A stretch of DNA of 63,753 bases, counting the filler, from Stramenopiles sp. TOSAG23-2 (Eukaryota), in the NCBI GenBank assembly GCA_900128395.1. It is 21 parts of 21 records of this genome, joined end to end, with 100 filler letters (N's around TTAATTAATTAA, not from the genome) between each part and the next. Parts side by side here need not be neighbours in the genome. Positions count along the whole stretch, not along the records: positions 40,899 to 43,929 come from LT651400.1; 20 more parts are not named here. One strand, 5' to 3'. Position 1 is the stretch's first letter; each line of letters starts with the position of its first letter. Below the pieces are notes generated by a model. That model was given only the letters and a program-made list of their open reading frames with translations. It was not told the DNA's origin and ran no database searches. This document shows, in pieces, positions 1 through 63,753 of the stretch. The position numbers and the translations under genes were made by a program.

Positions 1-1984
1 TGTCATGATCATTTTCATCCTCCTCCACTTCAAATGCATCATCATCGTCGTACATATCATCTGATACAGTAGATGGTGCTCTATGGTTATCATTATTTAT
101 ATTTATCAATGGCTTGGATAATGATGATGGTGGTCTTGTTGCTATTCGCGTTGGACTAGAAACAATTTTCTTTGTGTTACGTTGTGATAAATGTCCACGA
201 TGTATTTCTTTTCTTGCATTATTATTATTATTTGCATAACTATCTTCTGATAGTAAATCAATTGATTCTAATACTTTCTGTTCTTGTTTCATTTTATGTT
301 GATTTGACATATTTATATTTGTTGGACTGGCACTTCTACGACCATCACTTTTGCTAGATCTACTATTGTTATATCCTCCTACTATCGCATCAGCCCCCCC
401 ATCTTCATCATCATGTAAACTTGGAGGCTGATATGGTTTTGCCATTTCTTTCGCTAATAATATTCTACGTTGACGTTCTCTTTCTGCTTCTGCACGTTTT
501 AACTCCCATTCTTTTTGTTGTTTCAACTTTAGTTTTTCTTTCCGTTTTAAGATTTTTAATGTTAATTGTTTCGCCTTTTTATGCAATCCTATTGGATCTC
601 CATTAAAACGTGTTGATTCTTTCAACTCACGCTCGACACGTATAAGTATCGCACGCTCTGCTTTTATTCTTTGTTTCTCTGCATATTGCTTCACTTCCAT
701 TATCTTATTATTATTATTACGACTTTTACTACCTTGCAATCCTCTTTTACGTCTTCGTCCACGTCGTTGTTGTCTTTTCTTTTTCATATTTTTAATATCT
801 TTAACATTTGCATTATTAATCGCATCGCTTTCTTCAAGTGTGTATTTTGTAAACCCACCACCCGTACGACGAAATGTTTCTGGAGATACAACCATATTTT
901 GTGAAGGTGCTGTGAGTGGTCTTGGACGATACGAACGTGGTGATGCACTAGATGGTACCCATACATTTTTTTTACGTTGTGTATTTTTTTTTATATGATA
1001 TGGTACAAAATTACTTTTTTTCGTACGATAAGAACCAGTAGATGTTCCAGGTCGTATTTTCACATGTTGTTTATTATCATTTTGATAACTCGTTGTTTGA
1101 TTTCTACTTTTTGGACGAGTTTGACGTGTTTTTACTCTTGCTGATTGCGGTCTAGTTTTAGTGATCGGACGCATGTAATTATTATTATTATTGTTATCAC
1201 TCCTCCTATTTAAATCATTATTTGATATAATGTAATCATTACTATTGCTATTATTATTATTATTATTATTGGTCAAATACTTCTCATTATTATTGTTATA
1301 ATTATTTTCATTTACATTTGATGTTCTTGTATTTGTATTTGATAAACTAGTGTTCGTATTATTTACACCATTTAATATTTCTTGCCTAGCTTTACGCCCA
1401 CGATGTACACTTTGTATTTTAATAGCAGCATTAGTACTATCATTATCATATATTTCCACACGTAACTTTGCAACACGACGTCTTGATAAATGACCACGCA
1501 TATGCGATTGTATTTTTATTACTGATTTATTTTCCATATCCCTGTTTTCACTAGATTCAATTCGTTTTTCTTTCAACCATTCCCGTTTCACATTAATTCG
1601 CTTTTCTTTCACTGCATCTCCGTCCATTTTATTTTTTTTTAACATTAATAATTGTTCGTGTTTCCTTCGTCTTTCCTCATTTAATTTTTCAATAGCTTGT
1701 TGTCTACGATAACCAGCCATACTTGTATCACGATAAAACCCACGTCCAACAAATTGTGAAGTGAATCTATTACTACGACCACTTGATGTCGTTTTTGCAT
1801 AATATGTTGGCCTTGCATTTAATGATGAAGATGGTGGTGCACGTGGTTGTAATATTCCTTTACCAATATCATTTGGTTTCCTTTGATATGTAAATTGCGA
1901 TATGTTGTTATTATTATTATTAGAGAAATTAGAAGCAGTTGATGGTCTCAACGAACGATGCCGATGATGTCCACTAGTTTGCAT
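1..1984 (-). CDS. IQ-motif (calmodulin-binding) low-complexity protein, 3'-truncated by window start
   Basis: Manual translation from ATG at 1984 (MQTSGHHRHRSLRPSTASNF...) gives two IQ motifs, IKIQSHMRGHLSRRRV (~1475-1522) and AIKIQSVHRGRKARQEI (~1378-1428). I translated the first ~200 codons. Its absence from the ORF track is consistent with no stop before the window edge. Confidence 0.75.
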   Translation of the reverse strand, partial: MQTSGHHRHRSLRPSTASNFSNNNNNNISQFTYQRKPNDIGKGILQPRAPPSSSLNARPTYYAKTTSSGRSNRFTSQFVGRGFYRDTSMAGYRRQQAIEKLNEERRRKHEQLLMLKKNKMDGDAVKEKRINVKREWLKEKRIESSENRDMENKSVIKIQSHMRGHLSRRRVAKLRVEIYDNDSTNAAIKIQSVHRGRKARQEILNGVNNTNTSLSNTNTRTSNVNENNYNNNNEKYLTNNNNNNNSNSNDYIISNNDLNRRSDNNNNNNYMRPITKTRPQSARVKTRQTRPKSRNQTTSYQNDNKQHVKIRPGTSTGSYRTKKSNFVPYHIKKNTQRKKNVWVPSSASPRSYRPRPLTAPSQNMVVSPETFRRTGGGFTKYTLEESDAINNANVKDIKNMKKKRQQRRGRRRKRGLQGSKSRNNNNKIMEVKQYAEKQRIKAERAILIRVERELKESTRFNGDPIGLHKKAKQLTLKILKRKEKLKLKQQKEWELKRAEAERERQRRILLAKEMAKPYQPPSLHDDEDGGADAIVGGYNNSRSSKSDGRRSASPTNINMSNQHKMKQEQKVLESIDLLSEDSYANNNNNARKEIHRGHLSQRNTKKIVSSPTRIATRPPSSLSKPLININNDNHRAPSTVSDDMYDDDDAFEVEEDENDHD

Positions 1985-2006
1985 ATTTATGTGTCGTAGA
2001 GGTTCG

Positions 2007-2043
<37 letters not shown>

Positions 2044-2938
2044 TCTTTTCTTTTAACAATGATCAATCGACAGTATTACGGTAGTATATGTTAAGATGTG
2101 ATATTATCTAAATTGAACTCTCTCTTTCATCTATCATCAAATATGTATAACGATTAGCACATTATATATTATTATTTGTTGTTAGTAGTAGTAAAACTGC
2201 TGCTAAAATTGTTACTTTTTTTTTGCACTTTTGCACTTTTGTTGATTGAGGGTTGACGAAACGAACATCTTTTCTTACTACGAATAGGTTCACATTTAAC
2301 AAAATAGAGAAATAACTTAAAAATAGGAAAAATTTAGATATATTATAGTCCAATAGAATAAAATAATTAAGGTATACAATCATAAATATAAATATAATTA
2401 AAACATATAACAATACAATACATAATAATAAATATATAAATATACTACCCCTAAGAATACATAAAAAAATGGGTCATGAGAATATATGTGATTGGAATTA
2501 TCAAAAGGATAGCAAGTACCAATACATGTACATAGCATTTATTATTATTTACTGTAGCATATAAATAGCAGGGAAAGTAAATCATCTCGCTTGATGGACG
2601 TTTTTTTGTGTCATTTTAAAGGAACTCAAAAAAAATATATATATGATTTGAAATGATTAGAAAATGATGGTGTTAAAATCTCTATATTACTCGTAATAAT
2701 TTATAATAATAATTTTACTTCCCGTGTGGGCATGCATTATTATTACGATAGTAAAAATACTAACGCTCAAAAATACACTAATCTCAGAAATAATAGTCAA
2801 TCCTACACTAGATTAGTAAAGCTCTTCTAATACACGTCTGCACTCTAATACTCTACAAGCAAATGAGTAGGTTTCTATCCTATATTCATTTATACATATA
2901 ACATTACAGTACAGATCACACGACAATTTTATTTTTTT

Positions 2939-3051
2939 TTACAATTCATTAGTAGATGCAATCGATGGTGGATAAAAGGAAGCATAAAAATCAAGTAATT
3001 TACTTAAATCACCAAACAATATGACAGCAATAATTGCAATTATAAAACATG
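2939..3051 (-). CDS. C-terminal fragment of a membrane protein ending ...STNEL*
   Basis: Frame open from contig edge: CFIIAIIAVILFGDLSKLLDFYASFYPPSIASTNEL-stop; hydrophobic helix and an xxEL-like end. Confidence 0.45.
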
Positions 3052-3151
3052 NNNNNNNNNNNNNNNNNNNNNNNNNNNNNNNNNNNNNNNNNNNNTTAAT
3101 TAATTAANNNNNNNNNNNNNNNNNNNNNNNNNNNNNNNNNNNNNNNNNNNN
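3052..3151. other. Artificial contig spacer (N44-TTAATTAATTAA-N44); also at 6203, 9354, 12504, 15653, 18801, 21948, 25094, 28240, 31384, 34528, 37665, 40799, 43930, 47056, 50178, 53300, 56421, 59537, 62652
   Basis: Identical 100-bp six-frame-stop linker about every 3.15 kb; contig lengths decline along the window. Confidence 0.99.
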
Positions 3152-3464
3152 AGAACAAGATGATCGTAATAATAAAATTGTACAAGTAATAATTCCAGAA
3201 TATATTCAAAAAATTAGGAAGAAAAAAAATGAAGTAGTGATTACTGTAAATTTGCCAAAATTAAATGGACCTCAAAATTGTTTGTTGGATGTATCTGCAA
3301 CAACATTTCGTTTACGAGCTGAAGTGAGTGGTGATAATGATAACAGCAACAAAGAAGAATATTTCTTAAATTTTGAACTTCGTCAAAAAGTACTTGCTAA
3401 TTCTACAAAAGCAAAATGGATTAAAAAAGATCATTCATTAAAAGTAACTTTGCCTATTGCATGA
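3152..3464 (+). CDS. PIH1-family CS domain, C-terminal fragment (PIH1D/kintoun-like co-chaperone)
   Basis: IPEY...VVITVNLPKL...LLDVS...YFLNFELRQKV...KAKWIKKDHSLKVTLPI matches the PIH1 C-terminal CS pattern; frame open to contig edge. Confidence 0.75.
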
Positions 3465-3891
3465 GATAAAAAAGCAATATGCAAAATTTAGTTGAGTATG
3501 TGTTTTTGTCCAAAGTACAAATATACGAAGTTGTAGGGAATATAAATATATGATACGAACTTCGTATAATTATCATAATATGATATATCAAGAGTAGGAA
3601 TTATCATGATTACATGTATATAATATGATATATACGCTTCGTATATATGATGGTTAAATATATATATATATATATATACCAAGTATAACATGGTTAAAAT
3701 CTAAGTGTTAAAATAATTTTACTTCCTGTGGAAAATACTACACACGCTCAAACGTAAATTACGAAACTTCGTAATATCATATGGCATATTTAAATATCAT
3801 AAAAAAAATATCAAAAATTACAGCGTATCATAAATTAAATTAATTATATATCCATAATGCCTCTCTTTCTTTCTCTCTCTCTCTCTCCCCC

Positions 3892-5544
3892 TTATCTCTC
3901 ATACCGTTTACTTATTTTCATATCGATTCGATTTGGACACAAGGAAAAAAATACAACAACGCGAGGTATTCCATCACCTTTGTTTTTACCTTTTAAATCT
4001 AGAGCAGGAACAAATTCGAATTTATATTTTCGTAGTAACATGACCAATGTACATTTCATTTCTGTTAATGCTAATTTCATCCCGACACAATTCCGTCGCC
4101 CTAAACTAAATGGTAAATATGCTTGCTTACTTATATCTTTCATATCTATCCATCGTTCAGGATTAAATTCCAATGCTGAGGTACCCCAATATTTTTTACT
4201 ACGTTGAATAAAATTAGGAAATATAAAAATTTCCACACCCTCAGGTATTTTGTATTTTCCATCACCAAGTTTACAAGTTGTTGTACCTTTCATAACTTGT
4301 CTGGTAAAACCAGCACTCGGATACAAACGTAAAGTTTCTTTGATAACACTATCTAAATATGTAAATTTATTTAATATTTCATATGTCAAATCAGTACCTT
4401 GAAGATTGGCACTGTTGATTTCGTTCAATAATTTTTTTTCAACAATTGGATGTTTTGATAATAAATACAACGCCCAGCTTAGAGCACTTGCTGTTGTATC
4501 ATGTCCAGCAAATAAAAATGTTTTAATATTATCAACAATCGTTTCACGATTCATGAAAGGGCATTTCGTCACTTGATCATTTTGCAATAAACAATCTAAT
4601 AAATCTCGCTGTTCATCTATTTTGATTGCAACTTCTTTTCTTCTTGCTTTGATTATATCTTCAACTTTATTATCTAATTTGGACATTGCATTTCGAAAAA
4701 AATGTTCTTCTTCATCTGGTATGAACTTGGTAATCATCCGACGTATTAAATGGCTAGGCTGTCCGCGTTTTGACATTAATCTCAATATATCTTTAAATGC
4801 TGTGTACAATGGTGCTTCATCCGGTGTGGGTGCAGATACACTTTTAAAATCATAACTAAATGCCGTTTTACCAAGGACATCAATAGTTAGGCATAACATT
4901 TCTTCATACAAACTGGTTTTCAAAAAGTTCTTACTGCTACCTTCTTCCTTTTTTTTAATAAGCTGATCCCAGCGATCCATCATTAAAGATACAGAGCCTA
5001 TTGTATTAGTAACAGATGCCCGTAATATATTTGGCCTAAAACCACCATTTGATAGCTTACGCATCTCCTTCCATCTTTTTCCATCTGGTGATGCCAAAAT
5101 ACCATTTCCAATCAATGGTTTTGCAAGTGTATATGATGTTCCTTTTTGAAATTTACCATAATAATCGTTTGATAATACTTGTTTCGCAATATCGTAATCA
5201 CATATGAAAACAATTGTTCTATTTAAATATGGAATCCAAGGCAATAAATCCATTTTAAACATTCCTTCATTTTTTTCTAGAATTCTATGAGCTACTCTCT
5301 CCCAAAATTCGTTCGTATCCAGCCTTCTTGTAAACGGTACTTTTGGTAAATTAATTATACTAAATAAATCACCGAAAAACCAATGCCTTTTTCCTGGTGC
5401 ACTTGGTATATTATTCATTTGCCGTTTTGTTGTGTAATTATTGTAAAACCATAAGATATAAAGCATAATAATCAAAATGAATATTAAAATATAATTTGTT
5501 ACATTATTGTAAAATTCAATCATTGCATTTAAAATATTGTTCAT
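3892..5544 (-). CDS. Cytochrome P450 with N-terminal membrane anchor
   Basis: FAGHDTT (I-helix), ETLR (K-helix), PERW, heme motif FSLGRRNCVG. Confidence 0.97.
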   Translation of the reverse strand: MNNILNAMIEFYNNVTNYILIFILIIMLYILWFYNNYTTKRQMNNIPSAPGKRHWFFGDLFSIINLPKVPFTRRLDTNEFWERVAHRILEKNEGMFKMDLLPWIPYLNRTIVFICDYDIAKQVLSNDYYGKFQKGTSYTLAKPLIGNGILASPDGKRWKEMRKLSNGGFRPNILRASVTNTIGSVSLMMDRWDQLIKKKEEGSSKNFLKTSLYEEMLCLTIDVLGKTAFSYDFKSVSAPTPDEAPLYTAFKDILRLMSKRGQPSHLIRRMITKFIPDEEEHFFRNAMSKLDNKVEDIIKARRKEVAIKIDEQRDLLDCLLQNDQVTKCPFMNRETIVDNIKTFLFAGHDTTASALSWALYLLSKHPIVEKKLLNEINSANLQGTDLTYEILNKFTYLDSVIKETLRLYPSAGFTRQVMKGTTTCKLGDGKYKIPEGVEIFIFPNFIQRSKKYWGTSALEFNPERWIDMKDISKQAYLPFSLGRRNCVGMKLALTEMKCTLVMLLRKYKFEFVPALDLKGKNKGDGIPRVVVFFSLCPNRIDMKISKRYER

Positions 5545-5907
5545 GTTCCTATATACAACTAATAATCTTCACCCCTATTGATAATGCTATAATATATTAC
5601 TATTTCACCATTCATTAATCTATACGTAATATATATAATTTCAATGCTTGTATAAATATATTAGAATAAGTCTGCGTCGTCAAACTCTTTCTTTCTCTCT
5701 CAATACGTTGATCTGGCGGATTTTGACAATTTTAAGTATTATTTGTATGTTGTCAGTAGATCTAGTAGTATGGTAATTCCTCCAGGCAAAACAAACAATC
5801 TCTTTTGCCTGGAATGTTGTACTTTTCTTAATTTTGTGCTATACAAACAGAAAATCTTCTATTTATTTTTTTTAAGGATATATACAATGCTTATTCTAAC
5901 CACAATT

Positions 5908-6196
5908 TCAAAAAATTTGCCCTTCTCTCAAGTACAAAAAACACCTAATCTGGCCTATCAAATATATCAAACACTACAAATATACTAAGTATATGAAAAG
6001 GACTATATTAAGTATAAATATGATAGGAAATGGAAAACAGAAAATGTGGCTGAAAAACACAATTTTCATGAGTAAAATGTTGAAAGGACTGTGTCCATAC
6101 TAATTTTATAATGCTATTTCCATATATTAAAAAAACTTCATAGGGACAATTATCATTACTATATAAAAAAACAAAAAATCTCCATACTATAGTTTT
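5908..6196 (+). repeat. Dispersed non-coding repeat, copy 1 (copy 2 at 52612-52900)
   Basis: Colinear similarity over about 290 bp with scattered substitutions, e.g. shared AGTATATGAAAAGGACTATATTAAGTATAAATATGATAGGAAATG and AACAAAAAATCTCCATACTATAGTTTT. Confidence 0.9.
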
Positions 6197-7039
6197 TCGT
6201 AGNNNNNNNNNNNNNNNNNNNNNNNNNNNNNNNNNNNNNNNNNNNNTTAATTAATTAANNNNNNNNNNNNNNNNNNNNNNNNNNNNNNNNNNNNNNNNNN
6301 NNTTTTATTTGTGTTATTCGCGATCCATGCGCTCATATGGGGTTAAAAAAAAATTTTATATATATCATTTATACACACCACATCATGTGATAAAAAAAAA
6401 TATTAAATATTTTATTTTATGATGTGTTGAGTACTAATATTAAAAAATAGAAGAGAGAAAAAAATTTAGATAATTAGAGAATAAAGGAGAGAAGTATAAA
6501 CATTCTTTTGATTAAAAACAGATGTGCCATGTGGAGAGGGAGTTAAAAAATACTACGAAGCATTATTAATGCGCGGGTTTAAAATTCGTACAAAATATAA
6601 TTATTTATTTTTAATAAAAAATATACAAGTTGTAATACAATCTTACAAACACTCTAGCAACTCTACCTGGTCTACATCATCAGTAATATATTTTCGAAAT
6701 TTCCTTAAATTTATTTTTTTAAATTCTTCCACCACTTTTACTTTCGTTTCGGCCCCTATGTTCACCTCCCCATCTCCTCCGCTCGGAAGAACGTTATAAC
6801 AAAAGTTTTATTACGTTGCACGTTATTTGAAGTTATTCAATTCATGAAATAAGTAAAATAAGAGTAAGTAATAATACATATGTACATAATTATATATACA
6901 TTATTATATTAACGTTTAATCTTTTTAATAATCAAACAAAATTCCGGTGTAATAATATTGTACGTACTACATTTATTTATTACTCGTCCTTGATTGGTGT
7001 AACATATTATAGGCACCTAAAAATTTATAAATTTGAAAA

Positions 7040-7450
7040 ATGTCAAAACGTGTAAAAGAAGTGCGTGATACATCATCTGATGATGAATCATCATACCGAT
7101 CTGGAACTGATGATTCTGATTCCAGTGATGATACTCGTAATAATAATAAACATGTTACAAAAAAGAAACGATTCAGCAAAAGGGGGGGTAAGGAAAGATC
7201 TAGATCTTTAAAAAATTTAGGTACTTCTTCGAAAGGTGGTTCACGAGGAAGTTCAAGAACTTCGTCCCCAAGAATTCAGTATGAAAAATATGATCGAGTT
7301 GAAGCAAAAGTTAAAGGATGGACAAAATATTATGGTGGAGAAGTCATTCGCGTAAACGACGATGGTACGTATGATCTTAAGTTTGATGATGGAGAGAAGA
7401 AATCTAAAGTGAAAACTTTATATATGAGAAAAGAACAAAAGAAGAGGTGA
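7040..7450 (+). CDS. Ser/Lys-rich protein with a Tudor/Agenet-like domain
   Basis: DRVEAKVKGWTKYYGGEVIRVNDDGTYDLKFDDGE is a typical Tudor-like (LBR/Agenet) pattern; may be truncated. Confidence 0.7.
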   Translation: MSKRVKEVRDTSSDDESSYRSGTDDSDSSDDTRNNNKHVTKKKRFSKRGGKERSRSLKNLGTSSKGGSRGSSRTSSPRIQYEKYDRVEAKVKGWTKYYGGEVIRVNDDGTYDLKFDDGEKKSKVKTLYMRKEQKKR

Positions 7451-7861
7451 TGAAAAAAGAGAGTTGACACAATATAAATAATAAAAAAATATACTAATAA
7501 TTTAAATAATTCTCTGTTGGGCAAAAGCTGCGGGCCAGCAATAAGGTATTATGTGTATAGCATTGTATTCGAAGATCATATAATATACACATAGCATTAA
7601 TTATCCCTATCAGATTTTGTATAATATTATTTTGTTTTTTTACGTATAGCGCATAGCACTATAATAGATAGTGCTATATCCAGAGCGAGAATACCAGGTA
7701 TACACGATTGTGCAATAAAAAAAATGATGAAAAAATACAAAACAAAAAAATGAATTAGTATGATAAATACGTAAAAAATGAGAAGGATTAATAAATACAA
7801 ATACACACAGATTAGAAGATGTTATAATATATAATAGATATCAATTGTTCATCTTACAACA

Positions 7862-8099
7862 ATCATTTTGTGGCATATCAAGACGAGCAGCAACAATGCA
7901 AAAGTGGAAACGTTTTACGTTTTTTCGTAAAGAGTTGAAAAAAGAGTGTACAAATGCATTAAGAAACTTCGATATTACGTATCATTTTGTGGCATATCAA
8001 GACGAGCAGCAACAATGCAAAAGTGGAAACGTTTTACGTTTTTTCGTAAAGAGTTGAAAAAAGAGTGTACAAATGCATTAAGAAACTTCGATATTACGT
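7862..8099 (+). repeat. Exact 119-bp tandem duplication over the VPS11 start
   Basis: 7862-7980 is identical to 7981-8099; probably an assembly artefact. Confidence 0.9.
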
Positions 8100-9353
8100 G
8101 TGGGACTGGTTGGGGTCCTGATAAGTTTGAGGAACAAACTGCGGATGATCCATCATTTCTAATGTTTGGTGATGCTAACGGGTCCTTGCATATGGTAGAT
8201 TGCTTTGGAAGCGGGGGTATTAGAAGTGTCAAAGGATTTAGTATAATAGTCAATTCCTTATATGCTGCCAATGCTGTTCGTATTAATAATGATAATAATA
8301 ATGATAGTGATAGAATACGAATTTTACTAGCACTCGGAAACGCTGGTGATCAAAGAGGATCTGAGGATATGAAAATGGCAGATAAAGTGAAAAGGGCTGT
8401 AAATTTAAATAATCCTGATATGGCATACATAGATGCTGCAAATGATAATAGTTCTGACGTATATGGTGATGGACAAATTGATGATGGATTAGTTTGTTTA
8501 AAGTTTTTTCAAGTAACATCTGTTGAAGGTTTAAAATCCTTGAAAACGATACCAATATTTTTGCCAGAGGAAGATAATACAAAAGTTCATGTTGTTACAT
8601 TTGCTGCGGTGGAAGACCTCACACTAATAGCAGTTGGTCTTAGCAATGGCAATATTATATTGTACCGTGGAAATATTTTTGGTGAGATGATGAAAAAGTC
8701 TACATCATTTGCTGCGGTGGAAGACCTCACACTAATAGCAGTTGGTCTTAGCAATGGCAATATTATATTGTACCGTGGAAATATTTTTGGTGAGATGATG
8801 AAAAAGTCTACATCTATCGGTGGTGTTAGGACTTCCTTTAAAACGAGCCGGGATAATTATAATAAGGATTATGAAAGGTTTCAAATAGTAGTGATCAATA
8901 ATATAGGTTCACAATCACTGGACATAAATAATAATAATAATAATGGTGATGGTCCGGTAACCAATTTACATTTCTACAATCCAAATAGTATTGCCAATAA
9001 AAATAATAATATCCAAAATAGCATGGCGTCATCTACAGTTTTGTACGTAACGACACCACAAAGAATTGTATCATATGCAAATTTAGATGATAAAAGTGTG
9101 AAAGCAAATAATATACGTCACACGGCCATTTTGGATTCATTTTTAGGTGCTGAACAAAATCGCACATCAATTACAAAGAAAGGATTATTAAGCATCGCAC
9201 GTGATGACGGTATCTTCTTATACGACCCTGATGATAAAGGTGCTTGTTATTCCCTTAAGGGGCCAAAATCGTTTATTAAAACATTTGGAAAATATACCTG
9301 CCTTGTTACAGTAGAAAGAGGTTTAAATCGATTATGTTTGTATGATTTGCAGT
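8015..9353 (+). CDS. VPS11: VPS11 (HOPS/CORVET subunit), N-terminal beta-propeller, 3'-truncated
   Basis: N-terminal WKRFTFF, LMFGDANG, IAVGLSNGNIILYRG, GPVTNLHF, LYVTT, ARDDGIFLY...GACYSLKGPK. Contains an exact 108-bp in-frame duplication at ~8598-8815. Confidence 0.9.
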
Positions 9354-9453
9354 NNNNNNNNNNNNNNNNNNNNNNNNNNNNNNNNNNNNNNNNNNNNTTA
9401 ATTAATTAANNNNNNNNNNNNNNNNNNNNNNNNNNNNNNNNNNNNNNNNNNNN

Positions 9454-9594
9454 AAACATAATATTTATCATTTTCACTTCTTCTTTTTTTGCATTTACAT
9501 TATTATTACAAATATTTAACATTATAATTATTAATAATATGATAATAACAATTTTATCTTTTACACAAGTATATTCTTTTTTCAATATCATCAA
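9454..9594 (-). CDS. N-terminus of a putative secreted protein (truncated)
   Basis: Hydrophobic stretch IVIIILLIIIMLNIC followed by VNA, running into the contig end. Confidence 0.4.
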
Positions 9595-9894
9595 AAATTT
9601 TTCTATGTATTCTATTTACATTCTATATATATATATATATATCATTGCGAGGTCAATATTTTATCTACTTTTTGTTTTCTTTTCTCTAAAATGCATATAT
9701 GTATACCACAAGTATTTTTCTAATACAGAGTGTAATAAAATAACAGTTTTGTTGTGAGTCGTTGTGTTGCTTGCCAGGCTTGTGTATAACGCCAGAAAGA
9801 AGTGCTACTAAAAAATTGTGATTTTGAAATTTGAAATTCATATATACCGACCTCATGTATATTGATAGAAGGAAGAGAAAGAAGAAGACGCGAT

Positions 9895-9929
<35 letters not shown>

Positions 9930-9932
9930 ACC

Positions 9933-10595
9933 ATGCGATTTAGAACATTCACTACGTCTAATAATACTACACCATATTCCACTTCTTTGTCCTCGTCGTC
10001 GTCCATTACTACTACTACTACTACTTTGTCAAACAATGCATCGTATCATCATACCTCTGTGGGAATCAATTTAATAAAAAAGAAACGAAAAATTAAAAGT
10101 ATATGTGAATTATCTGATGATGAGGAATTTCCAAATTATGATGATGATGAGGATGATATTATCAATATTTTCAATACACCAACAACAAGCGTAAAAAATG
10201 TGAAACATGATAGTATAATCAAATCAAAGAAACAAAAAGAAGTGAAAAAAAAGAAACAACAAACATTATTATTTTTTCCTACTATTAAACAAAACAGTAA
10301 TAATAATAATAATACAAAAATCGACAGTACTATAAATAGTAATAATAATAATAACAACGGATACGATATTCATACAATGACATTGAATAAACACAAAAAC
10401 AAGAAACAGAAGAAGAAAAGAAAAAATGAAAATAATTTTGAACAAACATTTTTAGATTTAGGTCAGAAAAATTTTGATTTGAAAACATGTAAATTATGTG
10501 GTATGATGTATGCACCAGGAAAAATAGAAGATGAAAAAATTCATCGTAAAGTTTGCAAATCAATCATTAAAAGCAATAATAAGAAGAATACGTAA
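9933..10595 (+). CDS. ESCO/Eco1-type zinc-finger protein without the acetyltransferase domain
   Basis: EQTFLDLGQKNFDLKTCKLCGMMYAPGKIEDEKIHRKVC matches the Eco1/ESCO zinc finger; PIP-like QTLLFF upstream; likely ATG at 9933. Confidence 0.8.
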   Translation: MRFRTFTTSNNTTPYSTSLSSSSSITTTTTTLSNNASYHHTSVGINLIKKKRKIKSICELSDDEEFPNYDDDEDDIINIFNTPTTSVKNVKHDSIIKSKKQKEVKKKKQQTLLFFPTIKQNSNNNNNTKIDSTINSNNNNNNGYDIHTMTLNKHKNKKQKKKRKNENNFEQTFLDLGQKNFDLKTCKLCGMMYAPGKIEDEKIHRKVCKSIIKSNNKKNT

Positions 10596-10679
10596 GAGAA
10601 CAAGGAAAGCGTGTGCGTGTAAAAAGGAGGTGAATAAAAATATTTTAAAAAAAATACTACGTAGAAGCTGTACTGTATT

Positions 10680-12503
10680 TTATCCTCTAACCCTTTTCAT
10701 CATTTCTTCTTTTGCTTTGAAAAATGCCATTATATCTTCATCTGCATCTTTATTACCAGTCATTAATTTTTTAGCTTCCTGTGGTGGACTATACGATGAT
10801 GTTTTACCTTCACGTTCACTACCTTTCGCAGAATCACCTCTCCATGCATCTTTAACAAATCTACTTTGAGGACTACGTTCATTCATATTATTGGATGCAC
10901 CATTTTCATTATTTTCATGTACTTCCCTCAGCATTACAGAGTGCCATGATTCAAAGTCCGATTGCATTCGTATTCGCTGTCTTTCTAATTGTTTTTGGAT
11001 GCGTTCAATTTCTGATTTTAATTCACGTAATGTGTTAAAATTTTTCTTATAATCAACTTTAAACCTATCCATTTCTTTTTTCATATCGTTTTCAATTTGC
11101 ATGCTTTCTTGAACAGCTTCATCATCATTTTCTTCGTTAAATTGTTGTTGTTCTATCCTTAACTGTTCAATACGTTTTTTAATTTTATTGATATTACCCC
11201 TAGCACCATTCACACGTTTACCCATTGCTTTTGCTTCCATATACCGTTGGCGTAACAAACCTTTGTTTTCCTCAACTGCTTGATTTGAATGGTATGTAGT
11301 ACGAAAAACTTCAAATGCTTTTTTCTTATCTGCTAAAATTTCTGCTGTCACTTTGACTTCATTACGATTACTACGTTTCGACCCTTCGTCATAATTATTT
11401 TGTTGATTGTTATTTTCATTATTATTGCCACTATAAGATGATGAGGATGAGTATGGACGACTATTATTGTTATTACTACTATTATTAGCACCACCATCTG
11501 CTGGTATTGTTTTCCCTTGTTTCACCATATTTACTAAAATAGAAATTTCATTATCCCTATGAGCTAATAATTCTTTTAATTCTGCAATTTCTGCATCTAA
11601 TCGATCAATATCTTCCATATCACTGCTACTACCTGTCTTACTACCATATCCACCGCCTTTTCCTCTTCCACCACCACGTTCAGCTACCATATCTCGTAAT
11701 ATTTTCAATGCCATTTGAATCCGTGGAAAGGTTGGATTGCCACCAAATCCCATTGGTTGATTTGGATCACTTTCTCTCGCATCGAAAAATGTTTGTACTA
11801 AATCTCTTAAACGATCAATTTCATGACCAGCCATTTCTCGTTCATTCTCATCACCTTCCCCTAATTGCCTTTTCAAGAAATTGACTTCTTCTTTCAACGA
11901 TTTCACTTCTGCTTTTAATCGTTGAATCACAGAAGCAGGATCAACTTCTTCATTTACATATGCTTCATTTTGAACTAACGCGACACGCTGTGCGAATCGA
12001 CATGTGGAGATACTTTCCTCCGTTTGTTCTTTTTCAGCACTAATAGTTGCTATCATGGTAGTATGGCAATTACCACCTAAACTATCTCGCAAAAGACTAG
12101 TCATTAACGAATTTCTATATGGCACATGCGTTCGCCCCTTCGTTTTCCTTTCATGCAATGCAACAATGACCATTTCTAAATAATGCAAAGATGTATTGAT
12201 AAATTTTGCTTCACGTAAAATTTGTCCCCTTGCACCAGTTTTATGTGCCCTTTCTGACCCTGCTAAATCAACGATATGTAACTTTGATCTACGAATCACA
12301 TCACTACCTGCTTCACGGGATTCAACACTGATACTAAATACACAATGCGAACGCGAGGATGCCATATTCATCGGAGTTTCACTAATGGCACGATTTGTAT
12401 CACCAAGAAATAATAAATTCAATGCTTCCTCTTCGTTGTTTGCAACGTGCATGGTTAAACCTCTTAAATGCACGATCCCATCGTCATCTTCCATGAAATT
12501 AAC
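10680..12503 (-). CDS. KIF6: Kinesin-9 family motor (KIF6-like), 5'-truncated
   Basis: EALNLLFLGDTNRAISETPMNMASSRSH, VDLAGSER, HVPYRNS, STCRFAQRVA, and the KIF6-like tail TGNKDADEDIMAFFKAK. Confidence 0.92.
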   Translation of the reverse strand, partial: VNFMEDDDGIVHLRGLTMHVANNEEEALNLLFLGDTNRAISETPMNMASSRSHCVFSISVESREAGSDVIRRSKLHIVDLAGSERAHKTGARGQILREAKFINTSLHYLEMVIVALHERKTKGRTHVPYRNSLMTSLLRDSLGGNCHTTMIATISAEKEQTEESISTCRFAQRVALVQNEAYVNEEVDPASVIQRLKAEVKSLKEEVNFLKRQLGEGDENEREMAGHEIDRLRDLVQTFFDARESDPNQPMGFGGNPTFPRIQMALKILRDMVAERGGGRGKGGGYGSKTGSSSDMEDIDRLDAEIAELKELLAHRDNEISILVNMVKQGKTIPADGGANNSSNNNNSRPYSSSSSYSGNNNENNNQQNNYDEGSKRSNRNEVKVTAEILADKKKAFEVFRTTYHSNQAVEENKGLLRQRYMEAKAMGKRVNGARGNINKIKKRIEQLRIEQQQFNEENDDEAVQESMQIENDMKKEMDRFKVDYKKNFNTLRELKSEIERIQKQLERQRIRMQSDFESWHSVMLREVHENNENGASNNMNERSPQSRFVKDAWRGDSAKGSEREGKTSSYSPPQEAKKLMTGNKDADEDIMAFFKAKEEMMKRVRG

Positions 12504-13701
12504 NNNNNNNNNNNNNNNNNNNNNNNNNNNNNNNNNNNNNNNNNNNNTTAATTAATTAANNNNNNNNNNNNNNNNNNNNNNNNNNNNNNNNNNNNNNNNN
12601 NNNTCGAAATGTCGGGGGGGAGAAAAATAAAAACGTGATTAATCTAATAATGTTTCCACTTCTATCTTTCAATCTCTGCATATAAATATTATATATAATA
12701 ATAAACGACAAATATCTAATTTTGTGTTTATTCATTATTTTTATGGTTTTGAAGGAGGATTATTATTGTTTGGATTATTGTTTTAAATTCCATCAATTTT
12801 GTACTTAAATGTATACTAAGAAATAAGAAGGCTGTGGGAAATCGTAAAAAAAAGAATCTGAAGCTGACATAGCATAGAGATAGCAACGAATAGCACAGCG
12901 GGGTTTCCTGAATCGCTGGTTGATAGTATAGATGGACATAGCGACATAGCATAGTCGTATTAGTAGTCTCTGATAGCATCATACTTATTATCTTATTTCT
13001 TATATACATTTATTATTTAAGTAAGCCAGCAAGGTTTTAAGGTGTTCGTATTTAAATATCCTGAAGCTATTAACAGGTACGTAGTATTAGTTTCCTAATT
13101 TTTACTATAATTCTCTCTTTTCCTTTTCGATAATTATTTGTGAACGTATTTATATTGGGTTTACAGAAATAGATATATTGAACAATAGATTAGATAGGAA
13201 AAGTAACAATAGATTGGAGAGGATCCCCGATCTACAATAGATTCATATCTAACATATATATACTGTATATTCACACTATCATTGTAACCATCAACAGAAA
13301 AACATAGTATAGTATCATATCAAAAATGATTACATTAACAATTGGAATAACAATATCAATCATAGTAATATGCATTAGAGCACGCGTATAATATAGCAAA
13401 GAGATAGCATCAGACCAGCAGACATACAGTAAACTGGAGGCATATAATAATAGCTCATACCCTTGTGAGAGCTGATCAAAATCCTGATTAGTGAGGATTT
13501 TGATCAACTATCATCAACAATTGCTTGGGCAGAGATGTTTATCTTCATGATGAATATCTGTATCTGTGCTGCATCTTTCAATATTAACTGTCCACATGTT
13601 TGGAGGAAATACATGTAGCGCCTTGCACAAAAGCCAACAGTTGGATTGGCCTCTAAGTGATTGATTGAACCTGTGCATCCACCCACAAAAAAGATTTTCC
13701 A

Positions 13702-14364
13702 TTAAATGTTAATGTACATGTATACCAGCCTGTACCCATTTTGATCCAAGTGCCCAGGCTGGCCAATATACTTGCACAGACCTTGTGCTTTTTTGCATGT
13801 CTTGCATGACAAGCGTACCTTCACCTTTTTATTTGAAGGTTCAGTATATGAATTTGCAAAAGCATCTGCCTTCCTTTTGTGCATTTGTCTGCTGCAACAT
13901 CCATGTTTATAATATAATACATTTTTGATTGTAATCATTTTGAAAATCATTTATATATTTCTCACCTCCACCACCATCAATTATAAGAGATTTCAGCCAT
14001 TATAAAAATGATCTTGGTTTTGAAATTTCTCAGGTTAATGATGATTTTAACAAGGACAGTAGAATTGGCAAAATTGGCCAATAATAATAAACAAATGTAC
14101 ACATCATATGCCAGGTGTTTCAACAAGTACTGGGGACAAGACCTGTATAACCATCAAAAGGTCAACAAGGAGATCTTAAAGGTCATCCTTTTAACCTAAG
14201 AAAAAGGTGAAGGTGGTAAAATTGATGTCTTGCAAGACATGCTGTAAAGCACAAGGTGTGTGCAGGTATATTGGCAAGCCTGGGCACTTGGATCAGAAAG
14301 GATTCAGGATACCCAGGCAGTTGTCGAGCTGTCAGCATATACAAACAAAAATACTGCAGTAGCT
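13702..14364. pseudogene. Diverged inverted pair of degraded CxxC-x5-C-x7-H motif sequences
   Basis: Minus strand gives KKVKVRLSCKTCKKAQGLCKYIGQPGHLDQ (~13740-13830); plus strand gives KKVKVVKLMSCKTCCKAQGVCRYIGKPGHLDQ (~14200-14297). The region is CpG-poor and full of stops. Confidence 0.6.
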
Positions 14365-14428
14365 ATAGAATTTGCAGATGCTGAGGATGAAAATATGAAA
14401 CAAATCAACAAAAGGAAGGCAGAGGAGT

Positions 14429-14860
14429 TTGCTGCTAAATATAATTCAGCACGACTTCCAACCGGCCGGGCAAGTGTCATCAGGCAATGCACTTGCAAAT
14501 TTAGCTGAAACACCTACCGGTCGGTGGTTAGGTGAATTTGGCATTGATAATGTTAAAAATTTATTTGTTGTTGAATCACATCTTTTGTGTATTCACAGGG
14601 AGCAAATTCGTGCTGGTGCAAATTATGAAAAATTACCAACATCATTACAAAAGTTATTTATTGAAACATCGGCCAAATTTTTACGCTGGTACCTCTTTAG
14701 TTACATACAGCCTAAAATCGTTTTAGCATCGTGCGGGCCAGATGTCTTTGATGAGTTAGATAATTTGGATGGCGTTGAAGCTGCTGGGCATGGTTCATTT
14801 GATACTCGTCGAATTTACAATGGTACGAAAATTGCATTTTATGGTGTCGTACACATGTAG
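14429..14860 (+). CDS. Hypothetical protein fragment, possibly uracil-DNA-glycosylase-like fold
   Basis: TPTGRWL...FVVESHLLC...KFLRWYLFSYIQPKIVLASCG...FYGVVH loosely follows the UDG-superfamily motif order; no clear ATG. Confidence 0.3.
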   Translation: MLLNIIQHDFQPAGQVSSGNALANLAETPTGRWLGEFGIDNVKNLFVVESHLLCIHREQIRAGANYEKLPTSLQKLFIETSAKFLRWYLFSYIQPKIVLASCGPDVFDELDNLDGVEAAGHGSFDTRRIYNGTKIAFYGVVHM

Positions 14861-15132
14861 CTATAGCTGCTTATACAACATAGACACAGCATCTTTCATG
14901 TTCTTAGTAGGGTTATTACCAAAAACTGGAGCAGAGAGACGAGAGAACCACACATCTACTATTACACACACAATAAAAAGAGGGAGTTGGAAAAAATATA
15001 TATATATAGAGGTATACATAATAGAAACATAGGAAACATTAATAATACAACAACAAAAACAAAACAACGTTATAAACGTAGCACAAATTATCAACAACAA
15101 AATCAATATATTTATATTATTATTATAACAAT

Positions 15133-15333
15133 ATGCCAAACAACGCAGCACTTTCAAGAAGACGCGGTAACGCAAATGCTAAATCAGCAAACCAAGATTC
15201 TGCTTTATTAAAATATTACACTTCTGATTCAACTGGTTTACAACTTGGACCAACAGCTGTTTTAGTTATGTGCCTTTTATTTGTAGGTTTTGTTGTCATT
15301 TTACACATCTGGGGTAAAATCCGTAAAAATTAA
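15133..15333 (+). CDS. SEC61B: Protein transport protein Sec61 beta subunit
   Basis: LLKYYTSDSTGLQLGPTAVLVMCLLFVGFVVILHIWGK is the Sec61beta signature. Confidence 0.97.
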   Translation: MPNNAALSRRRGNANAKSANQDSALLKYYTSDSTGLQLGPTAVLVMCLLFVGFVVILHIWGKIRKN

Positions 15334-15780
15334 TTTGAGAAAGTTTGTATTCTATATATGTAATATATATATCTATATGATATATATCTATGTATAAATA
15401 TAAATTTTATGACAATATCATAATAATAAAATAATGGAAACAAAAATATTAACAAGATATTTTCTTTTTTATTAAAGATATATAAATGATGATGTGACGA
15501 TTTTTTTTTAAATATGTTTGATATATATAATTTTTGATTAGTATGTAAAAAATTAAAGAAACAACGACAAACAGAAACAGATATACAACATAGTAAAACA
15601 AAATCGTATACAAAAGTAATTGAAACATAAGTTTGTATATAATAAATATATANNNNNNNNNNNNNNNNNNNNNNNNNNNNNNNNNNNNNNNNNNNNTTAA
15701 TTAATTAANNNNNNNNNNNNNNNNNNNNNNNNNNNNNNNNNNNNNNNNNNNNAGAAAGGGAGAAAAAATTAAAATTTAAT

Positions 15781-17694
15781 ATGGCATCATTAGCATTAAA
15801 TTTTAAGAACAAAAATAATAAATCAACTACTTCACAAAAAAGTAGTACAACTGCTAAGAAGAGGTCATCTGGAACTGGTATACCTCGTAGAAAACTGTCA
15901 TCCGGAAGCACAAGTACAACTACAAGTAGAAATACAAGCAGTATTAATAAATTTAAATTGAAAAAATCAACAAGCAATGGGTCGTCTGGTAATAAATCTA
16001 TCGCTAACAATAGTAATAGAAAACGATTAAAAAAAAGCAATAGCGCTGGACAACCAAGAGAACAAGCGCAAAAAACAGAAGAGAAAAAAGCTGTAGTCTT
16101 TAATATTGACAAGCGTGCAAGGCGAATTAATAACGCACGTATGTTTACAAAAGGTATCAAAGCATTTCGAGGAAAACATCCATTTCAACCAAAAGTTTTA
16201 AAAGAAGAGAAAGAAAATGCTACTGACTTGAGCTTACATCGTGTTTTTGTTAGACCACGACCATTGTTTGAAAATGAAGCAGACCGTGGTGAATTTGACG
16301 CAGTCAGCTGCGTTGAAAATGGAATTTGCGTACATGAAGGAACACAAAAAATGTCATTTCGAAAAGGTGAAGTCAAAGTTTTAAGAAATCACATATTTCA
16401 AAACGTTACACCAGTGACATCAAATGATAATATGTTTGAAAATATAAAATATTTAATTGATCGGGTAAAAGAAGGAAAACATAGTTCTATATTCATGTTT
16501 GGTATGACTGGCAGTGGGAAAACGTATAATACGAATATTATTCATGAACGTGCCCCTATTAATTTTTTTCAAACAAGTGATTGTAATTCAACAATAGCGA
16601 ACAACTCGAGCAATACAACAATATTATCAACAGGAGAAAAAGGTAATAATAATATTAATGATGATGGAAAAGCAAAATCGCCACAAAAGATGATGATGAT
16701 AATCAATGAAGAGCCAACGACATACATAAATGTTGTTGCATATGAATTAGTTGGTAATAAATGTTACGATTTGCTTTCAGAGAAAAAAGGTGAGGTCTTT
16801 TTAAGGGTTGGAAAAGATAAGAATACACATGTATGTGAAAATGTTACGAAAACTGCAACAACAGCAGGTGAATTGCAAGATATTTTGAAGCAAGCATCAT
16901 TAAATCGTGAGACAGATGCTACTGGTGCCAATGCAACTAGTAGTAGATCACACGCCGTATATGAAATACACTATAAAAAAAACGATGGTAAATTATTATT
17001 AATAGATTTAGCAGGAAACGAAGGAAATATTGAAACGATGCATCACACGAAAGAACAAATGCAGCAAGCAGCATTGATTAATCAATCATTGAGCACGCTG
17101 AAAGCATGTTTGAAAAACATTGCCGTTGGTACAAAACATATACCTTTTCGTGAGGCGGCACTGACACGCGTATTGAAAAGTAGTTTAACGTCACCAACGT
17201 GTGCAACAGCAGTACTGGCATGTGTTTCTCCAGCATGTACGCATTTTGAATTGACAATGGGTACAATGAAATCATCAGTGAAATTGCTTGGTGAGGTGAA
17301 GAAACCAATAGTTGAGGAACATGAAATGCATGTGGAAGGCATCAAGAAGGGTGGTCCAAAAAATTGGGATCGACAAGCATTATTGCAATGGTTTCAAAAA
17401 CAAAATTTTGGATGTAAATTAGATGTTCCAGCTGGTATGAATGGGGCAGCTATTATGAAATTGAATTTAATACGATTAAATCAATGCTGTAAAACAAAAA
17501 AAGGACAATTAATTTCAAGGCAAAAGGCACAAGTAATTTTTGATGCATTAAGAGAAGCAGCTAGGAATGCAAGAAAAAAAGACCTGGCTATCAGGCAACG
17601 ATTATTAAATGAAAAAAATAAAGTTATGTCGACTGTTGATTTTGCTAAAAAAGCAAGACGTAATCCAACAGTTGCGTCAGCGTCTAGACGTTAA
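15781..17694 (+). CDS. Divergent kinesin with internal motor and C-terminal SAM-like region
   Basis: RVFVRPRP, P-loop GMTGSGKT, NATSSRSH, DLAGNE, HIPFRE; C-terminal KNWDRQALLQWF...MNGAAIMKL. Confidence 0.9.
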   Translation: MASLALNFKNKNNKSTTSQKSSTTAKKRSSGTGIPRRKLSSGSTSTTTSRNTSSINKFKLKKSTSNGSSGNKSIANNSNRKRLKKSNSAGQPREQAQKTEEKKAVVFNIDKRARRINNARMFTKGIKAFRGKHPFQPKVLKEEKENATDLSLHRVFVRPRPLFENEADRGEFDAVSCVENGICVHEGTQKMSFRKGEVKVLRNHIFQNVTPVTSNDNMFENIKYLIDRVKEGKHSSIFMFGMTGSGKTYNTNIIHERAPINFFQTSDCNSTIANNSSNTTILSTGEKGNNNINDDGKAKSPQKMMMIINEEPTTYINVVAYELVGNKCYDLLSEKKGEVFLRVGKDKNTHVCENVTKTATTAGELQDILKQASLNRETDATGANATSSRSHAVYEIHYKKNDGKLLLIDLAGNEGNIETMHHTKEQMQQAALINQSLSTLKACLKNIAVGTKHIPFREAALTRVLKSSLTSPTCATAVLACVSPACTHFELTMGTMKSSVKLLGEVKKPIVEEHEMHVEGIKKGGPKNWDRQALLQWFQKQNFGCKLDVPAGMNGAAIMKLNLIRLNQCCKTKKGQLISRQKAQVIFDALREAARNARKKDLAIRQRLLNEKNKVMSTVDFAKKARRNPTVASASRR

Positions 17695-17729
17695 GGATAG
17701 ATATATATATAACATTAAAGATAATAGAA

Positions 17730-17765
<36 letters not shown>

Positions 17766-17980
17766 GTTTGTAACATAGTGCTTGTGTGTGTTTGTAGCAT
17801 GCATAATGGTGACTTATATTTGTCAAACCGTTTGACTTGGTAAAAAAAGAGGAAAAAGGTTTTTTTTTATCATATTTCAAATTACGAAGTTCGTAACACA
17901 CGAAATGAACTTTCGGTTTGTAATTGTATAATATTCGACGTACAAAGTACTTCGTACTTGAAGTTCGTAAAATACCATAT

Positions 17981-18396
17981 GATACGGGTGTTCGTAAATT
18001 AAAGACTTACAAGGGAGAAATGCAAAAACTGAGTTTTTTTTATTTTTTTTAATATTTAAATTTAAAACGCACACAAAATTTTATATTTGTATCCATACAT
18101 TTATCAAATACAGTACTATCATAATATATATGAGCGATCGACACAACGTTTTTCAAACTTTAAACACCTTCAATCTTTTCAAATGTACCAGTTCCTTTGG
18201 AATGATACGGGTGTTTTTAAATTAAAGACTTAAGGGGAAATGCAAAAACTGAGTTTTTTATTAATGATAATAATCTTTTTTACGCGTATAAATTTAAAAC
18301 GCGCACAAAATTTTATTTGTACTATATCATCGATCGACACAACGTTTTTCAAACTTTAACCACCTTCAATCTTTTCAAATGTACCAGTTCCTTTGG
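17981..18396 (+). repeat. Diverged tandem duplication including the 3' end of the GT31 gene
   Basis: 17981-18200 and 18204-18396 share GATACGGGTGTT, GAAATGCAAAAACTGAGTTTT and CACCTTCAATCTTTTCAAATGTACCAGTTCCTTTGG, with indels between copies. Confidence 0.85.
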
Positions 18397-18800
18397 CTAA
18401 TGAAAGTTTCTCCATACCTTTACAAAATTTATCTCCTAGTATTAAATTTTGATGTATCATGCGAATGAATTTTGGTTTTAAATCGGCATAACTAACTAAC
18501 CCTTCTTGGCATGGAGCATTTTTTGCATTTGAAAACCATTTCACATCTTCTGGATGTACCCCAATACTAAATAACCAGACTGTTACACTAACATCTTCAA
18601 GTGTACCGACGCCTTTTAAAGATTTTTTATTGGCAACGATGTAATTTACACAATCTTTTGACATCAAATAATGTGGTCCAATTGCGATTGGTGGTAAATC
18701 TCTCATTTTCCAATGTTGATAGGATATATAATTTTTGGATTCATGGTCACGAATTGGACGCATCGGTCGTCCAAATCGTTTTTCCCAAACTTGCCCGGCA
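18356..18800 (-). CDS. Glycosyltransferase family 31 (beta-1,3-galactosyltransferase-like), C-terminal part
   Basis: RPIRDHESKNYIS...PPIAIGPHYLMSKD...LEDVSVTVWL; frame open to contig edge. Confidence 0.85.
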
Positions 18801-19148
18801 NNNNNNNNNNNNNNNNNNNNNNNNNNNNNNNNNNNNNNNNNNNNTTAATTAATTAANNNNNNNNNNNNNNNNNNNNNNNNNNNNNNNNNNNNNNNNNNNN
18901 TTATATAAATTATTATATGCGTAAATTAAATTAATATTATTTACCAGATTATATAATTATAAAAATATTATAAAATTTTAAAAAAAATACGAGCGCGTAT
19001 TAAATATTTTTTTATAATATATACAATTATTATATACGAAGTATTATATTTAGATTAATTTACACACTCTCACATTCATTGCCATAAGAATACGAAAAAC
19101 ACATCCATCATCCATCCTCGGGTCTCCCCCATCAAGATTGACCAAAAA

Positions 19149-20516
19149 CTACGATCTTTCATTGTCAAAGCACCAACGATTGAACCTGGTTTTAAACTTT
19201 TGTTTGAGGCAAAAAGCCGTCGACGCAATAATTTCATTTGTGCAAATTTCTTTCTCTTTTGGTGTTTCAGGAATATTTGTTTTAATCATACATTGATCAA
19301 ATTCACTATCGTCCATGAAATGTGAACATTCATTGCAATAACGCTCAAAACTCATTTGAGAACATTTTGGTTGCATTTTTTTTAACATGTACAATCGATA
19401 TTTCATTGGCATTGATAACCTTGCCGTGAAAGCGATTCTTGCTCTTTTGTTACATTTTCTGCGAGAAGGTTCTTCATCAAAACTTTGAGTTTGACGCTTA
19501 GTCTTAACAATCTTAAACAAACCACCAATGAAACCCACTTCGTTATCACTAGAATCTTCTTCCATTAAATCATAATTAAATTCAGCTTTCAGGCTACGTG
19601 AAGAAGGACATAATTCACAGCCTTTGCAGACCGTTGCGCCGCTTCGTTTCAACATGGCAAGCGTCTTGAACCGGTTACCCAGCGAATTATTTATGTCCCA
19701 ACAGTATGCTACACCCAGTGGAGTCTTGCCATCTCTGTTAACCTTGTTCATCTTGACCCTAGGATCTTTGAGTAACATCCGCAATACATTCGGGTTATTG
19801 GCTATTGCGAGCCTTAATGGTGTCGTGGCGTCCAAGCTCTCCGTATTTCGGTCCGTATTTAGATTTTCCAACAACATTTTGACAATTCTAACTTTGTCTG
19901 CCGTTTCAAACCCCCAAATAGCGTTCAAGAGAGGTGTTTGCCCTCTCTCATTCTTCTTATTCACGTCGACCTTACCTTTTCCCATGTCAAGAATTAGCTT
20001 TACCATACGTGCATTCTTTCTTTCAGCCGCCAAGTTTAACGGAGTGTTGCCGGATATATCTTCATAGTTCACATTGGCACCACGTATCAGTAGTTTTTTT
20101 ACTTGTCGAAGATTTCCATTCCTTACTGCTTCCGAAAGAAGTTCACCGATCTTACGTGATCTTAATCGTCGGTTTGAACGGGTAGGAGGAGGCGTTAAAC
20201 ATCCCGTAGCTTGCAACTTGTGGATATTACTATAGAATTGCATTTTTCCGCATGTCTGACAAGATGGATTTTGTTGATCGTACGTACATTCATCGCAGCA
20301 TGGTCGAAGTATTATTTCTGAGCATTGTGGATTTTTCATTGGGCTGTGTGTTTGAGCATATTGAATCATTGCATCGCAAGTTTGAAATGTTCCTGGCGGA
20401 AGCACTTGTCCTGGAGATGTAAATAATTTTCGAAATTGATTTGCCTCTGCCGGAGCAATGTTAATTGTACCAGCAATTGCTACAAGTAAAAATAATATTG
20501 TTACTTTGGTATTCAT
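19149..20516 (-). CDS. Secreted Cys-rich protein with central ankyrin repeats
   Basis: Signal peptide MNTKVTILFLLVAIAG...AEA; ankyrin repeats (GANVN..GNTPLNLA, GQTPLLNA, TTPLRLA, GKTPLGVA); Cys-rich N- and C-terminal modules. Confidence 0.9.
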   Translation of the reverse strand: MNTKVTILFLLVAIAGTINIAPAEANQFRKLFTSPGQVLPPGTFQTCDAMIQYAQTHSPMKNPQCSEIILRPCCDECTYDQQNPSCQTCGKMQFYSNIHKLQATGCLTPPPTRSNRRLRSRKIGELLSEAVRNGNLRQVKKLLIRGANVNYEDISGNTPLNLAAERKNARMVKLILDMGKGKVDVNKKNERGQTPLLNAIWGFETADKVRIVKMLLENLNTDRNTESLDATTPLRLAIANNPNVLRMLLKDPRVKMNKVNRDGKTPLGVAYCWDINNSLGNRFKTLAMLKRSGATVCKGCELCPSSRSLKAEFNYDLMEEDSSDNEVGFIGGLFKIVKTKRQTQSFDEEPSRRKCNKRARIAFTARLSMPMKYRLYMLKKMQPKCSQMSFERYCNECSHFMDDSEFDQCMIKTNIPETPKEKEICTNEIIASTAFCLKQKFKTRFNRWCFDNERS

Positions 20517-20972
20517 TCTTTTGATTTCTTTTGCTGTCTTTTTGTTTGATTTATTTGATTTGTTTATTTGTTGAATCTGTTTTCTTCTTCTTTTCTTTTT
20601 TTTGTTTTCTTTTTCTTTTCTTTTTGTTTATTTTTTTTTCTTCTAGACGAGTATGTTTTGTTTATGTTTGTTGAAATATATATATATACTATAGTATAAT
20701 AATATTATTATTGGGTATTGCTTGGTGCCTTGAGTATTGTATAGTATTAGATATTAATATATAGCATGTGAATAGCACTAAAAAATGGCAATTGCAACAT
20801 TTCTGTTTACTTTTGAAATATGCACATAGGACACTGAAATTAAGCCATCATGTGCCCTTAAACTGTGAAAATGTTTATTTAGAAGTTTCTTGCCTTTATC
20901 ATCACATAAAGTGAAATCACAATGAACCACTACACCATCTGAGTACGATATTAATGCAATTTTATCACACGG

Positions 20973-21427
20973 CCAACCCTGATCATTATTTTTTCAATAT
21001 TGTATAATCTATGTCCCTACATGCTTTCTTACATGCATAAGCTAAGTGTGTATGTAATTTTTATATATGGTTGAAAATTTTATAGTATATAAAATATGGA
21101 TGTATTTTCAGCAATCCAACATGTTAAACATTGTACAATGCTATTAGCCTGTCAATAGCACTTACATTTAGAACATACACACAGCATTGTGATCAACAAA
21201 GGCAAAAATTTTACAAAAAAATGAAAAACGCGACACTCCAACCCTGATCATTATTTTTTCAATATTGTATAATCTATGTCCCTACATGCTTTCTTACATG
21301 CATAAGCTAAGTGTGTATGTAATTTTTATATATGGTTGAAAATTTTATAGTATATAAAATATGGATGTATTTTCAGCAATCCAACATGTTAAACATTGTA
21401 CAATGCTATTAGCCTGTCAATAGCACT
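20973..21427 (+). repeat. Exact 190-bp direct repeat with a 75-bp spacer
   Basis: 20973-21162 is identical to 21238-21427. Confidence 0.9.
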
Positions 21428-22666
21428 ATAAAATCTAGCAGGTACACACTATTGGGAATATTGGAATTTTGTCATCATATTGTATATGATTAATGCAATC
21501 ACATATATATAAATTTCATATCCACAATATCGAATTATATGTATACAACCATATGATAAATAAAATATCAGTTTCATGAATTTTTAGACATTACAACTTC
21601 AAATTTGAAACTTAGGCTTGTGTCAATAGTAAATAATTGTTATTTTCTCTTTTTTTTGATTATGAAAAAAGCAATTGGTTTTTGGAAAAAGGAAATTAAA
21701 AAATTATACAAATAACACTAATAACAATGAGGGCAAAAAAAACCTTGTTACTAATTTTAGGTGTAATGCTGTGTAATGGTATTAAGTCGGCCCCTATGAA
21801 ACACATGTTGTGATGAAGCCATTTTATATCATTTCAATGCTGTTGTCATAGTATATAAATAATTGACCTTGTTTCGGTCAAAGATGTTTTGGTCAAAGAT
21901 GTGCACATGTGCAAATGTGCATCTTTCCATGTTGTGCCTGAAATCACNNNNNNNNNNNNNNNNNNNNNNNNNNNNNNNNNNNNNNNNNNNNTTAATTAAT
22001 TAANNNNNNNNNNNNNNNNNNNNNNNNNNNNNNNNNNNNNNNNNNNNCGAATTTCTAATATGATATACTAACACAACTTTTATCAACATATTTATATTTA
22101 AAATATTATGCAGCATAAAAGAGGAAGAATTTGGATATGGGGCAAGTTATATTTCACCAAAATTAAGAAAAAGAAATCAATTAAGTAATAGTGATAGTGA
22201 TGACGATTGAGATAGAGGAATATATATATTGTGTTTTGAATTAACACATGTGTGTGTATGTGTGTAGTAAAGTATATATACAAGTATATACGTCCACATC
22301 ATTAGCTTTATCGTTATTAATATTGTTTTTTTATTAATAAAAATGATGATTTTCCTTGTGTTCGGGTGTTCATATATTTATTCCTTAAATTAATTAAATA
22401 GAAGAATACGATATACGATATAATATATTAAATATTTAAGGTATTTAGTAAATATATATATTTTGAACATCTACATATTCAACTTCAATTTATAATAATT
22501 AATAAATACTTTTTATAACAACAACAACTATTGGAGAGAGAAGAATAAAAGTAATTTGAATATATACTGAAAATCTATAATATACAAAAAAAAAGAGAAT
22601 AGATAAAAATCTAGGAAAGAAGATAAAAAATAAAACAATATAACTAATTTACTCGTTTATATCAAT

Positions 22667-23722
22667 ATGGCAGAGGTGAAGGATGTAGAAAATGGAAATA
22701 AGAATAATAATGAAAATTTACCAAAACCTAATTTAATTCAAACCTGGTGTTGTATGCCAGATGCAGAAAGAAAACAATATGCATGTCCAGCAAAACATTG
22801 TGGAATATGTTCTTGTTCAACGCACTGGGGAAAATGTTTTTGGCTTTATTTGTTCTCCCTCTTTTCGTTTTTATTCTTTATTTTGTCAGGTTATACTGCG
22901 GGTGGGGGATTTCATAATGTACCAGTGCATTCACCAGGAATTCATGATGGGAGGTATTGGAAAGAAAGTGAACTGCAACCGCAAATTGTTTCTGCAGGGA
23001 GTGTTATTTTCTGGTCACAAATTATGCCATTAATAATTTTAGGACTTGCTACTATTGGTGCATTGAATCGAGACATCAGGGCAAATCCAGGCCAAGGAGG
23101 TGTAAACGTCCCTTTCCGTGGCTGGGCATTGGGTGTATTTTACACAACAACATCATGGTCTGGCTTCGTTGTATATTTTTTAAAATATTACACTTCTGAA
23201 CTTCGCCCTTTATCCATTGCCCATTGCGGAATGATACTCGCTGAACATGTAAATGGTTTTAATAAAACCAGAGATTATACGGCCTCCCTGGAACAATTGA
23301 AAACATGTGCGTCGCACGATGGTTGGGAATTTTTTCGTGGATTTCCTAGTGGACATTCAAGTGCTGGTTTTGGGAGCGTGTTTGGTGTTGGGCTAATGTT
23401 ATATCAAGTTGAATGGATTCTTGATGGATTAATTCATGCCATTTCATGCTGTAGCAAAAATGATGTTTATTTGAAAATTCCACCAATTGCTAAAGCAACA
23501 TTACGTACGTCAATTTTGGTGGTAACCGCACTTGGTGCATCTTTCATGGCTGCATCACGAATAATGGATGGATCACATTTCCCGGTACAAGTCACGGCTG
23601 GAGCAATCATTGGGGCAAGTGCAGCAGCAATAATTGTAAATTCGCCATTAATATTACCAAATACTCCTCTTGGTGGAAAGAAGAAAAAAAAAGATGACGT
23701 AGGAGTAGGTTCAAGCATTTAA
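22667..23722 (+). CDS. PAP2-superfamily lipid phosphate phosphatase
   Basis: C1 KYYTSELRP, C2 FPSGHSS, C3 SRIMDGSH; several TM helices. Confidence 0.92.
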   Translation: MAEVKDVENGNKNNNENLPKPNLIQTWCCMPDAERKQYACPAKHCGICSCSTHWGKCFWLYLFSLFSFLFFILSGYTAGGGFHNVPVHSPGIHDGRYWKESELQPQIVSAGSVIFWSQIMPLIILGLATIGALNRDIRANPGQGGVNVPFRGWALGVFYTTTSWSGFVVYFLKYYTSELRPLSIAHCGMILAEHVNGFNKTRDYTASLEQLKTCASHDGWEFFRGFPSGHSSAGFGSVFGVGLMLYQVEWILDGLIHAISCCSKNDVYLKIPPIAKATLRTSILVVTALGASFMAASRIMDGSHFPVQVTAGAIIGASAAAIIVNSPLILPNTPLGGKKKKKDDVGVGSSI

Positions 23723-23938
23723 ATAAAAATAAAAAATAAAATAAAAATATATCAGATCATATCATAAAATTAAAATATACGAACGTATTACGTCGTATAT
23801 TATTAATAACACAAAACACACCCTAGTGAGCCAATATGTACATATGTATATGCGGCCCGTGTCGTCTGTGATTTTTAGTTTCTTCATTCTATAGTACGAA
23901 TATTAAAAACAATAATCTAAGGCGTATTAAGTCTTCTA

Positions 23939-24544
23939 CTATACACTGAAATCTTCTGGAAATACATCGGCATAACCATCTACCAATACCGTTCGATCCA
24001 TTTTATTGCATTCATTAGCAGTTGAATAACCAGATGCAGTCATTGTAAGTGCATTTGGACATTTAAATCCTAATACATATGGACATTTTCGTTGCACATC
24101 TTGGCATATCGATATACATGTTTTTGCAACTGGTTTTATTGTTGTACTATCACATCTTGGAAATACTTGTGAACATATCCAATATTTATATGCATCAACG
24201 CATTGCGAACAATTATGATAACCATATGGTCTTGTACAGTCATATGTATTCAACACGGTTAACATTTCATTTACAACTGTTTGCGCACATTGATCTCTTA
24301 TTAAATAATCATCATTTGTTTTTTCATATACTGGATAATTTATCATATTACAAAACATATTATTATTATATTGTTGAACTGATTTACATGATGTTCCAAC
24401 AGTTGGTTGCATCCATTCATTTCCATATTCAATCGCACATGTAGAATTTATTTCATTTGATGAAGTAGTAGTACTTGCAATGATATATGTTACTTGAATG
24501 AAGAAAAGGATAACTACGAGGATAATGTTGGTATAATTCTTCAT
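23939..24544 (-). CDS. Secreted Mid1/FAM155 (NLF-1)-like cysteine-rich domain protein
   Basis: Signal peptide plus NCSQCVDAYKYWICSQVFPRC and TCISICQDVQRKCPYVLGFKCP, matching the Mid1/FAM155 frizzled-like CRD pattern. Confidence 0.8.
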   Translation of the reverse strand: MKNYTNIILVVILFFIQVTYIIASTTTSSNEINSTCAIEYGNEWMQPTVGTSCKSVQQYNNNMFCNMINYPVYEKTNDDYLIRDQCAQTVVNEMLTVLNTYDCTRPYGYHNCSQCVDAYKYWICSQVFPRCDSTTIKPVAKTCISICQDVQRKCPYVLGFKCPNALTMTASGYSTANECNKMDRTVLVDGYADVFPEDFSV

Positions 24545-24679
24545 TTTTTAAATTTTATTATTATTATTATTCTCTAATATTTATATATCTTTCTATTAAT
24601 GTTGTATTATATATGGTTATAAATAGATAACGTTGTAGGCACGAGATATGTTTTTACTAATTAAAAATTTGTTGATCCG

Positions 24680-24712
<33 letters not shown>

Positions 24713-25483
24713 GTAAATCAATTGTTCTATTTCTTCATCTGTCTATCTAATCTATTTAGATGAATATGTAATACATTATATTTAATATTTTCTATGTTTT
24801 TTGTCAGCTGGTCAAGCCAGCAAGGTGTAACGAATACAGTTTATTATTATTTGGATGATTGAACTGGTTTATATAGGAGAAATTATTTAATGCTATTATA
24901 TATTATATAGAGAAAATATATGCTTAAATAGAAAATTAGACTACGAAAACGATATTTGCTGTATACAAAAACAGCACTTTGATGTTCTAATTAGGGTTCT
25001 CTAATGCTGTGTCTATGTTAACTAATGCTATTCCTATTCTACATATCTAGATTCTAGATCGGTTATTTAATTACTCATTTCTATTTTTCATTTNNNNNNN
25101 NNNNNNNNNNNNNNNNNNNNNNNNNNNNNNNNNNNNNTTAATTAATTAANNNNNNNNNNNNNNNNNNNNNNNNNNNNNNNNNNNNNNNNNNNNCTGGTTG
25201 TTTTTTGCTTGCGCGTTTTTTCAGATTGAAGTTTGTAATTTTGTGAATAGCAGGTAAATAGCATTATTAGAAAAGGATTATTTCTTCAAGAAAAGATATG
25301 TGTTATATTAGAAAATTGATAATGAGTGTAAATATATATATATATAAGAAGAAGACATATGTGTGTGACGTATACTACAGCTGATGAAAAATAAGATATA
25401 TGTATTATATATAAATTGAGCGATAGGTTGATTGACAAGCAGTACATTGTAGCTAAAAAAGAACAACGGGACGAAGAGAAACC

Positions 25484-26611
25484 ATGAAGAATATCATTCT
25501 TACCATTTTATCATGCTATTTAATACATGTAGTAGCTGCAGATATTATGTATGGTATTGGTCAAACGAAAACAACGCCAGGAATTAATATTGTAAAAGTA
25601 AACACGGAGAATGGAAAAATTGAAACGTTGCAAATGATAAAATATGAAGCAGTTGCACAAGAATTATCCAGCATTGACCTTGTGAATAATATTTATTATA
25701 CTATTGGTTTAAATAATACTGGAACATATAAACATCCTGCACTTTTAGGTTTCGATTTGAATAATAACGGCAAGTTAATCACTGAAGTACAATTACCATT
25801 TGATGAATTAGCATTTGTTGGTGTATCGCAAGCCGTTGAAGTAGATCCTGTAACAAGCAATGTTGTATTAGTTGGATTGGATGGCACAAAGAATCCACCA
25901 TATCATAATGTATTGTTATATGATATTAAAAAAAAAACAATGGAAAAGATAGTACATATACCTGGTAGTGGTATTGCGGTCCTTGGAGCATCTAGTACAA
26001 TTGATGATCAAGGTATTGCATACTTTACATTTGCATTGAATAATAGTGGAAATGTTAGTACTAGCATCTTTGAAGTACCAACACGTGGATCCAAAGTTGG
26101 AACATATAATATGTTAAAGGAAGATGAAGAACATCATTTAGGTACGATGGATTTTGATATGAAAACAAAGAAGATTTTTGGTGTCATTGGTGCTCAAGCT
26201 GGTAAATGGGAAATTGGATATTATGATGTATCAAAACAAACTTGGTATACAAAACCATTAATACTTGGAAATACATGGACTGGTGGTATGGCGAGTGTAC
26301 AAGCATTTAATAGTAATTCCAGGACATTATCATTATTATTACAACAAGGAACGCCAGAAAAACCATTTCAACCAAGTAATACATGTGAGCCAAAATGTTC
26401 AAGCGATTCATTATGTTGTATTGATCCTGCTGAAGGAACTGCAAGTTGTTTTAAAGTACCAACATGTTCACGAATTACGCCTGGTGGTGGTGCGCCAAAC
26501 ATGACATTGCCATTTAAATTAGCACAATTTGATGTTGATACTGGTGAATTAAAAGCAAGCCCTGATTTATGTACAATAGCAGATTGTCCCTGGTCATTGG
26601 AGAGTAAATAA
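25484..26611 (+). CDS. Secreted beta-propeller-like protein with Cys-rich C-terminal insert
   Basis: Signal peptide; repeating beta-strand units (xDxxxGxxY-like); C-terminal CEPKC..LCC..CFKVPTC..CPW. Confidence 0.7.
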   Translation: MKNIILTILSCYLIHVVAADIMYGIGQTKTTPGINIVKVNTENGKIETLQMIKYEAVAQELSSIDLVNNIYYTIGLNNTGTYKHPALLGFDLNNNGKLITEVQLPFDELAFVGVSQAVEVDPVTSNVVLVGLDGTKNPPYHNVLLYDIKKKTMEKIVHIPGSGIAVLGASSTIDDQGIAYFTFALNNSGNVSTSIFEVPTRGSKVGTYNMLKEDEEHHLGTMDFDMKTKKIFGVIGAQAGKWEIGYYDVSKQTWYTKPLILGNTWTGGMASVQAFNSNSRTLSLLLQQGTPEKPFQPSNTCEPKCSSDSLCCIDPAEGTASCFKVPTCSRITPGGGAPNMTLPFKLAQFDVDTGELKASPDLCTIADCPWSLESK

Positions 26612-26980
26612 AATATATCAAGAGACAAAATATATTGTATTTGTATTAATACTAGTGATGCATATTCGAAATATTATTATTTAGCTTTTCGTTCCATTTT
26701 TTTTTTTCACATTTATTCATTTTTAATTATGGTTTCTAATGCTATTTATACTATTATATTTCTTTTTAGAACTGATATGAATCTCTATCAAGACACACAC
26801 ATATATATATATATATATATCAAGAAACAAAGGAATATATTGCTAGAATACATACAATCTATATTTATCATAAATAAATTAAAATTACATATATAGAAAA
26901 TTAATTATACTTTGCATTAATAATAATAATATCACACTTGTATAAGTTAAATTACCAAATATATATATACATTAAAAATC

Positions 26981-27871
26981 ATGTTGAGAAAAATTATTAA
27001 TAAAACGGCAACACGTCGTATCGCATCGAATATAAACATGTGTAGATATTTCTCCGTGCAAGAATTAGGGCCAAATAGAGAAGTATTGCTAGAGCATACT
27101 TCGAATGGACATTTTGCAACTGTAACTATTAATCGCCCTGAAGTACATAATGCATTATCACCTGGTGTTATGGATGGTCTTGAAACTGCATTAAATACAT
27201 TGAAGGAAGATGAAAAAGTCCGTGCGGTATTTTTAAAAGCTGAAGGGAAAACTTTTTGTGCTGGTGGTGACTTGAAACATATGAAGTCGACTGCAGATTG
27301 GACGTACGATCAAAATAAACAAGAAGCATTTCGTTTATCTGGCATTTTTAATCAAATATTTACTTTCCCACGCCCGGTTATTGCTATGATAAATGGACCT
27401 GCATACGGTGGTGGTGTCGGTGTAATTTCATCTTGTGATATGGCATTTGCTGTAAAAGATGCAATATTTGCATTAAGCGAAGTGAAACTTGGTGTTATTC
27501 CAGCAACGATATCCCCATTTGTTATCTCTAAAATTGGTCCTACACATTGCAGGCGTTATTTTTTAACAGCTGAACGCTTTGATCCTAATGAAGCACAACG
27601 TATAGGATTATTAAATGATGTTGTGGAAGATCAAACTGCATTAGAGGAAATGGAGGAAAAATTAAAAAAAGCAATGGTATTATGTTCCCCAGATGCAATG
27701 AGTGCAAGTAAAGATTTAATAGCACAATTGGAAGGGAAGACAATTGATGATGATTTAAGAATGTGGACGGCTGGCCGTTTAGCAGATGTACGTGATTCTA
27801 AAGATGGACAAGAAGGTATGGGTGCATTTTTAGAAAGAAGAAAACCTAATTGGACAGATGTAGAATTGTAA
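26981..27871 (+). CDS. Enoyl-CoA hydratase/isomerase (methylglutaconyl-CoA hydratase-like), mitochondrial
   Basis: NRPEVHNAL, FCAGGDL, GPAYGGGVG, LSEVKLGVIPATISPFV, EGMGAFLERRKPNW; Arg-rich presequence. Confidence 0.95.
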   Translation: MLRKIINKTATRRIASNINMCRYFSVQELGPNREVLLEHTSNGHFATVTINRPEVHNALSPGVMDGLETALNTLKEDEKVRAVFLKAEGKTFCAGGDLKHMKSTADWTYDQNKQEAFRLSGIFNQIFTFPRPVIAMINGPAYGGGVGVISSCDMAFAVKDAIFALSEVKLGVIPATISPFVISKIGPTHCRRYFLTAERFDPNEAQRIGLLNDVVEDQTALEEMEEKLKKAMVLCSPDAMSASKDLIAQLEGKTIDDDLRMWTAGRLADVRDSKDGQEGMGAFLERRKPNWTDVEL

Positions 27872-28124
27872 AAAAAGAAATGATAATATATAGCTCTGCA
27901 TCGTGAATATGATAAAGAATTTATATTATGATACTTTTTATCAAATAATCCACATGATGTATGGATTATTATCACATTACATGTAACTGAAATTTTGTAT
28001 ATAAGTAATATATATATGGTGTTCAAAAAATATAGTTTATGTGAAGTATGCATTATTAACTCTAATAATATTTATTTAAAAACAGATTTTAAACACACCA
28101 TCATTTTTTAAATTTTGATTTTTC

Positions 28125-28239
28125 TCACAACTTTGCCATCATTACATCTTGAATTTTATTATAATCACCTGGTTTTACAAAATCAATTGATTTATCAACA
28201 ATTGGATCTTTATTCATAAATAAATACTCCAAAGCATCA
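28125..28239 (-). CDS. C-terminal fragment of a probable peroxisomal protein (PTS1 -AKL)
   Basis: Frame open from contig edge: DALEYLFMNKDPIVDKSIDFVKPGDYNKIQDVMMAKL-stop. Confidence 0.55.
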
Positions 28240-28641
28240 NNNNNNNNNNNNNNNNNNNNNNNNNNNNNNNNNNNNNNNNNNNNTTAATTAATTAANNNNN
28301 NNNNNNNNNNNNNNNNNNNNNNNNNNNNNNNNNNNNNNNACAGTATGGGAAAATGTGATTTTTGTCCGAAAATCGCTTCGATTTTTCCGCGAACCTTATC
28401 ATTTTTCGCTCCGTTATATTATACCGTTTATATATAATTTTTTTTAATATCATAAAAAACATTAATTAATATAAAAGATACGTTTGGTTACTATTTTACA
28501 ATCTTACACCAAGATCGTATTTTTAAAGATATAAATATCTAACTTGAACCATATATTTATTTTGTAATAATATTTTCATAAGCATCTTTGTTTGAAGTAG
28601 ATTCATCTGTTAGTTTTTTTTAATTTGTATATTAAAGTTAA

Positions 28642-29541
28642 TTACACTACAGGCTGTACTTTTACACAAAATTCTTCTTTAAACTCTTCAATAGCTCTTG
28701 CAATTTTGTTTTTCGTAGCAAGTTTTTGTAAATTCTTTTCGAGAAATTTTACTAATTCATGCAAGTTGCTAAAATTTACTTTCTTTCGAAGAGTTATTAT
28801 TGCTTTGCTGCCCGGTATCAAATACTTTTCACTGTTTATGCTTTTTAATACCAAGGCTTCTATAGTCTTTTTTTTTTGAATATCTGCGTCTTTTGTATAC
28901 ATTGTCGTAAACATATTACTTGTTTCATGATATTGCTGAGTACAGATAAATTGTAACTTAGTATTTTCAACTATTTTTTTTCTTGCTAATTTTTTAGCTT
29001 CTTTACGAGGCTTTGGTCGTATGGCAAAAGTCGTAAGAGCCAACCCGTTTGACACCAACAGTTTTTCAATTTCCTTCGCATCTGGGGTTACAAATTTTGC
29101 TTCTGGCGTGCGTTCATAGTCCATATAGACCAAAAATGCTTTTCTTTCATCTTTTTTTAATTGACGTAGAATTTTTGTTGATTCTCCAACTTTAGAGAGT
29201 ATATGACCAGCATCTTTTGCAGCTTCAATCACTTTTTCATCTGTATTTATAACTACAATTATCTTTGGATCGAAACCTGCTGCAACCAGGGCTTTGGATG
29301 ATGCCAAATTCTCTGCATCGATTACTACCAAAATCAAATTGTCGTTTTCAATATGCTCCTTGTGCATTAAGCAATATTTTACCATTAATGTATTGAAAAC
29401 GGTTTTCCAATAGCTATGAAAATATTGTTTACCATTCATGATTAGTCGGTCAAAAAGGCCACCACCATATTGCTGAGTCATGACATCAAGGATATCGCCA
29501 TCCTCTAACTTTAACGCGCGAACTGTATCTTTTGGCCTCAT
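28642..29541 (-). CDS. SUMO-like C-terminal segment (QQYGG) fused to a putative Rossmann methyltransferase-like domain
   Basis: DTVRALKLEDGDILDVMTQQYGG matches the end of SUMO; followed by LVVIDAE...IVVIN...KVGES...FLVYMDY...LALTTFAIR. Confidence 0.65.
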   Translation of the reverse strand: MRPKDTVRALKLEDGDILDVMTQQYGGGLFDRLIMNGKQYFHSYWKTVFNTLMVKYCLMHKEHIENDNLILVVIDAENLASSKALVAAGFDPKIIVVINTDEKVIEAAKDAGHILSKVGESTKILRQLKKDERKAFLVYMDYERTPEAKFVTPDAKEIEKLLVSNGLALTTFAIRPKPRKEAKKLARKKIVENTKLQFICTQQYHETSNMFTTMYTKDADIQKKKTIEALVLKSINSEKYLIPGSKAIITLRKKVNFSNLHELVKFLEKNLQKLATKNKIARAIEEFKEEFCVKVQPVV

Positions 29542-30682
29542 CTTCGTTTTTTTTCTTTAAATTCGTGACAAAATGATTTTATGATTTTTATATCACCAAT
29601 TTAAAAAAATTAAGTTACAACTTTTTAAAATGAAACAAATAACTTGTATAAAATTTTAGTAATGATAGCACAAGCCTTTTTAGCAAGCCTTTTCAGCAAT
29701 CAAGTTTTCGCGATTCCTTGAGCAAAATTTTATTTCTTAATTTTTACTCCTATTTCTTATATGAGAAAATGGAGCTAATTTTGGTTTGAAATTTGTTTTT
29801 TTCAATTTTCTTGATGAATATATTGTGTATTAAAATTTTAAAAAAACTAATCGCACCTGAAAAAAATATTATTATAATGATATGTTAATATATTGTAAGA
29901 GATATTTTTGTATTGATATGTTTATATCTATTTATCTGTGTATCTATTTTCATTTTATTTTTTCGAGTTGATATTTGTGTTTGTGCGTCTACCTACATAC
30001 CATTTTACTATTACATATAATCGACTACTACTTACAAATAATCGACTACTACATAGCATTGCGTGAGAAAACAAGTGACCAATTTGAAAAAAAACAAGTC
30101 ACATATTGTATATTGTAAAAATGTTCATAGCGAATCCAACAGGGAAATAGAATGGGAGATAACAGGAGAGGGAAATAGCATGGGAGTAGTGTTGAATTCG
30201 CGCCTTCGGAATCCAGCAGGGAAATATCAACAGGCCATCTGGCCGGGCTGGCCATCCTGGCCATTATACCTGGTATTAATATTCTAATATACCTAGTAAC
30301 TATACTTGGAGTATATGTTAATAATAATAATGTACCAGGTAAAATACTAATTCTAGACTAATTATAATTCTAGAATAATATACCTGGTATAGCAAAAAAA
30401 CCATTTTTTACAGGGATCTATCAAAGCATCACCAAAAAAGCTTTTTCTAATTATATGTATATTCATAATATTCAATGTTTTTTCGGTTTTTTATTATTAC
30501 AAGTATGCATAGAAGAATTCAGATGATAGTGCGATACAAAACACAAAATAAATGTAAATATTGCAAAGTATTTTGTACTGTTGTTTGTTTCATTATTTTT
30601 ACATTTGATACTCCACTTATTTTTATGATATTATCATAAAGCTTCGATACCATATACCTGTACATCAAATTGGACAAAAGCA

Positions 30683-31090
30683 ATGAAAAAATTTAAGCAC
30701 TGGGAGCCGGAGCAGGAGGTTCAGCTTATAAAGACTGCTGCATTCGATAAAGCGTTGAATGGCAGTATCTCTAACGGGGATGCAGCTAAAGATGCAGCTA
30801 GAGAGATATACGGCGATGATTTTGAGAAGAAGCAAATACGAAGAATAAAAAATAAATTGTCGTATTATAAGGAAAATTTTCAAAACTTTGTTGAATTCAA
30901 AGAAAAGGACGAAAAAGAAAGGATAGAGCTTTACAAATTGCAAGAAACGAAGCAAACAGAGGACAAAATACGTAAAAACAATAAACGTAAACGACCAAAA
31001 GACGAAACCAATCTGGCGAAAAAACGACGCTCACAAAAAGGGGTGTGGAATTGGGTGGCATGGGGATTTGAAGCCAATTGTGGAGACTGA
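30683..31090 (+). CDS. Hypothetical basic/coiled protein with a Myb/SANT-like start
   Basis: KHWEPEQEVQLIK resembles the Myb W-x-x-E-x-L pattern; NLS-like KRKRPK; otherwise unrecognised. Confidence 0.4.
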   Translation: MKKFKHWEPEQEVQLIKTAAFDKALNGSISNGDAAKDAAREIYGDDFEKKQIRRIKNKLSYYKENFQNFVEFKEKDEKERIELYKLQETKQTEDKIRKNNKRKRPKDETNLAKKRRSQKGVWNWVAWGFEANCGD

Positions 31091-31483
31091 TTATGAGACA
31101 GATATTATGACTTTATGGGATAGTAGGTATCGCCTTTGTCGGGATCCAACGAAATCTAACACAGAAATGAGGGATGGGGTGCCATCTCCGTTATATTCTA
31201 AAAAATCAGCAATATCTAGAAGGCAAATGTCTGATACCTGTCTATATAAATTACTATAACTTAGATTTTAACCAATAGTAAGATCTTTCTCCGGATAGTT
31301 ACCGGTTGTTGTTCACAACAAGATCTTTCACTTCGACAACCTCACCGTTTTCGAATGATTCCGACGTCCAGCCCGTTCGACGANNNNNNNNNNNNNNNNN
31401 NNNNNNNNNNNNNNNNNNNNNNNNNNNTTAATTAATTAANNNNNNNNNNNNNNNNNNNNNNNNNNNNNNNNNNNNNNNNNNNN

Positions 31484-34400
31484 TTATTACCATCTAATAT
31501 AAATAATAACAATGATAACAACAAGAAGAATAATAAGAATACGAAGAAGAAGAAAAAGGATACAAATTTCCAAGCAATGCTTAAAAAAGTAGATCTATTT
31601 CTACAATTTGTTCGGGGTATGAAATATCCAGAATCTAAAACGAAATTTAAGAAAGTGAGATACGTTGATCGCATTGTTAAAACAATGCAAAACATGTTGG
31701 ATCTTGGTTATTATTTGGAACCTGAAAATATGGGTTGGGTTAATTCTGAGTGGACAATGGAAAGGAAAACAGAGTTAGAAGGCAAAACTATTGCAATACC
31801 ATTCATGAGAAAAACCAACGTTATCTTGTCCAGATTTGGCAATTGTACAAATTCATGGGACAAAATATTTGATTGGGGTTGTGCATCTCCAGGAGAGATA
31901 CTTGATAAATATCGTGTATTAATCCNNNNNNNNNNNNNNNNNNNNNNNNNNNNNNNNNNNNNNNNNNNNNNNNNNNNNNNNNNNNNNNNNNNNNNNNNNN
32001 NNNNNNNNNNNNNNNNNNNNNNNNNNNNNGTTGAAAGTGGTAAATTTAGTTGGAAGCGCCTTTTAAATACATATGGTGCCTTGAAAAATTATTTTAACAA
32101 ATGGTTTTTCCATAATTTTGAAACACATCTGGTTAATCATAATTTAAAAAAAGCGGCGAATGCTGCGAAAGAAGCTTCTGAAAAAATGAATGTAGACTCA
32201 ACTGCTGGACCAGGAGTCGAAATCGAAAAAATCGATGGTTCTGAAACTTGGGGTAAAATTCTTCATGATGAGGGAAATGCTTGGAGATTGGACAATGGTA
32301 GAATAGCAAAAAAACGTACAGAAAATGTTAAATGGAGAGTAAAAGAAATAATTAACAGTAAAACAGCAATTTTACAAGATCATGAAGCCGTCTTTAAATT
32401 TACTGGCGAAGTTTTTAAAGATAAAAGTGGAAAAGTTTACTCTACATCAAAGGAAAGAGTTGTATCAACGGAATTGAATCGAGAAAAAGTGCTGAAACAA
32501 CTTGATTTTTTGTTTGCATTAGCGTTAGATGCATTTCAGAAATTAATATCAACGGAAGAAAATAATGAATTGATGGATGATGATGATGATGACAATCAAA
32601 ATAACAATGATAAATTAGGATCAAAATCAAAATGGAAACCTGTGATAGTCTACACACCTGGTATGACCAATCCATTACGAAGTGGACTTCCACCCAAACT
32701 ACCTTCCTATGCATCAACGACTTCATTATGGCGAGGTGAGCGTTTAGTGCTGCAACAATTAGTATCAAAGGATGAAGAATTAAACGAGATTGTCTGTGGT
32801 TTAGATTGGAAATTGCCACCAGGTAGAAGTCGACCTATCATTGATTTTAGCGCTTTATTTTTCGATGAAAATTTTGAATATATAGGCCCAGTGGATTGGA
32901 CATGTTTAGGGGCAAGAGGTGCAAAGCATTCAGGTGATTGGTGTGGATTGCTTGGCAACAAAGGTGCTGGAGCCAGGGCAAGGGAAGTCGTTACGATTAA
33001 TTTTAAAAAGTTAAAAGGTTGGATCGAAGGGGTGACTGTTGAAGATATTATGGAAGATGTGATTGAACTTTTGAAAAAATTGGAGAGGTTTTTTCGAAAT
33101 AAAAAAAACAATTTACTAAATCAACGGAGAGTTATTGAATCACAAATACAAAATATCCGAAGACAGATACTTAATTTACGAAATCCACGAGCATCAGCTT
33201 TCGGAGGCGGTGGCGCGTATCTTGGAGCGAGATGGGTTTATAATCCTGTAACACAAAGACATGAACGGCAAGAAGTGCCTCCGCCGGAAGCAACAAATGA
33301 GCCTCCTCAATTGACCGATGCTCAGCAAAATCAAATTCAAATGTTGGAAATGCAAATACCAGCATTAGAGGCGCAGCTAGTTGCTATTGAAGAAACTAGA
33401 GACCAACAACAATTACTTGAAGTACAAGTAAAAAGCCTTTATGAAACAGACCAAAGTGGATGGAAGACAGAAGATGCGTTGAAATTTAAAGAAGAAGTGA
33501 ACACATTTAAAGAAAGTTTAGGGCTAACAGTTGCAGAATTGCAGCAATTAGACCAAATTAATCCTAATGGTGGATATGGTGGATTTGGTGGATTTGGAAA
33601 TTATAACCAAAATTACAATCGTGATTATTCTAGGACAAAATATATTGCAATAGCTATATATCATTATAGCGGTGGCGATTTAGGTGAATTGGAAGATGCA
33701 TCTGTTTACGTAGTAAATCCATACCGTAGAGGCAACGGTCCAGGTGGAACACAACTTTTAACAGCATGTGGAATTACCGGGACAGGATGTGTAAATGTAA
33801 GTGCATGTTTTAGTATTAATGAAACAACTCGGGAAGTTACTGTTTTAAATTTAGACAATACATTAAATGTCCGAATGAGAACTGCTGCTGCATCCAAAGA
33901 TATGGTCTCTTCTACGATTAAAAAAATTATACGAATACCTACGCCGGTAAATCTAGGTCATATAGCGACATTGTATCACTCTTTCTTACGTTCTGTGATG
34001 GGTGACATGACTGTGATAAGTAAAAAGCGCAGTCATAAAGCAGCAATGAAGCAGCAAGCAATAACATCAGAGAAAATGGATGGAAATAATGACAATAATA
34101 ATAATAATAACAACAATATTAATGAAGTTAATGATGATGAAGCAAAGGAGGAGGATACAACACCTCTTTTACAATCAATAGCAAATGTACAAAATCAATC
34201 TAATAAAGATGATAATAATAATGATGTAGATGCAAAAATACCGTATGATAGGGACAATCACAATATTTCAACATTTACAAACTTGTCATCATCATCATCC
34301 TCATCATCCTCATCATCCTCATCTACAAGGGATGAACGAGCTTTATATGTGCATTCTGCAATGAATAAATTATCATCTTTGAAACCAATTGTTTATCCAG

Positions 34401-34527
34401 ATTATGAATCACTATTTAATGATGGCAATAATAATAATAATAATAATAATAGTAACAAATTTTGCTTTTTCTTTGATGATCACCAACCATTAACCTCAAT
34501 ATGTGAAAGATTGGTAAATAGGCAAAG
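31484..34527 (+). CDS. Large protein with an interrupted TerD-like domain (3'-truncated, possibly 5'-truncated, internal gap 31926-32029)
   Basis: IVCGLDW...IDFSALFFDENF...AKHSGD...AREVVTINFKKL, then about 200 aa later KYIAIAIYHYSGGDLGELEDASVYVV. Confidence 0.75.
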
Positions 34528-34692
34528 NNNNNNNNNNNNNNNNNNNNNNNNNNNNNNNNNNNNNNNNNNNNTTAATTAATTAANNNNNNNNNNNNNNNNN
34601 NNNNNNNNNNNNNNNNNNNNNNNNNNNTTCCCTAGCAGCTTCTTTTACTTTTCTTTTCATATGTTGTTTTAAAATTTTTTTATGCAAAAAAT

Positions 34693-36726
34693 ATGCAATG
34701 GCATGTACCAAAATATTCTATTGCACAAGTTATTAATTGTCCACCACTTAAAACTGGACCAAAATTTTTTATCACATTAGAAATAAATACGAAAACCTTT
34801 TTAAATTTTAAAATTGGTTTTACATTTGACGTATCGAATTATAAAATATTTAATGAATTAACATCACCAGCATTAGAAGCTATGTATATGATGAACACTT
34901 TGATGGATCAGCAACAACAACAGCAACAAAAACAAGAAAAGCAAAAAAAGAAAATGAAAAATAATAAGAAACATGCTCATTTATCTCCTGGTTGGGCGAG
35001 TTTTGATCTAGATGATGAATATCGAAGATTAGGATTGTTGAAACCAATTGGTAGTACTGGACATGACGTATTAGGCTCATTAGCTGGATCAGTATCAATA
35101 CCATGGCGTTTAACGGAGGTAAATAACAATTTTGAGCTATGTGCAACTTATCCTACAAAATTTGTTGTACCACGTAATGTAAGTGATGAAAGTTTGAAGC
35201 GAATTGCATCCTTTCGTAGCAAAGGTCGTTTGCCAGCTGTCGTTTATCGCCATCCAGTAAACAATGCAACAATAAGCCGTTGTGCGCAACCTATGGTAGG
35301 CCTCGTTCGACGCGCACGGTGTACAGATGATGAAAAATATATCAAACAATTAATCCCAGATGCGACAGAAAATAAAGATGTATATATAATTGATTGCAGG
35401 TCCCAGGCGGCTGCATATGGAAACTTAGCAGTTGGGCGTGGATTTGAATTTTCTGCTAATTATGGCGGTTCGAAATTGCTTTTTATGAATATTGAAAACA
35501 TTCATGCAATGAAAGAATCTTATAAACGTATAGTAGAACTTGGTGTGACTGCATGGAGAAGTTGTGGCGAAGGTGACAATCGTTGGTGGTCACATTTAGA
35601 AGCAACACGTTGGTTAGAACATATACGAACATTACTAGCTGCTGCATCCATGTGCGCAAGGATTATCACTGATGGTCATTCCATTTTAATTCATTGCAGT
35701 GATGGTTGGGATCGAACACCACAATTATCCGCTTTAACTCAGATTTTAATCGATCCGTATTATAGGACCATCCGTGGATTTGCCATATTAGTAGAGAAAG
35801 ATTGGTGTGGTTTTGGCCACCAATTTGCATTACGTTGTGGGCATGGAAATTATAAATATTTAGAAGACGAAAATTGTTCGCCTATATTTTTGCAATTTAT
35901 AGATTGCGTATTTCAGCTAGTTCATCAATTTCCATCATCCTTTGAATTCAATCAGCAATTTTTAATTGATTTATTAGATGAAGTCCATGCGTGCCGCACG
36001 TCAACGTTTTTAGGAAATTCAGAAATGGAACGAACGGTATCTAATGTAAATGAAAAGTGTGTTTCTGTTTGGGCATTATTGTTACCACCGCACACATGGG
36101 GTAGTAAAGAATATCGTATGCATAAATATGTAAATCCATTATATGATGGTTTTGCAAGTACGAAACTGCATGAAAATGCTTGTAAAGATATTTTATTGCC
36201 TGATTGCCATCAAAGCTCTATGCAAATATGGAGTGAATATTATTTTCGACAAATGAAGTCGCGTATGAAACGTATTAATTATGATGGCGTCAGTAGCTTA
36301 TCCGCATCGGTTAATATCAAAATGGAAGATAAAATTAAACGAATAATGGAAAAGGCTGATATTGTATCGGCTAAAAATGGCCGATTAAGACGTGAAAATG
36401 ATAAATTACGTAGAGATTCACGAAAGATGCAGATGCTAATACGTAAATTATCAGAACAAAATAGTCGTATCAATAATACATCATCCTCGTCCATATATGA
36501 TGATATAGATGGTTATGTAAGCGTACGCGGTAGAAGGAAATCAACACCACCATTATCAAGTAGTGTGAACAATAATAATACTAAACCACATAGACGTAGT
36601 AGTTTGTTTAATTTATCATTTTCAAGATGGGGCAGCGCACGTAATAATAATAATAATAATAACACTAGTAACGGTAGAAGTATACGTATTAATGGTTTGA
36701 ATGGTGGTTTTAAATCATCAAGGTGA
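34693..36726 (+). CDS. Myotubularin-family phosphoinositide 3-phosphatase (catalytically intact)
   Basis: LCATYP, FRSKGRLP, RCAQP, active site HCSDGWDRT, DPYYRTIRGF, SPIFLQFIDCVFQL, then a coiled coil. Confidence 0.97.
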   Translation: MQWHVPKYSIAQVINCPPLKTGPKFFITLEINTKTFLNFKIGFTFDVSNYKIFNELTSPALEAMYMMNTLMDQQQQQQQKQEKQKKKMKNNKKHAHLSPGWASFDLDDEYRRLGLLKPIGSTGHDVLGSLAGSVSIPWRLTEVNNNFELCATYPTKFVVPRNVSDESLKRIASFRSKGRLPAVVYRHPVNNATISRCAQPMVGLVRRARCTDDEKYIKQLIPDATENKDVYIIDCRSQAAAYGNLAVGRGFEFSANYGGSKLLFMNIENIHAMKESYKRIVELGVTAWRSCGEGDNRWWSHLEATRWLEHIRTLLAAASMCARIITDGHSILIHCSDGWDRTPQLSALTQILIDPYYRTIRGFAILVEKDWCGFGHQFALRCGHGNYKYLEDENCSPIFLQFIDCVFQLVHQFPSSFEFNQQFLIDLLDEVHACRTSTFLGNSEMERTVSNVNEKCVSVWALLLPPHTWGSKEYRMHKYVNPLYDGFASTKLHENACKDILLPDCHQSSMQIWSEYYFRQMKSRMKRINYDGVSSLSASVNIKMEDKIKRIMEKADIVSAKNGRLRRENDKLRRDSRKMQMLIRKLSEQNSRINNTSSSSIYDDIDGYVSVRGRRKSTPPLSSSVNNNNTKPHRRSSLFNLSFSRWGSARNNNNNNNTSNGRSIRINGLNGGFKSSR

Positions 36727-37490
36727 AATTAAGATATGTGTGTTAAAATTTTAAATTTTGTACAAGCTACATCAATAAATTAATTTTTATATTTTCCTCA
36801 TATTTATGTGCTTATAAATTTTGTAATGAACTAGATGATGAATGTTGGTTAGCCTCGTAATGCTGTGTATATGCTTTCAGAATACGAGCGTATTCCACAT
36901 ACTTTTTGCGAAAATGTAGGTAGTGCTATTTCTATGTACTGTGTGCGGCTATGGAGCTATTATATTGCATCAAACGTTAGTGCTGAATAGTTATAATGTG
37001 CTAGTAGTACAGATCATCATCAATCATCGATCAGCTACAAGTAGAACAAGTATATTATCGTTAAAAAATACACACACACACACACAGTTATTTTATTACA
37101 GTAAATATCACAATAATACCTCAAGAGAATAATAAATATATGACATTGTATTTTTTGAATACAATCATTGCAAATCATCAAACATTATACATAAATATAC
37201 ATAGCGTACTCTGAACTTGGGAAAAGAGAATATACGCAAATAAAGTAAAAGTAACAGGTTGTAGATAGATTAATATTAAGGAATACTTTGTAAACTTCTT
37301 TTAAGTTCATAATAATTTTTAACTTCCGTTTTCTTCCCACGTTTCTTCATATATCCCGTTATTGTGTATTGATATAATCTGGTTTGTATATATATATATA
37401 TATTAATAATAATAAGAAGAAGAAGATAATAATCAAATACATAAAACGCATACCTATACATTAATAGAAATAATTTAAATTGTTGAAAAT

Positions 37491-37664
37491 ATGTGGGCGA
37501 CGAAAAGAAAAGGAAGTGGTAAGAAAAAAAGTACATCAGATAGTAAACGGAGAACGAAATCTTCGGAAGATGAACTTCACGATTTTATACACGATATTGA
37601 ATATTCTGCTAAAAAAATTTTAAAACAACATATGAAAAGAAAAGTAAAAGAAGCTGCTAGGGAA
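37491..37664 (+). CDS. N-terminus of a hypothetical basic protein (truncated)
   Basis: ATG-initiated frame running into the contig end. Confidence 0.4.
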
Positions 37665-37792
37665 NNNNNNNNNNNNNNNNNNNNNNNNNNNNNNNNNNNN
37701 NNNNNNNNTTAATTAATTAANNNNNNNNNNNNNNNNNNNNNNNNNNNNNNNNNNNNNNNNNNNNTCAATATAATATATGATGAGATACTTAC

Positions 37793-38228
37793 ATTTAGGA
37801 ACAATTTCATCACTAATACCACCTGGGATGGTTCCAGTCTCAGGAAATAAAAGTTCCGTAAATTCTGGTGGGCATCCAGCTTCTTTAGTCATTTCATTGA
37901 AAATTTTAGTGAACTTTTCTTTATCCGTAAATGGTTTACCAAAACGCATATCTACAAAATATCCATTAGCTGGTACAATTGGATTTGTCGTATCTTTGAG
38001 TAATTCCGTTGCATGTCCTTTTGCTCTTCTACGTATAGCTTGTACCAATGCTTTTGGTACTTCGGTACATGATAATATTGTTTTTAGAAGTAAGTAAGTG
38101 CGCCTCTCTGGACCAAGCATGTATAAAAATACTGCAGTTCCACCAGCAACATATGCTGCTTCTTTTGTTAATAATGAGTCAGTATATTGTGATACATTAT
38201 CTTTGTAAAATGTTTGTAATCCATCCAT
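37793..38228 (-). CDS. First exon of a hypothetical membrane-anchored protein
   Basis: MDGLQTFY...AAYVAGGTAVFLYML...EIVPK followed by a canonical donor GTAAGT starting at 37792 on the minus strand. Confidence 0.65.
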
Positions 38229-38570
38229 GATTAATTGAAAAAAAAATATATGGAGTATATATAGAGAGAGATACAATATAATATAATAATAAACGAGGAA
38301 ATAGAAGAAAAGAAATTGTTGTTTGTTTTGTTTTTTATGTATTGATATCTTTCATACGTGAACGACGACGAGTATCAGTATATTGTGATACATTATCTTT
38401 GTAAAATGTTTGTAATCCATCCATGATTAATTGAAAAAAAAATATATGGAGTATATATAGAGAGAGATACAATATAATATAATAATAAACGAGGAAATAG
38501 AAGAAAAGAAATTGTTGTTTGTTTTGTTTTTTATGTATTGATATCTTTCATACGTGAACGACGACGAGTA
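38179..38570 (+). repeat. Exact 196-bp tandem duplication
   Basis: 38179-38374 is identical to 38375-38570. Confidence 0.9.
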
Positions 38571-39163
38571 GTTCAAATTTTTTCTATATCATATACTGAT
38601 ATATTCGACTAGCTACCACGTATTAGATTATTTTAATTTACGTATCCAAATTCATAAAAAAAAAAAATTCATTTTAGTCTATTTATTATTATTTTTTTCT
38701 AGAAAAAACAACAAACAACAAACGACGGAGGATGCAGTTTTAAGGAATGTAGTGGATTTGCTCGTAATGGTTTCCTGAGAGGAGCTGAGTCGGCCTTCTT
38801 ATATTTACACAGTAGGGAAGGCTATAAAATCTTTTAACGATCGCGATCGCACGATATGATCATCCTTAATTCGCACATTCTGTCCGTATTAAATTCTTGA
38901 CAACAGTAACGATTTGGCTATAAATATTATATGTGTTGTATAACGATTTTTGATCATCTGAGTATAGCAGGTTGATAGTACTAAATATTATTTGATATTA
39001 TCAAGTCAATCAAAAACTATTTATGTGTGCATGTGTGCTTATCTAAAAACGAAACAAACAAAATTATATATACAATAAAGAACCAACACAAACGACAATT
39101 AATACAACAAAGTGAAATAGTTAACAAGATGGTTTAAAATTTGACCAAAATTCTGATCAACAT

Positions 39164-39550
39164 TTGAAAACGATCCATTTTGAAATTGCAAAACAACTAT
39201 ATGAGAACTTGGGACCAAAATATAGCGACGGAAATAATAAAAAAAGAGAGGAAATTCTGAAAGATTGTCAGTGGGATAAAACAAGAAAGATTGGTACTCT
39301 TTACAATCGATATCGCATTGTACTTCCAATTTACAAATCAACCACTTCTGCAGTGTACACTGCGATAGACTACGATAGAATGATAAACAATGCTGATGAA
39401 AGCAAAGAGGAAGTTGTCATCATAAAATTGATGGGCCCAAATGATACTAAGTCACTACAAAGAGACAAAAGGGCATTTATTAGAGAATTGAAAGCTCGGG
39501 AGGCTAAGGAAAAAAGGCAATTTGGTCGCATTATAGTAAATCAAGGATGA
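39164..39550 (+). pseudogene. Isolated protein-kinase N-lobe fragment
   Basis: RYRIVLPIYKSTTSAVYTAID...VVIIKLM...AFIRELKAR covers subdomains I-III only; no ATG start and no HRD/DFG downstream. Confidence 0.55.
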
Positions 39551-39855
39551 TTCCGTTGAATTTTTAGGTTTATATCCATGAAACATTTCCATTTTTTAAC
39601 TATAATAATTAATATTTATCATAAAGCAACATACATACACACATTAATACCTTGCAATATATATATATCCGGATATATCATTTCAATTTGAATTTCTATA
39701 TTTCCAAAAGTCTACATGTACATTACATTATATGTTTTATGTTTCTACTTCTTTTTAAAAAAATAAAAAAAAAAGTTAAAACTCCAATCAATGTTTATTA
39801 TCATACATAGCACCTTAATTTCAAATTAACTGAAAAAGCACAATCAGCACAATTC

Positions 39856-40269
39856 TCCTAATCGGGTCCATTATCCATAAAAGTGGTGCGCCTACACAGC
39901 ACTGGTTATTTGTTCATTATCAATAACCACTCCTGTGTACCTGTTAATCCGGAAGTCGGTAGGAAAATATCATATATTGAAGTATAATCATTTGTAATCT
40001 AAATCACACAATAAAATATTACCTTAATTTACTGTAGAATTGTCGCTTTTTCATTGAAATTTTGCATCAAAAACCTCTAAATTGAACTAAATTAAGGTAA
40101 TATTTTATTGTAATTGTGTGATTTAGATTACAAATGATTATACTTCAATATATGATATTTTCCTACCGACTTCCGGATTAACAGGTACACAGGAGTGGTT
40201 ATTGATAATGAACAAATAACCAGTGCTGTGTAGGCGCACCACTTTTATGGATAATGGACCCGATTAGGA
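39856..40269. mobile_element. Fold-back/MITE-like element: ~176-bp inverted arms, 56-bp spacer
   Basis: 39856-40031 is the reverse complement of 40088-40269, apart from a 6-bp insertion (TAATTG) in the right arm. Confidence 0.8.
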
Positions 40270-41434
40270 CAATGCTATTTACACAAGCTTAAATTAGTGA
40301 GGTATTGATGTGTAAAATTGCTAGCTCACTAGCCGGGCTAGAGCTAGCCCAGCTAGCTTGAAGAGCTTGAAGAAATTATTAATAAATTAAGTGATTATTC
40401 TAATTATTAGAATTATAGCTGTATTGACATAGCAAAGGGGCCAAAATCTCGTCACCCGTCAAAATTGGTATTAGCAGGTAGATACCAGGTAGTACAGAAA
40501 GTATGTTATAACTGCCAATTTCCAATTTCTCATAAAGTTCTAGAATCATATAATTGCCCTACACACATCATTTAATTAATTGAATGGATGGATACATAGT
40601 CTATAGATATTTCTTGTTTGGAAACATTTAGAGAACATCCATATTTGTATCCTTTTTCATTCATTTGTTCCTTTATTTATTTACTATTTTTATAATTAAG
40701 ATTGGTATATTAATAGACAATCCATTCATTCATTCATTCGTTTAGGACTAATATATAAGAGTTGGAGAGTCGAGTCGTAGTCGCCTAATAATAGCCGANN
40801 NNNNNNNNNNNNNNNNNNNNNNNNNNNNNNNNNNNNNNNNNNTTAATTAATTAANNNNNNNNNNNNNNNNNNNNNNNNNNNNNNNNNNNNNNNNNNNNTT
40901 AACAAATATAGCAGCACGTTTAAAATATGAGGAAAGGATTCAAATGGTATTGGAGGAAAAGTCAGTGGTGATGACGACATCAGGTGGGGAGTAGAAGGGA
41001 GATTAAAAGTACTTCGTATTAGTATTACTGAGAGAGAGATTAATATGTTTTAATACTGTTTTCATATTTTATATTTTACTCGTACGAATATATACGAAGT
41101 ATTAAATAATATTTCATATGAGTGTGTGTAATATATATACTTCGTACGAAGTATATACGAAGCCGTATATAGTAAAGGAGCTCGCAGCTTCCAATTGGAT
41201 TTCTACTATGATACATGTAGAGATATACAAATCGCGATTATTAAAACTTGCGATTATTAAAACTTGCGCTTATAATAATCGTTTCGTTTTAAAATGTGCA
41301 TTTGGTGAGTCGTATAATGACTTGTACCCTGGTACAATTTATTCTCCGCCTTCCTATGACCATCAGCTATTATGAGTAGTTAATACCATCTATTTACCTT
41401 CATTGGTATTCTCGATTATGAGAATATCAACACA

Positions 41435-41512
41435 TTAGTTTGAGATAGATTATTTCAGTTATTGTATTCTTTTGAAGAGTAGGAATTATCATGAGTAAAT
41501 TAAAACAATAAA
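41435..41512 (+). repeat. Short dispersed repeat (copies at 45300-45375 minus; 20-bp core at 3590-3609)
   Basis: AGAGTAGGAATTATCATGA(GTAAATTAAAA) occurs on three contigs, with extended flanking similarity between 41435-41474 and 45335-45375. Confidence 0.8.
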
Positions 41513-42319
41513 TTACGCGCGTAAACTAAATACTCGTATTATATATATACGAATATCGTATATATACATTTTATATAACTATTATATTATATAATTTTCT
41601 CTTACTCATTACTATTATACGAAGCGTATATATTAAAACGGGATATTTTATAATCATACCGAGTAATCATATCATATATATATGATTATAGTTTGCAGAG
41701 GTGCATTAGAGCTTTACTATAGTACGTACTCGTGGGATTTAGAATATTATTCCTGAGATTGAGTATTGAGCATATTACTTGACACGAGAAGTGTAAAATT
41801 ATTATAACTTAGATTTTAATCATCATATTTATATCATACGAACCATATGATATATATCACATATGATATGCATATGATACGAACACACCATATCCCCTTA
41901 TATGGTGACACCTCGACATGCCATACAACCATATCAAGATGAAACTGCATGCATATGACACACATTGCAGTCATATTTTATGCTGTTAATGACATACATA
42001 TGGTACACGGCATATCTCTATACATAGGTACATGGCGACAAGCCCAAATACATCATCTTGACTTGCAACTGGTGTCCTTTATGCATGCATTTTATTTCAA
42101 TCCCTCCCATACACTGTCATAAACAAGCGAAATGAGATGTAAGTGTTCTTCCAACCAAAGCGACCTAACAAAGGCTCGATGCCATATGCAGTATCTATAG
42201 TAAGACCGCTCAAAGTCACCACGGGATCTTTATCTCTTTCATCTTCGTCTGTACTGGGTTCTTGTAAAAGAATGTAGTTTCACGACAATTTAAACGCGTA
42301 CAAAAACGATTTTAAAACA

Positions 42320-43929
42320 TTATGATTTTTTTTGGTTACAATATAATAAACCGAATAGTAGAAATATTAATGATAATAAAATGACAAACATCATGTTTCT
42401 ACTTGTTCGTTCCATTTTTAACAATGCATACATTTCATTGATTTCATATTGTTGCTTCTCTAATTGAACTTGTTGTTCTTTATTGACTTGAATTAAAAAG
42501 CCTGCTAATGATGAATAATCAACTTTTTTAATACCATCCTTATTTTCACTAACAAGTTGTGGCAATACTTTTTCAATTTCTTGTGCAATAACACCAACTC
42601 GTGTACCATTAGGTAAACCTTCTATTTTTACTGTATGTTTATTATCATCAAACGTATACATAACGCCACGTATATCTTGTAATTTTTCAGAGGCATTTTG
42701 GATGGTTTTAATATTTGTTTTTAACCTTTGGTCTGAAAATAATGGATTATTATCGAAATAATTATCCTCTTCGTCTTCATCGTCTCCGAGGAGGCGTCGA
42801 CGTCGTTGACTCTCTCCAATTTTGATTTCGTTATCAGTAAAACCTAATGTAATTTGATTTAAATTAGATATTGTTGCACACCCCCATGCGGTACCTCCAA
42901 CGTTCATTTTTAGAATCTGATCGCCAGCACAAAGTACCAACTTATCATAATTAATTCTACTACCACCCCACACACCTGCAGTAATGGTACCTGTAACAGC
43001 CAAATCACCGCCAAAATTTACATTCCCAGTATGAACATTTAATGCTGTTTGACCTGCCTGACCTGTTATTTTTACCAGCTCATTAGCATTTTGTGTTGCT
43101 GTATTTGATATTATTAATCCTCCACCTCCTACAGCATTTGGATCAATCGTTACTGCGGCAACTGTAAGCGTGGCTGCAACATTTACATTTCCAGCATCAA
43201 TATTTAATGCTGTTTGACCTGCCTGACCTGTTATTTTTACTAGCTCATTAGCATTTTGTGTTGCTGTATTTGATATTATTAATCCTCCACCTCCTACAGC
43301 ATTTGGATCAATCGTTACTGCGGCAACTGTAAGCGTGGCTGCAACATTTACATTTCCAGCATCAATATTTAATGCTGTTTGACCTGCCTGACCTGTTATT
43401 TTTACTAGCTCATTAGCATTTTGTGTTGCTGTATTTGATATTATTAATCCTCCACCTCCTACAGCATTTGGATCAATCGTTACTCCACCAGCAAAATTGG
43501 AATCCCCGGCTGCAACTTCTAATGCTATTCTTCCTGCTGCACCTGTCATTTTAAGTAATCTACCTGCAGCTAATTGGGTACTGCTACTACTACTTCCAGT
43601 AATATCCAAGATAGTCCCACTTGTTAACCCAGTAGCTGATATTGATACAACTTTACCAGTAGTTACGGCATTTGCAACAACTTGCATTATTCCACCACTT
43701 GTTGCAGTAGATGTACTAGTTAACTTCAATAATGCACCCGATCCCAAGGCAGAACCTGATGAAATTGAAAGTGCAGTACCAGTAGTCAATGCTGTAGCAG
43801 ATATCGTTGCAACATCGCCGGCAGTTACGGTGTTTTCAGAAGCGACAAACTTTCCCACCTTCATCGCATACCCCCCTATATCAATATCTTTACCAACACC
43901 TTCAACAATCGATGCTTTTTGACTTTTAC
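42320..43929 (-). CDS. Fibre-like protein with Peptidase_S74 intramolecular chaperone, coiled coil and C-terminal TM anchor (5'-truncated)
   Basis: Gly/Thr/Ala-rich beta-repeat region with 55-aa repeats; FSDQRLKTNIKTI...LQDIRGVMYTF...GVIAQEIEKVLPQLV...VDYSSLAGFLIQVNKEQQ; TM MMFVILLSLIFLLFGLLYC. Confidence 0.9.
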
Positions 43930-44029
43930 NNNNNNNNNNNNNNNNNNNNNNNNNNNNNNNNNNNNNNNNNNNNTTAATTAATTAANNNNNNNNNNNNNNN
44001 NNNNNNNNNNNNNNNNNNNNNNNNNNNNN

Positions 44030-44617
44030 AATAATAATATTACTGATGTACAAAGTATTGGTGAAGGATTAAAAACAAACAATAAATTAAAAACCTTGTG
44101 GCTAAAAACCAATAATATTACTGATGTACAAAGTCTTGGGGAAGGATTACAAACCAACAATACAGTAACGAGCTTGTACCTCCATAATAATAATATTACC
44201 GATGTACAAAGTATTGGTGAAGGATTAAAAACGAACCATAAACTAACGACATTGCACCTAGAGAACAATAATATTACCGATGTACACAAGATTGGTGAAG
44301 CATTAAAACCAAACAATACATTAAAAACATTGTGGCTCAAAAATAATAATATTACCGATGTACAAAGTATTGGTGAAGGATTAAAAACCAACAATACATT
44401 AACGTTCTTGGCCCTAGGTGATAATAATATTACTGATGGTGGTGGAATACGAAGTATTATTGATGCATTAAAAACAAATAATACATTAAGATGGTTGTGG
44501 CTGTCTAACAATCAACTTAGTGATAATATGAAATCACGAATAAAAGCTATAGAACAATATAAAAAAAATGGATCAAACGGGTACCAACAAGTGCAAGGAA
44601 TGTCGATATTCGTATAA
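44030..44617 (+). CDS. Ribonuclease-inhibitor/NLRC3-type 28-aa leucine-rich repeat protein, C-terminal part
   Basis: Repeats of LxLxxNNITDVQSIGEGLKTNNTL; frame open to contig edge. Confidence 0.92.
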   Translation, partial: NNNITDVQSIGEGLKTNNKLKTLWLKTNNITDVQSLGEGLQTNNTVTSLYLHNNNITDVQSIGEGLKTNHKLTTLHLENNNITDVHKIGEALKPNNTLKTLWLKNNNITDVQSIGEGLKTNNTLTFLALGDNNITDGGGIRSIIDALKTNNTLRWLWLSNNQLSDNMKSRIKAIEQYKKNGSNGYQQVQGMSIFV

Positions 44618-45082
44618 CGATCCTATAACACAAGTATACATAAATACATCAAGATCATTATTACTATGTATGATTAAAGATGAATTTTTAATTGTAGTAT
44701 CTGTAAGAAAGGAACAAACATTAATGCAACTTAATTTAACAGAAGATGAAGTCGTTCCAAATGCGATAACATGCTTTCATCCATCACAAATTGAACCGCT
44801 TCCTTTAATAGGATTATCTACTGGCTATTTTGCTATTTTAAACGTGAAAAGTAATCTTAGAGCTCGTGATCAAGAAAAAAATGATATACAAAAATGCAAC
44901 TACCATTTCCAAAACATTTACCACCATTTTATCCAACACCTCCAGTAGGCAATAATGTATTACGTCGTCGTAATAATACAAAAAATCATATTAACAAACA
45001 ACAGTGGTCTTGTGAACCGAAATTCCATTTCCAACACCTACTCGTGCAATATCGTTTACTGGGAATGAAGGACATTTATTAG
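44568..45082 (+). pseudogene. Degraded WD40-like fragment
   Basis: ITCFHPSQIEPLPLIGLSTGYFAILNV resembles a WD blade; the frame is broken into two overlapping ORFs. Confidence 0.3.
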
Positions 45083-45792
45083 TTGGTACAATCCATGATG
45101 TACTTTTAATCATGGTAAAAGCATATCGTTTATGGAAAATTTTAAATAAATTTGGTTCGGCAAAACAAACAAATGCATTGGACGATGGTTTAATACCACC
45201 AGTAAATTTGTATAACTAAAAAACATCATAATAAAAATTGATTTAATTTTTTTTAATTCAAATTAAAAGTATTTTAATGTATATTTAATTAATGCATAAT
45301 TTATTTTTAATTTACTCATGATAATTCCTACTCTCCAGAAAGAATACATAACTGAGACAAATCTATCTCACTAAAACTGAAAGATGGACAATGATAATTT
45401 TATTCATCTATTGATAAAAATATTACAGATTTTACAATCAGTCACCAATGATTTTTAGATCATTTTCTAAGTTAACAACAGACAATACATAAATCGGCTT
45501 TTCTGGAAAGTCTACATCGTCCGTTTTCCCCACCATATTTCTTACCCTAAGTGACATTGTCTTCTCCAGATCCTTTACCATACCTTTGTCGACTCTTAAC
45601 AAAACATCTGAGCTAACGGCGTCCTCTACCTTCTCAAATGCAGCCAATTCAATACCCTGGCACTGTACGACATCTTCTTTTTTACTATTTTGAAATGCCA
45701 CCCACATCACGACCCACTTCCCCTCACTTGAATCCTCGCTATCACTTGGGTCCATTGATACCTACATCTTTACTATGGTTCAAAAGAAACAC

Positions 45793-46263
45793 TCCGCCTT
45801 TCCCATACTCCCACTACGACCTATCACCCTGCTATCCGCAACAACACTAGACTAATGACTAATACACAACCGCTCCTACCTAAAATCCCTACAAATACGA
45901 TTCTCCTATAAAAAACAAAAACCCTCCGCCTTTCGGATACTCCCACTACGCCTTATCGCCCTGCTACAACGCACGTTCCGCCACACTAAAACTCCATTTA
46001 CACGAATATATTTTTCCAACAATATACCTTTTCGTGTAAATCCAAATCAAACACAATGTTCATCGCGTACAACTTTCTTATACCACTACAATACCACTTA
46101 CACCGTAAAAAACGGTTCTCCCATACCAACAAAACAAAATATCCGCCTTTCGGATACTCCCAATACCCGCTATCACCCTGCTATACTGCACTTCCAGTCA
46201 CCAAAAAACTCAATTTACACGAATACGAATTTTTCACCAATTTACCTTCTCGTGTAAATCCAA
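45793..46263 (+). repeat. Three diverged 42-bp repeats in a C-rich, strand-skewed segment
   Basis: Copies at 45793-45834, 45925-45966 and 46142-46183 encode PPFPYSHYDLSPCY, PPFGYSHYALSPCY and PPFGYSQYPLSPCY; copies 2 and 3 stay similar for a further ~80 bp. Confidence 0.85.
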
Positions 46264-46571
46264 AATCGTTTTTTTTACTCAACCCACTGGTAACTATACC
46301 ACCAGGTGGTACACCTCTGCTATAGCACTTCCAGCGTAAAATTTGATATAAATGCGCCCACTTTGCCAATCAATTTTCCCCGTTCACAGGCGAATACCAT
46401 GAGACAATACACCAACAACAGCCTTTATTTTTCCAACTTCCATTGTCAAACATACATAGAAATATATACAACATATACAAATAAACAAACAACTACTTCA
46501 CTAGCACATATAAAAACTATTTAGTCAATATCACCAACAGAACATATAATACAACATATACATTGAATAAT

Positions 46572-46862
46572 ATGGACGCCTTTAACACATATACATTGAA
46601 TACCACCGCGTTGAATCATAGAACCATCCAAAGTTTTAATTTCGACGACATCATTATGTGCTGGCAAGGTGAAAATTGCGAAGCTTACGAAATTGCGCAT
46701 ATTGTTTTTTCACTAAATGCAATGCACACAACATACACTCTCATCCCATTAATCTGGTATGAAAACGCGTGGCACCGTGATGAACTATACGAAGACGACA
46801 CTTCAACATGGACGGTGGAAGAAATGCTAAATTTGCGGGACTATTGGGAGTATGTACATTAA
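46572..46862 (+). CDS. Small hypothetical acidic/aromatic protein
   Basis: ATG at 46572 opens a frame with protein-like composition; no family recognised. Confidence 0.4.
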   Translation: MDAFNTYTLNTTALNHRTIQSFNFDDIIMCWQGENCEAYEIAHIVFSLNAMHTTYTLIPLIWYENAWHRDELYEDDTSTWTVEEMLNLRDYWEYVH

Positions 46863-48178
46863 AAACACTAACTTCCTTTTTTTTTTACATTTCAACAAAA
46901 AAATATTACATATTTACTTCACAAACAACAAATCTACCTTAACCTTTTCTCTCCCTTTTGTCTTTTGTCCTTGCCATCTAGGGAACCACACTCGTATTCC
47001 ACCAAGTATAGTTCGTTTCCAATTTCAACCTCTTCCCATTAAGGAATCACACTTANNNNNNNNNNNNNNNNNNNNNNNNNNNNNNNNNNNNNNNNNNNNT
47101 TAATTAATTAANNNNNNNNNNNNNNNNNNNNNNNNNNNNNNNNNNNNNNNNNNNNACAAGTAGAACACAAAAAAAGAAATTAGCATCAAAAAAAAAAAAA
47201 AAAGAGGAAACGAAGATAAAAAAAAGGAAGAAGAAAAAAGCAAAATTAAAATCAGAAAAGAAGAAGAAGAAATCGTCTACTAAAAAGACCAAAGCTGAGT
47301 AAAATTTCGATTGTCTTATTTCGTGCCTGAAATGTATGTTGCGTTTAGTGTTTAGTGTGTGCATATTACTGTTTGTAAAGTCATATATTAATATAGATCT
47401 TAGCGCTAAGGAAGGCCAGAAGGCGGCTTCCGGCTTCCAGGTCAAAATCTCGGTACGGCATTATACCAAAGTCTCCACACTCCACACTAACACACACCAT
47501 TATATAAAGCAATAGTAAAAGGAGAACGTATGTAGAGCTACCTATAATAAGTATAGTCTACTGTATGTATAATATTATACATATGTAATATGTAGGATGT
47601 AGGTACTTCGGGTACCTGAGCATATAAACTTAGCATTGAGAGCGAAGTGTATATAGGATCAGGGAGAAGGATGTAGGATAACAGGATAACACGATAACGC
47701 GTATTATAGCATTATAGCTAGCTAGAGCTATCCGTTCTTGTGTTTTTGTGCTTACCAGGCTTATACACTATTACTCACTATCAGGATACTATATTTAATA
47801 CTAAAAAAATCATAAACTTGTACAGTAATTGAATAATATTATATTCTCCATAGTAATGCATGCTATAATATAAATAATAATAGATATTTATAATAATAAG
47901 GCTATTATTACAAAAAAGTATGCATACCAGCATAATAATAATAATAAATAAATAGTATACTATTATAATAATATTAATAGACTATAGTATTATATTTGAG
48001 TATTATTGATATATATATACAAAGGCAGATTAGATATCAGTATTATTTTGTTCGATCGTTTACATGTTGCACATTCTCTTTGTATGTACAAGATAGACCA
48101 TTACTACAACTAAAACTTGTGAAATTGTACATTGTTACACAATAATTATTCAAAATAGATTATAGAAATCAACCAATT

Positions 48179-50177
48179 ATGTCTTATTTAAATGCAACCC
48201 GAGATAATAAATATATAAATGTCCAATCCAACCACCGAATAAGAAAAACGTCGTCAGAGAGAGTTACAGAAACAAAGCGAAGAATGAAAAAGGTTGCAAG
48301 TAAAGCTAAGTCGTTGTCCTTCTTCTTTCGCACTATGGGAAAAGATCCGCACAATCGAACTTTCTCCATTTTTGGTAATAGATTAAAGCGGCATAATGAT
48401 AAACCTTTACCACCAATCATGGGTGCTGAATTTACGATGATTGATCCAGCCGCTAAAGGTAATGAGGATGGTTCCGGTTTTACTTCAAGAAAAGTAAAAT
48501 TCAATGCTAGGAAAACTATAAAGAGAGCAGTTAGCAAAACAATGAATATAGGGAGACTTAAAAGTCCAAAGAAAAAAAAGAAGAACGATGATGTCAAAAC
48601 TAGAGTAAGGCATACCTTTAATGCAGCTGGAGTCGCTAAAGTGAAAAGGGCTGTTAATAATATTAACCGTCTAGCAAATCTTGTACATTTTTTTCATTTT
48701 GAATCGGATGAACACGATCATGGTATTGATGGACCAAAATCAAAGGTAGAATCGTTGTCGCATTTACTAGAATCACTACGATCATTTTATGACCCAGATG
48801 GTGAACATGAAGGTAATCCACATTACTCAGATCTTGCTTTATTGAAACGAGAAGCAATTAAATGGAATCCACGCGTACGTCGTATGTTGGATCAACTATG
48901 GGAGGTGACAGATAACGATCATGATGCATGCATAGAGAAAAATGAATATATTGACATGTGCATGAAGGTTTATCGTGCCGTTGTTGATGATAATCCAGAT
49001 CCCGCATTAAATCAAACCCGACGCCAATATGCCGAGGTGGATTGGGAAGGAGACCATATGGGATATGGAAATTTAAATAAAAACCGATTTACTCGTGCTT
49101 GGTTTCAATTGGCAGATCATTGGACCCATGATGTAAGTTCTACTAGTTATGCAGAATTTTTAGAAGCAGTCTATCAAGCAGTTGCAATAAAATCAACTAA
49201 AACTGGGAAGGTTTATTGGAAATCGGATGAAAATATCAAACGATTTAATTTGAAAAACATTGGAATGGGGCTTGAAGAAAGTGATACGATACATTTGATA
49301 TATGGAGATACGCCAAAAACGAATGATGTTGGAAAGGAGCATTTGTATTTATCAAAGAAACAGAAATTGAAATATGCAAGTACGCCAAAAACGAATGATG
49401 TTGGAAAGGAGCATTTGTATTTATCAAAGAAACAGAAATTGAAATATGCAAGTACGCCAAAAACGAATGATGTTGGAAAGGAGCATTTGTATTTATCAAA
49501 GAAACAGAAATTGAAATATGCAAGTACGCCAAAAACGAATGATGTTGGAAAGGAGCATTTGTATTTATCAAAGAAACAGAAATTGAAATATGCAAGTAAA
49601 GTTTTGCTACGTAAAAAAATAGATAAAATTGAAAGTCGTTACAATAAACAAATGATGAAAGACAAAGTGGTTGAAGATAGTTGGATGAATAAAGGGGTAA
49701 AAGCTGTTTATTATAATTTAGACAAATTGGATTTATTGGATGAAGAAGTTCATTTGAGTCCAACTGCTACTAGGAAAGGTAAAAATGGTCTTTATATAGG
49801 TTCGACCATTTCAGCACCACAAGGATGGGAAAATTTAGCACTTGCACCATGGAGTACAGCTTTTCATAGAATAAATCTAGATAAACATTCTAACGCAGCA
49901 ATTGACGAGCTAGCTAGATCTAAAATTTTAGCTGCTGTTCGAGCGGGAATTGTTGGGGCTAGTAAAAGGAGAAGGCAATTTTTGCTTTCCGACTTAACTC
50001 CAGACCAACGCCAAGTGCAACGTTTAATACTGTTAGATTTACGACAAAAATATATATTGTTATCTAAAAATAATAACGTTCAGGTAGATCCTGACTTTTT
50101 CAACCGAATGGATACAATGCTGAATAAATCATATTCTATGGATAACATTGACCCAAAAGAACGTGTGGTGTATCAAG
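48179..50177 (+). CDS. EF-hand-containing protein (3'-truncated) with four 72-bp tandem copies
   Basis: EF loop DNDHDACIEKNEY; DWEGD...FTRAWFQLADHWT...YAEFL; identical 24-aa repeats at 49309-49598. Confidence 0.8.
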
Positions 50178-51066
50178 NNNNNNNNNNNNNNNNNNNNNNN
50201 NNNNNNNNNNNNNNNNNNNNNTTAATTAATTAANNNNNNNNNNNNNNNNNNNNNNNNNNNNNNNNNNNNNNNNNNNNTATATTATACTAAATATATATAG
50301 GGTACAAAAAACAAGAAGTCATCCGGATCGTCTAGCTCAGCAAAAAAGAAAAAAAAAAGGTAAAAAAGGGCTAATAAACAATATGGGAATATCATTAGCG
50401 TGTATTTATGAGTGTAAAATCTCCGATAAAATTAGACATTTAGATCAATAGATTTTTTTGCATTTATCCTGTACGGGTTTCCGTACAGCCCATGCTGTGT
50501 CCATGTTGAAAAATGTGAGATTTATGCATTTAGCTCAAAATTATCGGTTTTCATCAAATATTTCGGTCAAAAAAACAATGCTATTCTCCTGTTATTTTAA
50601 CTTTTAAGCAAACATGTGCCTGCCTTAAGCCGTAGGACTATGGAATCCCACGGGCTTTAATTATATAAAAAATAAAAAAAATCTTAGAGCTAAAGGAACC
50701 AATTAAAAATGTTCAAATTCACTATTAAACAAATAATGAATCGAGTTACAAGAGATTAATTTTACTATATTACTAATCATTGTACGTATGATATGAGAAG
50801 AGCATTTGCTACCGTGCGCAGAGGTAATAATAATATTGATAGTGTCTAACATTCGATACGCTTAGATAAAATTAACAATGATTTTTTTCATCATCATCAC
50901 CGCCCGGTTATGTAATATTTTGCCCGCCAGCAGCCCGCCGCTTCTTAGCAACCTTACTACTTCTTAAAAGATTTCGAATTGATGGGTTTTGCAACTTTTT
51001 CGAATATTAATAACATTTAAAACAAATAATAAGAACAAAATAGAGATTATCCAACACAAAGACCAT

Positions 51067-52227
51067 ATGAGAAGAAATTCGATTATAATATCATTTAAAT
51101 ATACAACGAGGAGATCAACAAAAATCAATAGGAACGTCGATAATAATAGTTTTCCATATTATTATCATCATACGAATAATATGTCCTCGTTTAATAATTC
51201 ATCAGGAAATAAAGTTATAATTGATACAGACGCAGGAGTAGATGATGCACAAGCGTTGATGATTGCATTGGCACAACATAAACTTCAAAAAATCAATGTG
51301 CTTGGTATCACCACTGTTACAGGGAATGTCAAATTGCAACGAGTCATTCAAAATGTTGCTAGGGTACAAGACACGTTGAATACAAAGGTTCCGATATTCA
51401 AAGGTGCAGATTTTCCTATGTTAGGACGTTCAGGTGTGAATGCATCTTATTGGCATGGAATAGATGGATTAGGTGATTCAAATTTTCCTGATATTGGTAC
51501 AGAAGAATCTATTTGCTATCAAGATAATAACGATAAAAATTCCAATCAAGCCGCATCTAGCGCTGCAGCAAATATATCGAAATTAGTTCGAAAGTATCCC
51601 GGTGAAGTATCGATTATAGCATTAGGGCCGTTAACAAATATTGCATTGGCATTGTTATTAGATCCAGAATTTCCAACATTTGTAAAAGAATTTTGGTGGA
51701 TGGGTGGCTCAAGAACTACTGGAAACATTACACGGACTGCTGAATTCAATGCATATGGTGATCCAGAGGCATTGTCGTTGTGTCTCTCTCATTTTTCTTT
51801 GATACATTGTGTTGATTGGCAAGCTACGTTAGATCATGGTTTAGAATTTGAATTTGTAGAAAATTTATTTAATGAGACTAATAATACAAGGAATGGTAAA
51901 TTTTTTAAAAAGATTTCTACAAAATTAATTTCACAATCTAAATCATCTCAATATAAACGAGCTGGTTTTTTAATACCAGATCCATTATGTATGATAGCAT
52001 ATTGTTTCCGTGATAGCATTGTTAAATATGTCGATGCAAATGTTGTTTGTGAAACGAAAGGTAATGAAACAAGAGGCATGACTGTATATTTGGATAGTGA
52101 TGGTACAACATCGGAGGATGATGGAACACCAACTACACGTAATGGTGAGAAATGTAATGTAAGATTTTATACAGAACTTAAATTGGATGAAATTAAGAAT
52201 GCATTTACATTTGTTTGTTCTTTGTAG
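51067..52227 (+). CDS. Inosine-uridine-preferring nucleoside hydrolase
   Basis: IIDTDAGVDDAQAL, TTVTGN, HGIDGLGD, ALGPLTNIA, GNITRTAEFNAYGDPEA, IPDP, TRGMTV. Start is either 51067 (possible transit peptide) or 51181. Confidence 0.96.
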   Translation: MRRNSIIISFKYTTRRSTKINRNVDNNSFPYYYHHTNNMSSFNNSSGNKVIIDTDAGVDDAQALMIALAQHKLQKINVLGITTVTGNVKLQRVIQNVARVQDTLNTKVPIFKGADFPMLGRSGVNASYWHGIDGLGDSNFPDIGTEESICYQDNNDKNSNQAASSAAANISKLVRKYPGEVSIIALGPLTNIALALLLDPEFPTFVKEFWWMGGSRTTGNITRTAEFNAYGDPEALSLCLSHFSLIHCVDWQATLDHGLEFEFVENLFNETNNTRNGKFFKKISTKLISQSKSSQYKRAGFLIPDPLCMIAYCFRDSIVKYVDANVVCETKGNETRGMTVYLDSDGTTSEDDGTPTTRNGEKCNVRFYTELKLDEIKNAFTFVCSL

Positions 52228-52312
52228 TGGTGAAGTACCAGGAGAGCTGCGAGAATTGGTTAGACCATCGTCGGTGGCAAGCACAGATGAGTGATTATTC
52301 TGAATCGTCTAG

Positions 52313-52616
52313 TGATAGCGATGATGATGAAGAGGCGTTAGGTGTTAACAGTAAATTTGGTCCTAGAGCCTAGATTTGCAATTGTCTCGATGTTGTAGGT
52401 AAAAGTTTTTAACTGCGTTGCAACTCTACACCCAAAATAATTTTTAATTTTGCAGAAAACAAAATGATAGCGATGATGATGAAGAGGCGTTAGGTGTTAA
52501 CAGTAAATTTGGTCCTAGAGCCTAGATTTGCAATTGTCTCGATGTTGTAGGTAAAAGTTTTTAACTGCGTTGCAACTCTACACCCAAAATAATTTTTAAT
52601 TTTGCAGAAAACAAAA
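52313..52616 (+). repeat. Exact 152-bp tandem duplication
   Basis: 52313-52464 is identical to 52465-52616. Confidence 0.9.
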
Positions 52617-52900
52617 AATTTATTTCCAACCTCCGAGTACAAAAAATACCTAATTTGGCCTATCAAATTTACCAAACACTACAAATCTACTGAGTATATG
52701 AAAAGGACTATATTAAGTATAAATATGATAGGAAATGAAAAACAGAAAACATGGCAGAAAAACACACTTTTCAAGTGTAAAATGTTGAAAGGGCTGTGTC
52801 CATGCTAATTTTTAAATGCTATTTCCATATACTAAAAAAACTTCATAGGAAAAATTATCAAAACTATAGAAAATAACAAAAAATCTCCATACTATAGTTT
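52612..52900 (+). repeat. Dispersed non-coding repeat, copy 2 (copy 1 at 5908-6196)
   Basis: Colinear, diverged similarity to 5908-6196; both copies end close to assembly gaps. Confidence 0.9.
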
Positions 52901-53976
52901 TAAGTACTCTAACAAANNNNNNNNNNNNNNNNNNNNNNNNNNNNNNNNNNNNNNNNNNNNNNNNNNNNNNNNNNNNNNNNNNNNNNNNNNNNNNNNNNNN
53001 NNNNNNNNAGTTTTAAGTACTCTAACAAAAATATGTAAATTAGACTACCAAATTTATACTACATTTCTATAACACCTCAAACACGAATATTTTTGCCAAT
53101 TTTATTTTCATTTTTAAAAGTTCCGCCAAAGTGGGTACAAAAATTGAGAAATTTTATCAGATATATAAAATTTGCATTATGTCTCCAAACATCATTCCCA
53201 ACATTTTCACACCATATAAATTACCACATCCTTCCTTTATATACATAACTTGAATCTCTAAACTCCAACCAAAATAAATATTACATTTACATGAAACGCN
53301 NNNNNNNNNNNNNNNNNNNNNNNNNNNNNNNNNNNNNNNNNNNTTAATTAATTAANNNNNNNNNNNNNNNNNNNNNNNNNNNNNNNNNNNNNNNNNNNNG
53401 AAGATGGACCGGAATGTGATTGTGGGCAACAAAGTGAATTTTTCATTCCAGTTGGAAATGGGAAGTAGCTGCATCACGATGTACCCCTGTTCCATATTTA
53501 TACAAAGATGGAATGTATTACACCGTCGAAGATGATGGGGAAGAAAATGATAATGGAGAAGAAGCATGAGGTTCTTTTACTATTATATATTATATTGGAG
53601 TTCTGTATATTATTCGTCGTCTGTTGTGTGTATATATAATAGAAATTAAAATACGTCTTGATATCAACAATGATATTTACCTGTTATAAATTAATAAAAG
53701 CCATCAAATAATACTTATGTACTTCTTGTGTATGAAAAGATCTACAGTACTTGTTATTGTACTGTGTTGCCTGTCCGGATGACCTTTATAATATAGAATA
53801 TTGAATTGATTGATCAATAAATTCATCGAACATATATATATATATGTATAAAGATTTACACCAACAAAAATCAGAATATACAAAATATATATATATATCA
53901 TATTTATATACATATACAGCGGAAACAAACAACATAAATAAATCGAAAAGAAAGAAAAAGAAACAAACAAATTAAA

Positions 53977-54984
53977 ATGGAACATATAACAAATGGAGAT
54001 TCAAAAGTCATGTACTGCGTTGCAGGTGGTGTGTTAGTTGGCGCAGCTGCAATGTTAGGATATGTTCATGTTCGCCCAAAACCAGCTGCTTGTGACGGTA
54101 GTGGTTTTAAGAAAAGTGATGGTCTTACTTTGAAATATTGGAATGGAAGAGGTTTGATGGAAATTGCAAGACTTATGTTGGCAAAAAAGAATATGTACGC
54201 CGGTGATTATGCTGACATTCGTGTAACAACTGATTCCATGGATGGATATGAAAAAGGAAATAATAATGTCGTCACTTACAAATCTTTGGAAAATACTCTT
54301 GATAGTAACTTGGGACGCTTACCTATTTTGGAATGCAACGGTAAAAGTGTTGGTCAATCAACTGCTATTAATTATTTCGTTGCTAAGAAATTAAATTTAT
54401 TTGGTGATAATGACATGGAAAGTAGCAGAATTATCTCTGTATTATCCTCACTTGATGAATTAAAATCTAGTTATCGTAAAGTTATTCCATATGGGCAAGA
54501 GCCAACTGAGGACATGTTCCGAAGTTTTTTCGATGAGCCAGAACGTGATGTAAAAGGACCAGCACAACGCGCTAATTCCAAAACCCGTTTCTTTCGTTGG
54601 TATTGTGGAAGAATGGAACATTCTCTTTTCAAAGAATCAAAATGGGCAGTTGGAACAAGAATGTCATTAGCTGATATTGCAATTTATCGTGAATTATACG
54701 ATACGCTTGAAGGCAATCAAGCACATTCAAGTGTAAAGCCTTATCGCAGGGAGCCATTTAGCTCCAGAAAAAATGTTCTAGAAGCATTGAAAAGTTATCC
54801 AAAATTGCTTAATGTATGTGAAATGGTACNNNNNNNNNNNNNNNNNNNNNNNNNNNNNNNNNNNNNNNNNNNNNNNNNNNNNNNNNNNNNNNNNNNNNNN
54901 NNNNTGCTTAATGTATGTGAAATGGTACGTTCTGATCCATCTATTAAAAAACATATTGAAGGGAGACAATTGCAACGATTTTAA
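53977..54984 (+). CDS. Glutathione S-transferase with N-terminal hydrophobic anchor (internal gap, probably spurious)
   Basis: LKYWNGRGLMEIARLML, NLGRLPILE, GQSTAINYFVA, MSLADIAIY. The two gap flanks share 25 bp, so they probably overlap. Confidence 0.93.
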   Translation: MEHITNGDSKVMYCVAGGVLVGAAAMLGYVHVRPKPAACDGSGFKKSDGLTLKYWNGRGLMEIARLMLAKKNMYAGDYADIRVTTDSMDGYEKGNNNVVTYKSLENTLDSNLGRLPILECNGKSVGQSTAINYFVAKKLNLFGDNDMESSRIISVLSSLDELKSSYRKVIPYGQEPTEDMFRSFFDEPERDVKGPAQRANSKTRFFRWYCGRMEHSLFKESKWAVGTRMSLADIAIYRELYDTLEGNQAHSSVKPYRREPFSSRKNVLEALKSYPKLLNVCEMVXXXXXXXXXXXXXXXXXXXXXXXXXXLNVCEMVRSDPSIKKHIEGRQLQRF

Positions 54985-55451
54985 AAGATAATAGTGCTGA
55001 TAATAATGTGTGTGTTTATGATTTGGTACTATTATGTATATATATATGAAAAGAATGTTCTTTTTAAATTTTACCGAAGTCGTAAAATAATTTGTGTGAC
55101 ATATATATATAAAAGAAGAGGAGAGAGGATGTATTTTTTGTAACACAATGCATACAGTATATTAGAGGAAAAGATTATTATAATTATTATATCTAAGGGT
55201 TATCAGTTTGATAGTGTTCTGTTCTAAAACTGAATTTTTTTAAATAATTACACGCGAGTATTATATACAATGTGTGTGATGCATTAATTAAAATACTATT
55301 ATACGAGTATGATATACGAACGTATTTTTAAATAAAAAAAAATGATTTTTTTCTCTTTCTGAAAAAGAAAGAGATTTCAAAAAAATAAAGACACTTTACT
55401 TTTTATTACACACCATTATATTTAATGTTTTATTTTTCTTTTAATATTTTT

Positions 55452-56072
55452 TCAATACATCATCGTTTCTTTAATCCATTTATTTTGAAATTTACCATTT
55501 GGATCATGTGTTTTTTGAACTAATGAATGAAATTTAGTCCAACGATCTTTATACAACTTTGGAAATCGTGTTGACCAAAAAGATGCAGTATAAATTTTAC
55601 CCCAATGTGGTCTTGCACCGTATTCTGCCAATGCTTTTTCCAATTTAATTATTTCCGTCCATATTTCTGTTTGTCGTATTGGTGATGGCGACCAACTTAA
55701 ATGAATAGACATTGTATCATGTGGTGTGCAAGATAAAAATCCACTATCACCTTTAATAGATCGAATTTCGGAAAGAACAAAACAACCAGCATCTAAATCA
55801 TCATGAGTTGCTACGCTCCAATGCTTCATGACATCCCATGCTGCTTCCAATGCAGCAACAGCATTTTCAACTGGAATGAAAAATTCACTTTGTTGCCCAC
55901 AATCACATTCCGGTCCATCTTCCAATGGTTGATCTAACGCCCATGCAGGAACCGTATCATGCCATGCACCACGATATGCCATATTTACAGGTGGAAATTC
56001 AGGGATCATAGGTGGTACCTCTTCTTCCTCTTGCAAGGAGCCTATGTGGTAACTAGGATCTTCAAATGTCAA
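55452..56072 (-). CDS. Alditol/xylitol oxidase or D-arabinono-1,4-lactone oxidase-type C-terminal domain; FAD-binding N-terminus not present
   Basis: GAWHDTVP, QSEFFIP, SEIRSIKGD, IHLSW, LEKALAEYGARPHWGK, DPNGKFQN. Confidence 0.88.
   Translation of the reverse strand: MTFEDPSYHIGSLQEEEEVPPMIPEFPPVNMAYRGAWHDTVPAWALDQPLEDGPECDCGQQSEFFIPVENAVAALEAAWDVMKHWSVATHDDLDAGCFVLSEIRSIKGDSGFLSCTPHDTMSIHLSWSPSPIRQTEIWTEIIKLEKALAEYGARPHWGKIYTASFWSTRFPKLYKDRWTKFHSLVQKTHDPNGKFQNKWIKETMMY

Positions 56073-63753: not shown

What the first reader, a model, noticed from the sequence alone, without database searches (positions are those of the whole stretch)
42320..43929. Eukaryotic membrane-tethered 'tail-fibre' with a self-cleaving S74 chaperone
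Seen: a Gly/Thr/Ala beta-repeat fibre (55-aa units), then RRRRLL plus an acidic linker, then S-D-Q-R-L-K (Ser codon at 42736), a full S74-like domain, a coiled coil, one TM helix and a 5-aa tail. AT-rich codon usage matches the host genes. Established: Peptidase_S74/ICA domains trimerise phage tailspikes and cut themselves off through a Ser-Lys dyad. The best-known eukaryotic use is MYRF/MrfA, which releases a transcription factor from a TM anchor. Inference: this protist uses the same device to fold and release a trimeric beta-fibre (adhesin, prey-capture, hair or extrusome component) from the secretory membrane. The extra polybasic site just upstream suggests a second, convertase-type cut.
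Basis: partly seen in the sequence, partly recalled or inferred. Interest (0 to 1): 0.85.

Follow-up and report, generated by a model that had tools for sequence, protein, structure and literature searches.

The report
Membrane-tethered self-cleaving protist fibre protein
This is the tail end of a very long gene, most likely from a marine single-celled eukaryote, for a phage-tail-fibre-like protein that appears to be folded as a trimer while tied to a membrane and then to cut itself loose, a use of this phage device outside viruses that I did not find described.

Summary
The minus-strand ORF 42320-43929 encodes three 55-aa Gly/Thr/Ala units, RRRRLL, an acidic linker, Peptidase_S74 (Pfam E 2e-15; Ser398 codon at 42736, Lys403), a helix, one TM helix and a 5-aa tail.

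Three corrections:
- The window is 21 small contigs joined by artificial linkers. The gene sits alone on a 3,031-bp contig, so the "host genes" are not linked to it.
- The ORF is only the 3' end of a longer gene. Its first residues belong to an ~83-aa tandem repeat seen at least 12 times in relatives.
- The "coiled coil" is the last helix of the S74 domain, modelled as running straight into the TM helix.

About 18 metagenome or transcript relatives share RR(R)L, a linker, S74 and a C-terminal TM helix. Their S74 domains form one clade (95/85). None of 236 S74 ORFs from viral, metagenome and prokaryote loci has the RRL or the TM helix. The one apparently full-length relative starts with a signal peptide.

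A trimer model scores 0.86 against 0.00 for controls, but this may be memory of solved structures. Codon usage fits the bin, and polyA RNA libraries hold the gene.

Best reading (0.55): a type I membrane-tethered precursor of a secreted or surface trimeric fibre. Main rival (0.25): a viral or endogenous-viral fibre gene. It is not MYRF.

The parts
40899..43929 (.). The true contig that carries the gene (3,031 bp). It is bounded on both sides by artificial N44-TTAATTAATTAA-N44 linkers.
   Evidence: N runs and linkers; 21 pieces.
42320..43929 (-). Open reading frame, open at its 5' end. It has 535 codons read from 43927, and the stop is at 42320-42322. It is the 3' end of a longer gene.
   Evidence: The 5' continuation is seen as loose ends of RNA contigs beyond 43926.
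43874..43927 (-). Last part (SQKASIVEGVG.DIDIG) of an ~83-aa tandem repeat unit. Relatives hold at least 12 such units.
   Evidence: Summed depth is higher in this bin in X1: 146 against 22-48 in most coding bins.
42938..43861 (-). Gly/Thr/Ala/Val-rich region (residues 23-330). It aligns with phage tail-fibre profiles.
   Evidence: Composition A47 G45 T42 of 308 residues. phrog_5668 'tail fiber protein' E 1.5e-23 over residues 44-498.
43012..43484 (-). Tandem array of 165-nt (55-aa) units, 2.9 copies, 98% matches.
42812..42937 (-). Small tip module (residues 331-372) with a Cys333...Trp348-x-Cys350 beta-hairpin.
   Evidence: Trp348 is invariant in 8 of 8 sequences. The same Cys pair is present in P0004, P0005, P0222, P0225 and P0229. 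Strands 337-341 and 348-352 appear in the model.
42791..42805 (-). RRRRL (residues 375-379), a family-invariant R-R-L. Candidate site for a second, dibasic-type cut.
   Evidence: R377, R378 and L379 are invariant. 18 of 18 family sequences have the motif. 0 of 78 prokaryote S74 ORFs and 0 of 100 non-family representatives have it.
42737..42790 (-). Acidic linker (residues 380-397), variable in length and sequence across the family, modelled as disordered.
   Evidence: linkers of 8-21 aa. pLDDT is below 50.
42407..42736 (-). S74 / intramolecular chaperone autocleavage domain (residues 398-507). The Ser398 codon is 42734-42736 and the Lys403 codon is 42719-42721.
   Evidence: Pfam PF13884 E 2e-15. 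PDB sequence hits 6f45 at 1.1e-12 and 7dc3 at 4.5e-5. pLDDT 88-98. Fold hits 7dc3, 3gw6, 3gud and 4uw8.
42338..42394 (-). Single transmembrane helix (residues 512-530). In the models it continues the last ICA helix without a break.
   Evidence: Kyte-Doolittle 2.74. One helix spans residues 471-534. Heptad-spaced trimer contacts run from 478 to 532.
42323..42337 (-). Five-residue tail, NQKKS.
41985..42319 (-). Likely 3' untranslated region, at least 335 nt.
   Evidence: One contig of a polyA metatranscriptome (X2, record 13) spans 41985-42412 with 4 differences.
40899..41984 (.). ORF-poor, AT-rich flank. The part at about 41100-41920 has very high summed depth in DNA and RNA runs, so it is repetitive or low-complexity sequence.
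   Evidence: No Rfam match.

Best explanation
The ORF is the membrane-proximal end of a very long repeat-protein gene. It most likely belongs to the AT-rich marine eukaryote whose contigs fill the window. That organism looks stramenopile-like: the nearest named relatives of one of its other genes are oomycetes.

The protein is a type I membrane precursor of a trimeric, phage-tail-fibre-like fibre.

Shown here:
- The domain order: 83-aa repeats, Gly/Thr/Ala region, Cys hairpin, RR(R)L, linker, S74/ICA with a Ser398-Lys403 dyad, helix, TM, 5-aa tail.
- Conservation of that cassette in about 18 relatives.
- An ICA fold.
- A confident in-silico trimer whose central coiled coil runs on into the TM helices.

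Inferred mechanism:
1. A signal peptide, seen only in relative P0224, takes the chain into the ER.
2. Three chains are brought into register at the lumenal face by the TM, coiled-coil and ICA trimer.
3. The fibre folds from its C-terminal end outwards.
4. Ser398, activated by Lys403, cuts the chain and frees the fibre from the anchored chaperone.
5. A dibasic-specific protease of the late secretory pathway then trims the floppy linker at RRRR.
6. The free trimer is secreted or built into a surface structure. Its job (cell coat, flagellar or body hair, adhesion to prey or substrate) is not known.
For: - S74 match, dyad and fold.
- Family signature: of the 117 sequences in which my pattern found the S74 motif (153 examined), 17 have RR+L upstream, and 15 of those 17 have a hydrophobic segment after S74. 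Of the other 100, none has RRL and one (P0272) has hydrophobic segments after S74. By eye, 18 of 18 family sequences have R{2,5}L.
- Absence elsewhere: 0 of 158 S74 ORFs in 159 viral and metagenome loci and 0 of 78 in 74 prokaryote loci have a TM helix after S74.
- One origin: the 14 family S74 domains are one side of a branch, support 95/85, in 94% of 200 bootstrap trees.
- Topology: P0224 (883 aa) starts MRIAIIILCAAS..., with a 9-aa hydrophobic core of 3.3. A conserved Cys pair in the window's subfamily fits a lumenal location.
- Trimer: ipSAE 0.86 (three runs: 0.85, 0.86, 0.86) against a best control of 0.00. Runs share at least 85% of contacts, and partner pLDDT is at least 76. That mark was reached by 20 of 30 proteins solved as pairs of one chain and by 1 of 23 solved as single chains.
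- Eukaryotic origin:
  - RSCU r = 0.948 against the bin.
  - 1.4 kb without ORFs downstream of the gene.
  - Contigs of a polyA metatranscriptome cover the coding sequence with 0 differences and run 335 nt past the stop.
  - Other window contigs carry kinesins including KIF9, VPS11, ESCO and myotubularin. The nearest named myotubularins are oomycete proteins at about 40% identity.
  - No family member was found in IMG/VR.
Against: - The gene is alone on a 3,031-bp contig. Linkage to the eukaryotic genes is by binning only.
- The contig's tetranucleotide profile fits the rest of the window least well among the 20 full-size contigs: r = 0.863 against 0.873-0.938.
- The window gene's own N-terminus is missing. 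The signal peptide comes from one relative, P0224, in the sister subclade. P0224 is 24% identical overall and 48% identical over the 109-residue S74 match.
- RNA-library contigs do not prove transcription (caveat).
- The trimer pass may be memory of solved ICA trimers (3gw6, 7dc3) and used three copies, unlike the calibration.
- No cleavage, localisation or function was measured.
Confidence: 0.55

Rival explanations
1. It is a virus fibre gene, either co-assembled with the host or lying in an endogenous element. Candidates are a giant virus, a polinton-like virus or a virophage of the protist. The fibre would be folded on a host or virus-factory membrane, cut loose and mounted on the particle.
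For: - Polinton-like viruses of most protist groups carry large modular fibre proteins ending in Peptidase_S74 (PMC12220804, passages read).
- A giant virus of the stramenopile Heterosigma has an S74 protein of 1,529 aa (preprint 10.64898/2026.02.06.704369, passages).
- Giant-virus genomic islands are enriched in S74 adhesins (PMC13620141, passages).
- The layout (conserved repeats, then a variable tip, then a chaperone) is that of a virus fibre.
- The contig has no linked cellular gene and the weakest tetranucleotide fit of the full-size contigs.
- Viral mRNAs of such viruses can also appear in polyA libraries (my own knowledge, not from a call).
Against: - No IMG/VR contig encodes a family member. 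The best 80 of 564 relatives match mainly the S74 part (three reach further upstream, to residues 215-366) at 50% identity or less. Scans with P0365 and P0224 found none.
- No TM helix follows S74 in 158 viral and metagenome S74 ORFs.
- The PLV paper says S74 genes were not found in ochrophyte PLVs. It does not use the word 'transmembrane' at all.
- 1.4 kb of ORF-free flank is unlike compact viral genomes.
- Codon usage is the best fit to the bin of all 19 ORFs tested.
Confidence: 0.25
2. It is a cellular surface adhesin that stays anchored. The S74 module would serve mainly as a membrane-bound trimerisation base, and the fibre would be released, if at all, only by the RR(R)L protease site.
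For: - The ICA helix runs unbroken into the TM helix, and the trimer contacts continue through it. This would make a rigid membrane stalk.
- RR(R)L is as conserved as the dyad.
Against: - Ser398 and Lys403 and their neighbours are strictly kept in 8 of 8 family sequences. That is hard to explain if no cut is made.
Confidence: 0.12
3. It is a contaminant: a tail-fibre gene of an AT-rich marine bacterium or its phage, wrongly binned with the eukaryote.
For: - The nearest S74 domains by sequence are chromosomal genes of Bacteroidota, such as Flavobacterium sp., at 50% identity over residues 397-499.
- PHROG tail-fibre profiles match.
Against: - 0 of 78 prokaryote S74 ORFs have RRL or a TM helix.
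- Close relatives come from polyA or oligo-dT RNA libraries. They also carry the source label 'merc', which I take from recall to be a marine eukaryote transcript catalogue.
- 1.4 kb of the flank has no ORF.
- Codon usage matches the eukaryotic ORFs.
Confidence: 0.04
4. It is an ordinary MYRF/MrfA-type membrane-bound transcription factor.
For: - S74 followed by a TM helix is the MYRF layout. The best structural match of the model is the MyRF ICA domain (7dc3, E 1e-4, target TM-score 0.60).
Against: - No DNA-binding domain in the 397 residues before the Ser, nor in the full-length relative P0224.
- P0224 has a signal peptide.
- The tail after the TM helix is 5 aa.
- By sequence the domain is nearer the phage type: 6f45 at 1.1e-12 against 7dc3 at 4.5e-5.
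Confidence: 0.02

Closest known systems
MYRF (animals) and MrfA (Dictyostelium): membrane-bound transcription factors released by an S74/ICA domain
   Same: A eukaryotic protein in which an S74/ICA domain with a Ser-Lys dyad sits just before a single TM helix. Trimerisation is coupled to self-cleavage from the membrane (PMC3828593, abstract; PMC8326128 and PMC3742443, search listing only). The best fold match is 7dc3.
   Different: - Opposite side of the membrane, by inference: a signal peptide in P0224 and a Cys pair.
- The cargo is a long tail-fibre-like repeat protein, not an NDT80-type DNA-binding domain.
- The tail is 5 aa rather than a large C-terminal domain.
- There is an extra invariant RR(R)L site.
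- By sequence the domain is closer to the phage and bacterial type.
Phage tail fibres and spikes with a C-terminal intramolecular chaperone. PDB entries named by the tools: 6f45 long tail fiber distal subunit, 3gw6 intramolecular chaperone, 4uw8 T5 L-shaped tail fibre, 3gud neck appendage protein.
   Same: - A fibre-like region followed by S74, with the same dyad and fold.
- PHROG tail-fibre profiles align over residues 44-498.
   Different: The phage proteins end 80-140 residues after the Ser with no TM helix. They have no RR(R)L-plus-linker module. They are made in the cytoplasm (my own knowledge).
Fibre and adhesin proteins with S74 of polinton-like viruses and giant viruses of protists
   Same: Large modular repeat proteins ending in S74, found in or beside protist genomes.
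   Different: In the passages I read, those papers report no TM anchor, RR(R)L site or signal peptide. I could not see their supplementary tables. No family member was found in IMG/VR.
Bacterial surface proteins with S74. In Bacteroidota, S74 is followed by a type IX secretion sorting domain. Earlier notes of this scan also describe S74 followed by a TM helix in a phage and in a Micavibrio-like bacterium.
   Same: Cellular, exported fibre-like proteins in which S74 is followed by a module that holds the chain at a membrane or secretion machine. Examples are P0237, P0286, P0322 and P0309, which carry Por_Secre_tail, and notes e1-6107284 and e1-4826636 (unchecked).
   Different: A different holding module or a different domain of life. 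No RR(R)L. The window's family forms its own clade.

Membership tests
Peptidase_S74 / intramolecular chaperone autocleavage (ICA) domain, PF13884 | Profile match above the curated threshold | tested here: met
   E 2e-15, 57.2 bits against a cut-off of 22. PDB profile hits 6f45 at 1.1e-12 and 7dc3 at 4.5e-5.
Peptidase_S74 / intramolecular chaperone autocleavage (ICA) domain, PF13884 | Catalytic Ser and Lys five residues apart (S-D-x-R-x-K) | tested here: met
   Ser398 and Lys403 are identical in 8 of 8 family rows. In 57 rows, Lys403 is invariant and Ser398 is at least 90% conserved.
Peptidase_S74 / intramolecular chaperone autocleavage (ICA) domain, PF13884 | ICA fold | tested here: met
   Model pLDDT 88-98 over the domain. 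Foldseek hits: 7dc3 E 1e-4 (target TM-score 0.60), 3gw6 0.011, 3gud 0.042, 4uw8 0.17.
Peptidase_S74 / intramolecular chaperone autocleavage (ICA) domain, PF13884 | Homotrimer | tested here: inconclusive
   In-silico only: ipSAE 0.86 against 0.00 for the best of 3 controls. The mark was reached by 20 of 30 proteins solved as pairs of one chain and 1 of 23 solved as single chains. The pass may be from memory of solved ICA trimers.
Peptidase_S74 / intramolecular chaperone autocleavage (ICA) domain, PF13884 | Autoproteolysis at the Ser | not testable with these tools
   Needs expression of wild type against Ser398Ala and Lys403Ala.
MYRF / MrfA | NDT80-type DNA-binding domain N-terminal of the ICA domain | tested here: not met
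   No such Pfam match in the 397 visible residues or in the full-length relative P0224, P0005 or P0365. The window gene's far 5' part is missing.
MYRF / MrfA | TM helix after the ICA domain | tested here: met
   Residues 512-530.
MYRF / MrfA | No signal peptide, so the released part faces the cytosol | tested here: not met
   P0224 has a signal-peptide-like start. There is a Cys pair in the window's tip. The window gene's own start is unknown.
Virus (phage, PLV, giant-virus) S74 fibre | Fibre-like region upstream of a C-terminal S74 | tested here: met
   phrog_5668 E 1.5e-23 over residues 44-498.
Virus (phage, PLV, giant-virus) S74 fibre | Protein ends with the chaperone (no membrane anchor) | tested here: not met
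   TM helix plus tail in the window protein. 0 of 158 viral and metagenome S74 ORFs have a TM helix.
Virus (phage, PLV, giant-virus) S74 fibre | Encoded in a virus genome or integrated element | tested here: inconclusive
   The contig holds only this gene and 1.4 kb of non-coding flank.
Substrates of dibasic (Kex2/furin-type) proprotein convertases | Exposed multi-basic site in a lumenal, disordered stretch | tested here: met
   R{2,5}L in 18 of 18 family sequences. The stretch is modelled with pLDDT below 50. The lumenal side is inferred from P0224.
Substrates of dibasic (Kex2/furin-type) proprotein convertases | Actual cleavage by such a protease, and presence of one in the organism | not testable with these tools
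   No genome is held for the window.

The most novel reading that the evidence does not exclude
A lineage of marine heterotrophic flagellates has domesticated a bacterial or phage tail-fibre cassette. It makes giant trimeric fibres in its own secretory pathway, folding them on a membrane-anchored, self-removing S74 chaperone and swapping the tips. At least two tip types share one RR(R)L-linker-S74-TM cassette. The fibres would be used as surface hairs or as lectin-like devices to recognise and catch bacterial prey. That would put a phage's host-recognition tool to work in a predator of bacteria.
Probability: 0.2. Interest if true: 0.85.

Novelty: new variant of a known kind. Interest (0 to 1): 0.62.

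Why it matters
Self-cleaving S74 chaperones are known from two settings. One is virus fibres, made in the cytoplasm. The other is a single eukaryotic use, MYRF/MrfA, which releases a transcription factor on the cytosolic side.

This family would be a second, independent eukaryotic use, on the other side of the membrane. The membrane anchor would act as a two-dimensional assembly platform for a secreted fibre, with a conserved second processing site.

If the genes are cellular, they give a concrete and testable candidate for how uncultured marine grazers build long surface fibres and perhaps recognise prey. If they turn out to be viral, they would show that protist viruses fold their fibres on membranes. 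I did not find that described either.

Full-text searches for 'Peptidase_S74' with 'eukaryot', for 'chaperone of endosialidase', and for combinations of intramolecular chaperone, S74, protist, stramenopile and tail fiber turned up no description of such a family.

Tried and rejected
- The whole genome of the window is not held, so paralogues could not be counted. Within the window there is no second S74 or 83-aa repeat copy.
It therefore gave no genomic context for close relatives.
- In one search my ORF picker took the wrong, downstream ORF in 5 of 15 loci. I replaced it with the pattern scan.
- ESM Atlas gave only phage S74 clusters at scores of 0.90 or less, and no useful taxa.
- The Pfam and PHROG 'hits' of the 83-aa repeat protein P0365 have no single stretch that passes on its own. 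I treat them as repeat-summed noise.
- A single-sequence fold of residues 1-330 gave pLDDT 39, so it says nothing.
- The first full-length structure job failed.
- Rfam found nothing on the contig. Repeats in the flank are only short AT-rich ones.
- PEXEL or RxLR-type reading of RR(R)L: the residues after the Leu are not conserved, so I kept it only as a remote alternative to a dibasic cut.
- Read laying:
  - Bins 43041-43244 are without cover in all four runs. These are repeat units, so this is not a finding.
  - The joint 43569 to 43763 in X2, with 19 other letters between, is an in-frame length variant, not an intron.
- The stramenopile single-cell genomics paper PMC5778133 holds none of the terms endosialidase, tail fib, S74 or adhesion.
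Full report
**What is in the sequence**

On the minus strand an ORF runs from 43929 to a stop at 42320-42322. It is open at its 5' end, where the sequence runs into N. Residues below are numbered from the codon at 43927 (protein P0001, 535 aa). The parts are:

- Residues 1-18, SQKASIVEGVGKDIDIG.
- Residues 23-330, rich in Ala, Gly and Thr (A47, G45, T42 of 308). This region holds a 165-nt (55-aa) tandem array of 2.9 copies at 98% identity, at 43012-43484.
- Residues 331-372, with Cys333 and Trp348-x-Cys350.
- RRRRLL at 375-380.
- A linker in which 8 of 18 residues are acidic.
- S-D-Q-R-L-K at 398-403.
- Peptidase_S74: Pfam E 2e-15, 57.2 bits against a cut-off of 22.
- A helix, a hydrophobic helix at 512-530 (Kyte-Doolittle 2.74) and the tail NQKKS.

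**Three corrections to the setting**

First, the window is not one piece of genome. It is 21 contigs of about 3.0 kb, sorted by length and joined by N44-TTAATTAATTAA-N44 linkers.
- The gene's true contig is 40899-43929.
- The kinesins (including KIF9), VPS11, ESCO, myotubularin, P450 and other genes of the window show that the bin is a flagellated eukaryote. They are not linked to this gene.
- For the myotubularin, the nearest named relatives are oomycetes at about 40% identity. Unnamed EukProt entries are closer, at 57%.
- I therefore call the bin stramenopile-like.

Second, the ORF is only the 3' end of a longer gene.
- Its first residues belong to an ~83-aa unit that is repeated at least 12 times in two relatives. 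P0365 is 992 aa and open at both ends. P0366 is 838 aa.
- RNA contigs that overlap 43875-43929 run on beyond 43926. The 30 letters printed continue the frame with the same repeat sequence as relative P0002.
- So the contig broke inside a repeat array.

Third, the 'coiled coil' is the last helix of the S74 domain. It aligns with the solved phage domain 6f45. In the model it is one helix from residue 471 to 534, running straight into the TM segment.

**A family with one cassette**

A word-based search gave 98 hits. The seven best (P0002-P0008, 40-56% identical over 25-38% of the query) share more than S74.

A profile of these eight sequences, run against 1.84 billion representatives, found 89,250 proteins at E up to 0.001 but only 52 at E up to 1e-30.

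I examined 153 sequences with a pattern for the S74 motif, and it found the motif in 117:
- 17 have RR+L within 45 residues upstream.
- 15 of those 17 have a hydrophobic segment after S74. The other two are truncated fragments.
- Of the remaining 100, none has RRL, and one (P0272, a YadA-head protein) has hydrophobic segments after S74.

Read by eye, 18 of 18 family sequences have R{2,5}L 8-21 residues before the Ser, followed by a variable linker rich in Ser, Thr, Asp and Glu.

Upstream of RRL there are at least two kinds of tip:
- A Cys-x(14-17)-Cys hairpin, as in the window protein.
- A small 'IKN.D...MLVYDG..WE.LSTP' module.

So one RR(R)L-linker-S74-helix-TM cassette is combined with different tips.

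In a careful tree of 104 S74 domains, the 14 family rows lie on one side of a branch. Support is 95/85, and the grouping appears in 94% of 200 bootstrap trees. The 90 non-family rows were drawn at random from the 149 distinct non-family sequences (of 163 in all) in which the pattern found the motif and the domain was long enough. The alignment has only 100 columns.

**Where the cassette is not found**

- The best 80 of 564 IMG/VR relatives and the best 80 of 568 metagenome relatives match mainly the S74 part (query residues about 397-500, at most 50% identity). Three IMG/VR loci reach further upstream, to residues 215, 345 and 366.
- In those 159 loci my pattern found 158 S74 ORFs. None has a hydrophobic segment after S74, and all end 80-140 residues after the Ser.
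- In prokaryote genomes the nearest domains are almost all from Bacteroidota (Flavobacterium sp., 50% over residues 397-499). Of 78 S74 motifs in 74 loci, none has a TM helix or RRL.

**Fold and assembly**

The model of residues 296-535, built with 55 aligned rows, has mean pLDDT 77.5, with 88-98 over the S74 part and the long helix. The stretch around RRRRLL and the linker is below 50.

Foldseek's best PDB matches are all intramolecular chaperone domains:
- MyRF ICA 7dc3: E 1e-4, target TM-score 0.60.
- 3gw6: E 0.011.
- 3gud: E 0.042.
- 4uw8: E 0.17.

By sequence the domain is nearer the phage type (6f45, 1.1e-12) than MYRF (7dc3, 4.5e-5).

Three copies of residues 296-535 are predicted to form a trimer:
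- ipSAE is 0.86 (runs 0.85, 0.86, 0.86) against 0.00 for the best of three controls.
- The runs share at least 85% of contacts, and partner pLDDT is at least 76.
- The mark was reached by 20 of 30 proteins solved as pairs of one chain and by 1 of 23 solved as single chains.
- Contacts are heptad-spaced from residue 478 to 532, a three-helix coiled coil that continues through the membrane segment. They also cover residues 296-353.
- Because ICA trimers are solved, the pass may reflect memory. It shows likeness, not binding. The job also used three copies and my own alignment, unlike the calibration.

**Which side of the membrane**

The window gene's start is missing. Of the 16 family representatives whose starts I examined, only P0224 (883 aa) looks full-length. 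It begins MRIAIIILCAASVRTLVDG, with a 9-residue hydrophobic core of 3.3. The other 15 start inside repeats or domains, with values of 0.56-1.67.

P0224 belongs to the sister subclade. It is 24% identical overall and 48% identical over the 109-residue S74 match.

Together with the conserved Cys pair of the window's own subfamily, this points to a type I protein whose fibre part is lumenal or extracellular. That is the opposite of MYRF. It is an inference for the window gene.

**Cellular or viral?**

For a cellular gene:
- Synonymous codon usage correlates with the pool of the other 18 long ORFs at 0.948, the highest of all 19. GC3 is 0.181.
- 1.4 kb downstream has no ORF of note.
- In a polyA metatranscriptome (X2), contigs match the coding sequence with 0 differences (43263-43457 and 43488-43644). 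One contig runs from the last 93 coding bases 335 nt past the stop. The distal flank has no cover.
- An oligo-dT RNA run (X6) and an independent seawater DNA run (X3) hold near-identical pieces.
- No IMG/VR relative of the repeats or of P0224 was found.

Against:
- The contig stands alone.
- Its tetranucleotide profile is the least typical of the 20 full-size contigs, 0.863 against 0.873-0.938.
- RNA-library contigs do not prove transcription.
- Protist viruses are known to carry S74 fibres. The sources are passages read in PMC12220804 (polinton-like viruses), preprint 10.64898/2026.02.06.704369 (a Heterosigma giant virus) and PMC13620141 (giant-virus islands).
- None of those passages mentions a membrane anchor. 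The first paper does not contain the word 'transmembrane'. I could not see their supplements.

I put the cellular reading at about 0.55-0.7 (the range depends on whether the anchored-adhesin variant is counted as cellular) and the viral one at 0.25.

**Mechanism**

Shown: domain order, conservation, fold, predicted trimer.

Inferred:
1. Entry into the ER.
2. Registration of three chains by the TM, coiled-coil and ICA trimer.
3. Folding of the fibre from its C-terminal end.
4. Attack by Ser398 with Lys403 as base, as established for phage CIMCDs and for MrfA. [quoted passage not shown]
5. Release of the fibre.
6. Trimming at the invariant RR(R)L by a dibasic-specific protease.

The function of the released fibre is unknown. 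Surface hairs, coat or adhesion to prey are guesses.

**Comparison and novelty**

- It works like MYRF/MrfA, with a membrane tether released by S74, but it is not a member. It has no DNA-binding domain, the inferred topology is opposite, and the tail is 5 aa.
- It is built like a virus fibre, but it carries an anchor and a second processing site that the virus and prokaryote S74 proteins examined here lack.
- Earlier notes of this scan report S74 followed by a TM helix in a phage and in a Micavibrio-like bacterium (e1-6107284 and e1-4826636, unchecked). The bare idea of S74 plus an anchor may therefore not be unique to this family.
- My literature searches found no description of a eukaryotic secretory S74 fibre family.

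I rate it a new variant of a known kind, with interest 0.62.

Noticed in passing
whole window; linkers at 3096-3107, 6247-6258 ... 62696-62707: The window is a pseudo-scaffold of 21 contigs, 3,051 bp down to 3,015 bp plus a last piece of 1,002 bp, sorted by length. They are joined by N44-TTAATTAATTAA-N44, a linker with stops in all six frames. Any 'synteny' read across these joints is artificial.
   Followed up: yes
window 41100-41920: The AT-rich flank downstream of the gene has enormous summed depth. It reaches 2e5 in X1 and 6e4 in a seawater metagenome, and it is also present in RNA runs. More than a thousand contigs match at 90% or better. It is repetitive or low-complexity sequence of unknown nature, with no Rfam match.
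   Followed up: partly
window 43569-43763: A polyA-RNA contig (X2) replaces 193 nt of the Gly/Thr/Ala region with 19 other letters. That is a net in-frame loss of 174 nt (58 codons). It is a shorter allele or paralogue of the fibre, not an intron.
   Followed up: no
window 43857-43929 and beyond: Loose ends of RNA contigs beyond 43926 differ between runs X2 and X6. Together with the raised depth in this bin, this suggests several paralogues or repeat variants that share the 83-aa unit.
   Followed up: partly
proteins P0237, P0286, P0322, P0309, P0240, P0228, P0234: Some bacterial representatives carry two S74 domains in one protein. Others carry S74 followed by a type IX secretion C-terminal sorting domain (Por_Secre_tail). 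Both point to cellular, exported uses of the chaperone in Bacteroidota.
   Followed up: no
window 44030-44617 (next contig, + strand): An array of 78-nt (26-aa) leucine-rich repeats (NNITD...) starts right at a contig end. TRF gives 5.2 copies at 79% matches. It is another gene broken by assembly in a repeat.
   Followed up: no
window 10680-12494 and 15781-17694: Two kinesin genes lie on separate contigs, one with a KIF9 domain. They indicate that the organism has a flagellum.
   Followed up: no
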